Part shown: positions 1 through 49,576 of the stretch, in pieces | Numbering within the stretch: position 1 is the first letter of the stretch | Layout of the letters: each line of letters starts with the position of its first letter | Sequence record: NC_016158.1 | DNA from: Escherichia phage HK639 | DNA length: 49,576 nucleotides | Reading direction: 5' to 3' (one strand) | Notes under the pieces: model-generated | What the model saw: only the letters and a program-made list of their open reading frames with translations | Told to the model about the DNA's origin: nothing | The model's database searches: none | Position numbers and translations under genes: made by a program

Positions 1-50
1 ACGCTGTGGTAGCAGAATGGCATTCATCAAAAGCAACTACGGAGTGAGTA

Positions 51-701
51 ATGGCAAAACCGGACTGGGAGGCCATCGAGACGGCGTACCGGGCCGGAGT
101 GATGTCCCTCCGAGAAATAGCGTCACAGCACGGTATCAGTGAAGGCGCTATCCGTAAGCGTGCCAAGCGCGACGACTGGTCGCGTGACCTCAATGCGAAG
201 ATTCAGCAAAAGGCTGATGATCTGGTACGCAAACAGGAGGTACGCAAGCAGGTACGCAACGAAAGCACTTTGACCGAGCGCGTACTGATAGAGGCGACTG
301 CCGAGGTAATTGCCACGGTACGCATGGAGCACCGGGGAGACATCCGCCGGGCTCGTGAATTGACCAACACGCTATTCGATGAACTTGGTGCGCAGTGCGC
401 AGATGTAAGCGCGCTCGAGCAGTTGGGCGACATCATGTTTGATCCCGACGATAAAGGCCGGGACCGGCTCAATGAAATTTATCAGAAAGTGATCAGCCTG
501 CCTTCCCGCGTTAAATCCATGAAAGACCTGAGCGACAGCCTGAAGACGCTGATCGGCCTCGAGCGTGAGGCATACAGCATCGAGAATAAGGCTGAAACGA
601 AAGAGGTCACCCATAACGTCATGCTGGTGCCAACCAGTGACAACGTGGATGACTGGGAGGCGGCAGCGCAGAAACAACAGGACGGGGTGCTCGGTGGATG
701 A
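51..701 (+). CDS. Terminase small subunit
   Basis: 216 aa; N-terminal HTH-like SLREIASQHGISEGAIRKRAKRDDW; stop overlaps the large-terminase start (ATGA at 698-701). Confidence 0.75.
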   Translation: MAKPDWEAIETAYRAGVMSLREIASQHGISEGAIRKRAKRDDWSRDLNAKIQQKADDLVRKQEVRKQVRNESTLTERVLIEATAEVIATVRMEHRGDIRRARELTNTLFDELGAQCADVSALEQLGDIMFDPDDKGRDRLNEIYQKVISLPSRVKSMKDLSDSLKTLIGLEREAYSIENKAETKEVTHNVMLVPTSDNVDDWEAAAQKQQDGVLGG

Positions 702-2269
702 ATTACAAAGCTGTATGGAAGCCACTGCCTGGATCTCAGTCCCTGGCGCTGAGCTGCCCGTGTAACGAAATCCTGTTCGAGGGCACTCGCGGACCGGGCA
801 AGACAGCTGCGCAGTTAGCCAGGTTCAGGCGTAATGTCGGCGTAGGTTATGGCTCGTTCTGGCGCGGCGTCATTTTCGACACCGAGTATAAAAACCTTGC
901 CGACATCATCACTCAGTCGAAGCGCATGTTTCGCCTGTTCAACGACGGTGCGCGCTATCTGTCATCTGCGAGCGAATTGCGATGGGTGTGGCCAACGGGC
1001 GAGGAGCTTCTCTTCCGCTTCGGCAAAGAGGCAGACGACTACTGGGATTTCCACGGTCAGGAATTCCCGTTTATCGGCTTTAACGAGCTGACGAAACAGC
1101 AGTCTCCAGAGTTCTATGAAATGATGTTCTCCTGCCGCCGATCATCGTTCAGGCCGGAAAACTACCCGCTGGAGAATGGCAAGTTATTGAGGCCAATCCC
1201 GCTGGAGACGTTCAGCACGACCAACCCGTTCGGCATCGGGCATACCTGGGTGAAGAAGCGCTTCATTGAGCCAGCGCCGCGCGGAACCGTGCAGCGCGAC
1301 CGGCAAATGGTGTTCAACCCTCAGACAGAACGAGAAGAGGAAATCACGCTGACCCGCGTGGCAATCCACGGCTCGTTCAAAGAGAACCCGTACCTCGATC
1401 CGCAGTACATCGCAACGCTGATGGCCATCAAAGACCCGAATCGCCGTAAGGCGTGGGTTGAGGGCTCGTGGGATGTTACCAGCGGCGGACGTTTCGACCA
1501 TCTGTGGAATGCCTCGCATCATGTCATCAAGCCATTCCGCATACCGGATAGCTGGACGGTCGACCGCTCGCATGACTGGGGCGAATCGAAACCGTTTTCC
1601 AACCTCTGGTGGGCACGATCCGACGGAACCGCCGCAGAACTGCCTGATGGCCGCCAGTTCTGCCCGCCTGCTGGGACGCTGATTCTTATTGGCGAGTGGT
1701 ACGGCTGCCCACCGGACGAGCTGAACAAAGGCCTGAATATGTCATCAACAAACGTCGCTAAGGGCGTTGCCTGGGTAGATAAACGACTGGTGGGCGATGA
1801 ACTTGCTGAGCCTGACGAAATCAAGCTTAACGGGGTGACGCAGGGGCAACTGAACATCATGCCTGGAATCTGTAAGAAGGTTACACCGGGCCCGGCTGAC
1901 AGCGCCATTTACAATACAGGCGATGATGAACTCTCCATTGCGCAGAAGATGGAGTCCCAGGGCGTTAAATGGCTTGAGGCAAACAAAAAGCCGGGATCTC
2001 GCGTTAACGGCGCCGCTCTGTTTGCCGATATGCTCGAAGCTGTCAATGAAGGTAAGAAACTGGAATCCGGCATCCCGGAGAAACCTGCATTTTACGTATT
2101 CGACTACTGCCGTGGCTGGATCAGCCGTGTGCCGGTACTCGTGCGCGACAGTAAAAACCCCGACGATGTAGATACCCAACAGGAAGATCACGACTGGGAT
2201 GCTACCCGATATGCCGTTCTGCATTCACCGCCGAAGAGAGTCGGCAAAGTCACCAATCTGAGGCTCTAA
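698..2269 (+). CDS. Terminase large subunit
   Basis: 523 aa; Walker-A-like GTRGPGKT near N-terminus; acidic nuclease-type C-terminal part (QQEDHDWDATRY); lies between small terminase and portal. Confidence 0.85.
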   Translation: MNYKAVWKPLPGSQSLALSCPCNEILFEGTRGPGKTAAQLARFRRNVGVGYGSFWRGVIFDTEYKNLADIITQSKRMFRLFNDGARYLSSASELRWVWPTGEELLFRFGKEADDYWDFHGQEFPFIGFNELTKQQSPEFYEMMFSCRRSSFRPENYPLENGKLLRPIPLETFSTTNPFGIGHTWVKKRFIEPAPRGTVQRDRQMVFNPQTEREEEITLTRVAIHGSFKENPYLDPQYIATLMAIKDPNRRKAWVEGSWDVTSGGRFDHLWNASHHVIKPFRIPDSWTVDRSHDWGESKPFSNLWWARSDGTAAELPDGRQFCPPAGTLILIGEWYGCPPDELNKGLNMSSTNVAKGVAWVDKRLVGDELAEPDEIKLNGVTQGQLNIMPGICKKVTPGPADSAIYNTGDDELSIAQKMESQGVKWLEANKKPGSRVNGAALFADMLEAVNEGKKLESGIPEKPAFYVFDYCRGWISRVPVLVRDSKNPDDVDTQQEDHDWDATRYAVLHSPPKRVGKVTNLRL

Positions 2270-2273
2270 TTCC

Positions 2274-3674
2274 ATGCCTGACATTTCAACACCCAATCTG
2301 GACTATGGGAACATGGTCGAGGCGTGGGATATCAACGATGCCCTGATGGGCGGCACGCTCTATATGCGACAGCTGGGCGAGCAATATCTACCGCGCTGGC
2401 CGAAAGAAGACAAAGAGGACTACAAAAAACGCCTCGCCGTGGCCACGCTTCTGCCAGCCTACGAAGAGACCATTAAGCAAAACATCGGGCGTGTATTTGC
2501 TGAGCCCATTAAGCTTGCCGAGAATGTGCCGGATCAGCTGCGAGAGTATGCGAAAAACTTCGACCTTGAGGGGACGCGCCTGGACGTATGGGCGCAGGCA
2601 TTCTTCGGTCTGGCGATGCAGTATGGCCTCTCCCACGCGCTGGTGGATTATCCCAGGGTGGACACCGAAAAGGTGAAAACCAAAGCGGAAGAGAAAGCTA
2701 CTGGCGCGCGCCCATACGTCACCATGCTCAATCCCCGGCAGGTGATCGGATGGAAGTCGAAAATGGTAGACGGCAAAGTGGTGCTGACCGAGCTGCGTAT
2801 CAAAGAGGTAGTTATCGAGGACGGCGACGACTTCGGGCAGACAAAGGTCGAGCAAATTCGTTATCTGACACCTGGAATGGTGCAAATCTACCGCAAGTCG
2901 AAAGGTATCGATGGGGCGGCGAACTGGGAGAAGTTCGACGAATGGACAACATCTCGTAAGGACATAACACTGGTGACGCTCTACACCAAGCGCACCGGGT
3001 TTATGTGTGGTTCACCTCCACTGCTCAATATGGCTCTGCTGAACATCAAGCACTGGCAGAGTCAAAGCGAGCAGGACAACATTCTGCATGTCGCCAGGGT
3101 GCCGTTGCTCACGGTGTTCGGTTTGGAAGAGGGGCAAGAGCTGATAATTGGCTCGTCTTCAGCTACGTCGTTCACTGATCGGCAAAAGCAGGGTCTGGAA
3201 TACGTCGAGCATACAGGCTCCTCCATCGGTGCTGGTAAAGAGTCGCTGGCAGAACTTGTGGAGCAGATGCGCCAGGCTGGTGCGAAGCTGCTGCGTACGG
3301 AAAACACCTCTACCAAATCGGTAGACCAGACCTCCGAAGAGAAAATGCAGGAGCAGTCACCGCTCTACACCATGGCTACCAGCCTTGAAGATGCGATCGA
3401 CAACATTCTGCAAATCATGGCCGAGTACATCGGCGAGAAAGATGGTGGCAACGTTGATGTTCGCACCGAGCTGGATGTTGAGTCGAAAGAATTCAACCCG
3501 CCTGCTGCACTGGCTATTCAGTCCCTGCGCCAGGGCGGTGACCTTCGCCGTATCGATGCGATTAAAGCCCTGCAAAAACTCAACCTGATTGATGCCGATG
3601 CGGATCCTGATACGGTGCTGAGCGAGTTGCTGGCCGAGTCTGCGTCGCTGAGTGAACCACCGCCGGGGGTGTGA
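2274..3674 (+). CDS. Portal protein
   Basis: 466 aa directly after TerL; size, position and acidic C-terminus typical of portals; family assignment from recall only. Confidence 0.7.
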   Translation: MPDISTPNLDYGNMVEAWDINDALMGGTLYMRQLGEQYLPRWPKEDKEDYKKRLAVATLLPAYEETIKQNIGRVFAEPIKLAENVPDQLREYAKNFDLEGTRLDVWAQAFFGLAMQYGLSHALVDYPRVDTEKVKTKAEEKATGARPYVTMLNPRQVIGWKSKMVDGKVVLTELRIKEVVIEDGDDFGQTKVEQIRYLTPGMVQIYRKSKGIDGAANWEKFDEWTTSRKDITLVTLYTKRTGFMCGSPPLLNMALLNIKHWQSQSEQDNILHVARVPLLTVFGLEEGQELIIGSSSATSFTDRQKQGLEYVEHTGSSIGAGKESLAELVEQMRQAGAKLLRTENTSTKSVDQTSEEKMQEQSPLYTMATSLEDAIDNILQIMAEYIGEKDGGNVDVRTELDVESKEFNPPAALAIQSLRQGGDLRRIDAIKALQKLNLIDADADPDTVLSELLAESASLSEPPPGV

Positions 3675-3675
3675 A

Positions 3676-4782
3676 ATGGCCCGCTCCGTTAACGACCGCC
3701 TGCAGGACGAAACGATAGCGCACGGCCTGTATGTAAACCGCTACGGTACTGGCGTCGCTCGTCGGATGGTGGCGCTGCTCAGCAAGATGGATGCCGACCT
3801 GGCTGCCAAACTGCTGGTGCTGCTGGATGGTAAGCGTGCCGATACCTACAGCGCTCGCCGCTTGGCTTCGCTGCTGGCTGGTGTGCGCGTACTGAATCAA
3901 CAGGCCTATGAACCGGTGAATGCTGCGCTGGCACGTGAACTGACGCGCTACGTTGAGTATGAGGTCGGTTATCAGTTTGACCTTTTCAGCAACATCATTC
4001 CGAAGCAGATCCTCAGGCATGTACCGCTCCAGAGCATCGCGCCTGAGCAGGTTTACGCCTCAGCAGTGGCTCAGCCATTCCAGGGGCGCTTGCTGAAGGA
4101 GTGGGGCCAGAAGCTTGAAACGGATCGGCTGGATAAAATCACCAACGCTGTGCGCACCGGTTTCCTTCAGGGTGAAACGGTAGATCAGATCGTTAAACGC
4201 GTTGCCGGAACGCAGAAACTCAATCGTGAAGATGGGGTGATTAACGCCTCACGTCGCGACCTGGCGGTGGTGGCCCGCACGGCTGTAAATCACATGGCCG
4301 CTACTGCGCGTCAGGAGTTCGCACAGGGCAACAGCGATATCGTAAAGGCCAAACAGTGGTCCTCAACGCTGGACACTCATACCAGCCAGTGGTGCATTAT
4401 CCGCGACCGAAAGCTTTACACGCTCGACGGCAAGCCGCTGGGGCATGAAATTCCGTATCTGCGCGGACCCGGCAAAATTCATTTCTGCTGTCGCTCCGGT
4501 GAAATCCTGATTACCAAATCGTGGGAAGAGATGCAGATAGCCTCTGGCGAGCTGAGCATCGCCACGCGCGCCTCAATGGACGGACAGGTGCCATCGCATA
4601 CCAGCTATGCCGAATGGCTCGTCAGGCAACCGTACGCACGGCAGGAGCAGGTGCTGGGCGTTACTCGCGCGCGGATGCTGCGTGACGGCAAAATCACGGT
4701 ACCAGAGATGTTCAACGATGCCGGGGAGTTCCTTACCTTGGACGAACTGCGCCGCGTGGATGCGTCGGCGTTTGAGGGGTAA
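3676..4782 (+). CDS. Head morphogenesis protein (Mu F / SPP1 gp7-like minor head protein)
   Basis: 368 aa; ATG 3676 lies 2 nt after the portal stop (track start 3652 is inside portal); position after portal is typical. Confidence 0.6.
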   Translation: MARSVNDRLQDETIAHGLYVNRYGTGVARRMVALLSKMDADLAAKLLVLLDGKRADTYSARRLASLLAGVRVLNQQAYEPVNAALARELTRYVEYEVGYQFDLFSNIIPKQILRHVPLQSIAPEQVYASAVAQPFQGRLLKEWGQKLETDRLDKITNAVRTGFLQGETVDQIVKRVAGTQKLNREDGVINASRRDLAVVARTAVNHMAATARQEFAQGNSDIVKAKQWSSTLDTHTSQWCIIRDRKLYTLDGKPLGHEIPYLRGPGKIHFCCRSGEILITKSWEEMQIASGELSIATRASMDGQVPSHTSYAEWLVRQPYARQEQVLGVTRARMLRDGKITVPEMFNDAGEFLTLDELRRVDASAFEG

Positions 4783-4784
4783 TC

Positions 4785-4901
4785 ATGCCTCAGATAATGG
4801 TTGGCTTGGTCTCGATTGCATTGGGGCTGGCGGCAATAGTCATATCCTCGCGAAGTATCTACGAAATGTGGCGCTTCATGAGGGAGCAAAAGAACAAATA
4901 G
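4785..4901 (+). CDS. Small single-pass membrane peptide (38 aa, MPQIMVGLVSIALGLAAIVISSRSIYEMWRFMREQKNK)
   Basis: Not in the ORF track (shorter than 60 aa). ATG 3 nt after the preceding stop, hydrophobic helix then basic tail, immediately followed by a terminator. Confidence 0.4.
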   Translation: MPQIMVGLVSIALGLAAIVISSRSIYEMWRFMREQKNK

Positions 4902-4922
4902 GTCGCTTCGGCGGCCTTTTTT
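4901..4922 (+). terminator. Intrinsic terminator
   Basis: GGTCGC-TTCG-GCGGCC hairpin followed by TTTTTT. Confidence 0.6.
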
Positions 4923-5003
4923 ATGCCTGCCGTTGAGCGGATGCGACGCGGTGACCGGGTCGGATGACCTATTACCAATGGCCGGAAGGCTGGAGCAAAA
5001 ACA

Positions 5004-5756
5004 ATGAAACTGAAACTTGATGCTAACGGAAATGTGGTCGTTGAAAACGGTATGCCTGTGTACATCCATGATGACGGCAAAGAGATCCCGTTCGACGCAG
5101 CCGCAGCGATGACCAAAATCACCTCCCTGAACGGTGAAGCTAAAACTCACCGTGAAGCGAAGGAGGCGGCGGAAGCCAGTCTCGCGAAATTCTCTGGCAT
5201 CACCGACCCGGCCAAGGCGCTCGAAGCCCTGGAGATGATGACCAAAATCGACCAGAAAAAACTGATCGATGCTGGTGCCGTTGACCAGGTAAAGGCGGAG
5301 ATCACCAAAGTTTTCCAACAGCAACTCGAAGAGGCGAACAGCAAGACCCAGCAACTGGAAACTCAACTCTACGACGAGATGATCGGCGGCCGCTTCGGTG
5401 GCTCCAAATTCATTTCAGAGAAGATGGCGATCCCGGCTGAGTTCGTGCGTTCGTACTTCGGGCAGAACTTCAAAATCGAAGACGGCAAGGTCGTGGCCTT
5501 CGACGGTCAGGGCAATAAGGTGTTCTCTCGCACCAAGCCTGGCGAGCTGGCTAGCTTCGACGAAGCGCTGGAGTCACTGGTCGAGTCGCATCCGCAGAAA
5601 GATTACATCCTCAAAGCGTCCGGTAACAGCGGCGGCGGTTCTCACCAGTCGCAGCACCAGGCCGGGCAAAAAACCATGAAACGCGATGCGTTTGATGCAT
5701 TACCTCCAGCAGAGCAACAGGCTGTGATTGGCGGCGGCACAAGCATCGTTGATTAA
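5004..5756 (+). CDS. Scaffolding protein
   Basis: 250 aa, helical and charged (coiled-coil-like QQLEEANSKTQQLETQLYDE), immediately upstream of the coat gene. Confidence 0.6.
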   Translation: MKLKLDANGNVVVENGMPVYIHDDGKEIPFDAAAAMTKITSLNGEAKTHREAKEAAEASLAKFSGITDPAKALEALEMMTKIDQKKLIDAGAVDQVKAEITKVFQQQLEEANSKTQQLETQLYDEMIGGRFGGSKFISEKMAIPAEFVRSYFGQNFKIEDGKVVAFDGQGNKVFSRTKPGELASFDEALESLVESHPQKDYILKASGNSGGGSHQSQHQAGQKTMKRDAFDALPPAEQQAVIGGGTSIVD

Positions 5757-5773
5757 TCGAAAGGAATAAATAC

Positions 5774-6910
5774 ATGTCTAATACTTTGACTGGCCTGATC
5801 CCGACCATTTATACGGCGCTTAACCGCGTTTCACGTGAGCAGGTAGGTTTTATCCCGGCAGTGGCTCGTAACGCTAAGGCCGATGCCGCGGCCAAAGACC
5901 AAACCGTGACCGCACCGGTAGCACCAAAAACCACCACCGTTGATATCACTCCGGCGGCAACCGCGCCAAACGACGGTGATCAGAACATTGGTACCGTGGA
6001 TGTCAAAATCACCAAATCAAAAATGGCTCCGGTCAAATGGAACGGTGAAGAACAGTTGGCGATGGGGCCATCAGGTAACTACGACGTTATCCTTGCCGAT
6101 CAGTTTTCTCAGGCCTTCCGCGCGCTGAGCAACGAAATGGACGCAGACCTGGCTGCGCTGTTCTACAAATCTTCCCGTGCAGTTGGTTCACCAAAAGAGA
6201 CGCCATTCAGCATTAAAGACGATCTGTCTGATGCAGCGCTGGCGCGTCAGATTTTAGTGGATAACGGTGCACCGACTACCGACATGCGCATGGTGCTGGG
6301 CGGCGAAGCGATGGCCTCAATTCGCGGAAAACAGTCGGTTCTGTTCAAAGCGAACGAAGCAGGTACCGATCAGCTTCTGCGTGAAGGTATTATTGGCCGC
6401 GTGATGGGCTTTAACCTTCACGAATCCGCCAACATCAAGCGCACAGCGAAAAGTACGGCGGCGGGCTATACGGTCAACGGCGCGAAGCAGGAAGGCGATA
6501 TCATCATCGCTATCTCCACAGGTACCGGTGGTATCGCAGCAGGCACTGCGGTTAAGTTCGATGGCGACTTTAACCAGTATCTGGTTGTGGCCTCTACGGC
6601 CTCAAGCATCACTATCGCAGCACCGGGACTGCGCCAGGATCTGGCAGACCAGACAGCTATTACCGTTGTGAGCGAATTCACACCAAACATGGCATTCGAC
6701 CGCAATGCTTTCCTGCTGGCGTGCCGCACCCCGGCAATGCCAAAAGGCGGAGACACCGCCGACGATGTGATGAATGTTACCGACCCGGTGTCAGGCATCA
6801 CCTTCCAGATCGCGCTCTATCGCCAGTACCGTCAGGTGCGTTACGAGGTTGGCGTGGCATGGGGTGTGGCATCTGTTCAGCCTGAACACTCCACCATCAT
6901 CATGGGTTAA
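5774..6910 (+). CDS. Major capsid protein (P22 coat-like)
   Basis: 378 aa after scaffold; N-terminus MSNTLTGLIPTIYTALNRVSREQVGFIPAV resembles the P22-coat family; strong SD (AAGGAA). Confidence 0.8.
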   Translation: MSNTLTGLIPTIYTALNRVSREQVGFIPAVARNAKADAAAKDQTVTAPVAPKTTTVDITPAATAPNDGDQNIGTVDVKITKSKMAPVKWNGEEQLAMGPSGNYDVILADQFSQAFRALSNEMDADLAALFYKSSRAVGSPKETPFSIKDDLSDAALARQILVDNGAPTTDMRMVLGGEAMASIRGKQSVLFKANEAGTDQLLREGIIGRVMGFNLHESANIKRTAKSTAAGYTVNGAKQEGDIIIAISTGTGGIAAGTAVKFDGDFNQYLVVASTASSITIAAPGLRQDLADQTAITVVSEFTPNMAFDRNAFLLACRTPAMPKGGDTADDVMNVTDPVSGITFQIALYRQYRQVRYEVGVAWGVASVQPEHSTIIMG

Positions 6911-6914
6911 CCCA

Positions 6915-6937
6915 GGGGGGGCTTCGGCCCCTTTGTT
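6915..6937 (+). terminator. Weak intrinsic terminator after coat gene
   Basis: GGGGC-TTCG-GCCCC hairpin followed by TTTGTTATT. Confidence 0.4.
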
Positions 6938-6951
6938 ATTCAGGAGGCCCA

Positions 6952-7137
6952 ATGGCCGGATTAACCAAAGAGCAGCGCGCGCAGCGTGACGCGGAAAAGC
7001 TTGCAGCTCAGCAGGGTATTGAGCTGGTGGTCATGGTGCGTGACACCCCAGAGTTCCCCGGCGGCCCGCTGAGCGCTGAGGTTCACCATGACGAAGTGGA
7101 TAACTGGCAGGCGCTGGACTGGCGTCTGGAGGAATAA
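6952..7137 (+). CDS. Small head-module protein, unknown function
   Basis: 61-aa ORF with SD (AGGAGG), packed between coat and adaptor genes. Confidence 0.5.
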   Translation: MAGLTKEQRAQRDAEKLAAQQGIELVVMVRDTPEFPGGPLSAEVHHDEVDNWQALDWRLEE

Positions 7138-7139
7138 CC

Positions 7140-7622
7140 ATGCTGGTTGCTGATCCCCACTCTCCAGACTTTAACAGCTACGCCAGCGCGTCCGACCTGC
7201 GGGTCTTTGCCGCCGCGCGCGGATACACCATACCTGCCGAAGATGGCGAGTGTAGCCAGATGCTGATGCAGGCAATGGACTTTCTGGAAGGGAAGGCCTG
7301 GCGCGGTCAGCGCTCCAGCGCATCTCAGCCTCTATCCTGGCCTCGCTCAGGCGTACGCTTCGATGGTGTGGAGCTGCAGGATGATGCTATTCCACAGCGC
7401 CTGATTGATGCCCAATGCCGCCTGGCTATTGAGTCGCAGGAGATTGACCTCACGCCGTCGGTCTCCGGTGGCGGCGCGGTCATAGCTGAGAGCGTACAGG
7501 GGGCCGTCTCTGTGCAGTACGAGCCGGGAACGAATAAGGCTACTCCATCATTCCCTTGGTTCTATTCCTCGCTGCGCGGGCTTGTGGTTGGCGGCAACCA
7601 GGTCCGGATCGAAAGGGGGTAG
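7140..7622 (+). CDS. Head-tail adaptor / connector protein
   Basis: 160 aa, tightly coupled in the neck module; position-based call. Confidence 0.5.
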   Translation: MLVADPHSPDFNSYASASDLRVFAAARGYTIPAEDGECSQMLMQAMDFLEGKAWRGQRSSASQPLSWPRSGVRFDGVELQDDAIPQRLIDAQCRLAIESQEIDLTPSVSGGGAVIAESVQGAVSVQYEPGTNKATPSFPWFYSSLRGLVVGGNQVRIERG

Positions 7623-7623
7623 C

Positions 7624-7977
7624 ATGGCAATCGACTATCGCCGCATGCGCGCCACGGCAACTCGGCTGCTGAGGGAGAATGGCAAGTCCTACCAATTGAC
7701 CCGCGGCGGCACTACCACTCGCGATCAGTTCGGGAAAGAGGTCACCACCCCGGCAATTACCGCGACCGTGACCGGAGTTATCACCGAATACTCCTCCCGA
7801 GAAATCGACGGCTCCATGATCGCCACCGGCGATAAGAAGCTGGCGGCCACATTCGAAACGGAAGTGCGCATTGATGACCGCATTGAAATCGACGGCAAAA
7901 AGTGGCGTGTGGTGCAGCCGAATCCGGTTAAGCCTGCTGATGTGCTTATCTCCTACAACATCCAACTGAGGGCGTGA
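7624..7977 (+). CDS. Head-closure / head-tail joining protein
   Basis: 117 aa from ATG 7624 (track start 7582 overlaps the previous gene); position-based. Confidence 0.45.
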   Translation: MAIDYRRMRATATRLLRENGKSYQLTRGGTTTRDQFGKEVTTPAITATVTGVITEYSSREIDGSMIATGDKKLAATFETEVRIDDRIEIDGKKWRVVQPNPVKPADVLISYNIQLRA

Positions 7978-7979
7978 GT

Positions 7980-8579
7980 ATGGCCAGTACTGCTAATCAG
8001 CCGTTCCTGGCTGCCATTCAGTTGTTCGTGGATAGCTCAAAAGAGGAGGTGGATGAGGTGGTACGCAGGACGGGTATTAAAATCCTCGCTCAGTTGGTGG
8101 AGATGTCTCCAATTGGTAACCCCGACCTCTGGCAGGTGAACCAGACAGCATCGGCCTATAACGATGCAGTTCGGGAGCATAACGCGAACCTACGTGATAA
8201 TCCGGCTAACCTCACCAAAGCCGGGCGGCTCAAGCGCGGCCTGCGCGTAAACGACTCGATGGACATCAAAAAGCCTGAGGGTTATGTCGGTGGTCGGTTC
8301 AAGAACAACTGGTATGTCGGGTTCGATAGCCAGCCAACGGAGACGAACGATACCCCGGACGCTTCGGGGCAGGGTTCCAACTCCCGCGGGCTGGCGGTGC
8401 TCGAAGTGTTCCGGGTGGGGCAGGTGAACTCGATTTACTTTACCAATAACCTGCCATATGCGGCAGCGCTGGAAAACGGTCATTCCACCCAGGCGCCGGG
8501 CGGGATGGTGGGCATTACAGCTATCGACGCGGCGCAGCTATTCCGTGAGGCAATGAGCGAGGTGCGCAATGGCCGGTGA
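7980..8579 (+). CDS. HK97 gp10-like neck / tail-completion protein
   Basis: Motif NNLPYAAALENGHSTQAPGGMVG typical of the gp10 family. GTG 7974 (GTGA overlap with the upstream stop) is an alternative start. Confidence 0.55.
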   Translation: MASTANQPFLAAIQLFVDSSKEEVDEVVRRTGIKILAQLVEMSPIGNPDLWQVNQTASAYNDAVREHNANLRDNPANLTKAGRLKRGLRVNDSMDIKKPEGYVGGRFKNNWYVGFDSQPTETNDTPDASGQGSNSRGLAVLEVFRVGQVNSIYFTNNLPYAAALENGHSTQAPGGMVGITAIDAAQLFREAMSEVRNGR

Positions 8580-9018
8580 TCAGTCAATGCGTATCGCTGG
8601 CCTGCTGGAAGGTCGCGTCGCGGTTATCTGCTCCTCGCTCGGGCTGCCGCTGGCCTGGCCGAACATCGCGTTTACTCCACCGGATAATGCGCCGTACGGG
8701 CGTGTTTACGTTCTTCCGGCGCAAACCGTGGGGCAGGATCTGGAAGGTCAGTTGCGTACATATCAGGGGATCTTGCAGGTAAACATCATTACTCCCGCAG
8801 GCTCAGGCGTGAGCCAGGCGAGAGGGCTGGCCCAGTCGGTGGCAGATGCATTCCCTGAAGGACTGCCGCTGGTGGACGGTGATCTGACGGTTTACATCAA
8901 CGGGCCGCCGCAGGTGAGACAACCCATCCAGGACCGGCCAACCTCGGCGCCCAACGGGTCCAGTGGCTCCATAACCTACACCATTCCCGTCAGCATGCAG
9001 TACCGCGCTGACTACTGA
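8569..9018 (+). CDS. Tail terminator-like protein (gpU analogue)
   Basis: 149 aa immediately upstream of the major tail gene; SD GAGGTG before ATG 8569. Confidence 0.45.
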   Translation: MAGDQSMRIAGLLEGRVAVICSSLGLPLAWPNIAFTPPDNAPYGRVYVLPAQTVGQDLEGQLRTYQGILQVNIITPAGSGVSQARGLAQSVADAFPEGLPLVDGDLTVYINGPPQVRQPIQDRPTSAPNGSSGSITYTIPVSMQYRADY

Positions 9019-9041
9019 CCCGCCAGATGGCGGGTTTTTTA
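9018..9041 (+). terminator. Intrinsic terminator
   Basis: ACCCGCC-AGAT-GGCGGGT followed by TTTTTT. Confidence 0.7.
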
Positions 9042-9064
9042 TTAGCTAAATTCAGGAGAGTGCT

Positions 9065-9997
9065 ATGGCATTCGCAATCCCTAACGGCTCGCGTGTGAAC
9101 GTGGCCAAGGCCTATCAAGCCCCAATCACCTTTACCGCAGCCTCTAACGCGACGGAATGCGAACTGACCGTTGCATCGGCCTCCGGCATTCTGGCCGGTG
9201 ACGTAGTTCAGGTGAGTTCCGGCTGGTTAAAGCTCGATAACATGGTGCTGCGCGTAAAATCGGTGACCAGTAATAAAATCGTGCTGGAAGCACTCGATAC
9301 TACCGACACCACCAAATTCCCGGCAGGCACTGGCGCGGGAACGCTGCGCAAAATCGACTCATGGATCACCATGCCTCAGGTGATGACACTATCAACTGAA
9401 GGTGGTGACCAGCAGACCATCAGTGTGCAGTTCCTCGAAGATGACAAAGCGCGAACTATCCCAACGTTTAAAAACGCGGTGGTTCAGGTTTACACCTTTG
9501 CGCATGACCCTCAACTGGCGATCTACAAACGCCTCATTGACCTGGATGACTCCAGCGATACAACGGCGGTCTGGTTCCATAACCCACGCGGCAAAGCCGA
9601 TCGTTTCTACTCAGCCAAAGTATCGTTCCAGCGCGTACCGCGCACGGAAATCAACGCCGTGGAAAGTAACGAAGCGCGTATGAACTTCGAATCGGACATG
9701 CAGATTTACCCGATCGCCGATTCATCCGTGACGCCGCTGGCGTTCCTGACCGACCTGCCGGCCACCAAATCGGTTGCCACAGGCGCAGCGCTGGATCTGG
9801 CGGTGGTAATGAAGGGCGGCTCAGCACCTTACACCTACGTATGGAAGAAAGGCAGCACCGCTATTCCGGGCAAAACCGCATCGACGTTCAACATTTCGTC
9901 TGTCGCATCCGGTGATGCTGGCGTTTACACCTGTGAAGTCACCGACGCCGCGGGAAAAACCATCACCTCGGCTGCGTGTACTGTCACGGTCAGCTAA
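9065..9997 (+). CDS. V: Major tail tube protein with C-terminal Ig-like domain
   Basis: 310 aa upstream of the G/T chaperones. C-terminal YTYVWKKGSTAIPGKTASTFNISSVASGDAGVYTCEVTDAAGKTITSAACTVTV is a classic Ig-like (W...Y.C) module. Confidence 0.75.
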   Translation: MAFAIPNGSRVNVAKAYQAPITFTAASNATECELTVASASGILAGDVVQVSSGWLKLDNMVLRVKSVTSNKIVLEALDTTDTTKFPAGTGAGTLRKIDSWITMPQVMTLSTEGGDQQTISVQFLEDDKARTIPTFKNAVVQVYTFAHDPQLAIYKRLIDLDDSSDTTAVWFHNPRGKADRFYSAKVSFQRVPRTEINAVESNEARMNFESDMQIYPIADSSVTPLAFLTDLPATKSVATGAALDLAVVMKGGSAPYTYVWKKGSTAIPGKTASTFNISSVASGDAGVYTCEVTDAAGKTITSAACTVTVS

Positions 9998-10005
9998 CCA
10001 CTCGG

Positions 10006-10027
10006 GCCCGGTACGCCGGGCTTTTTT
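10006..10027 (+). terminator. Intrinsic terminator
   Basis: GCCCGG-TACG-CCGGGC followed by TTTTTT. Confidence 0.75.
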
Positions 10028-10140
10028 ATGCGCATCGCACGCGCACATCGAAGAAAGTCTTTCAGCTGTGAGCCTGGGCAAACCGTTAACTTTCGGCGGA
10101 TTTGCCGTGCGACAGGCTCACGTCTAAAAGGAAATGAGAA
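10022..10140 (+). promoter_or_regulatory. Structured leader, copy A (paralogue of 47243-47378)
   Basis: Homologous by eye to the second copy. 11-nt phased repeat GCGCATCGCAc/GCGCACATCGA. Hairpin closed by GTGAGCCTG (10068-10076) and CAGGCTCAC (10113-10121). Shared CTAAAAGG...ATGAATAA at the end. Confidence 0.55.
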
Positions 10141-10821
10141 ATGAATAAAGATATGGTGCTCATATTACGTGACGATGGCCATGAGCTTCAAACGGCCGAG
10201 TATACAGCCCGCTACGATCGTAATGGGAAAAGAACGATTGCCATGGGGCTTTATGAAAAGAGTCCATTCAGTTTCCGCGTTGAACGATTAACAGAGGATA
10301 AATCCACGGGATTGGCTATTGGCGTCAAAGAAGGCGAGGTCTTTATCAAGGATGCCTTTATTGGCAGTGGCATTGTATCTGCGAACTATAACGTGAAGTT
10401 GAATATCAACAACGTTGGCAAATTACACGAAGCTGGCATGACCCTCGGTGTTGAAGATGGCCAGAGCAACGTTGAGTTTATGGCTGACCGCTTTAAGGTG
10501 CATGAAGCCGCTCAATCAGCCAGCAATAATGAAGAGACGGCCTTCAATGGTGATCTGGCTTTTGGTGGTTTCCCTGGGGCAATTAGTCATGATGGAGCTA
10601 ATCCCGCTGATGGCAATAATGCCACCAAAACCAGCCTCAATGATGAGATGTGCGAAGCCATTATCTCCGCCGTACGCGAAAGCGATTTGTTCGCATCCCT
10701 CCAGGCAAAGATTGATGCGCAAACAGCTTCAGTAGCTGGCCTGCAACAGGCGATGCACGAAGCGGTGAACGATGCTCTTCGCAATGCGCTGAAGCCAGGC
10801 GGTCTGCTGTACAAACGATAA
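10141..10821 (+). CDS. Tail-tip (J C-terminal domain) paralogue, moron-like insertion between V and G
   Basis: ANYNVKLNINNVGKLHEAGMTLGVEDGQSNVEFMADRFKV aligns by eye with J residues AMYNIKVGVSSNGQYYAAGMGIGVENTPSGMQSQVIFLADRFAV. C-terminal LKPGGLLYKR echoes the tape-measure end LKPGGMIYNFSKGR. Confidence 0.6.
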   Translation: MNKDMVLILRDDGHELQTAEYTARYDRNGKRTIAMGLYEKSPFSFRVERLTEDKSTGLAIGVKEGEVFIKDAFIGSGIVSANYNVKLNINNVGKLHEAGMTLGVEDGQSNVEFMADRFKVHEAAQSASNNEETAFNGDLAFGGFPGAISHDGANPADGNNATKTSLNDEMCEAIISAVRESDLFASLQAKIDAQTASVAGLQQAMHEAVNDALRNALKPGGLLYKR

Positions 10822-10848
10822 CACCCCCATCACGCACTCGAATATTCA

Positions 10849-10873
10849 ACCCGCTACGGCGGGTTTTTCTTTT
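10849..10873 (+). terminator. Intrinsic terminator
   Basis: ACCCGC-TACG-GCGGGT followed by TTTTTCTTTT. Confidence 0.75.
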
Positions 10874-10886
10874 CTAAGGAACCGAA

Positions 10887-11225
10887 ATGACCAAATTTTC
10901 TCTGATCCCCAACCCAACTTTTTCTGTGACCGCGAGCATTCCGCGCGCTGGCGCCGAAGACGGCAAGCTGACGTTCACTTTCCGCCATAAAACGTTGGAA
11001 GAGCTGCGCTCCATGGATGCGAAGATGCAAAAGGCTGCGGAAGGTAAAAAGGCTGTTATCGAGCCGCAAGCTGACTATCTCATGGAAATTGTCGAAGGAT
11101 GGGCTCTTCCTGACGAGTTTACCCGCGAAAACGTTATTGTTCTCCTGCAAAACTATCCGCGTGCTTTTGACAGCATCGGCATGGCGTACACCAAAGAGCT
11201 GATGGGGATTCGCGAAAAAAACTGA
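10887..11225 (+). CDS. G: Tail assembly chaperone G
   Basis: 112 aa directly upstream of the tape measure, ends at the slippery site. Confidence 0.8.
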   Translation: MTKFSLIPNPTFSVTASIPRAGAEDGKLTFTFRHKTLEELRSMDAKMQKAAEGKKAVIEPQADYLMEIVEGWALPDEFTRENVIVLLQNYPRAFDSIGMAYTKELMGIREKN

Positions 11226-11530
11226 GGCAGGTCGCCGCAGCGTTGTATACGCCGGGACCGACGCTTGCGGAGCTGAGCGCTTTTGGTTTAACGCCTGAAG
11301 ATGTTGAGGAAGAGGTGGGGATCCTGCCCTCGGTATGGGAGTCCTTCACCATCTTCTCTGCGCTGGCTACCCAGTGGCGCGTCGGCGGGAGCGGGGCGAC
11401 CGGCCTTGATTACAACGTTCTCCCCTGGATGTTCAAGTTACACGGGGTTGAGGATGCGGCGGCCTGCATGGCTGACCTTCAAATTATGGAAAGCGAGGCT
11501 CTCAAGGTAATGCATAAGGAGACGAAATAA
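10887..11530 (+). CDS. T: Tail assembly chaperone G-T fusion via programmed -1 frameshift
   Basis: The -1 frame stays open from the slip site to 11530 and reads ...EKKLRQVAAALYTPGPTLAELSAF..., matching track ORF 11243-11530. The stop overlaps the tape-measure start (TAATG). Confidence 0.75.
11216..11222 (+). promoter_or_regulatory. -1 ribosomal frameshift slippery heptamer A_AAA_AAC
   Basis: In-frame X_XXY_YYZ motif 1 codon before the G stop. Confidence 0.75.
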
Positions 11531-14500
11531 TGACAGACCAAATCGCCTCGATTACTTTGCGGGCCGATGTATCCGACCTGAAAACAGCCAGCAATGAACT
11601 GGATAGGCTCGGCGAGGCGGCGGCGGGCGCCGTAGATAAAGCGGATGATTTAAATAGCGTGTTTCGCGCTGGGGCCGATGCCGGCAAGCAGAGCGCAGCG
11701 GCTTTATGGGAGCAACAAAAATCCTTCAAGGGGCTGCTTGAAAGCATAGATCCAACTCTCGCAGCCTTAGGTAAGCTTGATGATCAGCAGCAAAAACTGC
11801 GGACAATTCATAGCAAGGGGTTACTCGATACTGAGGAGTTTACTCATTATCAAAAAATCCTGGACGACACCCGTCTCAAGCTGACCGACACTGGCGAAGC
11901 GGCGGCGCGTGCTCAGGCCGAATTAGCCGCTACCCAGGCGGCAGAGAAGCAGTCCACAGCGTTAAAGAACCTTCTTGGATCCATCGACCCGACTATCCGC
12001 GCGTTCAATTCATTGGATGAACAGCACGCACAGCTGGTGGCCCATTTCGAAGCTGGGCGCATTAACGGTGCTCAGTTCGAGCACTTCAACACAATCCTTA
12101 ACCAGACGCGTGAGCGCCTCTCTGGTGTCGCAGACGTACTACCAGAAGCGCTATCCCGGCAGGAAGCTGCTGCCCGGCGCGCTGGAATCTCCGTTGGTCA
12201 GTACAGCGCAGCAATGCGTACGCTTCCGGCTCAGTTCACGGATATCGCCACGCAGTTAGCTGGTGGGCAGTCGCCGTTCCTGATTCTGCTGCAACAGGGC
12301 GGGCAGATTAAAGACCAGTTTGGCTCGGTTCAGGGGGCGCTGTCCGGCGTCGGAGAATACATCCGCAGTATGGCTGGGATGATTAACCCAACCACGATCG
12401 CACTTGGTGGGCTGATTGGGACGATCGGCCTGCTGGCTGCCGCAGCGTATAACTCCTCGGAGCAATTTGACCAGGTGGCACGCTCTGTCATCATGATGGG
12501 TGGGGCTGGCTTCTCCTCAATGCAGCAGCTCAACCAGGCCGCTGAGGAAGTGGCTGGCAAGACGAATACATCGATCAGCTCCACCGTCGATACGCTGGTT
12601 ACGTTGAACGATACTGGCAAATATACCGCCAGCCAGATGAAACAGGTCGCAACGACCATCACCCTCATGGGTAAGGCCGGAAATGATACCAAAGCGGCAA
12701 TGGCCGACTTCGGAAAGATTGTCAGCGATCCGGTTAAAGGGCTGGCCAGCCTCAATGAGCAATATGGTTTCGTTGATGAGGCCATGATTAAGCACATCAT
12801 CCAGCTTCGTAAGCAGAAGGGTGAGCAGGCCGCTGTTACCGAAGCCATTAACCTGTTTGCTGGCGTCATGGAAAAACGCGCACAGGAGACTATTGAGGCA
12901 ACGGACAATATTGGCAAAGCATGGACTGGGCTAAAAGCATTCGCCTCTGACACTTTCGGCCAAATCGGAATTACTGTGCGGGCTTGGGGAAATCAGGTTA
13001 TCGAGGTGTTCAAGTTATTGAGCACTTCGTTTGAAGCCCTTTTCGTCAAGATGAAAGAGGTCTCCCTTGAAATTATGGGGGGGATGATCACCGGGTTCAC
13101 GGATATTGCTAACAAACTTCCGGGCGGGGAAACTCTCATCAAATCCATGGGGTTTGATGGGCTCGCTGAGAGCGTTGCCAAGAACAGAGAGGCAGCAAGC
13201 AAGGAATATACTCAGCTTACCGCTGAGTACAACAAGCACATTGCTAATCTCAGTAAATCCCAGTGGCAATGGGAGGAGGAAGCGAAGAATGGTCTTGGCG
13301 GGGGGGTAAAAGGCACAGGCTCAGTTGATCGGCAAACTAAGGATGCCGTTTCAAAGCTTGCTGAGGACTCAGCCAAAAAGACCAAAGAGGCGAAAGCCAC
13401 TCTGGAAGCTGGCGATCGCACCCTGGAGAACTACCGCGCCCAGGCCAGAACGTTAACCGAAACGCTCGAGACCCTCCGACAAACTGGCGAAACCCACGCT
13501 AAAAACACCGAGTTCAGTAAACAGCAATCTCGATTCGCTGAATTGGATGAGGCAGCCAAAACCCGCGCGCTGACTGCTCAGGAAAAATCTTTACTGTCGA
13601 GCCGTGAGGCGATTCTGAACGCCGCCAAGGTGGTTGATCAGAAGAACAAGGAAGTAGAGGCGCAGCAGAAGATTAACGGCCTGGCGCAGCAGGCGAATAA
13701 ATACGTCACGCAGATGTCGGAAAAAACCGATGCGTTGCGTGATAGTGCAGGCCTCAGCAGTCGGCAAACGCAGCGCATGATGGAAGAGGCGCAGCTTCGC
13801 CAGGGCTGGCTCAACGGTGGGGGTAAACTTGAGGATGCCGGGTATGAAAAAGAACTGGCGGCTCTCAGGAAATATTACGCCGAAGAGGACAAATTGCGGG
13901 GCGACTGGAAAGCGGGGGCTGTTGCTGGATGGAATGAATATCTGGACGCGGCCACGAACACTTACGACGCCGTTAAAAACGTTGCCAGTTCCACGCTGAC
14001 CGGCCTGAGCAACATGCTGACTGAGCTTATGACAACTGGCACCGCGTCAGTTAAAGAGTTCGGCAAGTCGATGCTCAAGATGATCCTCGAGATAACCAAC
14101 CAACTTATAGTGGCCTATACAGTACAGGCCGCGATGGGCTGGATAAGCGGTGGCAGCAAAGGCGGGAGCACACCAGGGGGATCTTACGCGAACGCTGCCG
14201 CTGGCCTAACTTTTAACGCTAAAGGCGGTGTTTATGATTCGCCCGGGCTCAGTAAGTACGTTAATGGGGTATACGACTCTCCCCAGTATTTTACTTTCCA
14301 GGGGGCGTCCAAGTTTGCGAAGGGCGGTGTATTCGCAGAGGCTGGTGCTGAAGCAATCATGCCACTTACTCGGGACTCCGCCGGACGGTTGGGCGTACGC
14401 GCCCAGGGCGGTGGCGGTATGGCTCCGGTTATTAATATCACCGTTAACGTTGATGCTGGTGGTTCGGTCACAACCCAAACATCCAGTTCCGGTGATGCTA

Positions 14501-14604
14501 TGGGCCGTGCCCTTGCTGATGAAATGCAGAACGCTGCGTTGCAGGTTATCCAGAAGCACCTTAAGCCTGGTGGCATGATTTACAACTTTAGCAAAGGTAG
14601 ATAG
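11530..14604 (+). CDS. H: Tape measure protein
   Basis: 1024 aa, long helical repeats, hydrophobic glycine-rich central segment, follows G/T. Confidence 0.9.
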   Translation: MTDQIASITLRADVSDLKTASNELDRLGEAAAGAVDKADDLNSVFRAGADAGKQSAAALWEQQKSFKGLLESIDPTLAALGKLDDQQQKLRTIHSKGLLDTEEFTHYQKILDDTRLKLTDTGEAAARAQAELAATQAAEKQSTALKNLLGSIDPTIRAFNSLDEQHAQLVAHFEAGRINGAQFEHFNTILNQTRERLSGVADVLPEALSRQEAAARRAGISVGQYSAAMRTLPAQFTDIATQLAGGQSPFLILLQQGGQIKDQFGSVQGALSGVGEYIRSMAGMINPTTIALGGLIGTIGLLAAAAYNSSEQFDQVARSVIMMGGAGFSSMQQLNQAAEEVAGKTNTSISSTVDTLVTLNDTGKYTASQMKQVATTITLMGKAGNDTKAAMADFGKIVSDPVKGLASLNEQYGFVDEAMIKHIIQLRKQKGEQAAVTEAINLFAGVMEKRAQETIEATDNIGKAWTGLKAFASDTFGQIGITVRAWGNQVIEVFKLLSTSFEALFVKMKEVSLEIMGGMITGFTDIANKLPGGETLIKSMGFDGLAESVAKNREAASKEYTQLTAEYNKHIANLSKSQWQWEEEAKNGLGGGVKGTGSVDRQTKDAVSKLAEDSAKKTKEAKATLEAGDRTLENYRAQARTLTETLETLRQTGETHAKNTEFSKQQSRFAELDEAAKTRALTAQEKSLLSSREAILNAAKVVDQKNKEVEAQQKINGLAQQANKYVTQMSEKTDALRDSAGLSSRQTQRMMEEAQLRQGWLNGGGKLEDAGYEKELAALRKYYAEEDKLRGDWKAGAVAGWNEYLDAATNTYDAVKNVASSTLTGLSNMLTELMTTGTASVKEFGKSMLKMILEITNQLIVAYTVQAAMGWISGGSKGGSTPGGSYANAAAGLTFNAKGGVYDSPGLSKYVNGVYDSPQYFTFQGASKFAKGGVFAEAGAEAIMPLTRDSAGRLGVRAQGGGGMAPVINITVNVDAGGSVTTQTSSSGDAMGRALADEMQNAALQVIQKHLKPGGMIYNFSKGR

Positions 14605-14680
14605 CCCTCTTCTGCGGGTTTTGCCTTTGTCTGAATGCTGTTAGGATTAGTCCGAGCTTTCACCGAAGGAAGATAGGGGC

Positions 14681-15094
14681 ATGCAGAAACTTATTTTGGT
14701 CATGGGCATCATCGCTTTGGTTGGATGTGCCACCAAGCCAATTTCAACTGAGCAGGCTAAGCCAGCGCCAGCGAAACAAATTCTTGATAACACTCTCTTT
14801 ACGAAAAAGGCTGGCACCGGGGAGGTTGTGATTAAACGTGATTCTGGTTATGTGGGGAGCGCTTGTTTGACGAGGGTTTATGTCGATGGGCGTGAAGTTG
14901 CCGATCTTGACCCTGAACAAAAAATCACAATCTACCCCACCTTGGGGGATCACATCTTCAGCGCGTGGCCAAAAGGAATGTGTGGTGGGGGTATGAGTGA
15001 ACAGGCAGGTAAAGTAATCGAAGGTAAGGTATTAACTTACAGGATAGGTTACGGCTCTGGTTCAGAATTTGGGATTTACCCAACCGCATTTTAA
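14681..15094 (+). CDS. Lipoprotein (moron)
   Basis: Signal peptide with lipobox LVG-C16; SD AAGGAAG; own terminator; inserted after the tape measure, where lambda has no gene. Confidence 0.75.
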   Translation: MQKLILVMGIIALVGCATKPISTEQAKPAPAKQILDNTLFTKKAGTGEVVIKRDSGYVGSACLTRVYVDGREVADLDPEQKITIYPTLGDHIFSAWPKGMCGGGMSEQAGKVIEGKVLTYRIGYGSGSEFGIYPTAF

Positions 15095-15130
15095 CCACTA
15101 ACCAAGACCTCCCGGGCCTATAGCCCAACA

Positions 15131-15155
15131 AGCCTCGCTGACGCGGGGCTTTTTT
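15131..15155 (+). terminator. Intrinsic terminator
   Basis: AGCCTCGC-TGAC-GCGGGGCT followed by TTTTT. Nested inside a longer inverted repeat AACCAAGACC...GGTCTTGTTGGTT. Confidence 0.75.
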
Positions 15156-15570
15156 GTCGGCGCAAGGCTCGGTCTTGTTGGTTAAAATCTGAGCGCCTCT
15201 TTCAGATGGGGCCAAATACTACAGCAATCTTTTGGTTGGTGCATTGCTATCTGGACACGGTTTTTGTGCAAAAAGTGCTATTGAGCAAGATTTTGACCGT
15301 TTGAAGCGAACCATAGGTTCAACCTATCTCCTGTGATCGTGACAATAGTTTACTATTACCTGAGGGGCATTTTCTGCGAAAATGCCTTTAACTTGCATAG
15401 TGGCCGCCTCTAAGTTCGTCGAACGTGAATGGATCTTGAGCGATACGCCCGTTGCTCAAAAATGACGAATGGTATTAAGATGAATAACAGAACATGAATT
15501 TTATAGGGCTGAAGAATCTTATCTTCGGCCTTTCTTGTCAGAGGTGCTCCAAGGAAACTGGGAGGACGTT

Positions 15571-16143
15571 ATGCCTAAGAATGAAAAAGATAAGCGAAAT
15601 ATGCCTTTTTTTGATGCCTTTAAGACTACTGCCGCTATTGGTTTGCTGATGCAGCAAACAGCCGCATTACATTGCTCTGAAGGCCCGCAGCCACATCCAT
15701 CGTTTTACACTCTTCAGGCAAGTGTGGCAGCGAACGCGCACATGATTAGCCCTGAGATGGAGGAGTCCCTCGAATTCATCAAGGGGCTGAAAGAGATGTT
15801 ACAGAAAGGTTACGTTCTCCTTTCTGATGCTCACTTAAATGAGCGTGACTATTATATTCGCAAGCTGGACCCTGCTCAAACGGATCTGGTTGAACTTCAG
15901 CTACGCGGACTTGAGGGTGGTTTGAAAAACGTCTTTAAGAATTGCTCTGAGGCGGACAAAGAACTTCTGAAACCGTATTTGATGACGATTGCTGAAGCCC
16001 GCTCAGCTTCTACAAAGTTGAATCATTTAATTGCCCAAATGACTAAAGCTGCTGACAATTTCACCAGCGAGATTGATATGGAAGGGCTGCGTTCACTGGC
16101 AAAATATGGCACAGAGACCTTTTTCTCTGGTCGTTTCCATTGA
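15571..16143 (+). CDS. Unknown 190-aa helical protein, candidate cognate antitoxin/partner of the YafO-like toxin
   Basis: ATG 15571 preceded by GGAGG (track TTG 15535 is less likely). Stop is 8 nt before the toxin start. I see no resemblance to YafN/Phd. Confidence 0.55.
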   Translation: MPKNEKDKRNMPFFDAFKTTAAIGLLMQQTAALHCSEGPQPHPSFYTLQASVAANAHMISPEMEESLEFIKGLKEMLQKGYVLLSDAHLNERDYYIRKLDPAQTDLVELQLRGLEGGLKNVFKNCSEADKELLKPYLMTIAEARSASTKLNHLIAQMTKAADNFTSEIDMEGLRSLAKYGTETFFSGRFH

Positions 16144-16151
16144 GGTGAAGG

Positions 16152-16589
16152 ATGCACGTAACTGTCACATATAATGTTAAAAGTTACGACTTCTTCTTTA
16201 AACCTATCTTCCTTGAGTTTCCGCACTTGAAACAATCATTACTTGATGATTTTTCAGCATATAAGGCCACTAATCAGCTACCCCACTACTTTGGAAGAGA
16301 TACTGATTATGCAAGGCCAGCAGATATTCAGGGTTCTGGCCTTATGCATATCCATTTAGGTTTGCATGAGAACAAACTGCTAACACCTCAAGGTAAGCAG
16401 ATAGACTCCAGTACGCCACAGTGGGATAGAACCTCAGATTCGGCTTTGCTATATGCTCAGAATCTATTTGATGAAAATCAATATTCTCTTATCGCTCTCT
16501 TCGACCCGTTAGCGCACAGTAAAGCTCAGAATTTTGACCGAATGAGACTATTGGCATCGTATGCTTTAGAGTTTAAGAATCAAATCTAA
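16152..16589 (+). CDS. YafO-family toxin (ribosome-dependent mRNA interferase family)
   Basis: By-eye alignment to recalled E. coli YafO in three blocks. DFSAYKATNQLPHYFGRDTDY matches DFISYKRDGVLPDIFGRDALY. MHIHLGLHEN matches AHIHLANEN. RTSDSALLYAQNLFDENQYSLIALFDPLAH matches RTNDEAHLVYCQGAFDEQAWLLIAILKPEPH. Confidence 0.75.
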   Translation: MHVTVTYNVKSYDFFFKPIFLEFPHLKQSLLDDFSAYKATNQLPHYFGRDTDYARPADIQGSGLMHIHLGLHENKLLTPQGKQIDSSTPQWDRTSDSALLYAQNLFDENQYSLIALFDPLAHSKAQNFDRMRLLASYALEFKNQI

Positions 16590-16613
16590 ACCCGCTTCGG
16601 CGGGTTTTTGTTT
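16589..16613 (+). terminator. Intrinsic terminator
   Basis: AACCCGC-TTCG-GCGGGTT followed by TTTGTTT. Confidence 0.7.
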
Positions 16614-16630
16614 AATACGCTACATCCAAG

Positions 16631-16653
16631 CCCGCCTTATGGCGGGTTTTTTT
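16631..16653 (+). terminator. Second tandem intrinsic terminator
   Basis: CCCGCC-TTAT-GGCGGG followed by TTTTTTT, 12 nt before the M start. Confidence 0.75.
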
Positions 16654-16664
16654 ATGGAGAAAAT

Positions 16665-17015
16665 ATGGCAGTTGAAACCTACGCCTGGCGCTCGCAACTC
16701 GGTGCAGGCGCGATTGAGTACAGCCAGACGGTGCGCGCGGCGCAGTTCGGCGATGGCTATGAGCAGGTGGCTGAGAATGGCATCAACTCCACAGCCATTC
16801 AGGTGCCGATGAAGCATACAGGAGCAGAGGCTGAGGTTGATGCAGTCCGTGATTTCCTCCTGGCTCATACCGTGAAGGCCTTCATCATCACGCCGCCGGG
16901 AGAAGAGAAGGGGCTTTACCGTGTAGTCGCAGATTCTGTGCGGAAAAATCAGATCAGCAGCAAATTCGCTGAGCTGACATTCACTATCAAACGGGCTTAT
17001 GGGGTGTATGCATAA
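16665..17015 (+). CDS. M: Minor tail protein M
   Basis: 116 aa from ATG 16665; FGDGYEQ motif as in lambda M (FGDGYSQ); precedes L. Confidence 0.8.
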   Translation: MAVETYAWRSQLGAGAIEYSQTVRAAQFGDGYEQVAENGINSTAIQVPMKHTGAEAEVDAVRDFLLAHTVKAFIITPPGEEKGLYRVVADSVRKNQISSKFAELTFTIKRAYGVYA

Positions 17016-17785
17016 TGGCATTAGTCGATCAGGCGGCGATGCTGGCACCAGGTGGCAGAGTCCGCCTGGTTGAAGTTGACGCCTCAGAGTTCAGTGGTGG
17101 TATCCACCGTTTCCACTACGCACCTTTCCCCCATACGCCGGAAGAAATTGATGCTGCCAATGGAGATGAACAAAAGCTCGGACCCAAGCCTATCTTCTTC
17201 GGTGGCAATACCTACGATTTTTGGCCGTTTCAGGTTTCAGGCCTGGAGCTATCAACAGACCAGGCGGCGGAGCCGTCTCTTAGCGTTTCCAACCTCGACG
17301 GTCATATCACGGCGCTGTGCCTCCAATTTAAGGATATGGTTAACGCCAAAGTGAGCATTATCGATACCTATGCGGTTTATCTCGATGCCGTGAATTACGC
17401 TGGCGGTGTAAATCCTACAGCTGATTCCTCAATGTTCACGATTCAAACCTTCTGGCTTGACACCAAAACCTCCGAAGACGACGAGGTAGTTACCTGGTCA
17501 CTCAGCAGCCCGGCCGATTTGCAAAATCTGGTCATTCCTACACGGCAAATCACCTCTCTCTGCGAGTGGGCGCTGCGCGGGCAATACCGTAGCGGCGACG
17601 GCTGCACCTACAACGGCACGGCGTATTTTGATGCGAAGGGTAATCCTGTCGCTGACCCGGCGCTGGATGTGTGCGGCGGCTGCCTCAGTGACTGCCGTAA
17701 ACGATTTGGCGCTGGCCTGGCAGACCCTGACGCGGCAATCCTCGATTTTGGTGGCTTCCCGGCAACCGTTCTCTTTATCCGATAA
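17015..17785 (+). CDS. L: Minor tail protein L
   Basis: Matches recalled lambda L blocks (LSVSNL, YLDAVNY, C-rich CEWALRGQYRSGDGCTYNG ... CGGCLSDCRKRFG). Confidence 0.85.
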   Translation: MALVDQAAMLAPGGRVRLVEVDASEFSGGIHRFHYAPFPHTPEEIDAANGDEQKLGPKPIFFGGNTYDFWPFQVSGLELSTDQAAEPSLSVSNLDGHITALCLQFKDMVNAKVSIIDTYAVYLDAVNYAGGVNPTADSSMFTIQTFWLDTKTSEDDEVVTWSLSSPADLQNLVIPTRQITSLCEWALRGQYRSGDGCTYNGTAYFDAKGNPVADPALDVCGGCLSDCRKRFGAGLADPDAAILDFGGFPATVLFIR

Positions 17786-17797
17786 CCGGACGTACCA

Positions 17798-18529
17798 ATG
17801 AATAAAACCATAATGGCAGCTATCCGGGTGCATGCACTGGAGGAATCCCCGCGTGAGTGCTGTGGCTTCGTTATTCAGTCTGGCCGTCGCCAGCGCTACA
17901 TTCCCGTGCCGAATACGCACGAAAATCCGACAGAGCATTTCCGCATCGACGGCGAGCACTGGGCTAACGCCGAAGATATCGGGACGATTATTCGCGTCAT
18001 CCACTCCCACCCTGGCGACGGTGCCCGGCCTATTCCGTCCGATCTGGACCGACAACAGTGCAATAACTCCGGCGTGGTCTGGGGCATTTACGCGCCGGAC
18101 AGCGATGAATACGCCGAGATAATGCCGGAGTCGGTGCCGCTTATTGGGCGTCCGTTTATCCTGGGCTCGAATGACTGCTGGGGGCTGATTATGGACTGGC
18201 ACGCCATTCAGGGCGTCACGCTGAACGATTTTCGCGTCGATTACCCGTGGTGGGAAAGCCAGTACCCGGACAATCTCTATTTCGAAAACTGGGAGCGGGA
18301 AGGGTTTGTCGAATGCGACCCCGCGCCAGGCTGCATGGTCATCATGCAGGTTGAATCCGCTAAGTGGAACCACGCGGGGATCATCACTGAAGAAGGTGAA
18401 CTACTCCACCATCTTTACGGCCAGCCTTCATGCATTACCCCATATTCCAGAGGCTATTTCAAAGACCGCACGATGATCTGCGTTCGTCACAAAAACCTGC
18501 CGCAGGAGATAAAGCCATGGCGCGTTTAA
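17798..18529 (+). CDS. K: Tail tip assembly protein K (MPN/JAB + NlpC/P60 domains)
   Basis: ECCGF...HSHP MPN-type motif, then the GSNDCWGL cysteine-peptidase motif; lies between L and I. Confidence 0.85.
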   Translation: MNKTIMAAIRVHALEESPRECCGFVIQSGRRQRYIPVPNTHENPTEHFRIDGEHWANAEDIGTIIRVIHSHPGDGARPIPSDLDRQQCNNSGVVWGIYAPDSDEYAEIMPESVPLIGRPFILGSNDCWGLIMDWHAIQGVTLNDFRVDYPWWESQYPDNLYFENWEREGFVECDPAPGCMVIMQVESAKWNHAGIITEEGELLHHLYGQPSCITPYSRGYFKDRTMICVRHKNLPQEIKPWRV

Positions 18530-19116
18530 CCACGATTCGATTGTATGGCGCACTGGGCGCCCGGTTTGGGCGCGTGCACCGGCTGGCAGTGCAGACATCT
18601 GCCGAAGCTGTCAAAGCTCTGTGTATCAACTTCGACGGACTGGAAAGCTTTCTCATGAATGCCAAAAAAAACGGCATGACCTTCGCGGTGTTTCGTGGCA
18701 AACGCAACATCGGAGAACAGGATTTCAAGGAGCTGGGTGGTGACAGCGATATTCGTATTGCTCCTGTAATGGAGGGGGCAAAAAAAGCAGGATTGTTTCA
18801 GACGATCCTTGGCGCTGTAATGGTCGTTGCTGGCATTATCACAGGAGTGGCAACCGGCTGGACTGGCGCAGGTTTGACATTTGGTGCTGGACTTATCATG
18901 TCGGGCGCATCAATGATGGCCGGCGGCATTTACCAGATGCTTTCGCCACAGCCAAAAGGGTTACAGGGGCGAGACGATCCTGACAATAAACCCTCTTATG
19001 CCTTCGGTGGTTCAGTGAATACCCTTGCGATGGGAAACCCGGTCGCGCTTCTTTATGGTGAGCGCGAGATCGGCGGCGCTATCATCAGTGCAGGCATAGT
19101 CGCTGAAGACATCTGA
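18517..19116 (+). CDS. I: Tail assembly protein I
   Basis: ATG 18517 (MARLTTIRLYG...) overlaps the K end; C-terminal glycine-rich hydrophobic region as in lambda I. Confidence 0.8.
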   Translation: MARLTTIRLYGALGARFGRVHRLAVQTSAEAVKALCINFDGLESFLMNAKKNGMTFAVFRGKRNIGEQDFKELGGDSDIRIAPVMEGAKKAGLFQTILGAVMVVAGIITGVATGWTGAGLTFGAGLIMSGASMMAGGIYQMLSPQPKGLQGRDDPDNKPSYAFGGSVNTLAMGNPVALLYGEREIGGAIISAGIVAEDI

Positions 19117-19136
19117 AAACTCCTTTCTGATTATCA

Positions 19137-19160
19137 AGCACCCAATTGGGTGCTTTTTTT
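19137..19160 (+). terminator. Intrinsic terminator between I and J
   Basis: AGCACCC-AATT-GGGTGCT followed by TTTTTT. Confidence 0.75.
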
Positions 19161-19171
19161 ATGGATGTAAT

Positions 19172-22100
19172 ATGGAAGCGATCACTGGTGCAAAGGGTGG
19201 CAGCCAGAAGCAGCACACACCTGTAGAACAGCCCGATTCGGCGCAGTCAATGGCGCGCTGCCGCATGCTGCTGGCGCTCGGGGAGGGGGAGTTTGCTGGT
19301 GGCCTGGATGCGACCCGGATATTCCTGGACGGTACGCCGTTGGGAAACCCCGACGGAACGATGAATTTTGAAAATGTGTCATGGGATTTCCGGCCTGGCA
19401 CACAGACCCAGACACCAATACCGGGATTCCCTGCAGTCGAGAATGAAACTACGGTTGGCGTATCGCTGACAAAGGCCACACCATGGACGCGCGCGCTGAG
19501 TAATACCCAGATTGACGCGGTTCTCGTTCGTATTGGTATACCTGGATTGCAGCAGCAGGAAAACGACGGAGACATTGTCGGAACTACTGTCACATATCAC
19601 ATCGACATTGCGGTTGATGGCGGGGCATACCAGACAATGCTAACCAAAACGGTTACTGAAAAACTCAGTTCGCTGTATGAGCTGACCCATCGCATTAATC
19701 TTCCGAAAGCCAGTACGGGCTGGCAGATTCGCGTGGTACGCGACACTGACGACAGCACCAGCCAGATGTTGCAGAATAAAACGCAGGTACAGGCAATCAC
19801 TGAGGTGATTGATGCGCGCCTGCGCTATCCCCATACGGCGCTGCTGTATGTGTCGTTCAACGCCAAATCGTTCAACAATATCCCGAAGATTTCCTGTAAA
19901 CCGAAGGGGCGTATTATCCGCATCCCTTCGAATTACGATCCGATAGCCCGAACCTATAGCGGCACATGGGACGGGACATTTAAGTGGGGCTGGACGAATA
20001 ACCCAGCGTGGATCTGGTTCGATGTGCTCACTGAGCCGCGTTTCGGACTTGGCCGCCGTGTGACGCCAGAAATGCTCGATAAATGGGAGCTTTATCGCAT
20101 AGCGCAGCGCTGTGATCAGCTTGTACCAGATGGAAAAGGCGGTAGCGGTACAGAGCCGCGCTTCATGTTTGACGTGTACATTCAGGCGCAGGCCGACGCC
20201 TGGCAGGTGATCAAGGATATCGCCGCAGGCTTTAACGGCATGACGTTCTGGGGCAACAACATGTTCAATGTTGTCTCTGACATGCCGGCGGACACGTCGA
20301 AGCTGCAAATCCTTACCCGCGCTTCGGTGGTGGGCAAGCCGGTTTACTCGAGCGGCAGTGAAAAGACCCGCTTCTCCAGCGCGCTGATTAACTTCAGCGA
20401 CCCTGACAATCACTATCAGGACCGCACGACAGCGGTGATGTTCCCGGATCTGGTTAAGCAGTTCAAGTTTAAGCAGACGCAGATCACCGCAATCGGCTGT
20501 ACGCGCGAGAGCGAAGCGCAGCGCCGTGGCGGGTGGGCGGTGTATTCCAACTCACTCGACAGGATGATTACGCTACAGACCGGGCTTGATGGCTATGTCT
20601 ACGTGCCGGGTACCGTATTTGCATTTGCCGACGAACGCCTTTCAGGGCGTGTTTATGGTGGGCGCATCACCGAGTACAATTCCGGGATTAAGGCAGTGAC
20701 CACTGACCGCGGTACCAGCGCGGTGGCTGGCGATACACTGATGATTCGCACGCAGGGCGGTGCCGTTGAAAGCAGAGTGATTCAGGCCGTAAACGGCACG
20801 CAGCTGGTGGTTGCCACGCCTTTCACGGCAGAGCCGTTACCAAACGCTGTATTCGTCATCGATGCCGGGCAGTTGCGCCTGCAATACTTCCGCGTTACGA
20901 ACCTGAGATTTGATGATGAAGAAAACACCTTCACAATCACCGGGGCTGAGTATAACGCATCAAAATATGATGCGGTCGATAACAATGCCCGCCTGGATGC
21001 GCCGCCAGTCAGCCTGTTACCGACTGGTGTTGTAAGCCAGCCTGCCAACATCGCGGTAGCGAGCTATGACGCAGTACGCCAGGGGCAGCGAGTGGCCACC
21101 TTGACTGCATCATGGGATGCGCCGGTCGACAAGAACGGCAAACCACAGGCAGATGTCATAGCCTATCGCGTGCAGTGGAAGCGCGGCGACAATGAGTGGG
21201 TTAACGTGCCGGATACAGGGCTGCGCAATATCGAAGTTCCTGGCATCTTCGATGGTGATTATCTGGTACGTGTACGCGCCATCAACTCAGGAGGTGCGTC
21301 TAGCCTCTGGACAACGTCTGCTCTTACACACCTAAAGGGGCGCGCTGGTGACGTTCCAAAACCTGTAGGGCTAACAGCATCTGAAGATGTCGTTTTTGGG
21401 ATCAATATCACTTGGGGATTCCCTGCTGATACCTCAGACACATTAAGCACAGAGCTGCAATACAGCGTTACGGCTGACGGTTCAAATCCTATTTTGTTGG
21501 CGTCTGTACCTTATCCTCTAAAACTTTATCAGCAGATGGGCCTTAAGGCCGGTCAGGAATTCTGGTACCGCGCACAGCTGGTTGACCGAACCGGTAACGA
21601 ATCAGGATACACAGAATGGGTTCGTGGGCAGGCAAGTATAGATGTTTCTGATGTCTCCAGTGTGATTTTGGAGGACATGAAGGAATCTCAGACGTTCAAA
21701 GACCTGATCGAGAGCGCAGTGGACAGCAATGCAAAAATTGCTGGCATGGCTGATGATATCCTGCAGGCGAACAATCAGCTCGAACAGCAGGCGCTGGATA
21801 TTCAGGAAAATTCTGATGCTCTGGCGCAAGCTGCGGTGAAGATCGACGAAATGTCTGTCTCCATGGACGGCATGACGGGAGGCGTGAAGAACTCGGCCAT
21901 AGCTATCATCCAGGGCAACCTCGCACAGGTGGCAGCGCGTAAAACACTGACTGCGTCGGTCGCCGGTAACAGCGCGCAGCTTGACCGAATTGATGAAGTG
22001 ATCGTTAACGAGAAGGAGGCAACGGCGCGCGCTCTGCTGAGCCTGCAGACGGACGTTAACGGCAACAAGGCATCCATCAACAGCCTCAATCAGACGTTCT

Positions 22101-22636
22101 CGGATTACCAGCAGGCTATGGCCACGCAGGTAAACAGCATCACGGCGACCGTCAATGGCCACACTTCTGCGATCACCACCAACGCGCAGGCCATTGCCAA
22201 CGTCAACGGCGACCTGAAGGCGATGTACAACATCAAGGTTGGTGTCTCCAGCAACGGGCAGTATTACGCCGCGGGGATGGGGATCGGCGTGGAGAATACG
22301 CCATCCGGCATGCAGTCGCAGGTTATCTTCCTGGCTGATCGCTTCGCAGTCACCACGGCGGCCGGAAACAGCGTGGCTTTGCCATTCGTGATCCAGAACG
22401 GGCAGACATTCATCCGGGCCAGCTTCATTCAGGACGGCACCATTGACAACGCCAAAATCGGCAACTATATCCAGTCGAATAATTATGTGGCTGGATCTGC
22501 AGGCTGGAAGCTTGATAAGGGAGGGACGTTCGAAATTAACGGTGTGGCCGGGGGCGGGAGGATGCTGATATCCAGCACTCTCATTCGCATCTACGACAGC
22601 AACAACGTGCTGCGCGTCAGAATGGGGTTATGGTAA
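19172..22636 (+). CDS. J: Host specificity / central tail fibre protein J
   Basis: 1154 aa after I; fibronectin-like middle region (YRVQWKRGDNEW...); coiled C-terminal part with a DUF1983-like segment. Confidence 0.9.
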   Translation: MEAITGAKGGSQKQHTPVEQPDSAQSMARCRMLLALGEGEFAGGLDATRIFLDGTPLGNPDGTMNFENVSWDFRPGTQTQTPIPGFPAVENETTVGVSLTKATPWTRALSNTQIDAVLVRIGIPGLQQQENDGDIVGTTVTYHIDIAVDGGAYQTMLTKTVTEKLSSLYELTHRINLPKASTGWQIRVVRDTDDSTSQMLQNKTQVQAITEVIDARLRYPHTALLYVSFNAKSFNNIPKISCKPKGRIIRIPSNYDPIARTYSGTWDGTFKWGWTNNPAWIWFDVLTEPRFGLGRRVTPEMLDKWELYRIAQRCDQLVPDGKGGSGTEPRFMFDVYIQAQADAWQVIKDIAAGFNGMTFWGNNMFNVVSDMPADTSKLQILTRASVVGKPVYSSGSEKTRFSSALINFSDPDNHYQDRTTAVMFPDLVKQFKFKQTQITAIGCTRESEAQRRGGWAVYSNSLDRMITLQTGLDGYVYVPGTVFAFADERLSGRVYGGRITEYNSGIKAVTTDRGTSAVAGDTLMIRTQGGAVESRVIQAVNGTQLVVATPFTAEPLPNAVFVIDAGQLRLQYFRVTNLRFDDEENTFTITGAEYNASKYDAVDNNARLDAPPVSLLPTGVVSQPANIAVASYDAVRQGQRVATLTASWDAPVDKNGKPQADVIAYRVQWKRGDNEWVNVPDTGLRNIEVPGIFDGDYLVRVRAINSGGASSLWTTSALTHLKGRAGDVPKPVGLTASEDVVFGINITWGFPADTSDTLSTELQYSVTADGSNPILLASVPYPLKLYQQMGLKAGQEFWYRAQLVDRTGNESGYTEWVRGQASIDVSDVSSVILEDMKESQTFKDLIESAVDSNAKIAGMADDILQANNQLEQQALDIQENSDALAQAAVKIDEMSVSMDGMTGGVKNSAIAIIQGNLAQVAARKTLTASVAGNSAQLDRIDEVIVNEKEATARALLSLQTDVNGNKASINSLNQTFSDYQQAMATQVNSITATVNGHTSAITTNAQAIANVNGDLKAMYNIKVGVSSNGQYYAAGMGIGVENTPSGMQSQVIFLADRFAVTTAAGNSVALPFVIQNGQTFIRASFIQDGTIDNAKIGNYIQSNNYVAGSAGWKLDKGGTFEINGVAGGGRMLISSTLIRIYDSNNVLRVRMGLW

Positions 22637-22932
22637 TGCCACAGGGTTTGCAGTGCTGGGACAGTGCAGGGCGGGTTGCAGTGGATTTAAGCGATTACGC
22701 GATCCGTTACATGGGCAGCGCAACGGTTTCGCTTGCTTCAGGAGAGACGTCAAAAAATGTCGCTTTTTCTGGCGCAACACAGGACGGGACGTTTGTCACA
22801 ATCGTTTCAACTGGAGTGACTGTAAACGAGTATTTTTGCCGCGCTTATAACGGCGGCTTTACTCTCTACTATCTCCCCACGGGTGGAAGTGCAGCAATCA
22901 CTCTCAATGTTGAGGTTTATAACTTTCAATGA
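22630..22932 (+). CDS. Small tail-associated protein, unknown function
   Basis: 100 aa overlapping the J stop. N-terminal GLQCWDSAGRVAVDLSDY shares its motif with the next ORF. Confidence 0.55.
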   Translation: MVMPQGLQCWDSAGRVAVDLSDYAIRYMGSATVSLASGETSKNVAFSGATQDGTFVTIVSTGVTVNEYFCRAYNGGFTLYYLPTGGSAAITLNVEVYNFQ

Positions 22933-23570
22933 GCGGATTCGAAGTTTACAACAGCGCCGGGAAACTGCTGGTGGACTCGCAAAACAGGTCGACCATGTTT
23001 TACGATCAGCGCGCGCTGGGGGCCGTAACCGACAAAGGCTTTTACCGTGTTGATAGCCCGTTTGGTGATGGCAGCACACTCGGCGGCACTCCTCAGGCAT
23101 TCTGGAATGACGGGCGCTTAAGGTGGCTGCAGCTGGGTACGAACAAATACGGTTTTCCTGGTGCTGATATGCTTGAAGATAATGCTGGAAGCATGATCCG
23201 AACAGCGCGAAATATTGGCATCCAGAGCGGCTATCTCGATGTGTTTGATAGCGCCGGCAGCCTTATCTGGAGTGCAGCATCAGCCTCTAAGATGCCGAGA
23301 GTTGTTGGGTTCTTTGACGTACCAGCGAACTATGACCTGCAGAACAATACCTTTTCAGTCAGTTTAAGCTTCAACCCCTGGATTTTGATAAACAACTGCC
23401 CGGGGAATCTCAGCGATGATGGCACGGTTGTCGGGTATTCAGGAGTGGTGCTCAAATGGACTGGCTCACAGCTGCAGGGCAGATATATATCAAAAAATCA
23501 GCGCAACTGGAGCCAGACGTTTCAGGGACGGGGCTTAAGAATCCCCATCGCTCAGTTTGTTGGAATTTGA
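22929..23570 (+). CDS. Tail-associated protein, unknown function
   Basis: 213 aa, ATGA-coupled to the previous ORF; N-terminal GFEVYNSAGKLLVDSQNR is paralogous to the previous ORF. Confidence 0.55.
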   Translation: MSGFEVYNSAGKLLVDSQNRSTMFYDQRALGAVTDKGFYRVDSPFGDGSTLGGTPQAFWNDGRLRWLQLGTNKYGFPGADMLEDNAGSMIRTARNIGIQSGYLDVFDSAGSLIWSAASASKMPRVVGFFDVPANYDLQNNTFSVSLSFNPWILINNCPGNLSDDGTVVGYSGVVLKWTGSQLQGRYISKNQRNWSQTFQGRGLRIPIAQFVGI

Positions 23571-23897
23571 CACGGGAGGAACGCGTGGATAATGAGTCGC
23601 GATCATATCTTGTTTCACGCCCTTTGCTGAATTAAAGCGATAAACCACATCCAGCTTTTCCGTTTTTTTATAGCAAATATTACTTAACCGTTTATTAATA
23701 TGGCGGCTGAATATTCCGTTGCTACTGTCTGAAATAATATCCACCTCTCTGGTGGCGCAGTCGATATTTACATGAATATCACCACCCAGCGATAAACGAG
23801 CTGCATCAACCGGGTAATCCATCTGGAATGCGTTATCTGTGTGTGTGTTCGTACATCCAGCCACCAGCAAAAGCGCTGCAGCAAATAAAAGTTTCAT
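23535..23897 (-). CDS. Lipoprotein encoded antisense within the fibre region (candidate receptor-masking / exclusion protein)
   Basis: MKLLFAAALLLVAG-C15 lipobox; AT-rich; opposite strand to all neighbours; plausible promoter TGACT-N17/18-TAAAAT just upstream. Confidence 0.7.
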   Translation of the reverse strand: MKLLFAAALLLVAGCTNTHTDNAFQMDYPVDAARLSLGGDIHVNIDCATREVDIISDSSNGIFSRHINKRLSNICYKKTEKLDVVYRFNSAKGVKQDMIATHYPRVPPVSNSNKLSDGDS

Positions 23898-23964
23898 TTC
23901 AACATTCCTGTTTATGCGGGAACTTCCATTTTATTTGAGTTTAAAAAATAGTCAGATTGATATG

Positions 23965-23992
23965 AGCGATCAATTTTACACGATTGATCGCT
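23965..23992. repeat. Perfect 10-bp inverted repeat AGCGATCAAT-N8-ATTGATCGCT carrying GATC sites
   Basis: Read directly. Three GATC sites at 23968, 23986 and 23999, in the divergent region between the lipoprotein and fibre genes. Confidence 0.6.
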
Positions 23993-24023
23993 TTTAACGA
24001 TCGTTATTATCGTGAGGTAGTTC

Positions 24024-25277
24024 ATGCTTTATAACACCGGCACCATCGCAATTAACGGAAATACCGCAACCGGCACCGGCACAAACTGGACAGCTCCCGC
24101 CAGCCAGGTTCGCTCTGGCCAGACAATTATCGTCATGTCTAACCCGGTGCAGCTGTTCCAGATTTCATCCGTGAACAGCGCCACGTCAATGACGGTTACG
24201 CCTGCCGCTTCCCCGGCGCTGAGCGGCCAGAAGTATGGAATTCTTGTGTCGGACATTATCTCAGTCGACGGCCTGGCACAGGCCATGTCGCAGCTCATCA
24301 AAGAGTACGACGAGAACATTGGCGCGTGGGAGACGTTCGCTACTACCTCAGCAAACCAGACCATCACCGTAACCATCAACGGCACCCCTGTAACGATCCC
24401 CGGCATCGGCAAACTAGCTCTGAAAGGGAGTAACGGTGCGCTGGCTGTTGCTGACGGCGGAACCGGAGCAACTAAGGCAGAAGACGCTCGCACAAACCTC
24501 GGTTTGGGAAGTAGCGCCACGAGGAACGCATACAGCTCCACCGGGGATATGCTTTCAGTAGGTGATTTTGGATTAGGATCGACAAGTGCTCCCGGACTTA
24601 ATGATGCTAATTTGGGACGTCAGACAGCTTTCTCTGCGGCTGGCGGTGCTGGTGCAGTTAACTTTTTCGATGCGTATTCTCCGTTGCTATCAATGGTAAG
24701 AACCACTTCAACAGCGGTACAGATGCAGATAACAGCAGCTGGTAAATCTGCAGTTAGAGGGTGTAATGCGGGGAACTGGACACCGTGGTACGAACTTTAT
24801 TCAACTCAAAATACAACGAAATCCAGCGATGGAACCCTTAAGGCTGCGTCTCCGGTTGCCCGTATCGTAGCGAGCCAGGAAGCCTGCCAGCGCGCCGATA
24901 TAGCGGAGGATGGCTTCTCCTGGTGCGGCTGTGGGACGGCGAACACTGAGGCGGAGGGAATAACCATTTCTCGCCTCGAGGTGGGCGTTTACGTGCTGGC
25001 AGGTTCGGCAGGCTTGGCGTCCGAGGGATGGCAGCTACTGCCACCAATGGACCCCGGCGGCATGGGAGAGCTGGGAGTGGTTGAGGCAGAGCAAACCGAT
25101 AGCGGCGAGCTGACAATCCGTCTTTTCAAGCGAAAATATATCCTGAGCGATGAAGGTGAGGTCATCAAAACCAAAGGTGAACCGATTGACGTCCCGGCGA
25201 ACAGCTGGATCGATGTTCGTCTGGATATGCCAGCGGATAGCATCTGGAACACCAAAGTTTCCGGTTCTTCTCTCTAA
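24024..25277 (+). CDS. Side tail fibre protein
   Basis: 417 aa; N-terminal MLYNTGTIAINGNTATGTGTNWT and LAVADGGTGATKAEDARTNLGLG are typical fibre motifs. Confidence 0.75.
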   Translation: MLYNTGTIAINGNTATGTGTNWTAPASQVRSGQTIIVMSNPVQLFQISSVNSATSMTVTPAASPALSGQKYGILVSDIISVDGLAQAMSQLIKEYDENIGAWETFATTSANQTITVTINGTPVTIPGIGKLALKGSNGALAVADGGTGATKAEDARTNLGLGSSATRNAYSSTGDMLSVGDFGLGSTSAPGLNDANLGRQTAFSAAGGAGAVNFFDAYSPLLSMVRTTSTAVQMQITAAGKSAVRGCNAGNWTPWYELYSTQNTTKSSDGTLKAASPVARIVASQEACQRADIAEDGFSWCGCGTANTEAEGITISRLEVGVYVLAGSAGLASEGWQLLPPMDPGGMGELGVVEAEQTDSGELTIRLFKRKYILSDEGEVIKTKGEPIDVPANSWIDVRLDMPADSIWNTKVSGSSL

Positions 25278-25354
25278 CTCCAGTGACAACCTGCCGAAAT
25301 TCAGCCTTAAAAATTAATAGGCGAACCCAAATAGATCTACACCTCCTTTAATAG

Positions 25355-25374
25355 TACTGTATGTATAAACAGTG
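25355..25374. promoter_or_regulatory. LexA (SOS) box
   Basis: TACTGTATGTATAAACAGTG fits CTGT-N8-ACAG; lies 18 nt upstream of the UmuD'-like start. Confidence 0.8.
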
Positions 25375-25391
25375 CTAAAGAGGTGCAGAAC

Positions 25392-25781
25392 ATGGGATTC
25401 CCATCTCCAGCAGCAGACTATGTTGAAGATCGCATATCGCTCGACAAACGGCTTATCGCGCATCCGGCAGCCACGTACATGATGATAGCGGGCTCTACAT
25501 ACCTGCGAGCTGGCATAATGAAGGGCGCAATGCTTATCGTCGACTCGTCGCTGACACCAAAAGACGGTTCTCTTCTGGTGTGCGCTATAGACGGTGAGTT
25601 CAGGATTATGCGTTACAGGACGCATCCGCAGCCTTGTCTGGAAAACCCTGAAAATGGAAGGAGGGAGTCGTTACCGTTGAAAGACGATGTGTCGGATACA
25701 TCGCGGCCGGTGTTTGGGGTGATCACCTACAGCATCAACGATGCGCGTTCTGGTGAGTTCGACGACTGCCCGGTGATGTAA
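25392..25781 (+). CDS. Pre-processed UmuD'-like protein (P1 HumD-type), catalytic dyad not conserved
   Basis: Starts MGFPSPAADYVE, equivalent to UmuD Gly25 (the RecA-mediated cleavage product). UmuD GDSM aligns with GSTY, and FTVKKL aligns with FRIMRY. SD AAGAGG precedes ATG 25392. Confidence 0.75.
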   Translation: MGFPSPAADYVEDRISLDKRLIAHPAATYMMIAGSTYLRAGIMKGAMLIVDSSLTPKDGSLLVCAIDGEFRIMRYRTHPQPCLENPENGRRESLPLKDDVSDTSRPVFGVITYSINDARSGEFDDCPVM

Positions 25782-25827
25782 TGGGGAAACTGCATAGCTA
25801 TGCCAGGCTGCATGGCTGTGCATTCTC

Positions 25828-26073
25828 TGTGTCACAGATGTGTCATGCATTAATGAGCAATAACGAAACGCGGAAGCATAGAACGACACGCAATGACACA
25901 AATCCGGCGCGAGCGCGGAAAAACTAATGATATTACAGTGTGTTAAATGGTGCTCTACGTTCTTCTAAGCCGTAGGTCGTAGGTTCGAATCCTACAGGGC
26001 GTGCCATTTAAAAACAGTCGCTTACGCCAGTTTCAAGCCAGCCTGATTTTCTCCTTGTGTCGTATTTGTGTCA
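25828..26073. other. attP region with arm-type repeats
   Basis: TGTGTCA-type repeats at 25828, 25839 (direct, 11 bp apart), 25884/25894 (inverted) and 26056/26067. They flank the tRNA-derived core and lie next to int. Confidence 0.65.
25962..26006 (+). other. 3' part of a tRNA-Arg(UCU)-like gene (anticodon loop to CCA) = probable att core
   Basis: CTTCTAA loop, GCCGT, T-arm GTAGG-TTCGAAT-CCTAC, acceptor AGGGCGT-G-CCA. No matching 5' acceptor or D-arm upstream. Confidence 0.7.
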
Positions 26074-27185
26074 TGGTTGCCAAAAATGGCATCAATTTTC
26101 CGTGCGTGTTCGCTTAAGTGGTTCGGTGCCAGGTGAGCGTATCGACGTACCATTTCGATGGACTCCCAGCCGCCCATTTCTTGCAGAACTGACAACGGAA
26201 CGCCGGACTGAATTAACCAGCTCGCCCAGGTATGCCGGAGGTCATGAAAACGGAAGTCTTCTATACCCGCTCTTTCCAGTCCAATGCGCCAGGCGACATT
26301 GTCATCCACTCGCATTTTGCGGACAGCCGGAGTGACGGTTTTATCCGGGCGCGTTGATGGCTTCGTGTGAACGAATACCCACCTGGAACTTTTCCCGATC
26401 TGATCCCTTAACACCCTGCATGCGGTATCATTCAGAGCCACGCCGATAGCCTTGCCCGCCTTCGCGTTCTCCGGATTTACCCATGCAACCTTTCTCTGCA
26501 TATCGACCTGCTGCCACTCCAGATCAATGATGTTGGAGCGGCGCAGGCCGGTTGCCAGTGCAAATATCACCACCGGCTTTATCGACTCCGGCATGCAGGA
26601 GATAAGCCGTTCTGCCTCGTCCCTGGTCAGCCATCGGATGCGTTTGCTGATCGGCTTTTTCGTTTTTATAACCGGGGCCGTTTTAATCCAGCCCCAGTCA
26701 TTAGCCGCAGCCTTGAACAGAGATCGCATGAAAGAAAGGTGCTGACTCTTTGTGGCCTGGCTTACCGGTTTCTCAACATACGGAGGCGGTTCCTTCCCCC
26801 GGCGTATAGCCGCGTCCCTGCGCGACTCCCAGACCTGAATATGCTTACGGTTGACCATCTTCGAAACAGCCTCATGAACCTGATCAGCTGTGATGGTTGA
26901 AATATCCCGGCCGGAGAAATGCCGCAGGAAATATTCGATTTTGGTCTTATCGTCATCGAGTGACCGCTTATGCTCCTTCTCACGGAGCCACCTGATGCAA
27001 CATTCCTCAAACGTCCTCGTCGGTAGTTCCCCAATTTTATCCACCCGCCACGCTTCAGCCTTCAGCTTGTCGTGCAGCTCCTGCGCTTGTTTCTTGTCCC
27101 CCGTACCAAGAGATCGTCTAATTCTTTTCCCTGACGGCGTAACGAAATGACAGTGCCAGACGCCGCCTCTGAGGGTGATTGACAT
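26022..27185 (-). CDS. int: Tyrosine integrase
   Basis: 387 aa; catalytic-region [10 protein letters not shown] and RYAHL; N-terminal arm-binding type [14 protein letters not shown]. Confidence 0.9.
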
Positions 27186-27397
27186 AAAATTTCTCCTTTA
27201 TGTTCACCCGCGCTCGCAGGAACAGGATCGCGCGGGTCATGTAAATACGCAATACAGGCAACGTCGGTCGTGCGGTATTTGTTCCCGATCTTCTTCCCGG
27301 CCAGCTGCCCCGAATCGATAAGACGGTAAACAGTTCTCGGTGAGACTTTCAGGAGTTTCGCTGCCTTTTGCGCAGTGAGTGGCTCTGCTGTAACCAT
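27062..27397 (-). CDS. xis: Excisionase-like HTH protein
   Basis: [32 protein letters not shown] (MerR/AlpA-type HTH) just upstream of int; the ORF overlaps the int start by 124 nt. Confidence 0.65.
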
Positions 27398-27405
27398 CTC
27401 CCCTC

Positions 27406-27606
27406 CTATGACATTGTTTTATAAAACTGCGGGCCGTCGGGTGTGGCCGCGCGTAATTCGTTTTCCGCGTGCACTGAATAATTGCCGTCATCCCATCGCA
27501 CCCAGGCTTTCGGGTGATCGCCTTCCGGCTCCAGTTGACTATCAACCACGCCATGGATACCGCCGGTCTTCTTTTGGACTAATGCGCCCACATTAAAAGC
27601 AGCCAT
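27406..27606 (-). CDS. Small hypothetical protein
   Basis: 66 aa from the internal ATG (MAAFNVGALVQKK...); the upstream part of the track ORF looks non-coding. Confidence 0.45.
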   Translation of the reverse strand: MAAFNVGALVQKKTGGIHGVVDSQLEPEGDHPKAWVRWDDGNYSVHAENELRAATPDGPQFYKTMS

Positions 27607-27709
27607 TGCACACCTTCCGGTTCGTGAAGAAATGAGATTAGAGCGCCCAGCGCCATAAGTGCGGCGATGAGCCAGGTCATGGGGTTTTATTGCATGGTGA
27701 AATCCCAAT

Positions 27710-27730
27710 AAAAAACCCGCCAGAGCGGGT
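27710..27730 (-). terminator. Intrinsic terminator (minus strand)
   Basis: Minus strand reads ACCCGC-TCTG-GCGGGT followed by TTTTTTATT. Confidence 0.7.
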
Positions 27731-27749
27731 TTAGAGGTGCGAGTAAATG

Positions 27750-27938
27750 CTATTCGTTTCGAGTGCTTGCTTCAGCCTCCCACTCGGTAAATGCAGTTTG
27801 CTTGTTGCGCGTTATGATGTTGAACTTTCTTTCTAAATCAAAAACAGACCATTCACCGTTGGGTTTCTCTTCACATCTGACTAGATATGAAACTCCATTT
27901 ACAACAATTCGTCTGTCAATCTGGATAAATTTTTTCAT
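27750..27938 (-). CDS. Small hypothetical protein in an AT-rich patch
   Basis: 62 aa from ATG 27938 (MKKFIQIDRR...), SD GGGGTGA, followed by a terminator. Confidence 0.5.
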   Translation of the reverse strand: MKKFIQIDRRIVVNGVSYLVRCEEKPNGEWSVFDLERKFNIITRNKQTAFTEWEAEASTRNE

Positions 27939-28062
27939 TGTCACCCCATCAGAAAAGCAGAAATACTGTGTACATCGAATATTATTCCTGCATTCCAGCG
28001 AAACGGCAAAGTACATAATATTGTCTCACCAATAGCCAGCTCATAACTGGCTATCAGTTGCG

Positions 28063-28293
28063 TCAGTCGTCTTCATCTTCCTCCCAGTCCTCGTCGTAAT
28101 ATGGCGAGGCGAGAAGCGGATTGGTTGCGGATAGAACCTCTCCAGCGGCACCCTGCCGCTGAAGTCGACGAAGCGCTTCGTATAGCTCAAAGGCCTCGGT
28201 TCGCTCGTCACCTATATCGAGGGCGCATGCAACCTTGTGCGCCTCGGTGACTAGGGTTGATAGCTGGTTTCGGATGTCATGAATGGTGCTCAT
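28063..28293 (-). CDS. Small acidic hypothetical protein
   Basis: 76 aa from ATG 28293 (MSTIHDIRNQ...), SD GAGGAG, C-terminal DEDWEEDEDD. The upstream part of track ORF 28063-28515 is Arg/Pro junk. Confidence 0.55.
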   Translation of the reverse strand: MSTIHDIRNQLSTLVTEAHKVACALDIGDERTEAFELYEALRRLQRQGAAGEVLSATNPLLASPYYDEDWEEDEDD

Positions 28294-28301
28294 AGTTCTC
28301 C

Positions 28302-28541
28302 TCATGCCGCGCGCTGGGCACGCAGCTTCTTCAGGTGTTCTGCTGTTTCGATTTCTTCGGCGATCCGCTCGGCCTGTGCTTTGGTCAGCGGTTCGAATTC
28401 GTGCTGAAAGCGGCCCATGCTGGCGATGCAGGTGCGGCCGTTGCGGATGTAGTGGATTACTTCGTGGGTAGCGCGAAGGATTTTGCAGGGCGCGCCGTGG
28501 GGATCGGCGTACCACGTATTAGGCTGGATTATCCTGAACAT
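28302..28541 (-). CDS. Small hypothetical protein (DUF4222-like by recall)
   Basis: 79 aa, MFRIIQPNTWYADPHGAPCKILRATHEVIHYIRNG... Confidence 0.5.
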   Translation of the reverse strand: MFRIIQPNTWYADPHGAPCKILRATHEVIHYIRNGRTCIASMGRFQHEFEPLTKAQAERIAEEIETAEHLKKLRAQRAA

Positions 28542-28866
28542 TTGCTGACTCCTTCAAAAGAAGGTAGACGATTGCCACAGCGCGCAGAGGGTTACGGTGA
28601 GTGGAGCTGATGCCCGATTCGTGGGATGCCTGCCAGACGGTCTTACCTGATGGGGTGAGGCCGATCCGGTGCTTCTTCATTGCCGGGAATAGCTCTTCGG
28701 CACGACGCAGCGGGAAATAACCAGTGTTCTGCACCGTGTTAAACCAATTCCACGACAAATTGGCGCCGGTACTTTCATGCGGGTGAATGGTGGCGCTGTA
28801 TTTTGGCTTAAGGAAATAGGCCAGCCTGACGCTGATTTCCCCATCACTCAGCTTGCTGTAATCCAT
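28519..28866 (-). CDS. NinX/DUF2591-like protein
   Basis: Starts MDYSKLSDGEISVRLAYFLK at ATG 28866, coupled to the upstream ORF. Confidence 0.5.
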   Translation of the reverse strand: MDYSKLSDGEISVRLAYFLKPKYSATIHPHESTGANLSWNWFNTVQNTGYFPLRRAEELFPAMKKHRIGLTPSGKTVWQASHESGISSTHRNPLRAVAIVYLLLKESANVQDNPA

Positions 28867-29060
28867 CACTCCTCCTCCACATACAGCGACCAACCACTGA
28901 TGGCGTCAACCCATCGCTTTGTTTTGCGCCCAAGGCCATGCGTCCCCATGCGAAGTACTGCCTCTTTCCCGGCAACATCGACAACTTTGTAGAGGAAGCC
29001 CCGCGGCGACTGCCAGATCTCGCCAACTTGGAAGCGCTCACCTTTAAGTACTTTCGACAT
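28866..29060 (-). CDS. Small hypothetical protein
   Basis: 64-aa ORF in the operon, well-formed sequence. Confidence 0.5.
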   Translation of the reverse strand: MSKVLKGERFQVGEIWQSPRGFLYKVVDVAGKEAVLRMGTHGLGRKTKRWVDAISGWSLYVEEE

Positions 29061-29151
29061 AATCAGTGCTCCCTGAACTGTTCATTGATGCGGCTGACGG
29101 CAAACGCCAGCAAATGCAGGGGCCGCATTAGCGACCCGGTGATTTGTGCTG

Positions 29152-29811
29152 TCATGCGGCCTCCGTTTTGATCACGTCGATCGCGCATCCTGGCAGCAAC
29201 TGAACCGCCGACGTCGGGCACTGGTTGCCCCAATGATCCCACCCCGGCGCACCGCAACGACTGAACAACTCGATGCGCGGTACGTCGCCGTAGAGCAACT
29301 CAAGACGGTGGCGAACCTCCCACGGCTTTTCACTGTGGGCACCGAGCGGGCTGTAAACCACCTGCTTAATCCCGGCGTGCTGTCGCTCAAGCCCAGCGCC
29401 GCGGGTGGCAATCAGCAGGTCTTCGGTATTTGCACGGGTGTGGTTGCCGCCGTTCATGCGCGTCTCGGCGTTAAGCAGGTCGAGGAAGTCGTAAAAGTCG
29501 GTGATTTCACCCTCGGCCAGCGCCTTGTTGATGCGCATCTCGGCGTTCTGATTAAGCTTCACCCAGGTAAAGCCCTTCATCGTGCGAACGGTAAAGCCCC
29601 AGGCCTCGGCAAGTTCGATAGCCTCCTGGTTATGCGTGCCGGTGTACCACATCGCCAGCACCGAGTTTTCGGCGGCAAGCTCCCACACCGGCAGGCGCTT
29701 AATGTCGATTAGCTTCATGGTTGAGTAGTGATCGGCGGCAGCGCCGTTGCTGATGGTGTTGCCGTAAGACCAGGGCGGATCAGCGTAGATAAGAGCGTAT
29801 TTTCCGGTCAT
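29152..29811 (-). CDS. MT-A70 family DNA N6-adenine methyltransferase (orphan)
   Basis: YADPPWSY (DPPW) motif at the N-terminus, 219 aa, no adjacent restriction gene. Confidence 0.85.
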   Translation of the reverse strand: MTGKYALIYADPPWSYGNTISNGAAADHYSTMKLIDIKRLPVWELAAENSVLAMWYTGTHNQEAIELAEAWGFTVRTMKGFTWVKLNQNAEMRINKALAEGEITDFYDFLDLLNAETRMNGGNHTRANTEDLLIATRGAGLERQHAGIKQVVYSPLGAHSEKPWEVRHRLELLYGDVPRIELFSRCGAPGWDHWGNQCPTSAVQLLPGCAIDVIKTEAA

Positions 29812-29975
29812 ACATCCTCCCGCTCCGGATCGTTAACATCCCAGCCATTACGCTCAATATTGGTTTGCAGCCGCTTATCTCCTACCTCTTCAATGTTGCG
29901 GCCGGTAATCTCTGCGACCTCAGCGTTTGAGTGTCGCCATAGCAGTGCCAGCTCTTCGAGTGACCATGCTTTCAT
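29808..29975 (-). CDS. Small hypothetical protein (55 aa, MKAWSLEELALLWRHSNAEVAEITG...)
   Basis: Not in the track. ATGA-coupled at both ends (29972-29975 and 29808-29811). Confidence 0.45.
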   Translation of the reverse strand: MKAWSLEELALLWRHSNAEVAEITGRNIEEVGDKRLQTNIERNGWDVNDPEREDV

Positions 29976-30400
29976 AGCACTGACTCCATTTCGTCGATGT
30001 AGAGGCCAGCGGCAATCAGGCGGCTACGGCGGGCGGCACGTTCTATGCACTCCTGCCGTCTGCCTTCTTGTGATTGCTCTATGGCGCGCCGGGTGAATAG
30101 CCGCGATTTACCCTGCGGCGTAATGACCTTTGGCTTGCTGGCCAGGCTAAATTTCCGGTCGCAGATGCCGTCCTCGTTGATCCATTTTTTCGACTCAACG
30201 ATCTGCGCTATCTGTCCGGAGCCGCGGGTAATGCCGTTGGCGACCCGGTTAAATTCGATGAGCGTTACGCCAAACTTCTCGGCGATTTCGCTACCGGTGA
30301 CCGGGCGGCCTCGCGTCTGAATCATCCAGATAACGCGTTCACGGAGGCCGGAGAATTGCCCGGTGCGCCCGGGCCTGCGGTAGAAGGGTGTGCGTTTCAT
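29972..30400 (-). CDS. Hypothetical protein, possible DNA-binding
   Basis: 142 aa, basic, HTH-like GSEIAEKFGVTLIEFNRVANGI. Confidence 0.5.
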   Translation of the reverse strand: MKRTPFYRRPGRTGQFSGLRERVIWMIQTRGRPVTGSEIAEKFGVTLIEFNRVANGITRGSGQIAQIVESKKWINEDGICDRKFSLASKPKVITPQGKSRLFTRRAIEQSQEGRRQECIERAARRSRLIAAGLYIDEMESVL

Positions 30401-30408
30401 GGCTGCAC

Positions 30409-30891
30409 CTACTTGATGATGAGTGAAGGTTTGCCGAGTTTTATTTGCGCGCCAGGTACATCCACGCCAGCTTCTATTTGGTGTTTGATAGCCAATTTGT
30501 CTGGCTTGATGCTCGTCTCGTATTCGACGAATTCAGGAGGAAGTGCGCTGGCATCTGTAATCTCTACTGACTTGGAAGGCGCGCGAACCGTTACCTGATG
30601 AATGCCTGCCTTCAGTGATTTCTTTCCTGCTGTTTCGAGGGAGGTGGCCACATAATCTTTCATGCTCGACACACGGTTTTCTGCGGCTTTTGCGCGCTCT
30701 GCAAGACGCTTGCTTTCTTCTCTCAGCGCCTCGGCATAAGCAGATTCGTTTTTGCAGACAGCAAGGATCTGCTCGACCTTTGCTTCCAGCTCCCACTCAA
30801 TGCCATCAAGGGTGTCGGCTATCATTTCAGGCTCCATGCCTGAATCAGTCAGCTTTGCGAAATCATTGGCGATCTGGTAAAGAGCTGTCAT
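30409..30891 (-). CDS. Siphovirus Gp157-like protein
   Basis: From ATG 30891 (MTALYQIANDFAKL...). The pattern DTLDGIEWELEAKVEQI...KRLAERAKAAENR...PPEFV...PDK..IK matches the recalled Gp157 family. ATGA-coupled to recT. Confidence 0.65.
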   Translation of the reverse strand: MTALYQIANDFAKLTDSGMEPEMIADTLDGIEWELEAKVEQILAVCKNESAYAEALREESKRLAERAKAAENRVSSMKDYVATSLETAGKKSLKAGIHQVTVRAPSKSVEITDASALPPEFVEYETSIKPDKLAIKHQIEAGVDVPGAQIKLGKPSLIIK

Positions 30892-31808
30892 TGCGTAACC
30901 TCTTCGAATTTTGCTTTGCACTTGGCATAGACGGCCTGAACCTCTTGTTGAAGCTGCATTCCGACCGTCATTTTGTAAGCTGCCTGGAAGTGAGTTTTGA
31001 GAGCATGCATGTTTTTCGCCTGCTTCATGTCCTCACATAGTGACTGGATGGTGTTGATAAGTTCCTGTTTTGCGTTTTCTTCTGACTGGATGATTTCGCT
31101 TTCAGGGGTGTATGGCATAACTGGCTCGGTGTATATGCCTTCGCTTTCGTTGAGCACATCGACGGCATTATCCAGTCGGTCGGCACGCGGCCAGTATTTA
31201 TAGGCTCTCTTGACGATCGTCTTCCTGGCCATCTCAGACCAGAAGTTGACCCATGGGCCTTTTGGTGATGTTCCCGCTTTGCTCACTTTCCTGATTTCTT
31301 CTATCTCAGCGAGACTCATCTCTTCAGTGAGATAGTCGCCATCAGCGGTTTTAACTGTGCAGTAGCCACCGATAACGGCACCGCGAGCGTCAGGCGTGGC
31401 AAACGGGTTGTATTTATGAGCTGGCGCCTTATCGAGACCTAATGTCTCGTAGTCGTCGCTTGCATGAACTAGCTTGCACTGACCCCACTTGATGACGCCA
31501 GCCGACTGGGCGATGTGTAGAAGGCCCATATAGCTGATATCGAGGCAGACCATACCGTCGCGCGGAACCAGATAAGCCAGTTTGCTGGCAGGGTTCAGGC
31601 TAATGCCGACAGCTGCAACGTTGATAATCGCGTTCTGGGCGCTGGTGGGGTTGGCAATCGCCGTTTCTGCCAGTTTTTGATTGCGCTGGAATAACTGGAT
31701 GGCGAACTGGCATTCCTTTGCCCAAGTCAGAGACTGGTCGGTAAGGGCTCCGACAAAAAGCGGCTCCTGCTCCTTTACGAACTGAATCAGATCGAAGCTC
31801 ATAATCAC
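30888..31808 (-). CDS. recT: RecT-family single-strand annealing recombinase
   Basis: 306 aa; NAIINVAAVGISLNPASKLAYLVPRDG...LDISYMGL typical RecT core. Confidence 0.8.
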   Translation of the reverse strand: MIMSFDLIQFVKEQEPLFVGALTDQSLTWAKECQFAIQLFQRNQKLAETAIANPTSAQNAIINVAAVGISLNPASKLAYLVPRDGMVCLDISYMGLLHIAQSAGVIKWGQCKLVHASDDYETLGLDKAPAHKYNPFATPDARGAVIGGYCTVKTADGDYLTEEMSLAEIEEIRKVSKAGTSPKGPWVNFWSEMARKTIVKRAYKYWPRADRLDNAVDVLNESEGIYTEPVMPYTPESEIIQSEENAKQELINTIQSLCEDMKQAKNMHALKTHFQAAYKMTVGMQLQQEVQAVYAKCKAKFEEVTQ

Positions 31809-31811
31809 TCC

Positions 31812-32096
31812 TTAAAACGGGCAGCCGGTACGGTGTTCCCAGTCGTATTCCGCCTGGGCGTAAGCAACTGCCGAAATGAAATCGTTGTAGGCCTCGCCAG
31901 CTTTATCGCTGCGAAGTCCTTCGTATGGGCTGGAGTCAATCGGGACCGAGAAGTGGAAGAGGCCGGACGGCTCTTTTGGCATCATGTCGATGATTTTCTG
32001 CGCCCGGTCGTCGATCCACTTCTCTTTCTCGTCGTCGAGCTGCTGCTCAACCCAGCGCCGATTTTCGATTCGGTCGTAAGTGAGATATGCGTTCAT
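31812..32096 (-). CDS. Hypothetical protein
   Basis: 94 aa from ATG 32096 (MNAYLTYDRIENRRW...). Confidence 0.5.
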   Translation of the reverse strand: MNAYLTYDRIENRRWVEQQLDDEKEKWIDDRAQKIIDMMPKEPSGLFHFSVPIDSSPYEGLRSDKAGEAYNDFISAVAYAQAEYDWEHRTGCPF

Positions 32097-32174
32097 GGCT
32101 GAACTCCTGAAATTTGGATGTGCAGATCCCGCCCGCAAAAAGCCAGGCCGATCGGTTGAATAGGGTGGTTAATA

Positions 32175-32381
32175 TCAGTGAACCATCGGCTCGCCGCGCT
32201 CATTCAGCAGCACAACGACGGAATCACTTTTGATGATGGTTTTTTCGAAGATGTTGAAGGCGTACAGGCCTTTCTCAACGTTCGCAGAGGCGCGATAAGT
32301 TTTGCCGTGGTGTTGCAGCATTGTGCCCGGTAAAACCTCGCTACGTGGCACTGATGCGGTGCCATAGTGCATTCCGATCAT
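32175..32381 (-). CDS. Small hypothetical protein
   Basis: 68 aa, ATGA-coupled to the upstream small ORF. Confidence 0.45.
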   Translation of the reverse strand: MIGMHYGTASVPRSEVLPGTMLQHHGKTYRASANVEKGLYAFNIFEKTIIKSDSVVVLLNERGEPMVH

Positions 32382-32536
32382 ACCTTCACCTCAACCTGTT
32401 TCAGGAGGCCAGCGATATGCATCTGCCAGCGGTTCAGCGTCAGCTTGTCGCGCGGTGTCGACACCGACGTCAGCTGCCATTCGTTATCGTTGAGCTTTTT
32501 GGCGGTGTACTGCTTGCCGTTGTGGGTGACTGTCAT
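32378..32536 (-). CDS. Small hypothetical protein (52 aa, MTVTHNGKQYTAKKLNDNEWQL...)
   Basis: Not in the track; ATGA-coupled at both ends. Confidence 0.4.
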   Translation of the reverse strand: MTVTHNGKQYTAKKLNDNEWQLTSVSTPRDKLTLNRWQMHIAGLLKQVEVKV

Positions 32537-33048
32537 GATGCCTCCCTGGCTTTGGCATTTGCCGCATTGATGGCGTCAATGTTCATCAGGCAGTAGATAG
32601 CGCATTCTGCGTCGTAATCACTCAGCCCGCCGCTTGCCAGCTTGTTAAGTGCAGTGCCAGTTAAGCCGATCTTGAAGCAGATAGAGCCGTGCTTAGGGCC
32701 ATATCCATAACGATGATCTTCACGCTGGTCGCTCCATTGGGCGTAGTTTTTAGTGCCAAAATAACGCTCGCTCAGGCGCGGAAACCCGGATGCAATGTCG
32801 TTAATCGCATCTTCAACACACCCGCGCCGCTCCATGCTTTGCTTCGGGTCTCCGAAATTAACGATCGTCATGCCATGCTGGACCATCTCAACCGTAAGGC
32901 CTTTATTGGCCTGGTTGATTCCTTCAGACACGGCAATCAACTCCTTTCCGATACGTGAGGTATCGTCAACAAACTTCGCCTTCAACTGAGCCAGCTCAGC
33001 TTCAATTGCCATTTTCTTTTTGGTCAATTCGATAAGAGTCATAATCAT
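32533..33048 (-). CDS. Hypothetical early protein
   Basis: 171 aa, N-terminal coiled coil, no family recognised. Confidence 0.55.
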   Translation of the reverse strand: MIMTLIELTKKKMAIEAELAQLKAKFVDDTSRIGKELIAVSEGINQANKGLTVEMVQHGMTIVNFGDPKQSMERRGCVEDAINDIASGFPRLSERYFGTKNYAQWSDQREDHRYGYGPKHGSICFKIGLTGTALNKLASGGLSDYDAECAIYCLMNIDAINAANAKAREAS

Positions 33049-33178
33049 CTCCGCGCTTAAGGCCGCGCCGCCGAACGTTAAACAAGACTTCTGCGCTTGT
33101 GCGAAAAATATGCTGGCGGTGGATGGCCGCCGGTTGTCATAAATGGGCAGACTCGAAAATCTGCCTATGTATGGCCGA

Positions 33179-33200
33179 TAAAAAACCCGCCGGAGCGGGT
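33179..33200 (-). terminator. Intrinsic terminator (minus strand)
   Basis: Minus strand reads ACCCGC-TCCG-GCGGGT followed by TTTTTTATC, abutting the stop of the membrane-protein gene. Confidence 0.75.
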
Positions 33201-33649
33201 TACTTAATTAGTGAGGCTGCGTATTCGAGGAGATACAGTTTTGGGGCCAGCCAGATTTTTAGCCACGTCAGGTCAGATAAGATGACGAAGGCGATGACCG
33301 AATACAGGAACATAATGGTTCCAAAAAACACTGACGAAGCACTGATAGTGCCGTCTTTGTCCCAGACCAATGTTGGTCTATATTTTGGCTTGCCGCGTTC
33401 CCATGAATATCCCTCTTCGCCATAAACTCCGTCCTGCTCGCGCTTCATCATTACCCTGAAGAATTTAATCGCAACCGGGATAGTCGCCAGAATAACCAGC
33501 GTGAGCATCATGCTTTTGGTGAATTTCCATACCAGCAACTGATGCACAACCTCCGGGATCTGCGCTTGGCTAAATGACACCGCAGCATCGATGCCATTCG
33601 CCGCTTTCTGTAATAGATCAACGAGAATTTTGTTCGCTTGTTCGTTCAT
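33200..33649 (-). CDS. Membrane protein (two or more TM helices), possible superinfection-exclusion function
   Basis: 149 aa; hydrophobic stretches MMLTLVILATIPVAIKFF and VFFGTIMFLYSVIAFVILSDL; own terminator. Confidence 0.65.
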   Translation of the reverse strand: MNEQANKILVDLLQKAANGIDAAVSFSQAQIPEVVHQLLVWKFTKSMMLTLVILATIPVAIKFFRVMMKREQDGVYGEEGYSWERGKPKYRPTLVWDKDGTISASSVFFGTIMFLYSVIAFVILSDLTWLKIWLAPKLYLLEYAASLIK

Positions 33650-33693
33650 AATTGCCCTCTGTCGTTACCCGCAGATGCGGGAGAAATGCTTTG

Positions 33694-33765
33694 TGGTGGA
33701 GTGCTCCGGATTCGAACCGAAGTTTTCATGGGTGATCAGTCCATGCAGGCCCAGCCACACCCCAC
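33694..33765 (-). ncRNA. tRNA-like element (canonical T-arm and ...CCA end, reduced D-arm, 9-nt anticodon-like loop)
   Basis: Minus strand reads GTGGGGTG-TGGCTGGGCCTG-CATGG-ACTGATCAC-CCATG-AAAAC-TTCGG-TTCGAAT-CCGGA-G-CACTCCAC-CA. An 8-bp closing stem is possible. It does not fit a standard cloverleaf. Confidence 0.4.
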
Positions 33766-33887
33766 TACAAAACATTCCAGTTATTGCCGGGGTATTTATC
33801 CGCGCCCGGCGCGCGCTTTCCCGCTATTCCCCAACAGCAAGAAATCGCTTACTCTTTAATCTCCCCAACAGTAGAAAGGATATATTC

Positions 33888-34109
33888 ATGCAAACCATGC
33901 GGACCGTGTGCCCTGACTGCGGAAGTGAGATGTTCAACCAGCCCGATGATTTTGACTTTGAGACAAATTTCACCGGCGTCAGTTGTGCTGACTGTGGTCG
34001 AGAAATCACTAAGGACGATGTTGTCAATCAGGCCACGGACACGGTCAAAAAACAGATCGACGACATGCTCAGGAATTCCCTGAAAGGAACTGGCTGGAAG
34101 TTCAAGTAA
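33888..34109 (+). CDS. Zinc-ribbon protein (73 aa)
   Basis: CPDC...(21 aa)...CADC pairs; SD AAAGGA; codon usage looks coding. The exact-antisense 115-aa ORF is judged a shadow, but that is not certain. Confidence 0.6.
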   Translation: MQTMRTVCPDCGSEMFNQPDDFDFETNFTGVSCADCGREITKDDVVNQATDTVKKQIDDMLRNSLKGTGWKFK

Positions 34110-34145
34110 CCTTAAAAGCTCCCCGAACTGAGTAAGAACCTCACT

Positions 34146-34181
34146 GGCGTCTACGTTAAGCAGTAGTGGCGCCGTTTTTTT
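34146..34181 (+). terminator. Probable terminator after the zinc-ribbon gene
   Basis: Interrupted stem GGCG/CTAC...GTAG/CGCC followed by G+TTTTTTT. Confidence 0.45.
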
Positions 34182-34388
34182 ATCTGCCATACACACCCCT
34201 CTGTTTGTTTACCGTCAGCCCCTCGCAAAGAGCTGCTGGTAAATCGTTTAGCCATAATTGCCGCTCTTCCTGAGCCCGCCTATGGTCCGACGCATGGTTT
34301 ACTGTCGCGCCGTTCGACTGACCGAATCTCCACTTCGCCGCTGGCTAACTTCCCTCAGCTATCGATGTTTCGTTTCGATGGATTAAAG

Positions 34389-34448
34389 ATAACCTTAGTT
34401 ATGAGTGATGGCAATAACCTAATTTATAATATCAATCACATAAGTTAT
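34389..34448. promoter_or_regulatory. OL-like operator cluster (three cI-type sites)
   Basis: ATAACCTTAGTTAT (34389-34402), ATAACCTAATTTAT (34414-34427) and ATCACATAAGTTAT (34435-34448). Compare the OR sites ATAAC(C/A/T)-NN-GGTTAT. Spacing 25 and 21 bp, in an AT-rich promoter-like context. Confidence 0.6.
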
Positions 34449-34525
34449 AAATTAATGATAACTAAATGAATTTATTTTTGTAAATCATGAGTGCTATGCT
34501 CACAAAAACAGCAGGAGGGATGTGC

Positions 34526-34723
34526 ATGGTTCTGGATGAAGAGCGTATAAGCATGAAAATTCAGGCGATGGGGCGGGCGGTGATGGAATTGTCACTGGCT
34601 GATTTACCCATGACCCAGCAAAACATCATCGACAAGCTGGAGCAGTACCGGAAGGAAACAGGAAACGTGATAGGGAAGGGCGTGAACAGGGATGCGGCTG
34701 AGATAGTGTGGAAAGGCTTATAG
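34526..34723 (+). CDS. Small regulator-like protein (possibly YmgB/AriR-like)
   Basis: 65 aa from ATG 34526 (6 nt after AGGAGGG). MGRAVMELSLADLPMTQQNIIDKLEQY... loosely resembles recalled AriR. Confidence 0.45.
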   Translation: MVLDEERISMKIQAMGRAVMELSLADLPMTQQNIIDKLEQYRKETGNVIGKGVNRDAAEIVWKGL

Positions 34724-34897
34724 ATGGTTAACGGTGTCACCAATGGTAAATCGTTTACCAAGGATGACAGCGTTTACCAGAGGGATCGGGTTGTTTACCA
34801 GCTGGCGGGGAATAGACGCCGTTAATGCCAGCATCCCATAATATTCAATTGGTTACGCTGACGTGGTGGTGGTGGTCGAATGGGGATCGGCAGACAC

Positions 34898-34921
34898 AAA
34901 AAACCCGGCGCGGGGCCGGGG
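34898..34921 (-). terminator. Intrinsic terminator ending the TAC-like cassette (minus strand)
   Basis: Minus strand reads CCCGGC-CCCGC-GCCGGG followed by TTTTTTGT, 6 nt after the stop of ORF 34927-35325. Confidence 0.75.
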
Positions 34922-34926
34922 AGGGG

Positions 34927-35325
34927 TTAGTTCATTGGAAGAGAAATTCCAGAAACTCCCGCTTGTGCAAGTAGGGTATCAGCGAAGAATTTAAAATAAG
35001 TTTTCATGAACGACGAAAAATACCATGTATTTTCAATAAGAAACGTTTCATCTACAGTTTTATCTTTTGGATATGTATAGACCATCTTCATATCTATTTT
35101 TAAAGAAAACACTTTTGTAGATTTATCAGGACCATAGCTATCAGCAAAGGGACTGGCATGAACGATAATCACTGATAGATCAGGGTTGGAAAGTAGAGTC
35201 CCGCCAGCCTCAAAATTTAAATCGCCATACTCGAAAGTAACCTCTCCGCCATAAGAGTCTCCTAAGCGCGAAATTGCGCTATTAGTTACTGATGCTTCAA
35301 TGAGTTGCAATTCGCTTAATAGCAT
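34927..35325 (-). CDS. SecB-like chaperone candidate (third gene of the cassette)
   Basis: 132 aa, beta-rich N-half, C-terminal ...FFADTLLAQAGVSGISLPMN resembling the SecB ...MVSRGTFPQLNLAPVNF end. Overlaps the antitoxin stop by 10 nt. Confidence 0.45.
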   Translation of the reverse strand: MLLSELQLIEASVTNSAISRLGDSYGGEVTFEYGDLNFEAGGTLLSNPDLSVIIVHASPFADSYGPDKSTKVFSLKIDMKMVYTYPKDKTVDETFLIENTWYFSSFMKTYFKFFADTLLAQAGVSGISLPMN

Positions 35326-35738
35326 TTCGTTTGATATTCCGCATTGCTTGTTTTAATAGTAATTTTAATGGTCTGGCCCGGGTTATCGCTAACATCGGCC
35401 GCTTTCCATGAGAGTCGTTTCATATCTGGAATGATGGCATGCGAGACGTCCACTCCTTCTCTTAATATGACAACTTTCGCCACGGCCCCTAAAGCATAGG
35501 CCATATCAGAAAGGGTTTTGAGAGTCATATTCCGAGTGCCGTCGAGCAGCTGGCTTACATGACCTTTAGATTTACCCAATTTTTTAGCTAGCTCGGACTG
35601 AGAAATGTTCGCGTCCTGCATTGCTAAAAGAAGGTCTTCAGTTGTGTTAAAGATCAAGCGCTCACACGCCATCTCTCGCTCACTAACCTCCGGGAAATCA
35701 AAATTATCATCACTAAACAGATTGTTAGCAATCATCAT
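35316..35738 (-). CDS. XRE-family HTH antitoxin (HigA-like) with C-terminal extension
   Basis: HTH ISQSELAKKLGKSKGHVSQLLDGTRNMTLKTLSDMAYALG, with about 45 extra C-terminal residues. The ATGs at 35738/35735 are preferred to track TTG 35750. Confidence 0.7.
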   Translation of the reverse strand: MMIANNLFSDDNFDFPEVSEREMACERLIFNTTEDLLLAMQDANISQSELAKKLGKSKGHVSQLLDGTRNMTLKTLSDMAYALGAVAKVVILREGVDVSHAIIPDMKRLSWKAADVSDNPGQTIKITIKTSNAEYQTKCY

Positions 35739-36129
35739 GGCCTCGCTCAATTCTTTCCCAATTATTTTTCACCTTTTGGACATCTGAGTCATCAAGTCGG
35801 TCAAAATCTTTGTATATGTAATGACTAATAAAAATCGTCATATCATGTCTGTCAGACTCCCAGTAGTAACCTCTAATCGGAATCTTCTTTATAGCCCAGA
35901 AATTCTTAGCTGGCTTTCCGTTAAACGATGGCAAAATTCCTTCTTTGCGAACACTCAAGTCAGGCGTCCTTTTGCCAGAAGCCAAGCGCTCAAGTTGCAG
36001 GATGAGTGATATCTGCATACTTTTCTGCCTCTTTGCAGGAGTAACGCTTTTCAGCGATTCGCTCAGGGATTTCAATGCTCCCTTACAATGCACTATCCGA
36101 TAACACTCACCCTGTATGGAGCCTTTCAA
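35725..36129 (-). CDS. RelE/HigB superfamily toxin (Gp49/DUF891-like)
   Basis: C-terminal core FWAIKKIPIRGYYWESDRHDMTIFISHYIYKDFDRL resembles Gp49-like HigB toxins. Toxin-first order. TTG start after GGTGA. Confidence 0.6.
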   Translation of the reverse strand: MKGSIQGECYRIVHCKGALKSLSESLKSVTPAKRQKSMQISLILQLERLASGKRTPDLSVRKEGILPSFNGKPAKNFWAIKKIPIRGYYWESDRHDMTIFISHYIYKDFDRLDDSDVQKVKNNWERIERGHDDC

Positions 36130-36145
36130 TTTATCACCATCTAAG

Positions 36146-36165
36146 AGTTAATATATATATTAACT
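36146..36165. promoter_or_regulatory. Perfect 20-bp palindrome AGTTAATATATATATTAACT, probable TA operator/promoter
   Basis: Read directly; 17 nt upstream of the toxin start; overlaps -10-like TATATT/ATATTA. Confidence 0.6.
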
Positions 36166-36291
36166 TGAAGGATACAAGTTAGTTTGACTTAAAATGCTTA
36201 TTAATATGTATGACTCTTCACACCGAGATGTGCCCTTCGATATTGTCACCAGCTATGCGCCGACCAGAACACCTTGCAGAAGCCCCAGCTG

Positions 36292-36981
36292 TCAAAGCTT
36301 GTTGTAAGCAATGGACTCATGGATCAGCGCCTTACCCATGATGTACAGCTGGTCCTGATTTTCTTCTGTCACATACCAGTCTTTGTACGCCGGGTTATCG
36401 GAAAGTACAGCCAACTGCAGACCCTGCATTTGCAGGCGCTTAACGTGGAAGTGCTGCCCGAAGACAAACGCATACACCCCGTCAACTTTGAAGTTCCTCA
36501 CTGAAACGTCAAAGAAGAGGCGATCGCCAGACTGTATTGTCGGGCACATGCTGTCGCCGTCTACGGTCATCACCTTCACATCATTTTGAGTGCGGTTCCC
36601 GAAAAGAGATCTGGCATGCTCAGTTGTGAACTCAATAGCATGCAGGACCTCAACAAATTCAGAAATCATAAAAGACCCCGGACCAGCGCTTACTTTCAGG
36701 TCTAAAACATCAACCCGAAAGACATCAATTGTTTCCGAGACCGGTTGGGCCGCCGATGGCACATTACCATCAATCCGCATTTCCCCCACTCCAGAACTAA
36801 GCCATTCCGGCCTTACACCCAGAGCATGAGCTAGCTCGACCATCTTACGGCTGCCGCTCGTTTTACCTGATGTCATCTTTTGAATTGCAGGCTGGGATAT
36901 ACCGACTTTATCAGCCAACTGTCCTTGAGATATGTCAGCGGCCGACATAGCCGCGTTCAGTCGTTCTGCAAATGTTTTCAT
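36292..36981 (-). CDS. cI: CI-type repressor (HTH + S24 LexA-like autopeptidase)
   Basis: HTH ISQGQLADKVGISQPAIQKMTSG; Ala-Gly site (VSAGPG); GDSM serine and VKRL lysine; divergent from cro across the operators. Confidence 0.9.
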   Translation of the reverse strand: MKTFAERLNAAMSAADISQGQLADKVGISQPAIQKMTSGKTSGSRKMVELAHALGVRPEWLSSGVGEMRIDGNVPSAAQPVSETIDVFRVDVLDLKVSAGPGSFMISEFVEVLHAIEFTTEHARSLFGNRTQNDVKVMTVDGDSMCPTIQSGDRLFFDVSVRNFKVDGVYAFVFGQHFHVKRLQMQGLQLAVLSDNPAYKDWYVTEENQDQLYIMGKALIHESIAYNKL

Positions 36982-36992
36982 CTTATCAATAT

Positions 36993-37055
36993 ATAACCGA
37001 GGTTATGTAGAGTAAAATAACAAAGGTTATGGACAATGCCCATAACTTGGGTTAT
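36993..37055. promoter_or_regulatory. OR operator cluster (three 14-bp palindromes)
   Basis: ATAACCGAGGTTAT (36993-37006), ATAACAAAGGTTAT (37017-37030) and ATAACTTGGGTTAT (37042-37055), between cI and cro. Confidence 0.85.
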
Positions 37056-37091
37056 CTTTTCATTAATCCAGTAATCGGATAGGTAAAATCC

Positions 37092-37319
37092 ATGAACAAA
37101 GTTATTCAACGAGCTTTAGAAATCGTTGGCAGCCAGAAGCGACTCGCAGATATTTGCGGCGTTAGCCAGCCAGCGGTTCACAAGTGGCTTAACGGTGGTT
37201 CCGTATCTCCGGAAAAAGTAACAGCCATCGTAAACGCTACTGGTGGCGAGATTAAGGCACACGAAATTCGACCTGATCTTCCCGACCTGTTTCCACACCC
37301 AGAGAACCATGCCGCTTAA
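37092..37319 (+). CDS. cro: Cro-like repressor (YdaS family HTH)
   Basis: 75 aa; GSQKRLADICGVSQPAVHKWLNGG; divergent from cI. Confidence 0.75.
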   Translation: MNKVIQRALEIVGSQKRLADICGVSQPAVHKWLNGGSVSPEKVTAIVNATGGEIKAHEIRPDLPDLFPHPENHAA

Positions 37320-37348
37320 CGGCGGCCCTAACCACGAAAGGGAAAGCA

Positions 37349-37894
37349 ATGCATTCACTTGCGTATCAACAAGGTAACAAATTTTCGCCAACGGCGATGA
37401 TTTACCAGAATCGCCGGGAGCCTGATTCCGCGGCGTTAAACATCGATGGGATTCGCGCAGCGGTTCGCGCCTGGGCAGCTGATTGCCGCAGCCGTGAATT
37501 TGTCGCCGCTCTGATTGTTGAAGAGTGGCGGGCAATCGGCGGCACCGGACTTGATATCCCGACTGACTCACACCGCCAGATGCAGAAGGTGTTCCGCTGG
37601 ATCGACGGGGACACCGAATATGCGGCCAACAACATTCGCCAGCTGGCACCGGCAATCATGGCCGTGCTGCCGCTGGAGTACCGCAACCGCCTGGCACCGC
37701 AGAACGACACGATGTCGCTAATCGCCTCTGCAATGAAAGAGTGTGCCGAGGCTAAACAGGCCGTGCTGCTGGACGCTCCAGAGCATCAGAAGCTGAAAGA
37801 GGTAAGCGAGGGTATAGCGTCGCTGTTCCGCCTCATGCCGGAGCAGGTAGGGCCGTTGATGACGATGGTGACGTCGATGCTGGGGGTTATGTGA
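37349..37894 (+). CDS. CII-analogue (YdaT-like regulatory protein)
   Basis: HRQMQKVFRWIDGDTEYAANNIRQLAPAIMAVLPLEYRNRL aligns by eye with recalled YdaT QQNIYHRWLKGETKTQREKIQKLIPAILAILPRELRHRL; sits in the cII position. Confidence 0.55.
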   Translation: MHSLAYQQGNKFSPTAMIYQNRREPDSAALNIDGIRAAVRAWAADCRSREFVAALIVEEWRAIGGTGLDIPTDSHRQMQKVFRWIDGDTEYAANNIRQLAPAIMAVLPLEYRNRLAPQNDTMSLIASAMKECAEAKQAVLLDAPEHQKLKEVSEGIASLFRLMPEQVGPLMTMVTSMLGVM

Positions 37895-37979
37895 GAGGCA
37901 CCAGAAAAGAAAAAGCCCTTGAAGCGGTCACTTCAAAGGCCTTCCAAACACTGTGTTACGCCAAGTAACGGGATTAATT

Positions 37980-38384
37980 ATGGCAGGACAAACAAAGCAA
38001 GTAAACACCGAGCTAAGGGCTGGTGACAGGTTCGAAACTGCATACCCATTTATCTATGTGTGCACAGATTACCAGTCATACGACGGCAACGTGCATACCG
38101 ATGAGCGTTGGATTGGCGGTTGCCACAAAAATTATGAGCCCGCTGACTGTGGGTATGGTGATCAGTGCTTTTACACCGCTGATGCTGAAGGAAAGCGAAT
38201 TCTTGAGGTTTTGGCTGTCGTGGAAATGCCAGGTAATTGGCAGAGAAGAATTATTTACGCCTGTCATCTCATAGAACCTGAAGGTAAGGAGAGGAAAGGC
38301 AGAAAGGCTTACACAGTAACTGAATCCAGATTCTTAAAAATGGCTTCTGGTTATTTTGCAGATTACGAATTGGAGGATGCCTAA
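37980..38384 (+). CDS. Hypothetical protein
   Basis: 134 aa from ATG 37980; Cys/Tyr-rich; between the cII-like and O-like genes. Confidence 0.5.
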   Translation: MAGQTKQVNTELRAGDRFETAYPFIYVCTDYQSYDGNVHTDERWIGGCHKNYEPADCGYGDQCFYTADAEGKRILEVLAVVEMPGNWQRRIIYACHLIEPEGKERKGRKAYTVTESRFLKMASGYFADYELEDA

Positions 38385-39247
38385 TGGCTCGCTCAAGAAA
38401 CATTAAGCCAGGCTTTTTCACAAATGACGAGCTTGCAGAATGCCAGCCACTGGCGCGCATCCTCTTCGCTGGCTTGTGGACTATCGCCGATAAAGAGGGG
38501 CGCCTGGATGACCGCCCTAAGAAAATTAAAGCCATGGTGCTGCCTTTTGATGATGTCGATTGTGACGCTTTGTTGCAGCAGCTGCATCAGCACAAATTCA
38601 TCAACCGTTACCAGGTAAAAGGCGATTCCTACATTCAAGTTTCTAACTGGAAAAAGCATCAGAACCCGCACTGCAAAGAAGCGGCAAGTGAGATACCAGA
38701 ACCATCTCAGAACCAAAATGGCACCGAACAAGAACAGTGCAATTCAGATGCAAAAGAGGAAAAGGAAGAAGAGGGAAAGCCTCAAGTAATTGAAAATAAT
38801 GAAGCACAAGAAAAGCACGGTGCTAGTAAGGTGCAAGAACAGGTTAAGAACAGTTTAAATCCTGCTGATTCCCTTAACCTGATTCCTGATTCCCCTATCC
38901 CTGATCCGGATTCCTTGGTTAACACCCAAGCCGCTGACGCGTCTTGCGAAGAGGCCAATGCAGATATTCATGAAATATCGAGTCGGTACGCATTCGAGGG
39001 CCAGATCGTACGGCTGAACCACAAGGACTACCAGGCATGGTTAAGCCTGTACCCGCTGATAGACCTGAATTACGAGCTTCAGAAGCTGGATATCGAGTTC
39101 ACTCATGAGAAGCCAAAAAATTGGTTTATCACTGCCAGCCAGAAGCTGAGTTATCAGAACAAGCAAGCGGCAGTGCGCTGCAAACCAGCCGCTAAGCCGG
39201 ATCTGGACTTCAACAACACCGACTGGGCTTATGGGGTGATTCGATGA
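38384..39247 (+). CDS. Replication initiator (O-like) with internal origin repeats
   Basis: 287 aa upstream of the lambda-P homologue. Conserved N-terminus MARSRNIKPGFFTNDELAECQPLARILFAGLW. Low-complexity middle region encoded by repeats. Confidence 0.65.
   Translation: MARSRNIKPGFFTNDELAECQPLARILFAGLWTIADKEGRLDDRPKKIKAMVLPFDDVDCDALLQQLHQHKFINRYQVKGDSYIQVSNWKKHQNPHCKEAASEIPEPSQNQNGTEQEQCNSDAKEEKEEEGKPQVIENNEAQEKHGASKVQEQVKNSLNPADSLNLIPDSPIPDPDSLVNTQAADASCEEANADIHEISSRYAFEGQIVRLNHKDYQAWLSLYPLIDLNYELQKLDIEFTHEKPKNWFITASQKLSYQNKQAAVRCKPAAKPDLDFNNTDWAYGVIR
38861..38917 (+). repeat. Iteron-like CTGATTCC repeats, candidate ori
   Basis: CCTGCTGATTCCCTTAACCTGATTCCTGATTCCCCTATCCCTGATCCGGATTCC, preceded by a purine/A-rich tract, inside the O-like gene as in lambda. 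Confidence 0.5.
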
Positions 39248-39933
39248 AATCTCTTGCAGAGCAGATGCGTAACCACGACCGCGAGCAGATGAGCCGCATG
39301 GCCCATAACCTGCCAGAGCAGTACCAGGAGCGTGCGCCGGTCGAACAAGTGGCGCAGGTATTCAACAAGCTGTTCAACGAGCTGCGCGCCGCTTTCCCGG
39401 CCAGTATGGCAAACTTCCGCACCCAGGATGACCTGAACGAATTCCGCCGTCAGTGGCTGCTGGCGTTTCAGGAGAACGGGATCCACACCATGGCTCAGGT
39501 CGATGCCGGCATGCGTGTAGCTCGCCGCCAGGAGCGTCCATTCCTGCCGTCTCCGGGCCAGTTCGTCGCCTGGTGCAAACAGAGCGGCGGCGCGCTGGGT
39601 ATCACCGTTGACCAGGTGATCACCGAATACTGGGACTGGCGTAATCGTTCGTTCGAATTCACCTCTAGCGAGCAATTTCCCTGGTCTCAGCCGGTCATGT
39701 ACCACATCTGCGTAGAACTGCGCCACCGCAGCACTGAGCGCCAGTTAACGCATGGTGAGCTGTCGCGCGAAGCAGGCGACCTGCTGGACATGTGGGAGAA
39801 GCGAGTCATGGAGGGTAAGCCAGTGCCGCCGGTACGCCGGGCAATTGCAGCGCCTGCCGCAGAGCATGGGCCTACGCCGATCCAGCTGCTCCAGGCGAAG
39901 TACAACCGCAACAAATCGAACGGGATGGTGTGA
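39244..39933 (+). CDS. P: Replication protein P (DnaB loader)
   Basis: Close by-eye match to recalled lambda P (AEQM.N.DREQM.R.A.N.PEQY, GMRVARRQ.RPFLPSPGQFVAWC). Confidence 0.85.
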   Translation: MKSLAEQMRNHDREQMSRMAHNLPEQYQERAPVEQVAQVFNKLFNELRAAFPASMANFRTQDDLNEFRRQWLLAFQENGIHTMAQVDAGMRVARRQERPFLPSPGQFVAWCKQSGGALGITVDQVITEYWDWRNRSFEFTSSEQFPWSQPVMYHICVELRHRSTERQLTHGELSREAGDLLDMWEKRVMEGKPVPPVRRAIAAPAAEHGPTPIQLLQAKYNRNKSNGMV

Positions 39934-39934
39934 G

Positions 39935-40279
39935 ATGACCATAACAATCCGTGGGCAGATTCTTGCAGCCCTGCGTAATAACCCGGGCCTGAGCAGTGCT
40001 CGCATTGCCACCATGATCGGCATGACCACCAAAAAGATTTCCGGCCCGCTAAGCACATTGTTTGCAGACGGCCTGATCGAGTTCGAAGGCAAGCACGGCC
40101 AGCGGCTTTATCGGCTGACAAGCTACGGCATGAAATACGCACCGGAAACCATACCGGCCATGCCGAAGGGAAATTCGAAGCTGGTGCAGCGCACAGAGGC
40201 AAACGTGACCTGCCAGGAGTGCCGCAACAGTCCGGCGATGAGAAGGGTATTGATGGTTTGGGGGAGGGTAGGGGGATGA
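39935..40279 (+). CDS. Winged-helix-like small protein
   Basis: 114 aa from ATG 39935, 1 nt after the P stop; ILAALRNNPGLSSARIATMIGMTTKKISGPLSTL. Confidence 0.5.
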   Translation: MTITIRGQILAALRNNPGLSSARIATMIGMTTKKISGPLSTLFADGLIEFEGKHGQRLYRLTSYGMKYAPETIPAMPKGNSKLVQRTEANVTCQECRNSPAMRRVLMVWGRVGG

Positions 40280-40815
40280 AATTATTTGAGATGGAAGGTT
40301 TTCTCCGTGGCAAGTGCATTCCACGCGATGTGAAGGTTAACGAAACCAACGCCGAGTATCTTGTGCGTAAATTTGCCGAAGCAGATGCCATGTGCGCGGC
40401 GCTGGCTGCGGAGAATGCGGGGCTGAAGGCGGTGTGTGAAGACCGTCGCGCGTTCATCATGAATGGGGTTCAGCTGGGTTATATCCAGGTTCCGACAGTG
40501 GAAACAGACCCGGCACTTGAAACCATTCGCGTTGCTGTGTCACCCCAAGAGCCAACCCCAGCAACCGACGCTTTCCTGGCTGAAGTGCGGGCTCAGGGTG
40601 TGGAAGAGTTTCTGAGAGATAGCCAATTACCTTATCAAATTGCAACTGTGTTGGCTGATTACGACGACGTCGATGATGCAACGCTCCAGACCGTTATTTG
40701 GTCTGGGCAGCCGCCAGAGCCTGATGGCGACGTTTGGCACCTCGAATATGTGTCTCGCGGTAACGCAATTGTGCGCGCTGTTTTGAAGGAGCTTCGCAAA
40801 GGAGTGCAGTCATGA
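40276..40815 (+). CDS. Hypothetical nin-region protein
   Basis: 179 aa from ATG 40276 (ATGA overlap). Confidence 0.5.
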   Translation: MKLFEMEGFLRGKCIPRDVKVNETNAEYLVRKFAEADAMCAALAAENAGLKAVCEDRRAFIMNGVQLGYIQVPTVETDPALETIRVAVSPQEPTPATDAFLAEVRAQGVEEFLRDSQLPYQIATVLADYDDVDDATLQTVIWSGQPPEPDGDVWHLEYVSRGNAIVRAVLKELRKGVQS

Positions 40816-41042
40816 GACTGAAAATGCACACGCCAGACGGATCGGTGATTGTCGAAAGTAACCTGGTAACGCAGTTTTACCCTGATTTCGAAAGCGGCGG
40901 CGAGCTGACCACCATCGAAACGGTATCGGCCACAGGAGAAACTTTCTCGGTGAAAGTAAAGCACTCGTTTATGCAGGTGACTGGAGCACTGGCTACAGCC
41001 TGGAGCGTTGACGAGAAGAAAGCAACAAGGGGCGCCCAATGA
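40812..41042 (+). CDS. Hypothetical protein
   Basis: 76 aa, coupled. Confidence 0.45.
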   Translation: MRLKMHTPDGSVIVESNLVTQFYPDFESGGELTTIETVSATGETFSVKVKHSFMQVTGALATAWSVDEKKATRGAQ

Positions 41043-41551
41043 GCAACATCGACAAACATGCCGTCCAAGCAGTTGCCGATTTGAAAGCTGGTTACACCCT
41101 CGGTCACGCTGATGTGGCAATCCTGAACGAGCTGGCGCGTATAGCACTGGCATCGCTCGAAGTGGAGGCTGTGGCGTGGCTACTGTCAGGCGGCGGCGCA
41201 AAAAACAACGTCAGCTTCGATAGTGGCAATGCTTATGCCGACCCGCTGCGAGAAGTAACGCCGCTTTACACCGCCCCGCCAGCGCCGGTATCTGTGCCCG
41301 CTGCGATGGAAATGGATGATGACTTTGACAGCGCGTTTGAACACGGAAAAGCTGTCGGCTGGAACGCCTATCGCGCAGCCATGCTTCAGTCGTTCGGTAA
41401 TTCCGAACAACTCAACTCTCCGGTGATTCCGGATGGTTGGGTGCTGGTGCCAGAAGAACCCACCCATGAAATGCTTGAGGCTGGTGATGAACAATTCGGA
41501 ACTTACGATGTGTATCGCCGGATGATAGCAGCATCACCGCAGCAGAAGTGA
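41039..41551 (+). CDS. Hypothetical protein
   Basis: 170 aa, coupled (ATGA). Confidence 0.5.
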   Translation: MSNIDKHAVQAVADLKAGYTLGHADVAILNELARIALASLEVEAVAWLLSGGGAKNNVSFDSGNAYADPLREVTPLYTAPPAPVSVPAAMEMDDDFDSAFEHGKAVGWNAYRAAMLQSFGNSEQLNSPVIPDGWVLVPEEPTHEMLEAGDEQFGTYDVYRRMIAASPQQK

Positions 41552-41584
41552 TCTATAATCCCCTCAAATAACCGAGGGGGTTTT

Positions 41585-41767
41585 ATGTCTAACGAAGAAA
41601 TGACTCCAGCAGAAAAATATAAAGCTTCAATGAAAAGACATAAAAAGTTCTGGAGGAAATCACAAATTGCAAATGCGAAACGGTTTGATGCTGGAGAGGT
41701 TGAATCTGTTGATGGTTTTAGATCTCCTTATGAGACCAGAAAGAAGAGAGGGAGGACTGCTGACTAA
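41585..41767 (+). CDS. Small basic hypothetical protein
   Basis: 60 aa, SD GAGGGGG. Confidence 0.4.
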
Positions 41768-42009
41768 TGTCTGACTGGAACATTGCAGCAAAGCCGCAGG
41801 AAGACCGCGATAAGGTTAACGTTGACCTGGCAGCCTCCGGCGTGGCCTACAAAGAGCGCCTGAATATGCCGGTTATCGCCGAAGTGGTGATGCGTGAGCA
41901 GCCGGAGTATTTGCGTGATTACTTCCTTGAGCGCCTTAAGTTTTATCGTGAGAAGTCGATAACTTTGCCGAAAGGTAGCGATCCGGCTTACCTGAAACAG
42001 GATGACTAA
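41767..42009 (+). CDS. Hypothetical protein
   Basis: 80 aa, TAATG coupling. Confidence 0.45.
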
Positions 42010-42011
42010 AA

Positions 42012-42233
42012 ATGAAAGTTGCATTACTAAAGAACCCAAAAATCGTTATGGAAGCAGAATTCACTGACGGATCGCCGGAAAGGTTAGTTTTCCTCAAAGA
42101 CCAAGTCACGGAAGTCATTTTTGACGGCGCCGCTGATGATGAGCTGTTCGAGTTTATTTTCGATGAAAGAACAGCCAAGGGATTTTATTTCCATGACTTT
42201 GACGGAGAAAGATATACCTTCCTCGGAGAATAA
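42012..42233 (+). CDS. Hypothetical protein
   Basis: 73 aa, AT-richer than neighbours. Confidence 0.45.
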   Translation: MKVALLKNPKIVMEAEFTDGSPERLVFLKDQVTEVIFDGAADDELFEFIFDERTAKGFYFHDFDGERYTFLGE

Positions 42234-42306
42234 TCAGCCTTTGATTTTCTGGAATCAAACCGCCATAATCATGTCATCGGAGCCTGAACAACTCCGGTGA
42301 CTTCTG

Positions 42307-42415
42307 CGCATTTAAGGGGACTTAAATGCGACCACAATCTGAACTCCTCACCTTGTCACAGATGCAGAAATGCACCTGCGATTTTCTGCATTCTGCGTTT
42401 GACCTCTTCGGAGGT
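42307..42415 (+). promoter_or_regulatory. Three consecutive hairpins before ninB (tR2-position structures; the last sequesters the ninB SD)
   Basis: CGCATTTAAG-GGGA-CTTAAATGCG (42307-42330); ATGCAGAAA-N12-TTTCTGCAT (42362-42391); ACCTC-TTCG-GAGGT (42402-42415), which includes the GGAGGT SD for GTG 42421. Confidence 0.5.
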
Positions 42416-42420
42416 GAAGC

Positions 42421-42855
42421 GTGGCTGTAAAATTCCTGCTGCGCGACCAGCGCATCCGCCAAAACCTCATCGATTACATCAATCAACAGCCGCTGAATGC
42501 TGAGTTTCCTCTCGTCGTTTCTTTCTCAGACCCTGACCGGACATTGCCACAAAACTCACTCTTCCACGCGCTATGTGGCGACGTGTCAAAGCAACTGCAA
42601 TGGGCAGGGAAGCGCCGGAACCTCTCGGAATGGAAGGTTCTGTTTGTCTCCGGGCATGCGGTCGCAACTGGCAAACCCGGTGAAGTTGTGCCGGGTATTG
42701 AGGGAGAGTTCTGCGCCATCCGAGAAAGCACCTCGAAGATGGGCATTAAGCGCATGAACAGCCTGATTGAGTACACGCAGGCCTTTGCCGTAGGCAATGG
42801 CGTTCAGCTCCGCGAAGTGCGCTATTCGCTGGACTATTTCGGGAGGGTTGCATGA
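42421..42855 (+). CDS. ninB: NinB recombination protein
   Basis: [31 protein letters not shown] matches recalled lambda NinB LDQNRKLWACLGDVSRQVEWHGRWLDAESWK; GTG start. Confidence 0.8.
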
Positions 42856-43022
42856 ACAGCCCTATCGCACGCGTCATCTCAAACGAAATCTTCCGCGTTC
42901 CGGCGCGCCGTCAGCGCAAGCCTGCGGTTAAGCCTTCCGACATCCCGACTTTCAAGGACTACACCGCCCGCCTGGTGGATCAGAAATGGCTGCGTCTCGC
43001 GGCACGGAGGAAACATGCGTAG
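42852..43022 (+). CDS. ninE: NinE-like protein (56 aa)
   Basis: Not in the track. PTFKDYTARLVDQKWLRLAARRK matches recalled lambda NinE [21 protein letters not shown]. ATGA overlap with ninB. Confidence 0.6.
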   Translation: MNSPIARVISNEIFRVPARRQRKPAVKPSDIPTFKDYTARLVDQKWLRLAARRKHA

Positions 43023-43299
43023 CACCTACCGCAATAAAAAATGGCTAGCCGCAGTCGGCCAGATTGAGCAATGCGTCCTGTGCGGAGCGTGGGGCGTGCA
43101 GGTGGCGCACCGCAACGAGGGTAAAGGTATCGGAATGAAAACAGACGACTGCGCCACCGCTGCTATCTGCGTCACCTGTCATTCAGAGATTGATAACGGG
43201 AAGGGGCTGAGCCGTGACGAGCGCCGCCAGTTAATGGATCGAGCCATTGTCTTAACCGTTATCCAGATCGCCCGTCGTGGCCTAGTGGTGCCCGCATGA
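43015..43299 (+). CDS. DUF1364 / YbcO-like Cys-His protein (putative nuclease)
   Basis: CVLCG...VAHRN...C..CH.EID pattern as in recalled YbcO. Confidence 0.6.
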   Translation: MRSTYRNKKWLAAVGQIEQCVLCGAWGVQVAHRNEGKGIGMKTDDCATAAICVTCHSEIDNGKGLSRDERRQLMDRAIVLTVIQIARRGLVVPA

Positions 43300-43655
43300 A
43301 TATTTACGATATCACTCCTGTCAGCAAGCCCCGTATGACACAACGAGATCGCTGGCATAAAAGACCTGCGACAGCGGCATATTGGGCTTTTAAAGCAGAA
43401 GTTAGCCTGCTTGGAATCAGCATTCCTGAATCCGGTTATCACATCACCTTCATCATTCCCATGCCAAAAAGCTGGAGCCAGAAGAAGCGTGCGCAACTTA
43501 ACGGCCAGGCTCATCAGCAGAAACCGGATAAAGACAACCTGGAAAAGGCGCTTCTCGATGCCATTTTCGACGACGACAGCCGCGTCTGGGATGGCCGGGT
43601 GACAAAACTTTGGGGAGAGAAGGGACAGATCATTATTGGGGAGTGCGCGCCGTGA
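43296..43655 (+). CDS. rusA: RusA-family Holliday junction resolvase
   Basis: KPDKDNLEKALLDAIFDDDSRVWD matches RusA [24 protein letters not shown]; nin position. Confidence 0.7.
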   Translation: MNIYDITPVSKPRMTQRDRWHKRPATAAYWAFKAEVSLLGISIPESGYHITFIIPMPKSWSQKKRAQLNGQAHQQKPDKDNLEKALLDAIFDDDSRVWDGRVTKLWGEKGQIIIGECAP

Positions 43656-43767
43656 CCAGAGACGAGATAACCCGGTACCAGGCCGAAAGCGTTAAGCGCG
43701 CCAACCTGCCGCCAGTAGCAAAGCACAGCCAGACCAAAACCAACCAGCCACATAAGGAAGCCGCATA

Positions 43768-44265
43768 ATGAAACTGGAATTAACCAACGACCAACATCAA
43801 TGGGTAGACCAGTGGCTCCAGTTGTGGGGCGCATGGTGCCAGACCGGCAAGATTGATAAAGCGATGATCAACATGATTGCCAGATTCATGGCTACCGTCG
43901 AGCCCCAGCAAGCATCACGGCCGGTATGTAGTGATGATGACGGAATGCTCATTGATGCTGTCATTCGCCACTACCTGAAGAATGTGGATGAAAATGCCTG
44001 GCGGGTTATCTTCGCCTACTATGTCTGCAACTCCAGCGAGATCCGAATTGCATCATGGCAGCATGCAGTAAGTAAGCCTCGCCTTATGAAGACGCGTGGC
44101 GGAAATCAGTACAAACACCCAAGCATCTCGACAATCCGTAGAGAGGTGAAGCAAATCATCAATGCTTCATTGTTCTGTTTATACCAACCGCTTCAAAATG
44201 CGTTTAACGATCGCGAAAATGTGAGGAAAGTTGCAAATAAATCACACAACGTGCTTGCAATTTAA
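43768..44265 (+). CDS. Q: Late antiterminator Q
   Basis: LQLWGAW...RPVCSDDDGMLIDAVI matches the phage-82-type Q pattern LERWGAW...RPQCCDDDAM; last gene before the late region. Confidence 0.8.
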   Translation: MKLELTNDQHQWVDQWLQLWGAWCQTGKIDKAMINMIARFMATVEPQQASRPVCSDDDGMLIDAVIRHYLKNVDENAWRVIFAYYVCNSSEIRIASWQHAVSKPRLMKTRGGNQYKHPSISTIRREVKQIINASLFCLYQPLQNAFNDRENVRKVANKSHNVLAI

Positions 44266-44330
44266 TGAACAAATGAGCAAACTAATTCGTATATGTTGCC
44301 ATTGTTGTGTGTAACATGAATAAATTCCAA

Positions 44331-44355
44331 GCCCCGCCATCGTGCGGGGCTTTTT
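44331..44355 (+). terminator. tR'-like intrinsic terminator downstream of Q
   Basis: GCCCCGC-CATCGT-GCGGGGC followed by TTTTT, about 65 nt after the Q stop. Confidence 0.8.
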
Positions 44356-44362
44356 CGTTTCA

Positions 44363-44437
44363 GGGTCAGAAGCACAGCGGTTGTGCGTTCGGCTGTTAAC
44401 CGAATGGTCGAAGGTTCGAATCCTTCCTGTCCCGCCA
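44363..44437 (+). tRNA. tRNA-Asn (GUU)
   Basis: Hand-folded cloverleaf: acceptor GGGTCAG/CTGTCCC (one T-T mismatch), D-arm GCAC-AGCGGTT-GTGC, anticodon arm TTCGG-CTGTTAA-CCGAA, T-arm GAAGG-TTCGAAT-CCTTC, G-CCA. A at position 8 is unusual. Confidence 0.75.
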
Positions 44438-44441
44438 ATTC

Positions 44442-44517
<76 letters not shown>

Positions 44518-44714
44518 GTTTAAGCTTTTCGGTCTGCGATGATGGGGTCCCCGGAGTGACTGAAAAGCGACCTAGTTTTGAATGGGCGCTGCTTTTTGCA
44601 AAATTGCTGTGTGAAAATGCTGACCTTTGGGTTCAGCGCTCATCCAAAAGCATCTCGTTAAAATCCAGTTAACCTCGGGTGGTTTGTTGGGTGAGGTGCC
44701 TCAAATTCAAATAG

Positions 44715-44736
44715 CCTCGCTTCGGCGAGGTTTTTT
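44715..44736 (+). terminator. Intrinsic terminator
   Basis: CCTCGC-TTCG-GCGAGG followed by TTTTTT. Confidence 0.75.
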
Positions 44737-44953
44737 CATTTGTAAGACAACCATCAGGAAGCAATGGCTAATCTCATTGACTGCAGGAATAAGTTCGGCG
44801 TAATTTATTTCTGTGGTGAATCCTTTCTAAGCGAAAGGGCGTTCCAGCCAACTGCTATCTGCAGGTATGCGCGCGACTTTGCTGGCTGGAGTAGAGTCAC
44901 CGGGAGGCACCCGGCACCATGACAACAACAATACAGTTTCAAATTCCTTGAGA

Positions 44954-44981
44954 GCCTGCCGTAAAAAGCAGGCCTTTTTTT
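44954..44981 (+). terminator. Intrinsic terminator
   Basis: GCCTGC-CGTAAAAA-GCAGGC followed by CTTTTTTT. Confidence 0.7.
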
Positions 44982-45137
44982 ATGAAATTGCGAACTGCTG
45001 CTACGCTTGAAAAGTGGGTTGAAGATAACTGCCTGATGGTTCTCCTGAACCATAGTGAATCAGCCTGATACTGTCTCACTCTGGTCAGTTAGCAAAACTC
45101 ACGACTACCTACCTTACTTACTAATAGTCACTCATTA

Positions 45138-45164
45138 GCCCGCCTTCAAAAGCGGGCTTTTTTT
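45138..45164 (+). terminator. Intrinsic terminator
   Basis: GCCCGC-CTTCAAAA-GCGGGC followed by TTTTTTT. Confidence 0.75.
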
Positions 45165-45216
45165 ATCTCCCCTCAATTTTTCTGAGAGGATTCGCAGCAA
45201 TAACAGAGGGGGCGTA

Positions 45217-45606
45217 ATGTCCGATCCATTAACCGGCACTGGTGCAGTTCTCGGGGGCGGCCTGTTGGGCTCAGTCCTGTACGGTGTCTTTACTCATACA
45301 GATTTCGGCGTGGTGTTTGGAGCGTTTGGTGGTGCGGTGTTTTACGTCGCGACAGCTGCAAACCTTACGCGTGCTCGCCTGGCTGCATATTTTCTGACTT
45401 CATTCATTGTTGGAGTGCTAGGCGCCGGGTTTGTTGGCTCATGGCTAAATGCTGCCTCGAGTTATGAAAAACCACTGGATGCACTCGGAGCAGTGATTCT
45501 GTCTGCGCTGTGTATAAAAATCCTAACTTTTCTTAATAACCAGGATTTGAACAGCCTGTTCGGCTTTTTCTCACGGTTACGCGGAGGAGGGGGGAATGGT
45601 AATTGA
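45217..45606 (+). CDS. Holin-like membrane protein
   Basis: 129 aa, 3-4 glycine-rich TM helices, first gene of the lysis cassette. Confidence 0.65.
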   Translation: MSDPLTGTGAVLGGGLLGSVLYGVFTHTDFGVVFGAFGGAVFYVATAANLTRARLAAYFLTSFIVGVLGAGFVGSWLNAASSYEKPLDALGAVILSALCIKILTFLNNQDLNSLFGFFSRLRGGGGNGN

Positions 45607-45874
45607 CCCGTCAGCTGTCTTTAATGCGTTTATCTGCTCGGTGATCGTCGTCGTTCTGATGTTCTACCAGCGCCATGGTGCCCGGCACCGTCCTTTCATC
45701 TCAATCCTGGCGTATATAACCATCCTGGTTTACGCCGTAATCCCGTGGCAATTCATCTTCGGCCTCTATCGTGACTCCAGTTGGCTGGTGGTGGTGGCAA
45801 ACCTCCTGATATGCGCAGCTGTTATGAAGGTCCGGGGAAATCTGGCGCGTCTGGTTGATCTTCTGAGGCACTAA
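45596..45874 (+). CDS. Second holin/antiholin-like membrane protein
   Basis: 92 aa, three hydrophobic helices, overlaps the neighbours. Confidence 0.6.
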   Translation: MVIDPSAVFNAFICSVIVVVLMFYQRHGARHRPFISILAYITILVYAVIPWQFIFGLYRDSSWLVVVANLLICAAVMKVRGNLARLVDLLRH

Positions 45875-46503
45875 TGAACCAAATACTATTTCAAAAGGCG
45901 GCAGGTATAAGCGCCGGTCTAGCCGTGCGCTGGTTTCACTATATCGATGCTGCAATGAAGGAATTCGGCATAACCGCGCCGCTCGATCAGGCCATGTTTA
46001 TCGCGCAGATGGGCCACGAGTCCGGCGGCTTCACCCGGCTGGTGGAAAACCTGAACTATTCGGCAGAAAACCTGGTATCTACGTTTGGCAAGCATCGCAT
46101 TACTGCACAGCAGGCCGCCGCACTCGGCAGAACGGCAACGCAACCGGCAAATCAAAAAGCGATAGCCAATCTGGTTTATGGCGGTGAGTGGGGCAAAAAG
46201 AACCTGGGCAACCAGGTTGCTGGTGATGGCTGGAAATATCGCGGTCGCGGCCTGAAGCAAATCACCGGGCTCAGCAATTACCGCAACTGTGGCCACGCGC
46301 TGAAGTTGGACCTTGTAACCCAGCCTGAATTGCTGGAACAGGATGAATATGCTGCGCGCTCCGCTGCATGGTTCTATGTCTCGCACGGATGCCTGCTCCA
46401 TTCCGGCGACGTGGAGCGCGTGACGCTGCTTATCAACGGCGGCCGTAACGGGCTGGAACAACGGCGCACCCTGTTTAACCTGGCGAAATCTGTGCTGGTG
46501 TGA
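45874..46503 (+). CDS. Endolysin, glycoside hydrolase family 19 (chitinase-like)
   Basis: MFIAQMGHESGGF and YRGRGLKQITGLSNY motifs. Confidence 0.85.
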   Translation: MNQILFQKAAGISAGLAVRWFHYIDAAMKEFGITAPLDQAMFIAQMGHESGGFTRLVENLNYSAENLVSTFGKHRITAQQAAALGRTATQPANQKAIANLVYGGEWGKKNLGNQVAGDGWKYRGRGLKQITGLSNYRNCGHALKLDLVTQPELLEQDEYAARSAAWFYVSHGCLLHSGDVERVTLLINGGRNGLEQRRTLFNLAKSVLV

Positions 46504-46510
46504 GGTCACT

Positions 46511-46786
46511 ATGGGGTTTGAAACTTTAATTGGTATTGCTGCAGCAGTCATTGCCGCCATCGCTGGCGCTTTCGGCCTGGGCCATATTCGCGGCTCAAGC
46601 AAAGCAGAAGCAAAAGCAGTTCAGCAGCGCACCGAAGATAACGCAGCTGCAACGGTCGCAGCAGCAGATCGCCGTGTAGAGACAACGAAAGAGGCCAGCA
46701 ATGTACAGCAAACTGTTAACCATATGTCTGGCGATGATGTTGATCGCGAGCTGCGCGAAAACTTCACCCGCCCCGGTGGTGATTGA
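46511..46786 (+). CDS. i-spanin (Rz-like)
   Basis: N-terminal TM (LIGIAAAVIAAIAGAFGLG), then a charged periplasmic part; the o-spanin ORF overlaps its 3' end. Confidence 0.6.
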   Translation: MGFETLIGIAAAVIAAIAGAFGLGHIRGSSKAEAKAVQQRTEDNAAATVAAADRRVETTKEASNVQQTVNHMSGDDVDRELRENFTRPGGD

Positions 46787-46928
46787 TACGGGCTGCCTGT
46801 GGACCCGGATTATCTATCTGACAAACCACGATATCGACGTTATGGACCGCCAGACGAAGAAAGACATCCTGGCGCATAACAAAGCGTGGCAGGCGAACTG
46901 TCAGAAACCAACAGAGAAAAAAATATGA
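46701..46928 (+). CDS. o-spanin lipoprotein (Rz1-like)
   Basis: Lipobox IAS-C18; starts inside the i-spanin gene in another frame. Confidence 0.6.
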   Translation: MYSKLLTICLAMMLIASCAKTSPAPVVIDTGCLWTRIIYLTNHDIDVMDRQTKKDILAHNKAWQANCQKPTEKKI

Positions 46929-47206
46929 GCGAAGCTAAACCGCAGGACGGCACTACCGTTAAAGGCTATCGAACCTTATCGCCTGGTGATATTGAGCGTA
47001 TGAATCGCCTGAAGGGTGTCAGCCGACACTTCTGTAATTTACATGATACAGAACGTGAGCATGTCAACGATGAGTTATCTGCTACCGGCAACCACTCAGC
47101 TGAAGCAAACGAAGCTGCCCGCTGTCTCGCTATTGCGCGCACCAAAATGCAGGAAGCCTGCATGTGGGCATGTCGTGCCGTAGCCCGTCCAGACGCTGAC
47201 TGTTAG
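46925..47206 (+). CDS. Acb2/Tad1-hairpin-like protein (candidate cyclic-oligonucleotide sponge)
   Basis: 93 aa from ATG 46925 (ATGA overlap). VKGYRTLSPGDIERMNRLK and AARCLAIARTKMQEACMWACRAVARP fit my recollection of the family pattern GYR.L...E...MN.IK ... RW.AIARTxLQxGFMw..RAva.P. Confidence 0.45.
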   Translation: MSEAKPQDGTTVKGYRTLSPGDIERMNRLKGVSRHFCNLHDTEREHVNDELSATGNHSAEANEAARCLAIARTKMQEACMWACRAVARPDADC

Positions 47207-47223
47207 CCAAAAAACAAACATAG

Positions 47224-47248
47224 AGCCTCGCAATAGCGGGGCTTTTTT
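47224..47248 (+). terminator. Intrinsic terminator
   Basis: AGCCTCGC-AATA-GCGGGGCT followed by TTTTT. Confidence 0.75.
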
Positions 47249-47378
47249 ATGCGCATCTCACGCGCATCTCAACGAGAGCCTTTCAGTAAGCGAGCCTGAG
47301 AAATGCCGTTATAGGTGGCGACCTCTCTCGGGCGGCTTTTCTGTGAGACAGGCTCACTTTCTAAAAGGTAAAGACGCT
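47243..47378 (+). promoter_or_regulatory. Structured leader, copy B (paralogue of 10022-10140)
   Basis: TTTTTTATGCGCATCTCAcGCGCATCTCAa, then CTTTCAG. Hairpin GCGAGCCTG (47290-47298) with CAGGCTCAC (47349-47357). Ends CTAAAAGG...ATGAATAA. Confidence 0.55.
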
Positions 47379-47903
47379 ATGAATAATCCGTCAGTTATTC
47401 CGGCCTTTGACTTCCGAGAAATGGTGCAAGCCAAAAACGGAGAGGTCGTTACCACATCCCGAAAAGTTGCCACGTACTTCGGAAAGCGACATGGTGATGT
47501 GCTCAGGAAAATCGAGCAGGTTAAGGCCGATTGCTCAAGTGAGTTTAGCCAACGCAATTTTGCGTCGGCCGATTATATCGATGAGCAGGGTAAGGTTCGC
47601 CCGATGTATAGCCTGACGAAAGATGGCTGGATCATGGTTGTGATGGGGTTCACCGGGAAAGCTGCTGCGGCTATCAAAGAAAGCTACATTTCAGCTTTCA
47701 ATTGGATGTCTGAGCAACTTAGCCGTCGCCTGGCCATGGGTGAAGAAATGCAGCACCGCTACGCCATCAAAGAAACGCGCTCAAAGTTGAAGGGCACGAT
47801 CGGCAGCCGGTTGATGAACGAGCGGAAGAAAGAGAAACGTGTTCTGGCTGTGGAGCATGAGCACATCATGCAGGTAACGCAGCCTGAATTGCTGATCGAA
47901 TAA
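47379..47903 (+). CDS. Rha-family phage regulatory protein (possible antirepressor)
   Basis: 174 aa from ATG 47379; TTSRKVATYFGKRHGDVLRKIEQV matches the Rha domain signature. Confidence 0.7.
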   Translation: MNNPSVIPAFDFREMVQAKNGEVVTTSRKVATYFGKRHGDVLRKIEQVKADCSSEFSQRNFASADYIDEQGKVRPMYSLTKDGWIMVVMGFTGKAAAAIKESYISAFNWMSEQLSRRLAMGEEMQHRYAIKETRSKLKGTIGSRLMNERKKEKRVLAVEHEHIMQVTQPELLIE

Positions 47904-48003
47904 GCCATTACAGAAGCTCCTTAATAGAGAAAACCAGAGCCATGAAATAGCATGGCCTATGCCGGTTTTATTTGAAATATTTATCATCGCTTGTGGTGCA
48001 ATT

Positions 48004-49029
48004 ATGAAAGGCTTATTTATCCCTGGTGTGACTGAGCTTGGCGCATCATCAGATAGTTTTCCATCCGGCATAGTTATTCCCGGTGCTAATGTTATGACGC
48101 TGCCGCCTGGCGAGTGGGTTGACCTTAGCGATATCGATCTTACCTCCTCTGCACTGGATTATCGGGTTTCGTTCAGCTGCGCAAGCAACCATGCATACTA
48201 CTCAGCTGACGGAACTATTCAGTTCGCTGCACCTGACGTATGGCCGCTTGAGTACCGAAATGGTGTGGCAGTTGGAAGGCATGAGCCTGAAGTGCAGGCG
48301 ACCAACACCTACTATACGGGGGGGGTAGGGGCAGTGCGTGCGGCAATAAGTAATTCCGCAGAAAGAATACTGAATACCCCGACATTCAGGCTTACAGAAT
48401 CTAATTTGGAAGGGCAACACTACGCTGCATGTCCGCAGAAAGTTACGGCGGGAAAGAAGTACAGCTTTAGCGGTTTTATTCAAAAAACAGAGAAGTCGAG
48501 AGGGTATGCATTTATCCTTTTAGCGCACCAATTGATTGTTGATGCGCAGATTTTATCTGTAATAAATATCTCTGATGCGTCAGTGTCATTCACCGGTATT
48601 TCTGATGGACTCACTACAACCGCAGAGTTTATCTCTCCCGGCGTAATACGGTTTTCCGGGACTGTTATTGCGACAAAATCCGTAGAGTCACCTTCCTATA
48701 TAATCTATATGGGGCCATCAACCAGTATCACACCCGGTGGCGCAACCTACGTTGGAGATTCATCATATTCTCTGGAGTTTGCAGCACTGCAGCTTGAAGA
48801 TAATCCCTGTTCAACATCACCAATCATTGCATCCAGCGCTGCTGCAACACGATCCAAGGCTTTTGCGAACATCAAGAACCCCAGCAGAATTGCAACCTCT
48901 GTGCGTTTGCACTATAGCGACGCAACGACCAAGCAAATCGATTTTGGCGGTGCAGAAGAGGTTGAAATACCAGCATCAACGACTGACTGGGGTAAGCGCT
49001 ACATCCAACGAATCGAGTACATAAGATAA
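48004..49029 (+). CDS. Lectin/jelly-roll-type virion-associated protein (fibre or head-spike-like)
   Basis: 341 aa. LQLEDNPCSTSPIIASSAAATRSKAF fits the QLE...TS.I.T...A.TR motif I associate with LamG-like fibre/spike domains. Confidence 0.45.
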   Translation: MKGLFIPGVTELGASSDSFPSGIVIPGANVMTLPPGEWVDLSDIDLTSSALDYRVSFSCASNHAYYSADGTIQFAAPDVWPLEYRNGVAVGRHEPEVQATNTYYTGGVGAVRAAISNSAERILNTPTFRLTESNLEGQHYAACPQKVTAGKKYSFSGFIQKTEKSRGYAFILLAHQLIVDAQILSVINISDASVSFTGISDGLTTTAEFISPGVIRFSGTVIATKSVESPSYIIYMGPSTSITPGGATYVGDSSYSLEFAALQLEDNPCSTSPIIASSAAATRSKAFANIKNPSRIATSVRLHYSDATTKQIDFGGAEEVEIPASTTDWGKRYIQRIEYIR

Positions 49030-49313
49030 TGAGCAGGCTGACATATTTACGATTCCCTGATGAGGCTACTGCGAGAGCAGCCACTGGTTGGTGGTCTGAG
49101 GGGGCTGGATGGGCAGTACCGACTAAGTCTATTCAGTTTTCTGTGCGGGGCGTTCTGTATAACAGTGACGGTGAATATGACGAGGCCGGAAATGTGATAA
49201 AGGAGCCGACCCTAAAGGACGGTTATCACATTGATGTTATCTATGGCCTCATACCTGAAGCTGCGCAGAAATTTATCATCAATCCATCAACACCTGAATA
49301 CGTACTGGCGTAG
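49029..49313 (+). CDS. Small conserved fibre-neighbourhood protein, unknown function
   Basis: 94 aa. The pattern LRFPDEATA...DGYHIDVIY...INPSTPEYVLA recurs next to fibre genes in other phages (recall only). Confidence 0.45.
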   Translation: MSRLTYLRFPDEATARAATGWWSEGAGWAVPTKSIQFSVRGVLYNSDGEYDEAGNVIKEPTLKDGYHIDVIYGLIPEAAQKFIINPSTPEYVLA

Positions 49314-49322
49314 GGGGGGCAC

Positions 49323-49559
49323 ATGGCAACAGAAAGAATGACAATCGGTAGTGAGCCAGTTCAGATAACTGACGGCACTAACAGCGCCCTAATTTCAGTT
49401 TTTGGCGGCTACCCTATCAGTTTTGCTGATTCAGATGTTGAGCCTGACAAATCAGTGGGCGACATCATCAGGGATAAGATGGTGGTAAACCCGCCATTAA
49501 AAGTTTGGCTGTGGTCTGATGGGCCAGGGCCTCATGAAGTTGCAGTAACCCGATGGTAG
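49323..49559 (+). CDS. Hypothetical protein
   Basis: 78 aa, SD GGGGGG, last complete ORF before the window end. Confidence 0.45.
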   Translation: MATERMTIGSEPVQITDGTNSALISVFGGYPISFADSDVEPDKSVGDIIRDKMVVNPPLKVWLWSDGPGPHEVAVTRW

Positions 49560-49576
49560 CCATGAGTGATACCACC

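Follow-up and report, generated by a model that had tools for sequence, protein, structure and literature searches.

Two non-coding segments of Escherichia phage HK639 are copies of a widespread and apparently uncatalogued folded RNA leader

The genome of Escherichia phage HK639 (NC_016158.1) carries two similar non-coding segments 37 kb apart, copy A at 10022–10140 and copy B at 47243–47378, and the proteins encoded downstream of them are unrelated. This raises the question of what the two segments are and what they do in front of such different genes. The whole stretch of 49,576 nt was analyzed and is referred to as the window. The initial annotation had described the segments as homologous, and the homology is real, with all of its coordinates and sequences correct. 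Both copies contain TTTTTTATGCGCATC, at 10022–10036 and 47243–47257. A stem is formed in copy A by GTGAGCCTG (10068–10076) and CAGGCTCAC (10113–10121), and in copy B by GCGAGCCTG (47290–47298) and CAGGCTCAC (47349–47357). The co-variation claimed for the inner stem was confirmed, as G10077:C10106 and C10079:G10104 of copy A each become A:T in copy B. Copy A has GTGCGA as its 3′ bulge where copy B has GTGAGA, and at the end of each copy come CTAAAAGG, a spacer and ATGAATAA. The copies can be aligned end to end with a mean column identity of 78%. The window contains the motif CTTTCAG-N3-6-GAGCCTG exactly two times (none expected, 100 shuffles), and a repeat search recovered the long inverted repeats 10059–10076/10113–10130 and 47279–47298/47349–47368.

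Copy A is 95–97% identical to the corresponding segments of mEp237, mEp213 and others, and copy B is 98.5–98.7% identical to those of CobraSix, phi80 rha and HK620. Judged by these identities, the copies are neither a recent duplication nor private to HK639, because each is nearer to the copies of other phages than to its sister. A recent duplication restricted to one phage, which the initial annotation had listed among the outcomes that would refute its proposal, is thus contradicted by a large family in other phages and prophages. The family spans phages and prophages of the lambdoid and P22-like types in Enterobacterales, and its members include phi80 (which also has two copies), HK620, the mEp phages, Stx phages and P22. 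Copy A matched 48 phage records and copy B matched 249. Among 5,426 complete E. coli genomes, at least 994 contain a match, and each of two clades is represented by more than 120 stretches in IMG/VR. Several copies per genome are common (HK639, phi80, and the loci L005 and L071), and the element is absent from the DLP12 and Qin prophages of E. coli K-12. Searching the whole window against Rfam 15 at the gathering threshold returned only tRNA and STnc100, both away from the element, and a search with both copies and the P22 member at a permissive E-value gave only chance-level matches to terminator-like parts. A literature search by sequence string and topic found no description of the element, the sole trace being a small RNA of P22. 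The breadth of this distribution had been overlooked in the initial annotation, as had both pseudoknots and the Shine-Dalgarno pairing.

Covariation defines an RNA fold on the + strand in which a hairpin (P1) precedes a long interrupted one, P2-P3-(bulge)-P4-P5. The fold also has two pseudoknots: PK1 joins the P1 loop to the conserved 6-nt 3′ bulge, and PK2 joins the linker just 5′ of P2 to the apical loop. In copy A, P1 (10030–10044) is formed by GCGC at 10030–10033 and GCGC at 10041–10044 around the 7-nt loop ATCGCAC, and this helix is 99.6–100% paired. The loop holds the PK1 5′ strand TCGCAC (10035–10040), and its partner is the bulge GTGCGA at 10107–10112. The PK2 5′ strand is the linker GAAAGT (10053–10058), with ACTTTC (10089–10094) as its partner. 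The P2 5′ strand CTTTCAG (10059–10065) is an anti-Shine-Dalgarno sequence that forms an inverted repeat with 10124–10130 and is 99% paired; in copy A, T10058 is also able to pair with G10131, which extends P2. P3 pairs 10067–10076 with 10113–10122. The upper arm (10077–10106) comprises P4 (GGCAAA 10077–10082/TTTGCC 10101–10106), P5 (CCGTT 10083–10087/GGCGG 10095–10099) and the apical loop (10088–10094) containing the PK2 3′ strand, and 10 of its 11 pairs show compensatory changes. The 3′ strands of P3 (10113–10122) and P2 (10124–10130/31) fill 10113–10131 and include the Shine-Dalgarno sequence AAGG(A) at 10128–10132.

Copy B has the same parts on the + strand. Its P1 (47251–47265) pairs GCGC 47251–47254 with GCGC 47262–47265, PK1 is formed by the loop sequence TCTCAC (47256–47261) and the bulge GTGAGA (47343–47348), and PK2 by CGAGAG (47273–47278) and CTCTCG (47325–47330). 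The C to A change in the bulge is offset by a G to T change in the P1 loop (pair 12/125: GC 53, UA 15). The 5′ strands of P2 (C47279 and CTTTCAG 47280–47286) and P3 (47290–47298) lie within 47279–47298, a 20-nt inverted repeat with 85% complementarity; the 3′ strands of P3 (47349–47357) and P2 (47361–47368) lie within 47349–47368 and include the Shine-Dalgarno AAGG at 47365–47368. The upper arm (47299–47342), assigned from folding and covariation, contains P4 (AGAAA 47299–47303/TTTCT 47338–47342), P5 (GCCGTT 47305–47310/GGCGGC 47331–47336), an optional inserted hairpin P6 (47313–47324) and the PK2 3′ strand. A boxA-like CGCUCUU was seen in the apical loop of a few variants only. A search of the window for further P1-like hairpins outside the element, as candidates for action in trans, found none.

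Across the 71 distinct sequences of the main clade, to which both HK639 copies belong, 95.9% of cells pair and compensatory changes are found at 24 of the 38 pairs, which supports the earlier proposal that these are homologous structured leaders selected for RNA structure. None of 500 shuffles reached the observed value on any of five measures, and controls in which the 3′ partner was slid by 1–3 columns gave only 36–46% pairing. PK1 is 99–100% paired with double changes at five of its six pairs, the value being 99.3% although PK1 was left out of the covariance model and 100% on a plain MAFFT alignment. For PK2, the mean best helix score was 5.80 with cognate partners vs 4.59 with permuted ones, a value reached in 0 of 2,000 permutations, and the complementary strands occur in at least nine distinct variants. 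Insertions of base pairs in P3 have their counterpart on the opposite strand (e.g., CCTTG/CAAGG and CCTTTG/CAAAGG). In an independent P22-type clade (32 sequences, unfitted alignment), 96.9% of cells pair, the nested helices were recovered by RNAalifold, and PK2 varies between AU (22) and GC (10) at pair 35/99 and between CG (20) and UA (12) at pair 36/98. In each of the two clades, covariation extends to the nested helices and to both pseudoknots.

The RNA was placed on the + strand because G·U pairs are tolerated on that strand only: with 207 G·U cells, pairing is 95.9% on the + strand vs 88.0% on the − strand. An antisense or DNA-cruciform reading was rejected on the basis of these cells, although the − strand of the element also folds well. 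The predicted fold energies of the two copies are −40.8 and −46.8 kcal/mol (z-scores −2.7 and −2.9), pseudoknots not counted. The lower arm (P2+P3) and the upper arm (P4+P5+PK2) are each about 17 bp, and 0–1 nt separates the 5′ strands of PK2 and P2. With equal arms and such a short junction, the arms must sit side by side, and from this model we infer a closed, paperclip-like fold that would have the ribosome-binding site at its closed end. Nearly all conserved nucleotides are base-paired, leaving few conserved unpaired positions. P2 is A-U rich and marginally stable, with a conserved C·A mismatch.

In the main clade, the Shine-Dalgarno sequence is paired in this conserved helix just before the start codon, as in known Shine-Dalgarno-sequestering elements. 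Its GG forms the outermost P2 pairs (45/153 and 46/152), with 99% of cells paired at 152/153. The GG is predicted to be unpaired with a probability of 0.14 for the main clade and 0.12 for the P22-type clade, only moderately different from the 0.23 and 0.38 of shuffled controls. In the P22-type clade the Shine-Dalgarno sits 2–5 nt 3′ of P2, and its pairing there comes from thermodynamic prediction alone, the candidate partner being an invariant CC that cannot covary. An ATG follows the paired G after 7–10 nt in 82 of 84 instances. The initial annotation had noted a shared Shine-Dalgarno, start codon and second codon; all three are shared by the HK639 copies, but ATGAATAA is no family feature because the second codon changes with the downstream gene. 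A leader peptide starting at the ATG in TTTTTTATGCGC would have a 39-codon frame in copy A and stop after 16 codons in copy B; it was rejected because the ATG is missing in many members and the indels are not multiples of three.

The genes placed behind the element differ widely, and at least 13 unrelated clusters were found downstream of it, with Pfam matches to Rha, KilA-N, ORF11CD3, HNH_3, T5orf172/MUG113 and Phage_Tail_Tip. The cargo is often potentially harmful, such as DNA-binding proteins and nucleases. Copy A precedes a 226-aa ORF (10141–10821, + strand; PHROG 29765, weak Phage_Tail_Tip domain), and its ATG at 10141 is 10 nt past the paired GG. Copy B precedes rha (47379–47903, + strand; 174 aa, Pfam Phage_pRha) with a true start at ATG 47379, and the mechanical 186-aa ORF starting from GTG 47343 extends backward into the leader. 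Homology between phages ends right at the start codon, and the flanking genes are unrelated.

Upstream, a terminator-like hairpin lies within 25 nt of the element in 64 of 72 contexts. The one before copy A (10004–10027, + strand) consists of the stem GGGCCCGG/CCGGGC (10004–10023) and a T-run, and comes right after the stop of the tail-tube gene; the one before copy B (47225–47248, + strand) is GCCTCGC-AATA-GCGGGGC with a T-run, a type found more often than any other upstream of family members. The copy A type is likewise seen before other members. The tail-tube protein upstream of copy A was identified by Pfam, and four other members have it upstream as well. When ten upstream proteins were compared with PHROGs, five matched Rz-like spanin families and one a major head family. 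As with a moron, the cargo is an extra gene between otherwise adjacent genes, at tail-tube/tail-chaperone and lysis/packaging sites, and the phi80 region has been described as a moron and defence hotspot (PMC11364771). The promoter of its own that a moron carries upstream was not seen: a search limited to sigma-70-like promoters detected none in 9850–10350 or 47050–47550, and the family alignments showed no conserved −10-like hexamer.

On balance, we lean toward the element being a portable cis-acting mRNA leader of about 115–135 nt that acts as a gate on translation in the late operon. The predicted pairing of the Shine-Dalgarno suggests that it probably represses translation of the cargo. 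The leader would travel with accessory-gene cassettes that have entered the late operon, which depends on Q, in lambdoid and P22-like phages. Its double-pseudoknot fold would hold cargo translation low or off on a very abundant late transcript, whatever flanks it, and the upstream terminator would limit entry to antiterminated polymerase. The lock could be a fixed attenuator, or its opening could depend on temperature, RNA processing, a host factor or a ligand. Because a simple hairpin would suffice to mask a ribosome-binding site, the presence of two pseudoknots, along with the strongly conserved sequence of P2 and P3, suggests an additional or different function. Recent horizontal spread, and not functional constraint, may account for much of the sequence identity.

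A function in RNA processing or stability is clearly less likely than this translational lock, but it deserves to be considered. The element would then be nuclease-resistant or an RNase target that segments the late transcript, protects the downstream cistron or frees a stable, P22F-like small RNA with its own function. Phage RNase III sites are similar long irregular hairpins with an asymmetric 3′ internal loop, and this likeness, together with the very stable predicted fold, speaks for processing. P22F is an 89-nt non-coding RNA that is abundant in P22-infected cells and ends 6 nt before the rha start (PMC13397905, 2026). Its published sequence equals positions 1051–1139 of locus L326 (NC_002371 39550–39638), the same locus as the P22 family member, and covers the P3-P4-P5 hairpin, the P2 3′ strand and the Shine-Dalgarno. 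As an abundant discrete species that starts within the P2 5′ strand and stops just past the Shine-Dalgarno, P22F favors a processed product. Its ends come from read coverage in one study and could be those of a decay intermediate. Moreover, the element never stands alone and always lies 7–10 nt from a start codon, which fits a leader better than a small RNA. The available text of the P22F paper (PMC13397905) gives the function as unknown, and describes neither the fold, the pseudoknots, P1 and the linker, nor the family and its unrelated cargo.

The same fold could also be a regulated RNA device of a new kind, a doubtful but possible reading. Such a riboswitch, host-factor-operated lock or self-cleaving ribozyme would be a plug-in control point common to lambdoid and P22-like accessory genes, among them Rha/KilA-N-type regulators and homing nucleases; its pseudoknots may be specificity codes against cross-pairing of co-resident copies, and it could help to explain an observation now 40 years old, the toxicity of rha solely in the absence of IHF. 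More narrowly, a new-class ligand- or factor-sensing switch, or a self-cleaving ribozyme whose cleavage would open the ribosome-binding site, seems improbable. Two covarying pseudoknots in about 115 nt and side-by-side arms are typical of riboswitches and ribozymes and not of plain attenuators, and a marginal P2 with a C·A mismatch is the usual build of an expression platform. Henthorn and Friedman (1995) reportedly found rha to be harmful only in IHF-deficient hosts, and the dependence of rha toxicity on IHF offers a lead; inspection by eye for the IHF consensus WATCAANNNNTTR in the element gave no convincing match. Riboswitches combine a covarying fold with an expression platform, and here a complex fold does have the Shine-Dalgarno in its basal helix, but no conserved alternative "open" conformation was seen. 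The few conserved unpaired positions leave little for a pocket, Rfam 15 holds no matching ribozyme or riboswitch family, and the downstream genes have no function in common, although riboswitches are expected to serve one pathway.

That the element is only a DNA-level homology patch for swapping cassettes, its RNA being without function, is very improbable. Elements are 95–98% identical between phages with unrelated flanking genes, the break falls at the start codon, and multiple copies per genome are common, all as expected of such a linker. Gene-shuffling mobile regulatory cassettes are known from T4-type phages, in which the PeSL cassettes are a conserved non-coding stem-loop module flanking hypervariable accessory genes with modular shuffling (PMC2839356). 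PeSL cassettes have an early promoter and belong to another phage group, whereas the present element has no promoter that was found, has an elaborate RNA fold and occurs in temperate phages, within the late operon. Recombination homology needs no compensatory changes, yet the helices and both pseudoknots are kept paired through double changes, the G·U tolerance is confined to one strand and the P3 insertions are matched on both strands. As the sole explanation, the linker is largely refuted.

The two readings offered in the initial annotation, a winged-helix response-regulator DNA site of 11-bp phased repeats and an antitermination RNA like HK022 putL/putR, are hardly credible, as the segment covaries as an RNA hairpin and pseudoknot and a ribosome-binding site always directly adjoins the element. 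The phased repeat is exact in copy B (10 nt at 47251–47260/47262–47271, 11-nt spacing) but in no other of the 70 distinct members; elsewhere the halves usually agree at 2–4 of six positions outside the GCGC stem, and the segment is a GCGC/GCGC hairpin in which the loop shows covariation with the 3′ bulge. The HK022 put sites, which likewise form a pair of paralogous structured RNA elements in the genome of a lambdoid phage, lie just downstream of early promoters and upstream of the terminators that they suppress, and act on RNA polymerase. The present element, with no promoter found nearby, is 3′ of its terminator, against the ribosome-binding site, always before a gene and within a late operon that Q already antiterminates.

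Among the known systems nearest to the element are pseudoknotted operators such as the E. coli alpha-operon/S4 leader, rpsO/S15 and the T4 gene 32 leader, which are bound by the protein of their own operon. They likewise have a pseudoknotted 5′ leader at or adjoining the ribosome-binding site that controls initiation. In contrast to their autoregulation, the downstream proteins here are unrelated, so that a partner, if one exists at all, must be a factor of the host or a general one of the phage. The Shine-Dalgarno-sequestering hairpins of phage T4 e, soc and I-TevI and the FourU thermometers set a U-rich CUUU against an A/G-rich ribosome-binding site (AAAG-G). They share with P2 a weak helix containing a mismatch, and they also stand before homing-endonuclease-type genes on read-through transcripts, but no internal promoter for an "open" transcript was found here, and the present element has two extra covarying tertiary pairings. 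The c4 antisense RNA of P1/P7 and IsrK-anrP of Gifsy-1 likewise use two short pairings to lock translation of an antirepressor-type gene; their paired sites covary into distinct specificities, and a terminator is located just upstream of a translationally inactive leader (PMC12197685). The pseudoknots described here differ in lying within one leader, in the late operon, with cargo beyond antirepressors. These systems show no sequence similarity to the element. Neither C4 (RF01695) nor c4-a1b1 (RF03163) of Rfam matched in the window, while Gifsy-1 has both families. The Gifsy-1 IsrK/anrP leader was considered as a homologue and rejected, its locus being the C4/a1b1 system, in which our covariance model R1 finds nothing.

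Few phages have been studied as well as P22, phi80, HK620 and the Stx phages, yet this double-pseudoknotted RNA of about 120 nt in their late operons matches no Rfam family. The element marks the 5′ edge of cassettes in hotspots of defence, counter-defence, antirepressor-like and nuclease genes, and is a practical landmark for locating such cargo. It also corrects start-codon annotations, as P22 orf201/rha and the mechanical 186-aa ORF in HK639 run back into the leader. As a compact natural part, it appears, on the model above, to set expression regardless of context, and if it is regulated, it would be a common control layer for phage accessory genes.

The initial annotation had described two homologous non-coding leaders in the HK639 window (NC_016158.1), and both sequences, copy A at 10022-10140 and copy B at 47243-47378, were confirmed exactly and can be aligned along their length, starting at the T-run and ending at the start codon. 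Two occurrences of the diagnostic motif CTTTCAG-N3-6-GAGCCTG were counted in the window and none in 100 shuffles. A repeat search recovered the long inverted repeats at 10059-10076/10113-10130 (copy A) and 47279-47298/47349-47368 (copy B), together with copy B's exact 10-nt direct repeat. The copies share 78% column identity with each other and 95–98.7% with copies in other phages, so they are not a recent internal duplication restricted to HK639, the possibility that had been raised against a functional element.

Both copies lie on the late-operon strand of the window, a lambdoid phage genome. Copy A is located between the tail-tube gene (9065-9997; Phage_tail_3 and Ig domains) and its cargo, the directly downstream gene, a 226-aa ORF (10141-10821, +; PHROG 29765, weak Phage_Tail_Tip domain), which is followed by the tail assembly chaperone gene (from 10887). 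Copy B is located 3' of the lysis genes and an Acb2/Tad1-like ORF and immediately 5' of rha (47379-47903, +; Phage_pRha). No sigma-70-like promoter was found at either copy by promoter scan. The terminator upstream of copy A was picked up by terminator scan, and that of copy B was identified by hairpin folding and its T-run. The Acb2/Tad1-like ORF (106 aa, 46886-47206, +; PF24729 hairpin domain, E 2.7e-17; PHROG 717) adjoins the 5' side of the latter terminator, in a hotspot between lysis and packaging genes, and its domain match makes it a candidate anti-CBASS or anti-Thoeris nucleotide sponge. A tRNA gene and an Rfam STnc100 match (52.6 bits) at 44363-44434 and 44780-44985 (+) lie upstream of the lysis genes, a position that would fit the short late-promoter-proximal transcript of lambdoid prophages, although neither a Q gene nor a late promoter was identified.

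BLAST detected copy-A-type leaders in 48 phage records and copy-B-type leaders in 249, including phi80, HK620, HK106, mEp phages, Stx1a/Stx2a phages, and phages of Salmonella, Klebsiella, Enterobacter, Citrobacter, and Cronobacter; among 5,426 complete E. coli genomes, at least 994 contain a match. In K-12, the leader is missing from prophages DLP12 and Qin, and no Rfam 15 family matches it. The main type, which includes both window copies, and a divergent P22 type were both among the IMG/VR pattern matches listed. True members were distinguished from chance pattern matches using nhmmer and a covariance model of the leader (R1), the kind of model recommended in the initial annotation, and their helices covary. 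The leader was also found in phage records assigned to hosts outside Enterobacterales, namely Aeromonas (AsXd-1, H18; 98.1% identity to E. coli-type copies), Actinobacillus (vB_Apl-pPE4, H46; 96.4%), and Elizabethkingia (EKP1, H21; 78.7%), the first two values being high; either the hosts were misassigned or the records contaminated, or the leader was transferred very recently. Two truncated or decayed copies (L019:2745-2812 and L008:7029-7080, both −) retain only P1, the linker, and the long hairpin's 5' half, so the leader is evidently broken occasionally by later rearrangements.

Single-sequence folding yields a small 5' hairpin (P1) and a long interrupted hairpin (P2-P3-bulge-P4-P5), to which comparative analysis added two pseudoknots. 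P1 has the form GCGC-N7-GCGC and is the segment previously read as a phased repeat resembling a response-regulator site; the defining features of such a site fail here, and the P1 loop takes part in PK1, being exactly complementary to a conserved 6-nt 3' bulge. The PK1 strands are TCGCAC/GTGCGA in copy A and TCTCAC/GTGAGA in copy B, and elsewhere TCGCAT/ATGCGA, TCGTAC/GTACGA, TCTCGT/ACGAGA, and TTCACC/GGTGAA. PK2 joins the linker that immediately precedes the long hairpin to the 3' portion of the apical loop (GAAAGT/ACTTTC in copy A; CGAGAG/CTCTCG in copy B; further variants CCCGAG/CTCGGG, CGATAA/TTATCG, CGAAAG/CTTTCG, CTCAGAA/TTCTGAG, and CCAAGAGC/GCTCTTGG). phi80 also has two leaders, one 5' of rha and the other 5' of ORF x171.28. 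When the genomes with two copies (the window, phi80 [L001], L005, and L071) were compared, PK2 differed between co-resident copies in all four, and PK1 also differed in the window and phi80, which could reflect avoidance of cross-pairing on one transcript or of recombination between copies.

Selection on RNA structure, first proposed from the two copies, was borne out by a model-based alignment of 71 distinct main-clade sequences: 95.9% of cells are paired, compared with 36–46% when the 3' partners are slid, compensatory changes occur at 24 of 38 pairs, and none of 500 shuffles reached the observed values on any of five measures. PK1 lay outside the covariance model but is 99.3% paired, and 5 of its 6 pairs show double changes; a plain MAFFT alignment gives 100% pairing for it. 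For PK2, the mean best-helix score is 5.80 with cognate and 4.59 (sd 0.15) with permuted partners, and 0 of 2000 permutations reach the cognate value. The P22-type clade, an independent replicate with an unfitted alignment, agrees: 96.9% of cells are paired, the nested helices were recovered by RNAalifold unaided, and covariation is seen in PK2 (35/99, AU 22, GC 10; 36/98, CG 20, UA 12), P1 (9/18, CG 24, UA 7), and P5 (73/106, CG 18, UA 11). Extra base pairs inserted in P3 appear in both strands (CCTTG/CAAGG, CCTTTG/CAAAGG). Owing to 207 G·U cells, pairing falls from 95.9% to 88.0% when the opposite strand is read, indicating that the functional molecule is the + strand RNA.

In the main clade, two Shine-Dalgarno G residues form the outer P2 pairs (columns 152/153, 99% paired); in one member, compensatory substitution turns an A-U pair of P2 into G-C, and the C·A mismatch is kept. 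Thermodynamic folding gave predicted unpaired probabilities for the GG of 0.14 (main clade) and 0.12 (P22-type clade), compared with 0.23 and 0.38, respectively, when the 5' parts were shuffled. In the P22-type clade the Shine-Dalgarno lies just outside P2, and its predicted partner is the invariant spacer CC, so covariation is uninformative there. Both arms comprise about 17 bp, the lower one from P2 (7 bp) and P3 (10 bp), the upper one from P4 (6), P5 (5), and PK2 (6), and 0–1 nt separate the 5' strands of PK2 and P2. For P2 and PK2 to coexist, the upper arm would have to fold back along the lower arm, presumably with its hinge at the bulge to which PK1 docks P1; the ribosome-binding site would then lie at the closed end of a two-arm fold. 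The annotated GTG start of P22 rha/orf201 at L326:1076 (L326:1076-1681 = NC_002371 39575-40180) and the start of a mechanical 186-aa ORF of the window (47343-47903) both fall within the structured leader, and according to the family alignment the real starts are the ATGs at L326:1145 and 47379.

A role in RNA processing, stability, or small-RNA function is the strongest rival to translational control and is supported by P22F. In a 2026 study (PMC13397905), P22F is an 89-nt RNA abundant in P22-infected Salmonella, has its 3' end 6 nt from the rha start, and is listed with no known function. Its sequence equals L326:1051-1139 and so covers the P3-P5 hairpin together with the P2 3' strand and Shine-Dalgarno of the P22 member; its 5' end lies inside the P2 5' strand, which suggests that P22F arises by processing. 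The complexity of the fold would suit a sensing switch or ribozyme, but this reading is weakened, as the leader has few conserved unpaired nucleotides and no coherent cargo. A DNA recombination linker is real as an evolutionary consequence but leaves the covariation without explanation.

A GC-rich hairpin with a T-run lies within 25 nt of P1 in 64 of 72 distinct upstream contexts, and the ATG follows the paired G by 7–10 nt in 82 of 84 instances; the suggested likeness to put elements was therefore abandoned, their defining features failing. The terminators are of several sequence types, and 67 of 80 cases have a same-strand ORF whose end lies no more than 150 nt upstream. Among ten upstream proteins scanned against PHROGs, five match Rz-like spanins, of several non-homologous families, and one matches a major head family; the tail-tube protein (Pfam) upstream of copy A also precedes four other members. 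Cargo genes fall into at least 13 unrelated clusters, encoding Rha, KilA-N, ORF11CD3, HNH_3, T5orf172/MUG113, tail-tip-domain proteins, a 485-aa protein, and small proteins of no assigned function. The copy A insertion point, between tail-tube and tail-chaperone genes, holds different N-terminal regions in other phages (L078, L020, L040, and L044 noted). Two that were aligned with the 226-aa ORF, from L020 and, at another site, L101, share 52–67% identity with it over the aligned region; this cargo could be a tail-tip mimic or have an exclusion or interference function.

Of described objects, P22F, itself part of the P22 family member, is the nearest. In mechanism, the closest systems are RNA locks on antirepressor genes (c4/ant and IsrK/anrP), pseudoknotted translational operators, and T4 Shine-Dalgarno-sequestering hairpins, and the nearest evolutionary analogue is the PeSL cassettes of T4-type phages; Rfam scans and R1 run against Gifsy-1 gave no sequence or model similarity between these systems and the leader. 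In the published IsrK/orf45/anrP region of Gifsy-1 (L448 34131-34329, −), Rfam places a C4 antisense RNA and a1/b1 targets beside isrK, making it a P1/P7-type immI-like module. The fold, family, and cassette behavior are undescribed in the literature searched, and older rha papers may mention a conserved upstream region.

The leader sites are classic accessory-gene ("moron") insertion points, and the phi80 region is an experimentally defined, Q-controlled defence and counter-defence hotspot (PMC11364771). On the evidence, the leader is best read as a portable, self-contained unit that conceals the ribosome-binding site: the upstream terminator would keep out polymerases without Q modification, and translation of the cargo would be limited or gated on a very abundant late transcript.

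What the first reader, a model, noticed from the sequence alone, without database searches (positions are those of the whole stretch)
10141..10821. Free-standing paralogue of the J C-terminal domain encoded between the tail tube and chaperone genes
A 226-aa ORF is wedged between V and G, with its own leader and terminator. It contains a segment closely matching the C-terminal part of this phage's own J protein. ANYNVKLNINNVGKLHEAGMTLGVEDGQSNVEFMADRFKV matches AMYNIKVGVSSNGQYYAAGMGIGVENTPSGMQSQVIFLADRFAV. A second J-like block, GEVFIKDAFIGSGIV versus GQTFIRASFIQDGTI, occurs in permuted order. The ORF ends with LKPGGLLYKR, echoing the tape-measure C-terminus LKPGGMIYNFSKGR. A soluble copy of tip-fibre and tape-measure-end motifs could be an alternative tip component. 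It could also be a decoy, or an exclusion factor acting on incoming related phages.
Basis: seen in the sequence. Interest (0 to 1): 0.5.

Follow-up and report, generated by a model that had tools for sequence, protein, structure and literature searches.

The report
Tail-part mimic gene inserted in tail operon
A small accessory gene inserted between the tail-tube and tail-chaperone genes of this prophage encodes a soluble protein built from copies of three tail-related modules, and it most likely protects the phage's own tail assembly from rival elements that block it.

Summary
The 226-aa ORF at 10141-10821 is real. It sits in an ~840-bp cassette (leader, gene, terminator) that a related E. coli prophage lacks.

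The J-like segment is significant (BLASTP E=5e-9; Pfam PF09327 above threshold). It matches the top of the J beta-prism, not the receptor-binding end. It is no closer to this phage's J than to other phages' J.

The "echo" of the tape-measure C-terminus is real homology (hhalign 97.9%, E=3e-13). It is the hallmark of a widespread lambdoid-prophage family that includes phi80 gp66 and is annotated as N15 gp59-like. In lambda this tape-measure segment sits on the gpI plug in the tail tip.

The N-terminal ~35 residues are homologous to AtiEcA (phi80 orf64), the experimentally shown antagonist of the tail-assembly inhibitor Tai (BLASTP E=5e-6; hhalign 86%). In phi80, Ati and gp66 are adjacent genes; here they are fused.

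Best reading (confidence ~0.4): a late-expressed counter-defence protein that shields tail-tip assembly. This is untested. The phi80 homologue is dispensable, and the window has no Tai gene.

The parts
9065..9997 (+). Tail tube gene (V-like) with a C-terminal Ig-like domain; left neighbour of the cassette
   Evidence: PF08813 E=3e-45 and Ig_3/I-set hits; phrog_584 major tail protein
10004..10028 (+). Intrinsic terminator after V (8-bp stem, T-run). It is native to the V-G junction and marks the left edge of the insertion.
   Evidence: Terminator scan. The same hairpin is present in E. coli ET729, which lacks the insert.
10028..10140 (+). Conserved 113-nt leader that ends at the Shine-Dalgarno and ATG. 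The coding sequence diverges immediately after the ATG.
   Evidence: It is 93-97% identical to non-coding DNA in phi80, mEp237/213/043/390 and others. A 30-mer from it occurs in at least 119 viral contigs, with the ATG always 39-42 nt downstream in all but one contig. Per-position conservation is above 90%. No sigma-70 promoter was found and there is no Rfam hit.
10059..10130 (+). Predicted long bulged hairpin inside the leader. Its outer pairs include the first bases of the Shine-Dalgarno (AAAG).
   Evidence: MFE -42.9 kcal/mol for the 141-nt fold, but z-score only -1.75. The sequence is too conserved for a covariation test. This structure is inferred, not shown.
10141..10821 (+). 226-aa ORF: a soluble, acidic protein of the phi80 gp66 / N15 gp59-like family
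   Evidence: phrog_29765 full length, E=4e-148. There are 657 homologues, with identical copies in Enterobacter hormaechei. dN/dS is 0.27-0.46. No membrane helix.
10144..10248 (+). N-terminal domain (aa 2-36) homologous to AtiEcA (phi80 orf64), the anti-Tai counter-defence protein
   Evidence: BLASTP: 44% identity over 36 aa, E=5e-6. A family N-terminal HMM has AtiEcA as its best non-family hit, E=1.1e-4 among 8,765 ORFs. hhalign gives 86% probability, E=4.7e-6, against 0.1-0.2% for controls.
10303..10377 (+). J-like block B (aa 55-79, GEVFIKDAFIGSGIV). It lies upstream of block A here but downstream of block A in J.
   Evidence: Pairwise E=0.038. It has a consistent second-domain position in five J proteins. 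phi80 gp66 matches PF09327 positions 74-106 with this block.
10369..10512 (+). J-like block A (aa 77-124), corresponding to the top of the J beta-prism (central straight fibre)
   Evidence: BLASTP E=5e-9. PF09327 positions 14-69, 37.7 bits. Maps to lambda J 858-934.
10513..10635 (+). Low-complexity linker (aa 125-165), absent from the 202-aa variants of the family
   Evidence: Alignment A2
10705..10815 (+). C-terminal helix plus KPGGLLY tail (aa 189-225), homologous to the extreme C-terminus of lambda-type tape measure proteins
   Evidence: hhalign 97.9%, E=3e-13, 37 columns. In lambda the equivalent gpH residues 818-849 sit as a trimer on gpI (PMC12617516; PMC11101478).
10848..10873 (+). Intrinsic terminator of the cassette; right edge of the insertion
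   Evidence: Terminator scan. The alignment with ET729 shows the native V-G spacer resuming just after it.
10887..11225 (+). Tail assembly chaperone gene (G-like); right neighbour of the cassette
   Evidence: PF08748 E=9e-28
14491..14601 (+). C-terminal tail of the resident tape measure (aa 988-1024, ...VIQKHLKPGGMIYNFSKGR), the segment that the ORF tail resembles
18430..19116 (+). gpI homologue (tail assembly protein I), the likely docking partner of the tape-measure tail and therefore of the ORF tail
   Evidence: PF06805 E=5.6e-6. The partner role is inferred from lambda structures.
22208..22444 (+). Region of the resident J gene (aa 1013-1091) that contains blocks A and then B

Best explanation
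SHOWN. The ORF is an accessory cassette (conserved leader, gene, terminator) inserted after the tail-tube terminator. It encodes a soluble cytoplasmic protein made of three borrowed modules:
(1) an N-terminal domain homologous to AtiEcA, the phi80 protein that neutralises the tail-assembly inhibitor TaiEcA;
(2) two strands-worth of the J central-fibre beta-prism, in swapped order;
(3) a C-terminal helix plus a 'KPGG-hydrophobic-aromatic' tail homologous to the extreme C-terminus of lambda-type tape measure proteins. In lambda virions that segment sits as a trimer on the gpI plug inside the tail tip.
The tape-measure tail is the constant hallmark of a large lambdoid-prophage family (phi80 gp66; N15 gp59-like by annotation). 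In phi80 the Ati gene and the family gene are neighbours separated by the same leader. Here an Ati-like domain is fused to the family protein, a gene-fusion link between the two.

INFERRED. The gene has no recognisable promoter and points the same way as the late operon. It is therefore made together with the tail proteins during lytic growth.
- The Ati-like domain binds Tai-type inhibitors made by other prophages, PICIs or P4-like satellites in the same cell.
- The beta-prism piece trimerises the protein.
- The tape-measure-like tail takes it to the gpI/J initiator, where Tai would strike, or lets it act as a decoy for inhibitors that recognise J or the tape measure.
The net effect would be to protect the phage's own tail assembly. 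The window carries no Tai gene, so this would be an 'orphan' anti-Tai aimed at non-cognate systems.
For: - Ati homology: BLASTP E=5e-6; profile E=1.1e-4, the best non-family hit among 8,765 ORFs; hhalign 86% against 0.1-0.2% for controls.
- AtiEcA function and Tai's target (the J C-terminal region), and Ati's place in the Q-dependent late operon: He et al. 2024, PMC11364771.
- Adjacency of Tai, Ati, leader and gp66 in phi80. Tai homologues sit upstream of the leader in other loci.
- Tape-measure-tail homology and its gpI contact in lambda. The window has a gpI homologue.
- J-block homology.
- Same orientation as the late operon, no sigma-70 promoter, terminators on both sides.
- Accessory insertion relative to E. 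coli ET729, with low GC.
- Purifying selection, dN/dS 0.27-0.46.
- In a phi80 delta-taiEcA lysogen, which keeps orf66, HK106 plates normally. This argues against the homologue being a lysogen-expressed weapon.
- He et al. explicitly anticipate anti-Tai versions aimed at non-cognate Tai systems.
Against: - There is no experiment on any member of this family.
- He et al. report that, of the single phi80 deletions made (orf62, orf64, orf65, orf66), only the orf64 deletion lowered titre. The gp66-type body is therefore not needed against the cognate Tai. The two strain-list excerpts retrieved did not show a single orf66 mutant.
- The Ati match covers only ~36 residues. hhalign probability is 86%, not above 95%.
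- The window has no Tai gene, so there is no cognate target in cis.
- Many family members have other N-terminal domains or no J block. The Ati-like domain therefore cannot explain the whole family.
- Absence of a promoter was judged only by a consensus scan.
- A tail nearly identical to the resident tape measure's could just as well compete with it.
Confidence: 0.4

Rival explanations
1. Tail-assembly weapon. The protein is made in the lysogen and acts as a dominant-negative mimic. Its tape-measure-like tail occupies the gpI site on the tail-tip initiator of a superinfecting lambdoid phage, or its prism block co-assembles with that phage's J. No tail tube forms and only tailless heads are released, as with Tab and Tai.
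For: - The tail is homologous to the gpI-binding end of tape measures.
- The architecture is moron-like, with terminators, low GC and hotspot locations shared with Tai.
- Salmonella phage SP-016 carries a family gene with a strong tape-measure-like tail (E=4e-9). Its own tape measure lacks the motif and it has no gpI homologue. There the tail cannot be aimed at the resident tail.
- Precedents exist: Tab targets the tape measure and Tai targets J.
Against: - No promoter was found, and the gene sits inside the resident tail operon directly upstream of G/T/H.
- Its tail is almost identical to the resident tape measure's (KPGGLLY vs KPGGMIY). It would poison its own phage, and there is no partner immunity gene in the cassette.
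- A phi80 delta-taiEcA lysogen, which keeps orf66, does not restrict HK106, which has a phi80-type tail.
- The N-terminal domain resembles an anti-defence protein, not a defence protein.
- No PADLOC hit.
Confidence: 0.17
2. Accessory virion or tail-tip component, or ejected cargo. The tape-measure-like tail is an address tag that docks the protein on gpI inside the tail tip. The variable N-terminal domain would then be carried in the particle and possibly delivered at infection.
For: - The variable N-terminus with a constant C-terminal tail is the pattern expected of a targeting signal.
- In lambda, six tape measure copies are present but only three C-terminal fragments are seen on gpI.
- The gene lies among tail genes in about 18 loci.
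Against: - Most copies lie in the post-lysis moron hotspot, not among structural genes.
- The gene is absent from close relatives, and the phi80 homologue is dispensable.
- The tail lumen is filled by tape measure, which leaves little room for a trimeric prism. This point is inferred from the lambda structures.
- No virion proteomics is available here.
Confidence: 0.1
3. Non-essential assembly helper. The protein transiently binds gpI or J in the cytoplasm, as a holdase or trimerisation template. This would improve tail-tip initiator yield without the protein being incorporated.
For: - It sits next to the chaperone genes G/T.
- It has homology to the segments of J and tape measure that meet at the tip.
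- It would be expressed late.
Against: - It has a patchy, moron-like distribution and a highly mosaic N-terminus.
- It is present in SP-016, which lacks gpI and the tape-measure motif.
- Titre is normal after deletion in phi80.
Confidence: 0.08
4. Recombination relic. The ORF is a fossil patchwork of J and tape-measure fragments with no present function.
For: - The composition is mosaic.
- Some copies are frameshifted or truncated (L040, L015).
Against: - dN/dS is 0.27-0.46 across variants.
- There are 81 clusters at 50% identity and 657 homologues.
- The leader, Shine-Dalgarno and C-terminal tail are conserved.
Confidence: 0.04
5. Superinfection exclusion at entry, or a receptor decoy. The protein would block adsorption or DNA injection by related phages.
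For: The ORF contains J-derived sequence. Lambdoid tail regions do carry exclusion genes such as cor.
Against: - There is no signal peptide, lipobox or membrane helix.
- The J-like block is the prism, not the receptor-binding domain.
- No PADLOC hit.
Confidence: 0.03

Closest known systems
phi80 gp66 (PHI80_66, 'ORF x171.28; similar to N15 gp59') and PHROGs 29765, 13555 and 18217. PGAP names these proteins 'phage tail tip fiber protein' or 'DUF1983 domain-containing protein'.
   Same: It has the same conserved leader, the same C-terminal PGG tail and the same block B then block A order. The match to phrog_29765 is full length.
   Different: The N-terminal domain is different: Ati-like here, 'MGHKIITLSGAATDVLYALFF...' in phi80. 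The genomic slot is different: V-G here, post-lysis/pre-cos in phi80. No member has a tested function, and the PGAP name is derived only from the Pfam domain.
AtiEcA (phi80 orf64, annotated 'Fur-regulated protein'), the anti-Tai counter-defence protein (He et al. 2024, PMC11364771)
   Same: ORF aa 2-36 are 44% identical to the AtiEcA core, including MV-I-LRDDG--LQ. Both lie in the late-operon orientation. In phi80, Ati sits directly upstream of the same leader.
   Different: AtiEcA is a 63-76-aa stand-alone protein paired with a divergently transcribed Tai gene. Here the domain is fused to a ~190-aa J/tape-measure-like body, and no Tai gene is present in the window.
Central tail fibre / tip attachment protein J (Pfam PF09327 Phage_Tail_Tip, formerly DUF1983)
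   Same: It shares ~50 residues of the beta-prism (block A) and a weaker block B.
   Different: It has no hub, FNIII-A or receptor-binding parts. It is 226 aa against 1154 aa. The block order is swapped, and only 40% of the Pfam model is covered.
C-terminal fragment of the lambda tape measure (gpH residues 818-849, 'gpHC'), bound to the gpI trimer in the tail tip
   Same: It has a homologous helix plus [K/R/Q]-P/D-G-G-hydrophobic-aromatic tail at the extreme C-terminus.
   Different: The remaining ~1000 residues of a tape measure are absent (no TMP_2 or Tape_meas_lam_C domains). Binding to gpI has not been tested.
Tai (He et al. 2024) and Tab/anti-Tab (Patel et al. 2024, PMC10884400): moron-encoded tail-assembly blockers and their antidotes
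   Same: It belongs to the same arena (tail-tip initiator, J and tape measure), the same kind of genomic hotspots, and the same logic of defence versus late-expressed counter-defence.
   Different: It has no sequence similarity to TaiEcA. Tab was described in a Pseudomonas phage as an 83-aa protein encoded between the terminase genes, and was not compared here. The mimicry of J and tape measure seen here has not been described for either system.

Membership tests
phi80 gp66 / N15 gp59-like moron family (PHROG 29765) | Full-length profile match | tested here: met
   phrog_29765 E=4e-148, residues 1-226 against model positions 1-226 of 230
phi80 gp66 / N15 gp59-like moron family (PHROG 29765) | Conserved ~113-nt leader ending at the start codon | tested here: met
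   93-97% identity to the phi80 and mEp phage leaders. ATG lies 41 nt after the 30-mer.
phi80 gp66 / N15 gp59-like moron family (PHROG 29765) | C-terminal tape-measure-like PGG tail | tested here: met
   ...LRNALKPGGLLYKR; 83 of 120 leader-linked ORFs carry the tail
Pfam PF09327 Phage_Tail_Tip (DUF1983) | Score above the gathering threshold | tested here: met
   37.7 bits against a cutoff of 22
Pfam PF09327 Phage_Tail_Tip (DUF1983) | Coverage of the whole domain | tested here: not met
   Only model positions 14-69 of 139 are matched
Central tail fibre J (tip attachment protein) | N-terminal hub and FNIII-A domains (PF24801, PF13550), ~1100 aa, encoded after gene I | tested here: not met
   No such domains; 226 aa; located between V and G
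Anti-Tai (AtiEcA-like) | Sequence homology to AtiEcA | tested here: met
   BLASTP E=5e-6 over 36 aa. Profile E=1.1e-4. hhalign 86%. The match is partial and of moderate strength.
Anti-Tai (AtiEcA-like) | Adjacent, divergently transcribed Tai gene | tested here: not met
   No Tai homologue anywhere in the window, by tblastn and by an iterated profile
Anti-Tai (AtiEcA-like) | Neutralises a Tai protein or binds it | not testable with these tools
   Needs plaque-rescue and two-hybrid or pull-down assays
Tai tail-assembly inhibitor | Homology to TaiEcA | tested here: not met
   BLASTP E=0.69; no PADLOC hit
Tape measure protein | TMP_2 / Tape_meas_lam_C domains and a length that sets tail length | tested here: not met
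   These domains are present in the resident tape measure but absent from the ORF
Tape measure protein | Extreme C-terminal gpI-binding tail | tested here: met
   hhalign 97.9%, E=3e-13. The binding itself was not tested.
Moron (Juhala/Hendrix sense; definition taken from my own knowledge) | Absent from close relatives, with deviant base composition | tested here: met
   The ET729 prophage has V directly followed by G. GC is 45% against 55-60% in the flanks.
Moron (Juhala/Hendrix sense; definition taken from my own knowledge) | Own terminator | tested here: met
   10848-10865 plus a T-run
Moron (Juhala/Hendrix sense; definition taken from my own knowledge) | Own promoter active in the lysogen | tested here: inconclusive
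   The consensus scan finds none on the + strand. A scan cannot exclude an activator-dependent or non-sigma-70 promoter in the conserved leader.
Superinfection exclusion proteins (Cor, HK97 gp15-type) | Envelope localisation (signal peptide, lipobox or membrane helix) | tested here: not met
   Maximum hydropathy 0.9; charged N-terminus

The most novel reading that the evidence does not exclude
The tape-measure-like C-terminal tail is an address tag. It loads a family of proteins with interchangeable N-terminal 'payload' domains (Ati-like, FNIII-like, others) onto the gpI plug inside the tail tip. They would then be carried in the virion and be the first proteins delivered into a newly infected cell. 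This would be a siphophage counterpart of capsid-targeted internal proteins, used to pre-empt resident defences.
Probability: 0.07. Interest if true: 0.85.

Novelty: new variant of a known kind. Interest (0 to 1): 0.55.

Why it matters
Blocking tail assembly (Tai, Tab) and its antidotes were described only in 2024, and the known antidotes are few.

If this reading is right, a family present in hundreds of enterobacterial prophages belongs to the same conflict. That family includes phi80 gp66, which is carried by the cloning strains DH10B and DH5alpha. At present it is annotated only as 'tail tip fiber protein' or 'DUF1983'.

The family would work through molecular mimicry of two tail-tip components, J and the tape measure.

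The Ati-like fusion gives a concrete, cheap experiment. The tape-measure-tail homology gives a specific predicted partner, gpI.

It also warns that the database name 'phage tail tip fiber protein' for these small proteins is a domain-transfer artefact.

Tried and rejected
- AlphaFold2 monomer with a 25-sequence alignment gave mean pLDDT 36. This is expected for a fibre-like protein that depends on trimerisation. No fold search was attempted, and no multimer tool was available.
- Rfam found nothing in the leader or cassette.
- PADLOC and NCBIfam gave no hits.
- A sequence search of the PDB gave only a weak F2-pyocin fibre hit (E=0.29).
- Homology to TaiEcA was rejected.
- The idea that this is a 'paralogue of this phage's own J' was rejected. 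The block is equally similar to the J of phi80, AsXd-1 and mEp237.
- The idea that the ORF N-terminus, or Ati, mimics the extreme C-terminus of J was rejected. The starting point was a pairwise match of E=0.93. The family HMM finds no J, and hhalign gives 0.2-0.5%.
- A covariation test of the leader hairpin was not possible. Nearly every position is more than 90% conserved, and the folding z-score is only -1.75.
- No sigma-70 promoter was found in the leader; my inspection by eye agreed.
- The positions of the Tai-escape mutations in J are given only in figures and could not be retrieved. I could not test whether they fall inside blocks A and B.
- Literature searches found no paper on this family.
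Full report
**What is at the coordinates.**
- The ORF at 10141-10821 (+) encodes 226 aa and has an AGGA Shine-Dalgarno.
- It lies between the tail tube gene (9065-9997; PF08813 plus an Ig-like domain) and the tail assembly chaperone gene (10887-11225; PF08748). The tape measure gene is at 11530-14604, a gpI homologue at 18430-19116 and J at 19172-22636.
- Intrinsic terminators lie at 10004-10023 and 10848-10865.
- GC falls to about 45% inside the ORF, against 55-60% in the flanks.
- A related E. coli prophage (strain ET729) has V, the same terminator and then G directly. The window therefore carries an insertion of about 840 bp (roughly 10028-10870) that brings its own terminator.
- The protein has no membrane helix or signal peptide.
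- It evolves under purifying selection, with dN/dS 0.27-0.46.

- Block A (aa 77-124) matches J aa 1013-1064 at 44% identity, E=5e-9. It reaches the Pfam PF09327 threshold but covers only model positions 14-69 of 139.
- Block B (aa 55-79) is weak pairwise (E=0.038). A family HMM nevertheless finds block A and then block B about 60 residues downstream in all five J proteins examined. The swapped order (B-A here, A-B in J) is therefore real.
- By alignment to solved structures, block A corresponds to lambda J 858-934. That is the start of the beta-sheet prism ('central straight fibre') below the alpha-helical shaft, not the receptor-binding domain.
- The block is no closer to the resident J (43.5 bits) than to the J of phi80 (45.1), AsXd-1 (40.4) or mEp237 (40.0). 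It is not a recent paralogue of this phage's J.

**The tape-measure 'echo' is the family hallmark.**
- An HMM of the last 48 residues of family members was searched against 8,765 six-frame ORFs from all loci. The only significant non-family hits are tape measures, aligned at their extreme C-termini (mEp237 E=1.6e-6; window-type 9e-5 to 6e-4).
- The reciprocal HMM, built from five tape-measure lineages, hits 125 small ORFs at their C-termini, down to E=3e-9. hhalign gives 97.9% probability, E=3e-13, over 37 columns.
- Example tails: lambda gpH ends ...IQTQMRDGGLFSGGGR; the window tape measure ends ...VIQKHLKPGGMIYNFSKGR; the ORF ends ...LRNALKPGGLLYKR.
- In lambda, gpH residues 818-849 form a trimeric coiled coil that sits on the gpI plug inside the tail tip (PMC12617516; PMC11101478).

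**The family and its leader.**
- The ORF is full-length phrog_29765, a family of unknown function.
- It has 657 homologues, with identical copies in Enterobacter hormaechei. There are 81 clusters at 50% identity, and all members are small proteins.
- PGAP calls these proteins 'phage tail tip fiber protein' or 'DUF1983 domain-containing protein'. No NCBIfam model matches them, so the name appears to rest on the Pfam domain alone.
- The 113-nt leader is 93-97% identical to non-coding DNA upstream of phi80 gp66 ('similar to N15 gp59') and in many mEp phages. Coding sequences diverge right after the ATG.
- A 30-mer from the leader occurs in at least 119 viral contigs. In 83 of the 120 downstream ORFs recovered, the ORF carries the PGG tail behind at least six different N-terminal domains. 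A minority of leaders precede other genes: a 485-aa GT2-like protein, an HNH endonuclease and several small ORFs.
- Some members lack any J block.
- There are two genomic contexts: the post-lysis/pre-packaging hotspot (the majority) and the V-G slot (about 18 loci including the window).
- The leader is usually preceded directly by an intrinsic terminator of varying sequence.
- No sigma-70 promoter and no Rfam family was found.
- A long hairpin that includes part of the Shine-Dalgarno is predicted. It is not statistically distinctive (z=-1.75), and there is too little variation to test covariation.

**Link to the Tai/Ati conflict.**
- In phi80 the order is orf63 (TaiEcA, minus strand), orf64 (AtiEcA), the leader, then orf66.
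- He et al. 2024 showed three things. Tai proteins block tail assembly, and escape mutations map to the C-terminal region of J. AtiEcA, encoded in the Q-dependent late operon, counteracts TaiEcA. Among the single deletions made, only the orf64 deletion lowered titre.
- The window ORF is unrelated to Tai.
- Its N-terminal residues 2-36 are 44% identical to AtiEcA residues 18-53, E=5e-6. The family N-terminal HMM has AtiEcA as its best non-family hit (E=1.1e-4; next best E about 1). hhalign of the two alignments gives 86% probability, E=4.7e-6, with controls at 0.1-0.2%.
- So what are two adjacent genes in phi80 (Ati and the gp66-type body) appear fused in the window ORF.
- The window has no Tai homologue.

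**Interpretation.** Three things are shown: the modular make-up, the accessory nature of the cassette, and family membership. The rest is inference.
- I infer that the protein is made with the late genes and protects tail-tip assembly.
- The Ati-like domain would neutralise Tai-type blockers encoded by other elements.
- The prism piece would trimerise the protein.
- The tape-measure-like tail would take it to gpI/J, or let it act as a decoy.
- I put this at about 0.4.

**Rivals.**
- The weapon model (a dominant-negative mimic, about 0.17) is helped by SP-016. That phage has a family gene with a strong tape-measure-like tail although its own tape measure lacks the motif and it has no gpI.
- The weapon model is hurt by three points: the gene's position inside the resident tail operon, its near-identity to the resident tape-measure tail, and normal plating of HK106 on a phi80 delta-taiEcA lysogen that keeps orf66.
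- Virion component or cargo, assembly helper, relic, and entry exclusion are less likely, for the reasons given in their entries.

**Caveats.**
- No family member has been tested experimentally.
- The Ati match is short.
- The monomer AlphaFold model was uninformative (pLDDT 36).
- The promoter question is open.
- The family's other N-terminal domains are unexplained.

Noticed in passing
window 10028-10140; loci L010-L128: The 113-nt leader is a portable module. It occurs in at least 119 viral contigs and in 111 of 5,426 complete E. coli genomes. It precedes not only the gp66-type family but also an HNH endonuclease, a 485-aa GT2-like protein and small ORFs. It is usually placed right after an intrinsic terminator. 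Its function (promoter, UTR, processing site or recombination arm) is unknown.
   Followed up: partly
L004:2656-2991; L007:1655-1990 (Salmonella phage SP-016); 15 loci in all: A 111-aa protein abuts the leader in these loci. Its first ~25 residues copy the last ~23 residues of the SP-016/AsXd-1-type J protein (BLASTP E=1e-5; hhalign 93.8%). In SP-016 it occupies the 'Ati position' next to a Tai homologue (28% identical to TaiEcA, E=3e-19). It looks like a J-end mimic and a candidate anti-Tai. It is not present in the window.
   Followed up: partly
L011, L012, L014, L021, L024, L027, L048, L050 (60-130 nt upstream of the leader): Paired inverted repeats of the form TTATCCCC-N5-6-GGATAA lie just before the terminator that precedes the leader in post-lysis-slot loci. 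The second repeat overlaps a TATAAA. This may be an operator/promoter unit. It is not present in the window.
   Followed up: no
window 14681-16589: A second low-GC island (40-48% GC) lies inside the tail operon, between the tape measure gene and the M-like gene. It holds a 137-aa lipoprotein (phrog_890) and two proteins of unknown function (phrog_8416, phrog_1651), and may be another moron cluster.
   Followed up: partly
window 10848-10865 versus 10004-10023: The cassette's terminator mirrors the V terminator, with stem bases swapped (CCCGCTACGGCGGG versus CCCGGTACGCCGGG). The cassette is thus bracketed by two look-alike hairpins, which may be relevant to how it is inserted or exchanged.
   Followed up: no
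L008:2122-3579 and about 50 other loci: A 485-aa protein with a weak glycosyltransferase family 2 match commonly follows the gp66-type gene in the post-lysis slot. In mEp390 it follows the leader directly. It is absent from the window.
   Followed up: no
window 9065-9997 (aa 217-310): The tail tube protein carries a C-terminal Ig-like domain (Pfam Ig_3/I-set; Hoc-like PHROG hits).
   Followed up: no
window 44363-44437 (+) and 33694-33763 (-): Two tRNA genes are predicted in the window: tRNA-Asn(GTT) and tRNA-Ile(GAT).
   Followed up: no
L040, L015 (family gene copies): Some family copies end in unrelated sequence instead of the PGG tail. These are apparent frameshifts or truncations, so some copies are decaying.
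   Followed up: no
L134 (E. coli DH10B 1367728-1372839); also DH5alpha and NEB 5-alpha: Common cloning strains carry the phi80 segment with TaiEcA, the leader and orf66. Existing omics data from these strains could show whether the leader-driven gene is expressed without Q.
   Followed up: no

Follow-up and report, generated by a model that had tools for sequence, protein, structure and literature searches.

A YafO-family gene and its conserved upstream partner in the tail operon of Escherichia phage HK639: a candidate mobile toxin–antitoxin-like cassette

The closest described relative of the locus treated here is the YafN–YafO pair of Escherichia coli K-12, which is encoded in the SOS-regulated dinB operon (dinB-yafN-yafO-yafP). 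Its toxin belongs to Pfam family PF13957, carries an FGRD motif, an HxH motif, and further Tyr and His residues, and adopts a RelE-type fold. The partner gene precedes the toxin gene at a very short intergenic distance and encodes a 97-aa antitoxin of the Phd/YefM type. To our knowledge, YafO has been studied solely in this chromosomal, YafN-paired form. HigBA, the HigBA-SecB-like TAC, and the prophage PfiT/PfiA system—all BECR-fold toxin–antitoxin (TA) modules with exchanged or non-canonical antitoxins—likewise join a toxin of the RelE fold to a neutraliser specific to its family and are carried by mobile elements; their antitoxins are cytoplasmic proteins with a recognisable HTH, RHH, or Phd domain. 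A different kind of precedent is given by the morons of lambdoid phages, such as bor and lom of lambda, and by HK97 gp15, a superinfection-exclusion gene within the tail-gene block.

For TA modules of the RelE/ParE superfamily, a role in phage defence has been documented or proposed (reviewed in PMC11980606). Prophage surveys give YafO as a toxin alone (PMC10449497), and in an E. coli-wide survey 8% of the YafO partners were known antitoxins (PMC10790755). The observations described below point to another, unannotated partner for those YafO homologues that prophages, phage-plasmids, and large plasmids of Enterobacterales and Pseudomonas carry.

The window analysed here is the whole 49,576-nt sequence of Escherichia phage HK639 (NC_016158.1). 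An original prediction, made from the sequence by itself, had pointed to a YafO-family toxin gene (ORF145) and an unrecognisable 190-aa partner (ORF190), inserted together with a lipoprotein gene between the tape measure gene and gene M of the tail operon. Annotation of the neighbours agrees with this arrangement, and the features of the region are collected in Table 1. What the prediction stated about the sequence is confirmed throughout; its interpretation, a new antitoxin class for YafO or a two-gene defence or addiction module, is supported in part. The island is AT-rich as proposed, with a GC content of 0.41–0.47 over 15000–16600 compared with 0.50–0.58 in the flanks, and the four terminators said to insulate it correspond to terminator-like hairpins on the plus strand, each at a gene end. 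The raw number of hairpins (5 vs 2.4 ± 1.7 in shuffled sequence) is by itself not significant.

Table 1. Features of the cargo island and its flanks in phage HK639 (window coordinates)
Feature	Position	Strand	Remarks
Tape measure protein	11530–14604		Left neighbour
Terminator-like hairpin	14603–14620	+	Immediately 3' of the tape measure ORF; left boundary of the AT-rich island
Lipoprotein moron, 137 aa	14681–15094	+	Lipobox LVGC, consistent with the PROSITE PS51257 rule; phrog_890 'lipoprotein', E 2.4e-48
Terminator-like hairpin	15130–15151	+	9 bp and T-run; 3' of the lipoprotein gene
Upstream non-coding region	15268–15451	+	Travels with the cassette; DNA alignment
Promoter-like block	15452–15478	+	TTGCTC-15 nt-TGgTATTAA (extended -10 type); near-invariant; putative promoter
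Leader hairpin P1, then U-rich tract	15508–15537	+	15508–15515 pairs with 15522–15529; RNAalifold
Leader hairpin P2	15544–15567	+	GTGCTCC pairs with GGAGGAC; predicted consensus structure
ORF190	15571–16143	+	Partner protein, 190 aa; full-length member of phrog_8416, E 7.6e-87
ORF145	16152–16589	+	Homologue of YafO-family RelE/BECR-fold endoribonuclease toxins; start 8 nt past the ORF190 stop; Shine-Dalgarno sequence overlaps that stop
Two tandem terminator-like hairpins closing the cassette	16588–16607 (also readable on the - strand), 16628–16649	+	
Minor tail protein gpM	16668–17015	+	PF05939, E 5.7e-20; tail operon resumes (flank)

Judged by its deviating GC content, the terminators on both sides, the promoter-like block, and the presence of other cargo in relatives, the gene pair is a self-contained moron. 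Its extent is about 1.4 kb, covering the region of about 15268–16650. In E. coli relatives, the junction between the tape measure gene and gpM holds other cargo in place of the cassette, and homology with the gpM region of E. coli prophages restarts at 16632–16644; this junction is a variable cargo hotspot. The insertion in the tail operon proved correct for the window but is specific to this phage lineage, as the cassette occupies other sites elsewhere: an Enterobacter copy shares the site of the window, a Kosakonia copy lies between Q and the holin gene, E. coli PhiR40_1 carries the pair at the prophage end, and plasmid copies are found between IS elements. The cassette hence recurs on four kinds of genomic site, from prophages to plasmids. 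The lipoprotein gene is missing from the Enterobacter and Kosakonia copies and, therefore, neighbours the cassette without belonging to it. A megablast search of the island against phages and a tblastn search of ORF190 against the INPHARED phages gave no match. The cassette resembles the lambdoid morons in being an extra transcription unit of atypical GC content that has a terminator and probably a promoter to itself, placed between conserved late genes and missing in relatives. It differs in that those morons carry one membrane or lipoprotein gene, whereas here a two-gene, TA-like module is found, which also occurs outside of tail operons and phages.

The family assignment of ORF145 is well anchored. 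Its sequence scores 73.8 bits against the Pfam profile YafO_toxin PF13957 (cut-off 25; E 1.3e-20) over profile positions 2–100 of 101, and its alignment with YafO of E. coli K-12 spans 119 aa with 35% identity (E 1e-15). The three blocks by which the gene had been recognised by eye (YK..LP..FGRD, HIHL, and RT.D.A.L.Y.Q..FDE..LIA..P..H) are all present in this alignment. Across 15 diverse family members, one of which is K-12 YafO, 14 alignment columns never vary; ORF145 keeps all of them, including F34, P44, F47-G48-(R49)-D50, Y53, H66, H68, Y101, and H122. An AlphaFold2 (AF2) model shows the RelE-like alpha/beta fold: its top PDB matches are all toxins of the RelE, HigB, YoeB, and YafQ types, and PfiT is a further structural neighbour. 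ORF145 is also a full-length member of phrog_1651 (E 2.1e-43). Based on profile, residues, and model, it is thus a genuine YafO-family, RelE-fold protein, for which RNase activity and toxicity are predicted. On the other side, it is 13 aa longer than K-12 YafO, and its 66.5 bits against NCBIfam NF007377, the K-12 YafO equivalog, lie below the cut-off of 153. Judged by these scores, it is a member of the family below ortholog-level equivalence to K-12 YafO, and activity and target may hence differ from those of the K-12 toxin.

This distance leaves room for a reading in which ORF145 is a YafO-like RNase that does not poison its own cell but regulates transcripts of the phage or the host, or has to be activated first, and in which ORF190 is an accessory protein, activator, or specificity factor instead of an inhibitor. 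In addition to the low equivalog score and the 35% identity, toxins of the window clade carry an insertion at about residues 70–91 relative to E. coli-type homologues, the Kosakonia copy between the late antiterminator Q and the holin gene would be expected to be expressed also in the late lytic phase, and no known defence-system model matches (PADLOC-DB 2.0 gave 0 families at E ≤ 1 with either protein of the pair or with the lipoprotein). We nevertheless regard this reading as improbable: the 14 family-invariant residues are kept on the fold of active RelE-type toxins, the plasmid copies sit between IS elements as is typical of addiction modules, and an intact toxin is never met without its partner.

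The partner is of another kind than YafN. While K-12 yafO is indeed preceded by a gene of the expected size of about 97 aa, ORF190 encodes 190 aa, is unrelated, and lacks a detectable DNA-binding domain. Its AF2 model (pLDDT 78) is all-helical, as foreseen, with an N-terminal helix (residues 11–35; conserved and moderately hydrophobic), a hypervariable and disordered linker (36–62), a helical bundle (63–165), and a C-terminal helix plus tail, likewise conserved, with ...SGRFH as its last residues. Searches of ORF190 against Pfam, NCBIfam, PADLOC, and PDB gave zero matches, no BLASTP alignment to YafN was obtained even at E ≤ 100, and PF02604 also gave no match. A search for a short motif common to the C-terminus of YafN and the tail of the partner gave nothing convincing. 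By both similarity and size, ORF190 falls outside the YafN/Phd-YefM group with its proteins of about 90–100 aa. Profile searches for HTH, RHH, AbrB, and Phd domains detected none, which sets ORF190 apart from the antitoxins of HigBA, TAC, and PfiT/PfiA and means that the DNA-binding autoregulation domain of a type II antitoxin was not found. On these comparisons, the ORF190 family lies outside every described antitoxin family. 'Unrecognisable' does not hold, as the protein is a member of phrog_8416, a conserved family of small size and without annotation; at 50% identity, it makes up 35 clusters in a set of 1.84e9 representatives. In RefSeq, the partner is named 'hypothetical protein'; PHROGs contains both phrog_8416 and phrog_1651 without giving a function or recording a link between them. 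A literature search for YafO together with NetFlax gave no matches, while a large TA network may already include the pair, and no paper was found that accounts for the naming of a 'YafM antitoxin' in phage PhiR40_1.

The pairing is constant among relatives. The survey of genes preceding yafO homologues that had been suggested as a check shows an ORF190 homologue of 175–214 aa, located 3–21 nt upstream of the toxin gene of this YafO clade, in all 67 viral and all 10 genome loci, and likewise on phage-plasmids and on Klebsiella IncFIB plasmids. All 67 IMG/VR loci with upstream DNA have an ORF of 179–214 aa that ends 3–18 nt before YafO, with 48 nt in one decayed copy, and 39 of the 40 distinct viral partners match ORF190 by BLASTP. 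The ten full-length bacterial-genome loci, from a search confined to the long-form YafO clade, each carry an upstream gene of the partner family (hmmsearch E 1e-76 to 6e-10). The pairing extends to annotated phages, a Pseudomonas chromosome, phage-plasmids, and a Klebsiella IncFIB plasmid with the pair between IS elements; partner homologues occur on 43 Klebsiella plasmids. Among the viral and bacterial-genome loci examined, no intact toxin without partner was found. The reverse decay is seen in a single case (L035), in which an intact partner precedes a toxin that is mutated at the invariant F34 and N-terminally truncated. Whether on prophages, phage-plasmids, or plasmids, and in Enterobacterales, Pseudomonas, and Orbaceae alike, toxin genes of this YafO clade thus have a phrog_8416 gene as their obligate neighbour upstream.

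Partner and toxin also diverge together (Mantel r = 0.92; 0 of 2000 permutations reach this value), with the partner changing faster (mean divergence 0.67 vs 0.48 for the toxin); antitoxins usually evolve faster than toxins. That the two are functionally unrelated cargo genes that merely adjoin in the island could draw on the unrelated lipoprotein gene next to them and on the diverse cargo that gathers at the TMP–gpM junction. But the pairing, present in every related locus examined and, therefore, far beyond chance, spans Enterobacterales, Pseudomonas, and Orbaceae on all kinds of site, the gaps are fixed and short, the co-divergence is high, and the lipoprotein gene does not travel along. 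These comparative data practically refute mere adjacency, which is a highly improbable account.

The layout within the pair is compact. The stop codon of ORF190 (TGA, 16141–16143) and the toxin ATG (16152) leave the 8-nt gap that had been noted, and the GGAGG at 15561–15565, 5 nt ahead of the ORF190 ATG, was likewise verified in the sequence. With the partner upstream, a short gap, and conserved co-occurrence, the pair has the bicistronic layout of type II modules. Non-coding DNA is conserved as well: 15268–15451 is shared among the window, Enterobacter (TMP–gpM site), and Kosakonia (Q–holin site) copies, and the promoter-like block is unchanged in six cassettes whose proteins are just 52–94% identical and near-invariant in further copies. 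A consensus promoter scan misses this block due to its 15-nt spacer. An antisense promoter-like site inside ORF190 (15879–15851, minus strand) was rejected on two grounds: the codons it covers differ from homologue to homologue, and the scan gave two promoter-like matches, fewer than the shuffle expectation of 3.0. In an RNAalifold consensus of 11 cassettes, hairpin P1 has eight pairs, four of them with compensatory double changes, and P1 with its U-rich tract is a candidate attenuator or stabiliser. The predicted P2 would sequester the ORF190 Shine-Dalgarno sequence; six of its pairs are invariant, so that covariation speaks neither for nor against it. An Rfam scan of 15050–16700 gave sub-threshold, terminator-like matches only.

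Taken as a working model that we hold with about even confidence, the cassette is a mobile two-gene, TA-like moron in which ORF190 is the cognate post-translational neutraliser of the YafO RNase ORF145. Transcription would start from the conserved promoter-like block, run through the structured leader, and end at the tandem terminators; the two genes would thus be expressed from the repressed prophage. The 8-nt gap would allow for translational coupling of the two genes. ORF145 would act as an mRNA endoribonuclease, and ORF190, the co-inherited partner, would most likely neutralise it after translation through direct binding. The putative contact surface would be formed by the helical bundle, by the conserved tail at the C-terminus (...SGRFH-COOH) together with the N-terminal helix, or by both. 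ORF190 would then represent a new antitoxin or immunity class for YafO, neither YafN-like nor DNA-binding. The likely pay-off for the carrier element would be addiction and/or abortive-infection defence.

The N-termini of the partner family bear on this model most directly. Most partner clades show N-termini that resemble Sec signals or those of lipoproteins, a surprising trait for a type II antitoxin, and a classical cytoplasmic antitoxin is hence not assured; as an exported protein is unable to sequester a cytoplasmic toxin, these N-termini count against the antitoxin reading. What is shared across divergent clades is the property rather than the sequence: a cationic n-region, an uncharged hydrophobic run of 10–20 aa, a P/G breaker, and a small-x-A site (MKTTLSICAAALSMALSSPNVLA|R, MSNLNLKAIAALCCALSSPVTLA|Q, and MKMNPLLKHCFAAILSGGILSVPSYSLA|D). 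All signal and lipobox tests used here are home-made heuristics and not SignalP. A loose version proved non-specific, calling 18% of the background ORFs 'strong', and was replaced by a stricter test, which at least one member passes in 15 of 24 partner clades, compared with 2.8% of 542 background ORFs. The PROSITE PS51257 lipobox rule is passed by 23 of 147 family members, including nearly all of the Pseudomonas clade (19 of its 23 members), compared with 0 of 75 toxins and 10 of 542 background ORFs; a positive control passes.

These data would fit a partner that belongs to the envelope, be it exported or attached by a lipid or signal anchor, instead of a cytoplasmic antitoxin. The cassette would in that case link a cytoplasmic RelE-fold RNase with an envelope component such as a sensor, a factor for superinfection exclusion, or a protein that leaves the cytoplasm by export; alternatively, the partner might neutralise the toxin solely as the pre-export precursor, as an 'export-labile' antitoxin. 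The succession of a hydrophobic N-segment (often followed by Cys), a linker that is variable and disordered, and a folded domain resembles the architecture of lipoproteins and tethered periplasmic proteins, and the missing DNA-binding domain would agree with an envelope protein. The window protein itself, however, stays below threshold: its KD10 of 1.28 equals the background median, the h-region TTAAIGLLM is broken by QQ, the best 9-residue hydrophobic window is sub-threshold, and His stands at -1 of the conserved Cys (...AALH-C35), so that the heuristics place ORF190 among neither lipoproteins nor Sec-exported proteins. Unlike in ordinary signal peptides, residues 11–35 are the most conserved segment in the window clade (entropy 0.68 bits). 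The E. coli-type clade lacks the cationic n-region (0 of 12 pass the strict test), and in the Klebsiella/Citrobacter phage-plasmid clade, which keeps the same pairing, the partner has no hydrophobic N-terminus (0 of 21 pass) and must, therefore, act in the cytoplasm. Cys counts (even or odd) in the putative mature domains, assessed by eye, were mixed and uninformative, and the literature search found no precedent for exported or membrane-bound antitoxins. Moreover, a wholly periplasmic partner would leave the strict co-inheritance unexplained and offer no candidate for toxin restraint. We thus consider an envelope partner possible but doubtful. That the family is truly exported or membrane-tethered, in Pseudomonas as a lipoprotein and in other groups with a Sec signal or signal anchor, and that YafO control depends on localisation—be it through an antitoxin made labile by secretion instead of proteolysis or through an envelope sensor or exclusion factor coupled to an abortive-infection RNase—we rate as rather unlikely; if true, such control would lack a described precedent among TA and defence architectures.

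Compared with K-12, then, the pair is prophage and plasmid cargo instead of part of an SOS-regulated operon, and its partners often bear signal-like N-termini. ORF190 may be the component that restrains the toxin. Naming the partner family would mend many annotations, as the YafO genes concerned are otherwise without a recognised antitoxin. The cassette also provides a clean 1.4-kb unit for studies of phage defence or addiction. And if the signal-like N-terminus is functional, these systems would raise the question of whether protein export or the cell envelope can be coupled to toxin control.

ORF145, the 145-aa downstream gene of the pair, belongs to the YafO toxin family: it scores 73.8 bits against the Pfam YafO_toxin profile (cut-off 25) and aligns with E. 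coli K-12 YafO (35% identity, E 1e-15) through the same blocks on which the original prediction had based this assignment. It retains all 14 invariant columns—including the FGRD motif, H66-x-H68, Y101, and H122—of a 15-sequence alignment of K-12, coliphage, Pseudomonas-phage, and Klebsiella phage-plasmid homologues. An AF2 model from 37 sequences is confident (pLDDT 92.3); a sequence search of the PDB returned no YafO structure. As the NCBIfam score (66.5 vs 153 bits) does not make ORF145 an equivalog of K-12 YafO, it belongs to a distinct, slightly longer clade of the family. Its activity is expected by homology, and a non-toxic or regulatory RNase is an unlikely reading of this gene.

Judging by its ORF map, the window is apparently the whole genome of a lambdoid siphovirus or prophage: it encodes terminase, head and tail proteins, an integrase, an immunity region, and replication, Q, and lysis functions. 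A low-GC island of 2 kb (GC 0.41–0.47 vs 0.50–0.58 outside) separates the tape measure gene from the gpM homologue and carries three genes, all on the + strand (table). The ATG of ORF190, the 190-aa partner gene, is preceded by GGAGG; a TTG at 15535 was ruled out as start, as the homologues begin at the same Met as the ATG. The ORF190 stop lies 8 nt ahead of the ORF145 ATG and is overlapped by the ORF145 Shine-Dalgarno (SD) sequence, and four terminator-like hairpins on the + strand each stand exactly at a gene end. With coordinates, SD, spacing, and the four terminators checked, the descriptive statements of the original prediction are all confirmed.

Features of the HK639 window around the YafO cassette, with predicted leader elements
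Feature	Position	Strand	Remarks
Tape measure gene	11530-14604		left flank of island
Lipoprotein gene	14681-15094	+	phrog_890; lipobox LVGC; 137 aa
Non-coding segment	15268-15451		~180 bp, upstream of promoter-like block
9-bp hairpin	15366-15374 with 15378-15386		within non-coding segment
Promoter-like block	15452-15478		TTGCTC-N15-TGgTATTAA; 27 nt; near-invariant among cassettes
Hairpin P1, U-tract following	15508-15529		3' of promoter-like block; 4/8 pairs with compensatory double changes
Hairpin P2	15544-15567		GTGCTCC pairs with SD GGAGGAC of ORF190; pairing invariant
ORF190 (partner)	15571-16143	+	
ORF190 helices (AF2)	residues 16-32, 45-56, 61-85, 89-99, 101-124, 127-158, 170-186		
ORF145 (toxin)	16152-16589	+	
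gpM homologue	16668-17015		PF05939; right flank of island
tRNA-Ile (GAT)	33694-33763	-	phage-borne
tRNA-Asn (GTT)	44363-44437	+	phage-borne

The lipoprotein gene forms a moron with its own terminator (14681-15151), separating the tape measure gene from the YafO cassette. Other phages with the cassette do not carry this gene along with it, and one possibility is that it encodes a receptor-blocking or exclusion lipoprotein.

In lambda, gene M follows H directly, with no cargo between. In the lineage of this phage the junction is a cargo hotspot, because E. coli prophages with 87–93% identical gpM–L genes carry quite different cargo there. In relatives (L004, L092, L093), the interval equivalent to 14604-16668 holds one 128-aa hypothetical gene, four small genes, or an Arc-antirepressor module plus the YafO cassette. 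Enterobacter prophages bear a close relative of the pair at this same junction, beside the Arc/antirepressor module and not the lipoprotein gene; Kosakonia bears one between antiterminator Q and holin, and E. coli one at a prophage end. Directly downstream of an Arc-like repressor and antirepressor (P22 immI-like) module, the cassette is found both in an Enterobacter prophage (L004, 6043-7539) and in a Pseudomonas chlororaphis prophage (L094, 2761-4579), which could be coincidence or a common insertion preference.

Homology to the Kosakonia copy begins near 15268, and gpM homology with relatives picks up again at 16632-16644; the mobile unit is hence about 1.4 kb long. Its first ~180 bp are conserved between the window and Enterobacter on one side and Kosakonia on the other, at different phage sites; they are missing from two copies (L015 and L026), include a 9-bp hairpin, and gave neither an Rfam match nor a conserved ORF. 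The leader proper (15452-15567) was compared with that of L004, L008, L013-L015, L026-L032, and L036. Its 27-nt block, a putative promoter, stays near-invariant in cassettes with protein identities of only some 50–70%. P2 probably sequesters the SD of ORF190, and the leader as a whole suggests attenuation or translational control replacing the usual antitoxin-mediated repression.

The pairing itself is highly constant. A scan of IMG/VR with a YafO alignment gave 80 loci, and in all 67 with enough upstream DNA an ORF of 179–214 aa ends 3–18 nt before the toxin start, a YafN-sized gene being found upstream in none; one decayed IMG/VR copy has a gap of 48 nt. BLASTP matched 39 of the 40 distinct IMG/VR partners to ORF190, at identities from 100% to about 25%. 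Reference bacterial genomes (Buttiauxella, Pluralibacter, Acerihabitans, Enterobacter, Serratia, three Pseudomonas, Orbaceae) keep the pairing at 10/10 full-length loci. The pair also occurs in a P. chlororaphis chromosomal prophage, in Citrobacter/Klebsiella phage-plasmids, and on a Klebsiella IncFIB plasmid, flanked there by IS5 and IS3 copies; partner homologues are present on 43 Klebsiella plasmids. Over 44 distinct pairs, toxin and partner distances correlate with a Mantel r of 0.92 (0/2000 permutations as high), the partner diverging faster (0.67 vs 0.48). Two decay states were seen: in L035 (IMGVR_UViG_2537562173_000011, ~6001-6402) the partner is intact while the toxin has lost its N-terminus and carries mutations of invariant F34 and conserved Y111, and in L108 (Erwinia tasmaniensis, 3001-3171) only a C-terminal toxin fragment (residues 89–145) persists, with no partner. 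Among the loci examined, no intact toxin lacked a partner. Mere adjacency of two genes is thus effectively refuted by the comparative data and highly improbable.

The partner had been called unrecognisable. This holds insofar as ORF190 has no match in Pfam, NCBIfam, or PADLOC and does not align with YafN; a family nevertheless exists, ORF190 being a full-length member of phrog_8416 (no assigned function) with homologues upstream of other yafO genes. In three annotated phages—E. coli PhiR40_1, Pseudomonas YMC11/02/R656, and Klebsiella pJN2-26—a 179–205-aa gene precedes the YafO homologue; ORF190 matches the first of these (29% identity, E 6e-15) and, via its C-terminal 45 residues, the second. 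An exhaustive profile search through 1.84 billion representatives yielded just 35 clusters, nearly all of them single-domain proteins of 170–205 aa, so the family is small. All 74 matches in a 5.8-billion-protein search are named 'hypothetical protein' or nothing at source, and none has a Pfam domain. The depositors of PhiR40_1 (PV340560.1; L001, 222-761) labelled its partner homologue 'YafM antitoxin', the sole public record found that names the family an antitoxin. Since the yafM of E. coli is a different, unrelated gene and no paper was found that explains the label, an annotation-pipeline or naming error is probable.

Gene order, coupling, obligate co-occurrence, and co-divergence—together with the faster-evolving partner, plasmid carriage, the absence of intact toxins without partner, and the decayed toxin beside an intact partner in L035—point to a functionally locked pair, the pattern expected for a toxin and its neutraliser. 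This comparative evidence favours a new class of YafO partner, predicted to be an antitoxin or immunity protein, a reading to which we give about even chances. The DNA-binding domain usual in antitoxins would then be missing, and control might have passed to the structured leader. From its moron context, a defence role of the cassette is plausible; PADLOC defence models gave no match to it.

The AF2 model of ORF190 (35 sequences; pLDDT 78, core about 90) shows helices only, as predicted, with low confidence at residues 37–56. Best conserved in the window clade are residues 11–35 (entropy 0.68 bits), 101–125 (ELQLRGLEG), and 166–190, the last ending in an invariant S-x-x-F-H-COOH, while residues 36–62 are hypervariable. 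Across all partner clades the recurring residues are R144, A177, L176, S166, and the terminal FH. Immediately behind the hydrophobic N-terminal segment stands a Cys (C35 in ORF190, where C125 was also noted; alignments A1 and A6) that ≥90% of the window clade share, and several further clades have one at the equivalent position (FSC, TSC, MGC, IGC). For the Pseudomonas clade this is the Cys of the lipobox; in the window clade it follows H, P, or Y, which is not lipobox-like.

Side by side, the N-termini of distant partners resemble secretion signals, which keeps a rival reading substantial: the partner might be exported or tethered to the membrane, which would set the module apart from classical type II systems. 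A loose signal heuristic proved non-specific (positive in 18% of background ORFs, with the window protein at the background median). A strict tripartite test called for a net-positive n-region, an uncharged run of 12 or more residues with a 9-residue stretch of mean KD ≥2.0 inside it, and a small-x-small site. Of 542 background ORFs 2.8% pass it; one or more passing members occur in 15 of 24 partner clades, and in the Pseudomonas clade 21/23 pass. The PROSITE lipoprotein rule fits 23/147 family members, 19/23 in the Pseudomonas clade (...LSLALSVSTS-C24), against 0/75 toxins and 10/542 background ORFs; the true lipoprotein of the window, the positive control, passes. Between clades the segment varies in sequence and retains its signal-like property, which is how signal peptides behave, and we infer a candidate export signal from these sequence features. 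On the other side, the window copy falls below threshold (TTAAIGLLM-QQ-TAAL, His preceding conserved Cys35), and its clade conserves the N-terminal segment to an unusual degree; a cationic n-region is missing from the E. coli-type clade; and the 21 members of a phage-plasmid clade keep the same pairing with no hydrophobic N-terminus. No literature precedent was found for an exported or membrane-tethered antitoxin, and we regard export as possible, though less likely than the antitoxin reading.

YafO has been reviewed as a 1K-member BECR-fold family with the gene order antitoxin–toxin (PMC11980606). In surveys of Pseudomonas prophages these YafO genes figure as toxins lacking an antitoxin (PMC10449497), a study of Salmonella prophages put forward the unrelated YdaS as a guess at the partner (PMC9836087), and in an E. 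coli survey only 8% of YafO partner clusters were known antitoxins, the clusters themselves being left undescribed there (PMC10790755). The E. coli-type pair occurs in 52/5426 complete genomes, where RefSeq names it 'hypothetical protein' and 'YafO family toxin'. The toxin was already known, while neither its partner family nor the cassette has been described; the export signal, if real, would be unusual.

Follow-up and report, generated by a model that had tools for sequence, protein, structure and literature searches.

The DNA analysed here, called the window throughout, is the entire 49,576-bp stretch recorded for Escherichia phage HK639 (NC_016158.1), a lambdoid siphovirus whose genes stand in the vegetative order. 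They encode a protein with a DUF4055 domain, a second resembling Mu F, a coat of the P22 type, a tail tube of the lambda V type, a tail fibre, an integrase, RecT, CI and lambda P, and the window has patchy similarity to Enterobacter phage ENT1 and to phi80. Between the tail-fibre and integrase genes lies a short gene of the humD family, flanked by a predicted LexA box on one side and by a terminator-like hairpin and the putative attachment site of the phage on the other (Table 1).

Table 1. Features of the humD locus, with the distant CI gene used for comparison (window coordinates)
Feature	Position	Strand	Evidence and remarks
Possible -35-like hexamer, TAGATC	25333..25338	+	Weak; aligns with TTGATC of relatives, 16 nt before the LexA box
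LexA (SOS) box, predicted	25355..25374	+	TACTGTATGTATAAACAGTG; consensus match and conservation at related loci
Shine-Dalgarno sequence, AGAGGTG	25379..25385	+	6 nt before the ATG; sequence reading; relatives have GGAGGTG in the same place
humD-family gene, 129 aa plus stop; predicted pre-truncated UmuD' analogue	25392..25781	+	NF051876, UmuD' and P1 HumD matches
Thr36 codon (ACA), aligned with Ser60, the UmuD nucleophile	25497..25499	+	HMMER and MAFFT alignments
Met73 codon (ATG), aligned with Lys97, the UmuD general base	25608..25610	+	HMMER and MAFFT alignments
Acidic C-terminal tail, NDARSGEFDDCPVM, residues 116-129	25737..25778	+	Near-invariant in the family; UmuD has no tail
Terminator-like hairpin, 13-bp stem	25791..25822	+	10 nt past the humD stop; consensus scan only
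TTGTGTCAT-like repeats, putative arm-type integrase sites	25838..26074		At 25838, 25893 (minus strand), 26055 and 26066; flank the core
attP core; matches Enterobacter tRNA-Arg(UCU) from its anticodon loop through the 3' CCA and 2 nt beyond	25962..26008	+	Exact match; ARAGORN
Tyrosine integrase	26022..27185	-	Pfam PF00589, E 3.6e-40
Phage CI-type repressor (HTH and S24)	36292..36981	-	Pfam PF00717 and PF01381; alignment

The product of the gene matches the NCBIfam equivalog model NF051876, "HumD family translesion DNA polymerase", over its whole length (score, 215.1 bits; cutoff, 120; residues 1-129 of 129 aligned), as well as PHROG 811, 'UmuD-like' (E 2e-47), and Pfam PF00717, Peptidase S24 (34.4 bits; gathering score, 23.3). 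The model of the UmuD subfamily (NF007621/PRK10276) gives 92 bits, under its cutoff of 110, and the protein lacks the marks of UmuD, the autoproteolytic subunit of Pol V: it has no N-terminal arm, no catalytic dyad and no operon with umuC. Another name, "LexA family transcriptional regulator", appears in some homologue records; TIGR00498 scores only 37.6 bits against a cutoff of 110.95, at model positions 90-189 alone, and this name was rejected because 129 residues leave no room for an N-terminal DNA-binding domain. Structural comparisons point the same way as the sequence models. In a search against solved structures, the top matches are E. coli UmuD' and UmuD (1umu, E 1.8e-21), with 8gmt among the best; an AF2 model built from 82 diverse sequences (pLDDT 75) finds its best PDB match in UmuD' (1umu; TM 0.76, normalised to target), followed by LexA C-terminal domains. 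An earlier AlphaFold run on 47 close homologues reached a pLDDT of 43 and was discarded. The preliminary description, made from the letters alone, had proposed a UmuD'-like, pre-processed protein, and the full-length equivalog match together with the UmuD' structures bears this out.

Relatives of the gene are numerous, but finding them takes a protein-level search; a megablast search of the locus against phages gives a sole match of 91 bp, in the tail fibre. By tblastn, the protein is 73% identical to HK140 gp28, 65% to P1 HumD, and 64% to both N15 gp26 and phiKO2 gp23. In a large protein database, identity rises to 95% among Enterobacter prophage proteins, many of which are named "HumD family translesion DNA polymerase", and PGAP gives the same family name in E. 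coli chromosomes. The exact protein of the window is present in one NCBI assembly and in two sequencing-run assemblies. Judged by these matches, it is unremarkable within its family, which is known, curated and anchored in experiment. A 48-aa ORF that overlaps the humD stop has no Pfam match and is frameshifted in one relative; it was not counted as a gene. PADLOC gave no match, leaving a role in anti-phage defence unsupported.

How closely does this protein resemble processed UmuD? It begins MGFPSPAADYVE, which HMMER and MAFFT alignments place opposite residues 25-35 of UmuD, with its Met-Gly start at Gly25 of the E. coli protein. A TAG lies in frame at 25332 and the alternative start, GTG at 25383, would add at most three residues, which leaves no room for a cleavable N-terminal arm. 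The ORF had been read at the outset as the form that UmuD takes after cleavage between Cys24 and Gly25, and the armless Met-Gly start, aligned at Gly25, agrees with that reading. E. coli UmuD' (1umu, 1ay9, 1i4v) shares the fold, is 42% identical over residues 2-116 and has an identical N-terminal GFPSPAADYVE; unlike the HumD protein, however, UmuD' arises when a 139-aa precursor, whose gene shares an operon with umuC, cuts itself with the help of RecA; it keeps both Ser60 and Lys97 and ends without the 10-residue acidic tail.

The gene had also been said to sit next to attP in a lambdoid phage, and the neighbourhood can now be described more closely. The attP core is identical to part of a tRNA-Arg(UCU) gene; its last 44 nt have exact matches in representative genomes of 26 species, mostly Enterobacter, and ARAGORN calls tRNA-Arg(tct) at the matching genome sites. 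Rfam returned no match over 25200-26200, and the partial tRNA was named instead by the exact-match genome scan and ARAGORN. According to notes in a phage record, Enterobacter strains have UmuD and UmuC. The integrase gene ends 14 nt past the core, and of the window's eight TTGTGTCAT-like matches, four cluster in a 240-bp stretch around it, likely as arm-type Int sites. Among 80 related loci from IMG/VR, the prophage contig stops at the humD stop codon in 27, as expected of the last gene before attR. The location as such, after the tail fibre and at attP, is not new: in HK140, too, the humD-like copy abuts a putative attP.

This slot can also hold a complete polymerase operon. In Escherichia phage PHB10 and Salmonella phage Oslo, umuDC operons lie between the tail fibre and the integrase, with a LexA box 14-15 nt upstream; these phages, unlike HK639, carry their own UmuC and a full-length, cleavable UmuD with a Cys-Gly site, GDSM and VKRL. 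A tblastn search of the window with phage UmuC gives a best E value of 0.72, and a Pfam scan of its large ORFs finds phage domains or none, with zero Y-family domains, in keeping with the early remark that the window has no umuC or polV gene.

The LexA box is the sole site in the whole window within three mismatches of TACTG(TA)5CAGTA, where 100 shuffles lead one to expect 0, and is likewise the single occurrence of CTGT-N8-ACAG. A near-consensus box had been reported 18 nt before the ORF; the box holds up, but the gap to the ATG is 17 nt. This is also the commonest gap at related loci. With a box defined as CTG-N10-CAG with no more than six mismatches to the consensus, 80 of 83 such loci are boxed and three are not: in 57 the box lies 14-22 nt before the ATG, and in another 23 it lies farther upstream, in most of these 254-283 nt away, where it precedes a 79-aa ORF upstream of humD, as in HK140. 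When the upstream regions of about 50 related loci are stacked, TACTGT...ACAGT stays constant while the centre of the box and its flanks vary, a pattern which argues for selection on LexA binding. In the P1 record, the equivalent site is annotated as binding LexA and is assigned to lxr and humD, and humD is described as LexA-regulated (PMC9603915). In Salmonella, genes under tight LexA control characteristically have a short gap between box and ATG, of 15 bp for umuD and 19 bp for dinI (PMC8072944).

Where transcription starts can be suggested only loosely. The stacked relatives have a conserved TTGATC about 18 nt ahead of the box, where the window reads TAGATC; if this is a -35 element, the first hexamer of the box, TACTGT, could act as the -10, a possible though weak assignment. 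A consensus promoter scan finds zero plus-strand promoters at the humD locus, and the promoter position is put forward solely by homology with the relatives. No terminator was found between the tail-fibre gene and humD, so late transcription may also read through from the former and express the latter.

If the protein is born in its processed form, what becomes of the residues that carry out the processing? In UmuD, Ser60 is said to serve mainly as the cleavage nucleophile, and the C-terminal fragment reportedly suffices for mutagenesis. HMMER and MAFFT alignments, with the register fixed by the K97A structure 8gmt, concur in setting GSTY (Thr36) opposite GDSM (Ser60) and RIMRY (Met73) opposite TVKKL (Lys97); both substitutions had been called by eye in the preliminary description, and the alignment to UmuD and HumD relatives returns the same pair. 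Since it has Thr and Met at the dyad positions, the protein appears to be a non-peptidase homologue of the S24 family and catalytically inert; it is predicted to be incapable of self-cleavage and of cutting host UmuD in trans. The window supplies an internal control in its other S24 protein, the CI repressor, which retains an intact Ala-Gly site, the Ser of GDSM and the Lys of VKRL.

The substitutions are not peculiar to this phage. Among 124 close family members, the Ser60 position is occupied by Thr in 115 and by Ser in six, P1 included, and the Lys97 position by Lys in 60, Met in 56 and Arg in six; the Thr/Met pair itself occurs in 54. At greater distance, in homologues from Hafnia and Aeromonas phages (45-47% identity), Tyr or Gln takes the place of Ser60, and Arg that of Lys97. 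A wider survey covered 1.84 billion cluster representatives, and the single-domain proteins among its matches were sorted into armed (at least 15 N-terminal residues) and pre-truncated (starting MGFPSPA or similar). Ser and Lys are kept together in 3 of 41 pre-truncated homologues versus 45 of 49 with an arm, a contrast that is large even though the representatives include metagenomic fragments and distant alignments may be one residue off. The armed homologues that keep Ser/Lys normally also have an Ala/Cys-Gly site. The earlier suggestion that a protein with no need of self-cleavage can dispense with the dyad is in line with these counts, and the survey suggests that dyad loss tracks pre-truncation as a family rule, to which P1 HumD, keeping both residues, is the exception. 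The pairing of truncation and dyad loss can be seen as a natural experiment, indicating that the dyad serves only self-processing; it would also mean that HumD proteins have no need to cleave host UmuD in trans.

A gene that has lost its arm, its active site and its umuC partner might be nothing but the functionless, decaying remnant of a phage umuDC operon. The operons of PHB10 and Oslo occupy the same slot in complete form, and decay does occur in this family, with humD frameshifted in BTP1 and fragmentary in mEp234, Sf101 and Stx2 phages. The substitution pattern in HK639 and its relatives speaks strongly against this view. Compared by the Nei-Gojobori method with 58 related loci, limited to those with dS above 0.05 (dS up to about 0.9), the window gene has a median dN/dS of 0.084 (range, 0.038-0.169), and the ratio is equally low in the Thr/Met clade taken alone (dS 0.4-0.9; dN 0.02-0.05). 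The 129-aa length, the Met-Gly start and the LexA box are conserved over hundreds of loci, and the exact protein recurs in another prophage whose DNA differs at synonymous sites. These ratios indicate that humD is under strong purifying selection, functional and not decaying; the pseudogene reading was rejected on the dN/dS analysis, and we give it almost no credence.

The closest guide to what the protein does is P1 HumD (AAQ14073), which had been offered as a precedent and turns out to be more than that, since it belongs to the same curated family and is 65% identical. It, too, has 129 residues and a Met-Gly start at the position of Gly25 of UmuD; a LexA box lies 17-19 nt upstream (the site annotated in the P1 record is at 19 nt), no umuC adjoins the gene, and the C-terminal tail is the same, NDARSGEFDDCPV-I/M. 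Unlike the HK639 protein, with its Thr and Met, P1 HumD has Ser (ADSH) and Lys (RIKRY), and the settings differ, humD of P1 lying beside phd-doc in a plasmid prophage whereas that of the window lies between tail fibre and attP in an integrating lambdoid siphovirus. Nearer in position are HK140 gp28, N15 gp26 and phiKO2 gp23, which at 64-73% identity share the slot after the tail fibre, Thr at the Ser60 position and the tail. Unlike the window protein, these three keep Lys at position 97, and in HK140 the LexA box is about 262 nt upstream, ahead of the extra 79-aa ORF.

P1 HumD has been described as an "already activated" UmuD (PMC7092418), and passages in PMC7092418 and PMC8460599 cite McLenigan 1999 for its substitution for UmuD'. 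The P1 record states that it 'functionally complements E. coli UmuD''. The P1 protein is reported to form dimers, to bind both UmuC and RecA filaments, and to bring back mutagenesis and UV survival; good complementation is said to need a high-copy plasmid. Judged by that precedent, the product of the HK639 gene is probably an SOS-induced, ready-made UmuD' analogue that partners host UmuC in a Pol V-like polymerase, a reading to which we assign a probability of roughly 0.7.

On this reading, host LexA would occupy the box in a lysogen, overlapping or abutting the promoter, and keep humD off. Upon DNA damage, active RecA would prompt LexA to cleave itself and humD would be transcribed; in parallel, the phage CI, with its intact S24 dyad, would be cleaved and the prophage induced. 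With its start at the equivalent of UmuD Gly25, HumD would bypass the slow RecA-dependent processing, and the Thr36/Met73 protein would serve as a structural, non-proteolytic S24 fold. A HumD dimer would then join host UmuC, and RecA, in a Pol V-like translesion polymerase earlier than the host pathway could, so that damaged phage and host DNA would be copied at the cost of mutations. We infer four of these elements, namely that LexA binds, that HumD dimerises, that it partners UmuC and that the phage benefits, the third of them from P1 HumD. Were Pol V activation supplied by a phage in this RecA-independent way, Enterobacter lysogens exposed to genotoxic antibiotics could mutate at higher rates.

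Several observations sit uneasily with such a polymerase partner. The sole characterised member of the family, P1 HumD, retains Ser and Lys, unlike the Thr/Met proteins, and reportedly took a high copy number to complement well; the plus-strand promoter escapes the consensus scan, and late read-through may be a further source of expression; and the near-invariant tail, absent from UmuD', is left unexplained, so that an additional or a different role is possible.

One such role would make HumD a modulator or antagonist and not an activator of the polymerase: an uncleavable S24 domain, produced early in the SOS response and sitting on RecA filaments, could damp the cleavage of LexA, CI or UmuD, or recombination; it could act through heterodimers with UmuD or UmuD'; or it could titrate UmuC and lift the UmuD2C checkpoint on phage replication. 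UmuD-family proteins bind RecA filaments, the structure 8gmt is among the best matches, and truncated S60A variants of UmuD retain the ability to form heterodimers and to inhibit recombination mediated by RecA (PMC5342242). A dead active site, for its part, rules out an enzymatic role. What P1 HumD is reported to do, however, is the opposite of antagonism, as both mutagenesis and UV survival are positively restored, and the presence of complete, cleavable umuDC operons in the same slot of some lambdoid phages suggests that selection acts on translesion synthesis itself. A modulator is an unlikely explanation, if the least unlikely of the alternatives to a UmuD' analogue working with host UmuC.

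The tail deserves separate treatment. It had been described as a divergent acidic extension, and this needs correcting: it diverges from UmuD only, and P1 HumD, N15 gp26 and HK140 gp28 are almost identical there. The family pattern, NDARSGEFDDCPV(M/I/L), is nearly invariant, and the window protein conforms to it, residues 116-129 being NDARSGEFDDCPVM. Mean dN is 0.016 at residues 108-129 versus 0.08-0.15 elsewhere in the protein, making this the slowest-evolving segment, and E(F/W)DDxPxΦ-COOH persists as far out as the homologues of Hafnia and Aeromonas phages, which are 45-47% identical. Cellular UmuD proteins all lack it. By these comparisons, the acidic tail is the hallmark of the HumD family and its most conserved segment. 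The gene taken singly adds little, HumD having been characterised and its family named by NCBI; the link between truncation and dyad loss and the highly constrained tail may be of interest to specialists in SOS and translesion synthesis.

What might such a tail be for? It resembles the C-terminal tip of SSB, DFDDDIPF, in its acidic-aromatic-DD order, the four residues that follow to the terminus and the hydrophobic last residue; the SSB-Ct motif is taken from PMC5872125, where it reads DDDIPF, and from PMC7913777. We treat this likeness as a lead and not as a result. Taken at its strongest, it would make the tail (EFDDCPVM-COOH in the window; E-F-D-D-x-P-x-Φ-COOH in general) a docking peptide that mimics SSB-Ct, and the main phage-specific role of HumD would be to reach, or compete for, SSB-interacting proteins: as an adaptor it could link host UmuC, or HumD alone, to the replication and repair proteins that interact with SSB, for example by bringing HumD2-UmuC to SSB-coated gaps, or it could act as a competitor that displaces SSB partners. 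The S24 body would then be a mere scaffold, with a dyad free to decay, and phage HumD would be more than a pre-cut UmuD'. The low dN and the wide retention of the motif would fit such a peptide, as would the low confidence of the tail in the AF2 monomer model, which is expected of a free docking tail. The likeness is nevertheless limited to a short acidic motif in which Pro is off by one position; the last residue is Met, Ile or Leu in most members and not Phe; many pre-truncated homologues are tailless; and a contact with UmuC or a degradation signal would account for the tail equally well. We consider SSB mimicry doubtful, a shade more so than a modulator, and favour the UmuD' analogue. The F-D-D plus four residues to the terminus nonetheless repeats the geometry of the SSB tip, and one cluster representative (P0123) terminates in GGEFDDTPF.

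The slot between tail-fibre and integrase genes, occupied in HK639 by a solo humD (the gene for a pre-truncated UmuD′ analogue), holds a full umuD-umuC operon in Escherichia phage PHB10 and Salmonella phage Oslo. Both phages are lambdoid; their UmuD proteins retain the N-terminal arm, the Cys-Gly site, and the GDSM and VKRL motifs that hold the catalytic Ser and Lys, and a LexA box (TACTGTATATAAAAACAGTA) lies upstream of the operon. A prophage locus (L116) encodes a protein 100% identical to HK639 HumD from non-identical DNA, at another chromosomal integration site, beside DUF535, metallophosphatase, DUF1480 and rsmF genes, where the tRNA-Arg core is absent; thus, the humD cassette moves between phages with different integration modules. 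Frameshifted humD-like copies or C-terminal fragments are found at the equivalent place in BTP1 (NC_042346), mEp234 (JQ182732), Sf101 (NC_027398) and several Stx2-converting phages, in several of them close to the att-bearing end of the record, which indicates that humD decayed repeatedly in some lineages.

In one subgroup, HK140 and about 22 IMG/VR loci, a 79-aa ORF without a significant Pfam match is located between the LexA box and humD, its 3′ end overlapping the humD start; in HK140, dinI is transcribed divergently from this pair. In most relatives (L006-L079), cTTGATC...cGATCaataa immediately precedes the LexA box, the GATC-bearing stretch lying ~18-25 nt upstream of it and placing two Dam GATC sites within the presumed humD promoter; HK639 retains one, in a TAGATC hexamer. 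Methylation state or SeqA binding might be linked to humD expression via these sites.

Downstream, a 48-aa ORF shares a TAATG overlap with the humD stop codon. It has no Pfam match; it is open in about 10 related loci with the same attP arm and frameshifted in another (L017). This ORF more probably represents attP arm sequence than a gene. Four TTGTGTCAT-like repeats, found on either side of the tRNA-Arg attP core, are probably arm-type integrase binding sites.

Coordinates of features in HK639 and related loci
Feature	Record	Position	Strand
TAGATC hexamer	HK639	25333-25338	
48-aa ORF	HK639	25781-25927	+
TTGTGTCAT-like repeats	HK639	25838, 25893 (minus strand), 26055, 26066; span 25838-26074	
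MT-A70 methyltransferase	HK639	29152-29811	-
tRNA-Ile(GAT)	HK639	33694-33763	-
tRNA-Asn(GTT)	HK639	44363-44437	+
79-aa ORF	HK140 (L002)	2762-3001	
umuD-umuC	PHB10 (L111)	2429-4119	
umuD-umuC	Oslo (L112)	2609-4119	
humD	GCA_050368265.1 contig (L116)	1431-1820	

Elsewhere, HK639 encodes two tRNAs, and its early-left region carries a gene for a DNA methyltransferase of the MT-A70 family.

Follow-up and report, generated by a model that had tools for sequence, protein, structure and literature searches.

Organization of the OL/pL region

The window (the whole 49,576-nt stretch of DNA analysed, from Escherichia phage HK639, NC_016158.1) carries, to the left of cI, a zinc-ribbon gene, a leftward promoter region with predicted cI operators, a small rightward gene, an array of palindromic units and the terminator of the leftward cI-side operon. 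Coordinates are collected in Table 1.

Table 1. Features between the zinc-ribbon gene and the cI-side terminator (window positions; a dot marks features given no strand)
Feature	Position	Strand	Sequence or basis
Zinc-ribbon gene, ECs_2282 family	33888-34109	+	NCBIfam E 7.9e-24
Conserved pL-leader hairpin	34208-34243	-	Fold and recurrence among relatives
Left palindrome	34237-34253	.	TGGTAAATCGTTTAGCC; right half is one of several alleles
GTTTACT in leader	34297-34303	+	Kept only in phages with the same leader type
Start of leftward leader, ~50 nt	34331-34378	-	Invariant in alignment across the different-immunity phages phi80, M37H, GB089 and L6-21
Candidate pL	34386-34414	-	-35 TTGCCA (34414-34409), 17-nt spacer, -10 TATCTT (34391-34386); consensus scan
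OL, three predicted cI operators	34389-34448	.	ATAAC-N4-GTTAT pattern, matched window-wide only in OL and OR
OL operator site	34389-34402		ATAACCTTAGTTAT
OL operator site	34414-34427		ATAACCTAATTTAT
OL operator site	34435-34448		ATCACATAAGTTAT
Extended -10 element of small gene (inferred promoter)	34493-34501	+	TGcTATGCT, preceded by ATTTATTTTT; conservation
65-aa three-helix protein gene (phrog_3975), YmgB/AriR-like	34526-34723	+	Points away from pL
Operator unit C	34725-34742	+	TGGTTAACGGTGTCACCA, half-sites TGGTTAAC and TGGTGAC; 18-bp PWM, L350/L314 match
Operator unit D	34744-34760	+	Perfect palindrome TGGTAAA-TCG-TTTACCA; contains first right-hand GTTTACC; same unit in L350
Operator unit F'	34762-34779	+	GGATGACAGCGTTTACCA, with second right-hand GTTTACC; inverted degenerate copy of unit C; SD-like GAGGG follows
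3' spacer of small-gene cassette	34782-34895	+	Aligned with L013, L206, L327 and Salmonella L356
Third GTTTACCA	34793-34800	+	In conserved 3' spacer, outside array; lineage-specific
Intrinsic terminator of leftward cI-side operon	34904-34920	-	CCCGGCCCCGCGCCGGG and TTTTTTGTGT; no U-run on + strand

Within the window, the operator pattern ATMAC-N4-KTTAT is confined to 34389, 34414 and 34435 in OL and 36993, 37017 and 37042 in OR. Where 0.21 strand-matches are expected there are 10, a number reached in 0 of 100 shuffles. The operators are spaced by 25 and 21 bp in OL and by 24 and 25 bp in OR, so that three sites with the phage's own OR consensus lie about 21-25 bp apart, as in a lambdoid OL. 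The distance from OL to the cI end at 36292 is 1.84 kb. The candidate pL matches the consensus at 9 of 12 positions, overlaps OL1 and abuts OL2, which is the layout of the annotated phi80 pL/OL. An earlier reading made from the letters alone (the sequence-only reading) had taken three OR-matching sites about 1.85 kb left of cI for OL. The confinement of the pattern to OL and OR confirms this assignment at the level of sequence, and pL would be a leftward promoter overlapped by the three predicted operators.

A pL transcript would be antisense to the zinc-ribbon gene, as the sequence-only reading had proposed; the gene has a clear family match on the plus strand, and 7 of its 10 variable sites fall at third codon positions. 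That reading had also seen no N-like protein and no convincing nut site, and both observations held. An N homolog was looked for in the window and none was found. The leader has a boxA-like GCUCUUUG inside its hairpin and lacks the annotated phi80 boxB core, so the combination of boxA, a boxB hairpin and an N protein is not present in the window. The annotated phi80 nutL core is also absent from L6-21, despite an identical N protein. An Rfam search of 33500-35100 at E<=10 gave sub-threshold chance matches only.

The leader hairpin sits just 5' of an SD and ATG at 34190 and folds on the minus strand with -16.9 kcal/mol (z -3.5, G-U pairs included). Its basal stem, UUUACC/GGUAAA, is made by the GTTTACC at 34207 and the left arm (GGTAAA, 34238) of the left palindrome. 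The inner stem is CAGCUCUU/AGGGGCUG, and the boxA-like sequence lies on its 5' arm, running into the loop. This block was found in about 35 of 37 retrieved sequence variants, with differing flanks.

A proposed small-gene cassette beside OL

The 65-aa ORF is real, with a phrog_3975 match at E 2.6e-34. Its loose likeness to YmgB/AriR (PDB 2OXL; Pfam PF10798), suggested previously, survives as a weak resemblance: the hhalign probability is 8% and the structure model is moderate (pLDDT 74), and the protein has no match to PF10798 or any other Pfam family at E<=0.1 and no PDB sequence match. The element TGnTA(T/C)GnT lies upstream of every small-gene homolog, in at least five immunity types and down to 52% protein identity. 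The promoter in the window is predicted near 34508. The classical phage phi80 carries an unannotated conserved small gene with its own inferred promoter, adjoining OL3; there the terminator hairpin of the cI-side operon directly follows the small ORF. In the window, the 3' spacer contains the conserved blocks TGGCGGG, ATATTCAAT, GTTAC and CGGCAG, and a consensus scan gave a weak promoter-like TAGACG-18-CATAAT at 34813-34842. We propose that extended -10 promoter, YmgB/AriR-like gene, spacer of about 115 nt and terminator form a self-contained cassette.

The GTTTACC-like copies are of three kinds

The sequence-only reading had counted six copies of GTTTAC(C/T) in one orientation. Five of these stand, namely GTTTACC at 34207, 34753, 34772 and 34793 and GTTTACT at 34297, all on the plus strand. 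The sixth, at 34246, reads GTTTAGC and does not fit. The motif is enriched over shuffled background, as neither three or more GTTTACC within 60 bp nor five or more GTTTACY on one strand within 600 bp arose in any of 1000 dinucleotide shuffles. The two palindromes described earlier are both present, the right one perfect and the left one with one mismatch in 15 bp, and positions 34237 and 34744 carry exact copies of the 14-nt repeat TGGTAAATCGTTTA.

The word common to the right-hand copies is 8 nt long (GTTTACCA). At 34753 and 34772 it has inverted partners at 34725 and 34744, and these are the half-sites of three palindromic units. Replication-type iterons are 17-22-bp whole-unit direct repeats with a Rep gene and an AT-rich unwinding element, whereas the right-hand copies share only 8 bp and their units are palindromes. 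Putative replication genes lie beyond 38 kb (ORF 38384-39247; M37H has an annotated phage replication protein O at the equivalent place). The third right-hand copy, at 34793, is not a PWM unit, and its position reads GTGGTAATCG in L013, TGCTGCCCAT in L206 and GGTGACAAAG in L356. To the left, GTTTACC at 34207 and GGTAAA at 34238 are the arms of the conserved leader hairpin. The right half of the left palindrome occurs elsewhere as TCGCTTTGCC, GCTTCCCC or TCTTTGCG; the palindrome itself is found in 2 of 87 loci, and L010 has only a near-variant of this allele. A generic scan of viral contigs for three GTTTACC separated by N8-18 was set aside, since its matches were unrelated tandem repeats within coding sequence, chiefly in giant viruses and unrelated phages.

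Most of the sequence facts behind the earlier description hold. The six copies are, in our reading, three different things and not one control system. For the left-hand motifs we propose a conserved RNA hairpin beside a boxA-like sequence, the remainder being allele-specific.

Two right-hand copies lie in a probable orphan operator array

The right-hand cluster sits in an accessory insert that is missing from most relatives. Of 85 loci whose downstream sequence sufficed, 11 carry it (in a first set, 13 of 83), and in phi80 and most other relatives the stop codon is followed at once by a hairpin. The array in the window consists of three units of 17-18 bp, of the form TGGTnAAC-N(1-3)-GTTnACCA and 55 bp in total.

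A pattern derived from the insert retrieved 65 viral loci. In about 13 of them the motif lies directly 5' of MKKYAIWNNKGGTGKT, a ParA-like gene, and downstream of cI and its terminator. The encoded protein (339-348 aa; phrog_164, E 1.7e-37; Pfam AAA_31, E 8e-18) lacks an N-terminal HTH and has a C-terminal region of about 130 aa without domain assignment. In the related Enterobacter and Salmonella lambdoid prophages, four to six units run back to back from the cI terminator to the SD of the ParA-like gene. They span a conserved -35-like CTTGAYC and everything downstream of it, with unit C over the putative -10 (CACCAT), although the proposed promoter scores below the reporting level of the consensus scan. 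Ten parA-linked loci keep this architecture, even at the 72% DNA identity seen in Salmonella. Sites of at least 15 bits occur in ParA-bearing loci only within the array, apart from one stray site in L306. No gene for ParB or another centromere-binding protein was seen in the ParA-like operon. Integrase was seen only in other loci, not with the ParA-like module; the hosts appear to be integrating lambdoid prophages.

PWMs of 17 and 18 bp were built solely from ParA-linked arrays and scanned over the whole window. Unit D is the top match of the 17-bp PWM, and its 27.9 bits exceed the maximum of 200 shuffles (21.3). Unit C is the top match of the 18-bp PWM (21.4 bits) and corresponds to unit C in L350 and L314. 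Unit F' scores 12.4 bits and corresponds to the SD-proximal (a/c)(a/t)GTGACATCGTTAACCA of ParA-linked arrays. Window positions 34725-34761 are 97% identical over 37 nt to positions 1406-1442 of L350, in ParA-sense orientation and with the asymmetric spacers CGG and TCG included. These repeated palindromic units are thus homologous to those found 5' of the ParA-like gene. The ATPase gene itself is missing, with neither a Walker-A KGGxGKT motif nor a tblastn match in the window. Because the gene is absent and the -35-like element is replaced, the array is an orphan.

Sequence from 34782 on is homologous to that directly after the convergent small gene in Salmonella L356, so the array is an insertion between the small-gene stop codon and the spacer. 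The L350 match in ParA sense, taken with this homologous spacer, also speaks against the insert being a deletion remnant of a neighbouring ParA gene. A MITE or other multi-copy element was likewise rejected; no genome has more than one copy of the insert, which is present in only 1 of the 5426 E. coli genomes. At least four diverged lineages, namely the window type, L206/L327, L302 and L323, have an orphan array directly after the stop of a convergent small gene, and these small genes belong to two unrelated families, YmgB-like and FumD-like. In L013 and L033 the repeats show loss or recombination. Unit C is identical between the window and L206 at 15 of 16 positions although the flanks have diverged, and the central palindrome of L206 keeps its symmetry through a two-sided change, GGTAAG...CTTACC. 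The recurrence in diverged lineages, with this symmetric change, hints that the array is kept by selection and is not just a scar. A literature search for the exact unit sequences found no paper.

Several candidate binders were considered for the array. The YmgB-like protein was rejected since 6 of 11 parA-bearing loci have the array without a YmgB-like gene and phi80 has the gene without an array. The site of the YdaT-type CII family is TTGATT-N6-AATCAA (PMC9986795), and no PWM-type site occurs at the cro-cII junction of the window or L298, making a YdaT-type CII an unlikely binder. The downstream HTH module was dismissed because insert-bearing relatives have other neighbours, for example an MqsA-like gene in M37H.

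The sequence-only reading had inferred a second regulator at the early-left region, and the right-hand repeats do belong to an operator-like family of sites. In its full form, a single further protein would bind all six GTTTAC(C/T) copies and both palindromes, looping or bracketing OL and the small gene and so controlling early-left transcription. The one-strand enrichment of the motif is in keeping with this, and within the pL leader the left site is reached after about 130 nt. The two palindromes are also the two best 17-bp PWM matches in the window: the left one, at 17.8 bits, is above the 95th percentile of shuffle maxima (15.9) and below their maximum (21.3), so a link between the two may exist. 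Among relatives, however, their pairing is not kept. The left palindrome is in 0 of 12 other insert-bearing loci examined and its allele also occurs without the insert, so that a bracket of palindromes around the ORF is not conserved. The right cluster lies downstream of a rightward gene and has no counterpart in about 85% of relatives, phi80 among them. We do not count it as part of the early-left control region; in relatives such an array stands in the control region of the ParA-like gene, which the window lacks. No operator-like site occurs in the pL leader of ParA-bearing relatives. With the copies at 34207 and 34238 explained by the hairpin, that at 34246 not matching and that at 34793 lineage-specific, we consider a single regulator improbable.

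Possible functions of the array

Units C and F' form an inverted repeat with 26-nt arms (34725-34750 with 34754-34779), and RNA of 34725-34779 folds at -25.4 and -25.8 kcal/mol on the two strands (z -5.6 and -7.1). The repeats could accordingly be the arms of an imperfect 55-nt hairpin after the stop codon, acting as a 3'-UTR stabiliser or processing site in the manner of an RNase III retroregulator. A hairpin of some kind immediately follows the stop codon in all cassette variants. The sequence of the 3-nt loop is free to vary (TCG, CCG, CGT or CAT), and L206 has one pair changed on both sides and another turned into a U-G wobble, which is tolerated on the mRNA strand only. However, this is a single compensatory pair across two lineages, and L033 has lost the outer stem through a 19-bp deletion. 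The hairpin is not an intrinsic terminator, since no U-run follows; the real terminator lies further on, on the minus strand. Unit C of the ParA-linked arrays lies over the putative -10, where it would escape transcription, which excludes an RNA role for the palindrome in those loci. A function at the RNA level is unlikely overall.

The insert might instead be coding. A 33-aa ORF (34724-34825, MVNGVTNGKSFTKDDSVYQRDRVVYQLAGNRRR) has its ATG abutting the small-gene TAG, as in translational coupling; two repeats are in frame (VYQ), and its first codons resemble a VNDVTxGK stretch of a 154-aa phage protein. The ORF has no family match, the first repeat is in a different frame, and small frames in the insert are not conserved: in L013 this one ends after 24 aa, in L033 its frame is shifted, and L206 lacks the ATG and has 14 codons only. 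These frame changes among relatives effectively refute a coding role, to which we give very little credence. As a gauge of DNA-level selection on the motif within the 154-aa gene, synonymous-site entropy is 0.83 in the motif versus 0.96 elsewhere, and about 40% of homologs lack the motif.

A further idea is that the orphan array acts in trans or as a decoy, binding the protein of a co-resident prophage's ParA module and so providing immunity, titration or a borrowed partition-like machine. The recurrence of orphan arrays at the same position in four diverged lineages, with intact high-scoring palindromes, would fit, as would the two-sided L206 substitution that preserves the palindrome. Prophage defence genes are typically found in the slot beside cI where the ParA-like genes lie, and a DNA element that gives cognate immunity in trans has a precedent (PMC8585504). 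Against this, no PADLOC model matches the ParA-like protein, which leaves a defence role unsupported, and E. coli M37H has an orphan array, yet the ParA module is in no complete E. coli genome at megablast level. Action in trans seems unlikely. It is slightly less likely still that the array is kept on purpose, as decoy or immunity DNA that switches off or titrates a resident ParA-like module or taps its positioning machinery.

The explanation that we favour, and consider somewhat probable, is that the region is a composite of four independent features: OL/pL, the small-gene cassette, the orphan operator array and the pL-leader motifs. The 55-bp array would be wedged between small-gene stop codon and spacer, the first two right-hand GTTTACC being right half-sites of its units. 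In the relatives, we infer that the units are bound side by side by a dimeric DNA-binding protein, which may be the ParA-like protein itself or another factor, and that the ParA-like gene is thereby repressed. Since neither the ParA-like gene nor the -35-like element is present in the window, modular recombination most likely introduced the array, which would have no role at pL. It could still form a strong 3' stem-loop in the small-gene mRNA, and could bind its predicted cognate protein if another element in the cell supplies that protein.

Significance and comparison with known systems

For annotation, the analysis sets a genuine OL with its candidate pL apart from neighbours whose connection with it is merely apparent. 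We did not find described in the searchable literature a module in which a repressor-adjacent ParA-like ATPase gene is preceded by 4-6 contiguous palindromic operator-like units of 17-18 bp. Its hosts are Enterobacter and Salmonella lambdoid prophages, and fragments of its operator array occur as orphans in phages without the gene. If the orphan arrays are functional, they would constitute a DNA-level interaction channel between co-resident prophages through shared sites, a new kind of cross-talk. If they are scars, they represent a clean case of modular recombination scattering regulatory sites, and such scattered sites can mislead inference from motifs.

In BstA prophage defence, the cognate DNA immunity element aba comprises the upstream region and start of the gene and acts as DNA in trans (PMC8585504). 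The ParA-like module resembles it, by analogy only, in having a gene in the repressor-adjacent accessory slot with a short DNA element over its upstream region and start. The two share no similarity in sequence or protein; aba measures 63 bp and has no palindrome array, and the ParA-like gene has no known defence phenotype.

As in phi80 and lambda, the three OL operators match the OR set, a leftward promoter, here a candidate one, lies over OL1 and OL2, cI and OL are separated by accessory genes, and a terminator closes the cI-side operon. With phi80 the likeness extends to the DNA of the small gene and of the opening ~50 nt of the leader. In contrast to these phages, the window has another operator sequence and hence another immunity, lacks an N homolog, and has a leader that holds a plus-strand zinc-ribbon gene and a tRNA-like fragment.

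Lambda sib is an RNase III retroregulation hairpin. It shares with the window a long imperfect hairpin directly 3' of a phage gene that is not an intrinsic terminator; the hairpin described here is known from sequence, and in the relatives the palindrome is largely in untranscribed promoter DNA.

Type I partition loci of plasmids and phages carry operator or centromere repeats 5' of parA, as in the P1 par operator, parC of pB171 and parH of TP228. The window differs from these in holding an array fragment only, the ATPase gene being absent, and the relatives differ in showing no ParB-type gene in the operon and in placing the module in the cI-adjacent accessory slot. What the relatives have in common with type I loci is a set of short palindromes packed in behind a terminator and up to the start of a deviant-Walker-A ATPase gene of the ParA family, whose likely promoter they overlap.

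The early-left control region

The window, a lambdoid prophage of the phi80-like type, has an ordinary lambdoid OL/pL. In a pattern scan of the window, ATMAC-N4-KTTAT was restricted to 34389, 34414 and 34435 and to 36993, 37017 and 37042 (10 strand-matches, 0.21 expected), confirming that the three sites matching the OR operators are OL, as proposed from the sequence alone. A consensus scan places a leftward promoter-like TTGCCA-17-TATCTT over OL1 and abutting OL2, and this candidate pL and its operators are arranged like the pL/OL annotated in phi80. The top-scoring promoter-like sequence of the region, TTTACA-18-TATCAT (10/12), is also leftward and lies between OL3 and the small gene, with an operator half-site ATAAC beside it at 34459. 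The three-gene module near cI includes a 144-aa HTH protein with a match to PADLOC candidate family PDC-M64B (E 2e-9), so it may have an accessory role in defence or as a toxin-antitoxin-like system.

Features of the window and of related loci
Feature	Coordinates	Strand	Remarks
tRNA-Ile (gat) call	33694-33763	-	ARAGORN; anticodon at odd position 27
ECs_2282-family zinc-ribbon gene	33888-34109	+	antisense to pL transcript
Start of leftward transcript	34331-34378	-	first ~50 nt
Promoter-like TTTACA-18-TATCAT	34455-34484	-
Small gene	34526-34723	+	65-aa ORF
Orphan array	34725-34779		units C, D, F'
3' spacer and terminator	34782-34925	+	~140 nt, non-coding
Promoter-like TAGACG-18-CATAAT	34813-34842		weak
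Three-gene module	34927-36129	-	132 aa, 144-aa HTH, 134 aa; between cI and terminator
cI	36292-36981	-	HTH_3 and Peptidase_S24 domains
YdaS-type Cro	37092-37319	+	right of cI
YdaT-type CII	37349-37894	+	right of cI
ParA-like gene and array, L298	8858-10050		Enterobacter and Salmonella lambdoid prophages (L298, L314, L356)
ParA-like gene and array, L314	800-1985		as for L298
ParA-like gene and array, L356	2390-3572		as for L298

The GTTTACC repeats are real but heterogeneous

The sequence-only reading described six GTTTAC(C/T) sites and took them for a single set of iterons serving early-left control. Five of the six stand (GTTTACC at 34207, 34753, 34772 and 34793, and GTTTACT at 34297, by motif scan), but 34246 reads GTTTAGC. 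The clustering does exceed a shuffled background, as 1000 dinucleotide shuffles yielded no case of three GTTTACC within 60 bp and none of five same-strand GTTTACY within 600 bp. Repeat analysis added exact copies of the 14-mer TGGTAAATCGTTTA at 34237 and 34744, and an inverted repeat with 26-nt arms (34725-34750 / 34754-34779) that encloses the right cluster and had been overlooked. The observation is real yet heterogeneous. The earlier reading is correct for OL, for the small gene and for a protein-binding motif family, and wrong about a unified system: the copies are of different kinds and the right cluster is accessory.

The right-hand repeats match putative operator arrays linked to a ParA-like gene

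A query taken from the start of the right-hand insert, GGTTAACGRTGTCAC-N2-30-TGGTAA, matched at 65 viral loci. About 13 of these have the motif directly upstream of a gene for a 339-348-aa ParA-like ATPase (MKKYAIWNNKGGTGKT...; phrog_164, Pfam AAA_31/CbiA), which comes after cI and the cI terminator; the same motif-ParA arrangement is found in Salmonella at 72% DNA identity. One upstream architecture is shared by 10 ParA-linked loci: terminator, units A and B, a -35-like element of conserved sequence (CTTGAYC), units C and D, in some loci unit E, then F, SD and ATG. All units are palindromes of 17-18 bp, TGGTnAAC-N(1-3)-GTTnACCA, with TGGTGAC as a half-site variant, and 4-6 contiguous palindromes precede the ParA-like gene in Enterobacter and Salmonella lambdoid prophages. 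The sole gene constantly linked to the array is the ParA-like gene itself; no ParB-like partner gene was found at the ParA-linked loci examined. The C-terminal ~130 aa of the ParA-like protein received no family assignment, the protein matched no PADLOC model, and megablast of complete E. coli genomes detected no copy of the module. The literature searched contained no match to the unit sequences.

In the window, the small gene is followed by TGGTTAACGGTGTCACCA, TGGTAAATCGTTTACCA, GGATGACAGCGTTTACCA and GAGGG, that is, by units C, D and F' and an SD-like tail. This stretch is 97% identical over 37 nt to the related locus L350, in ParA-sense orientation and with the asymmetric spacers included. 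When the window was scanned with matrices derived solely from ParA-linked arrays, the 17-bp matrix matched best at unit D (27.9 bits; maximum in 200 control shuffles, 21.3) and the 18-bp matrix at unit C (21.4 bits). Because the insert consists of units C, D and F', the iterons at 34753 and 34772 are the right half-sites of D and F', spaced 19 bp apart, one unit length. F being an inverted copy of C accounts for the long inverted repeat. A motif family of the proposed protein-binding kind does exist, with the right-hand repeats as putative operator-like units. No ParA-like gene was found in the window, and the end of the small gene takes the place of the -35-like element.

Units C and D also occur within coding sequence (L355 9128-9592; L296 near 4957), where they encode VNDVTxGKPLT in a 154-aa protein near int, at the point where its N-terminal module meets the C-terminal one. 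This motif is present in ~60% of 35 unique homologs, and its synonymous conservation is not clearly above that elsewhere. Operator units occur too in the coding sequence of a zinc-ribbon protein.

The insert accompanies a small gene cassette

The 65-aa ORF falls in phrog_3975 (E 2.6e-34), with relatives mostly in the Enterobacter cloacae complex. Its supposed loose resemblance to YmgB/AriR is fair, but membership of that family is not established (no Pfam or NCBIfam match). An intact 69-aa homolog, left unannotated in the GenBank record, lies between OL3 and gene 40A of phi80 (L001 4043-4252; JX871397 33348-33557) and appears to bear the same extended -10 promoter. TGnTA(T/C)GnT with an upstream ATTTATTTTT, which we infer to be this promoter, precedes every homolog, even at 52% protein identity, with at least 5 operator types represented. 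With its putative promoter and own terminator, the small gene is therefore a self-contained cassette, oriented away from pL.

ATGGTTAACGG... directly follows the stop codon in 13 of 83 loci, while in most of the others, phi80 included, the stop codon leads straight into a hairpin. The insert is present in one of 5426 complete E. coli genomes. As the M37H prophage of E. coli carries an identical insert amid a different OL, leader and downstream genes, the insert moves with the small gene and not with immunity or early-left control. From 34782 onward the window is homologous to the spacer that, in Salmonella L356 and L206/L327, comes directly after the convergent small gene, so the array is a ~58-bp insertion separating stop codon from spacer. 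The third GTTTACCA, at 34793, lies inside this 3' spacer and reads otherwise in every other lineage. Loss of the third GTTTACC copy in L013 and of 19 bp between the first two copies in L033 shows that the repeats are dispensable. A 33-aa ORF was rejected as coding because its frame or length changes in L013, L033 and L206. The spacer with its terminator is ~55-65% conserved among the window, L206/L327 and Salmonella L356, with unrelated small genes upstream of it, and could be a small RNA or 3'-UTR element; it contains a weak promoter-like sequence.

Alongside the observed homology, architecture, ATPase gene absence and accessory status, we propose that in the relatives a dimeric protein would bind the contiguous palindromes and repress the ParA-like gene. 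The window's fragment would have been acquired by modular recombination and would not regulate pL. As RNA, it is predicted to form a -25 kcal/mol stem-loop in the 3' UTR of the small gene, and a cognate protein, if supplied in trans, could bind it. Against reading the orphan array as nothing more than a scar, four diverged lineages carry orphan arrays at the matching position, the small genes that precede them are of two unrelated kinds, and the L206 palindrome has kept its symmetry through a two-sided change.

The left-hand motifs belong to the pL leader

GTTTACC at 34207 and GGTAAA at 34238 together make the basal stem of a hairpin in the leftward transcript, UUUACC-AG-CAGCUCUU-UGCG-AGGGGCUG-AC-GGUAAA (predicted -16.9 kcal/mol, z -3.5; G-U pairs possible on the leftward strand only). 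The hairpin block, found in ~35 of 37 retrieved sequence variants with unrelated flanks, includes a boxA-like GCUCUUUG. An SD and ATG usually follow within a few nucleotides of the block. Several alleles exist for the right half of the left "palindrome"; the one here, TCGTTTAGCC, shows no association with the insert and is also found in loci without it. The palindrome itself is in 0/12 other insert-bearing loci, L010 having only a near-variant of the allele. A leader site reaching at least 15 bits is present in just 2 of 87 loci, and no operator-like site was found in the leaders of ParA-bearing relatives. Although the left site is the second-best match of the 17-bp matrix in the window (17.8 bits), its resemblance to the operator units is likely due to chance.

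The start of the leftward transcript is invariant in phi80, E. coli M37H, GB089 and L6-21, whose operators differ; this conserved leader element may be the actual antitermination site. The window has no N homolog, in agreement with the earlier reading. The gene in the N position (33200-33700, minus strand) encodes a 149-aa membrane protein (phrog_3054) and is preceded by a short leader hairpin (CCCGCAGATGCGGG) and SD, the same as before N in phi80. The pL transcript would indeed run antisense to a zinc-ribbon gene, as had been claimed; 7 of 10 variable sites are third codon positions of this gene. In the same stretch (33849-34196), a 113-aa minus-strand ORF that begins at a conserved SD and ATG at 34190 may be only a shadow frame. 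The ARAGORN prediction, probably a tRNA-like fragment within the pL leader, drew no match from the Rfam tRNA model at E<=10; its sequence also occurs in relatives (e.g. L298).

Comparison with known systems

The novelty would lie mainly in the related ParA-like module and the scattered orphan operators. BstA/aba (PMC8585504) offers a functional analogy for a decoy reading only. The array units are similar in their hexamer-N6-hexamer shape to the YdaT-family site, TTGATT-N6-AATCAA (PMC9986795); no array-type site was found where CII should bind. Compared with type I partition loci, the relatives' array comes without a ParB gene and lies in lambdoid prophages apparently of the integrating kind, adjoining the repressor, and the window was tested for one defining feature, the ATPase gene, and lacks it. 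The relatives' array nevertheless resembles the operator/centromere repeats found upstream of parA in such loci.
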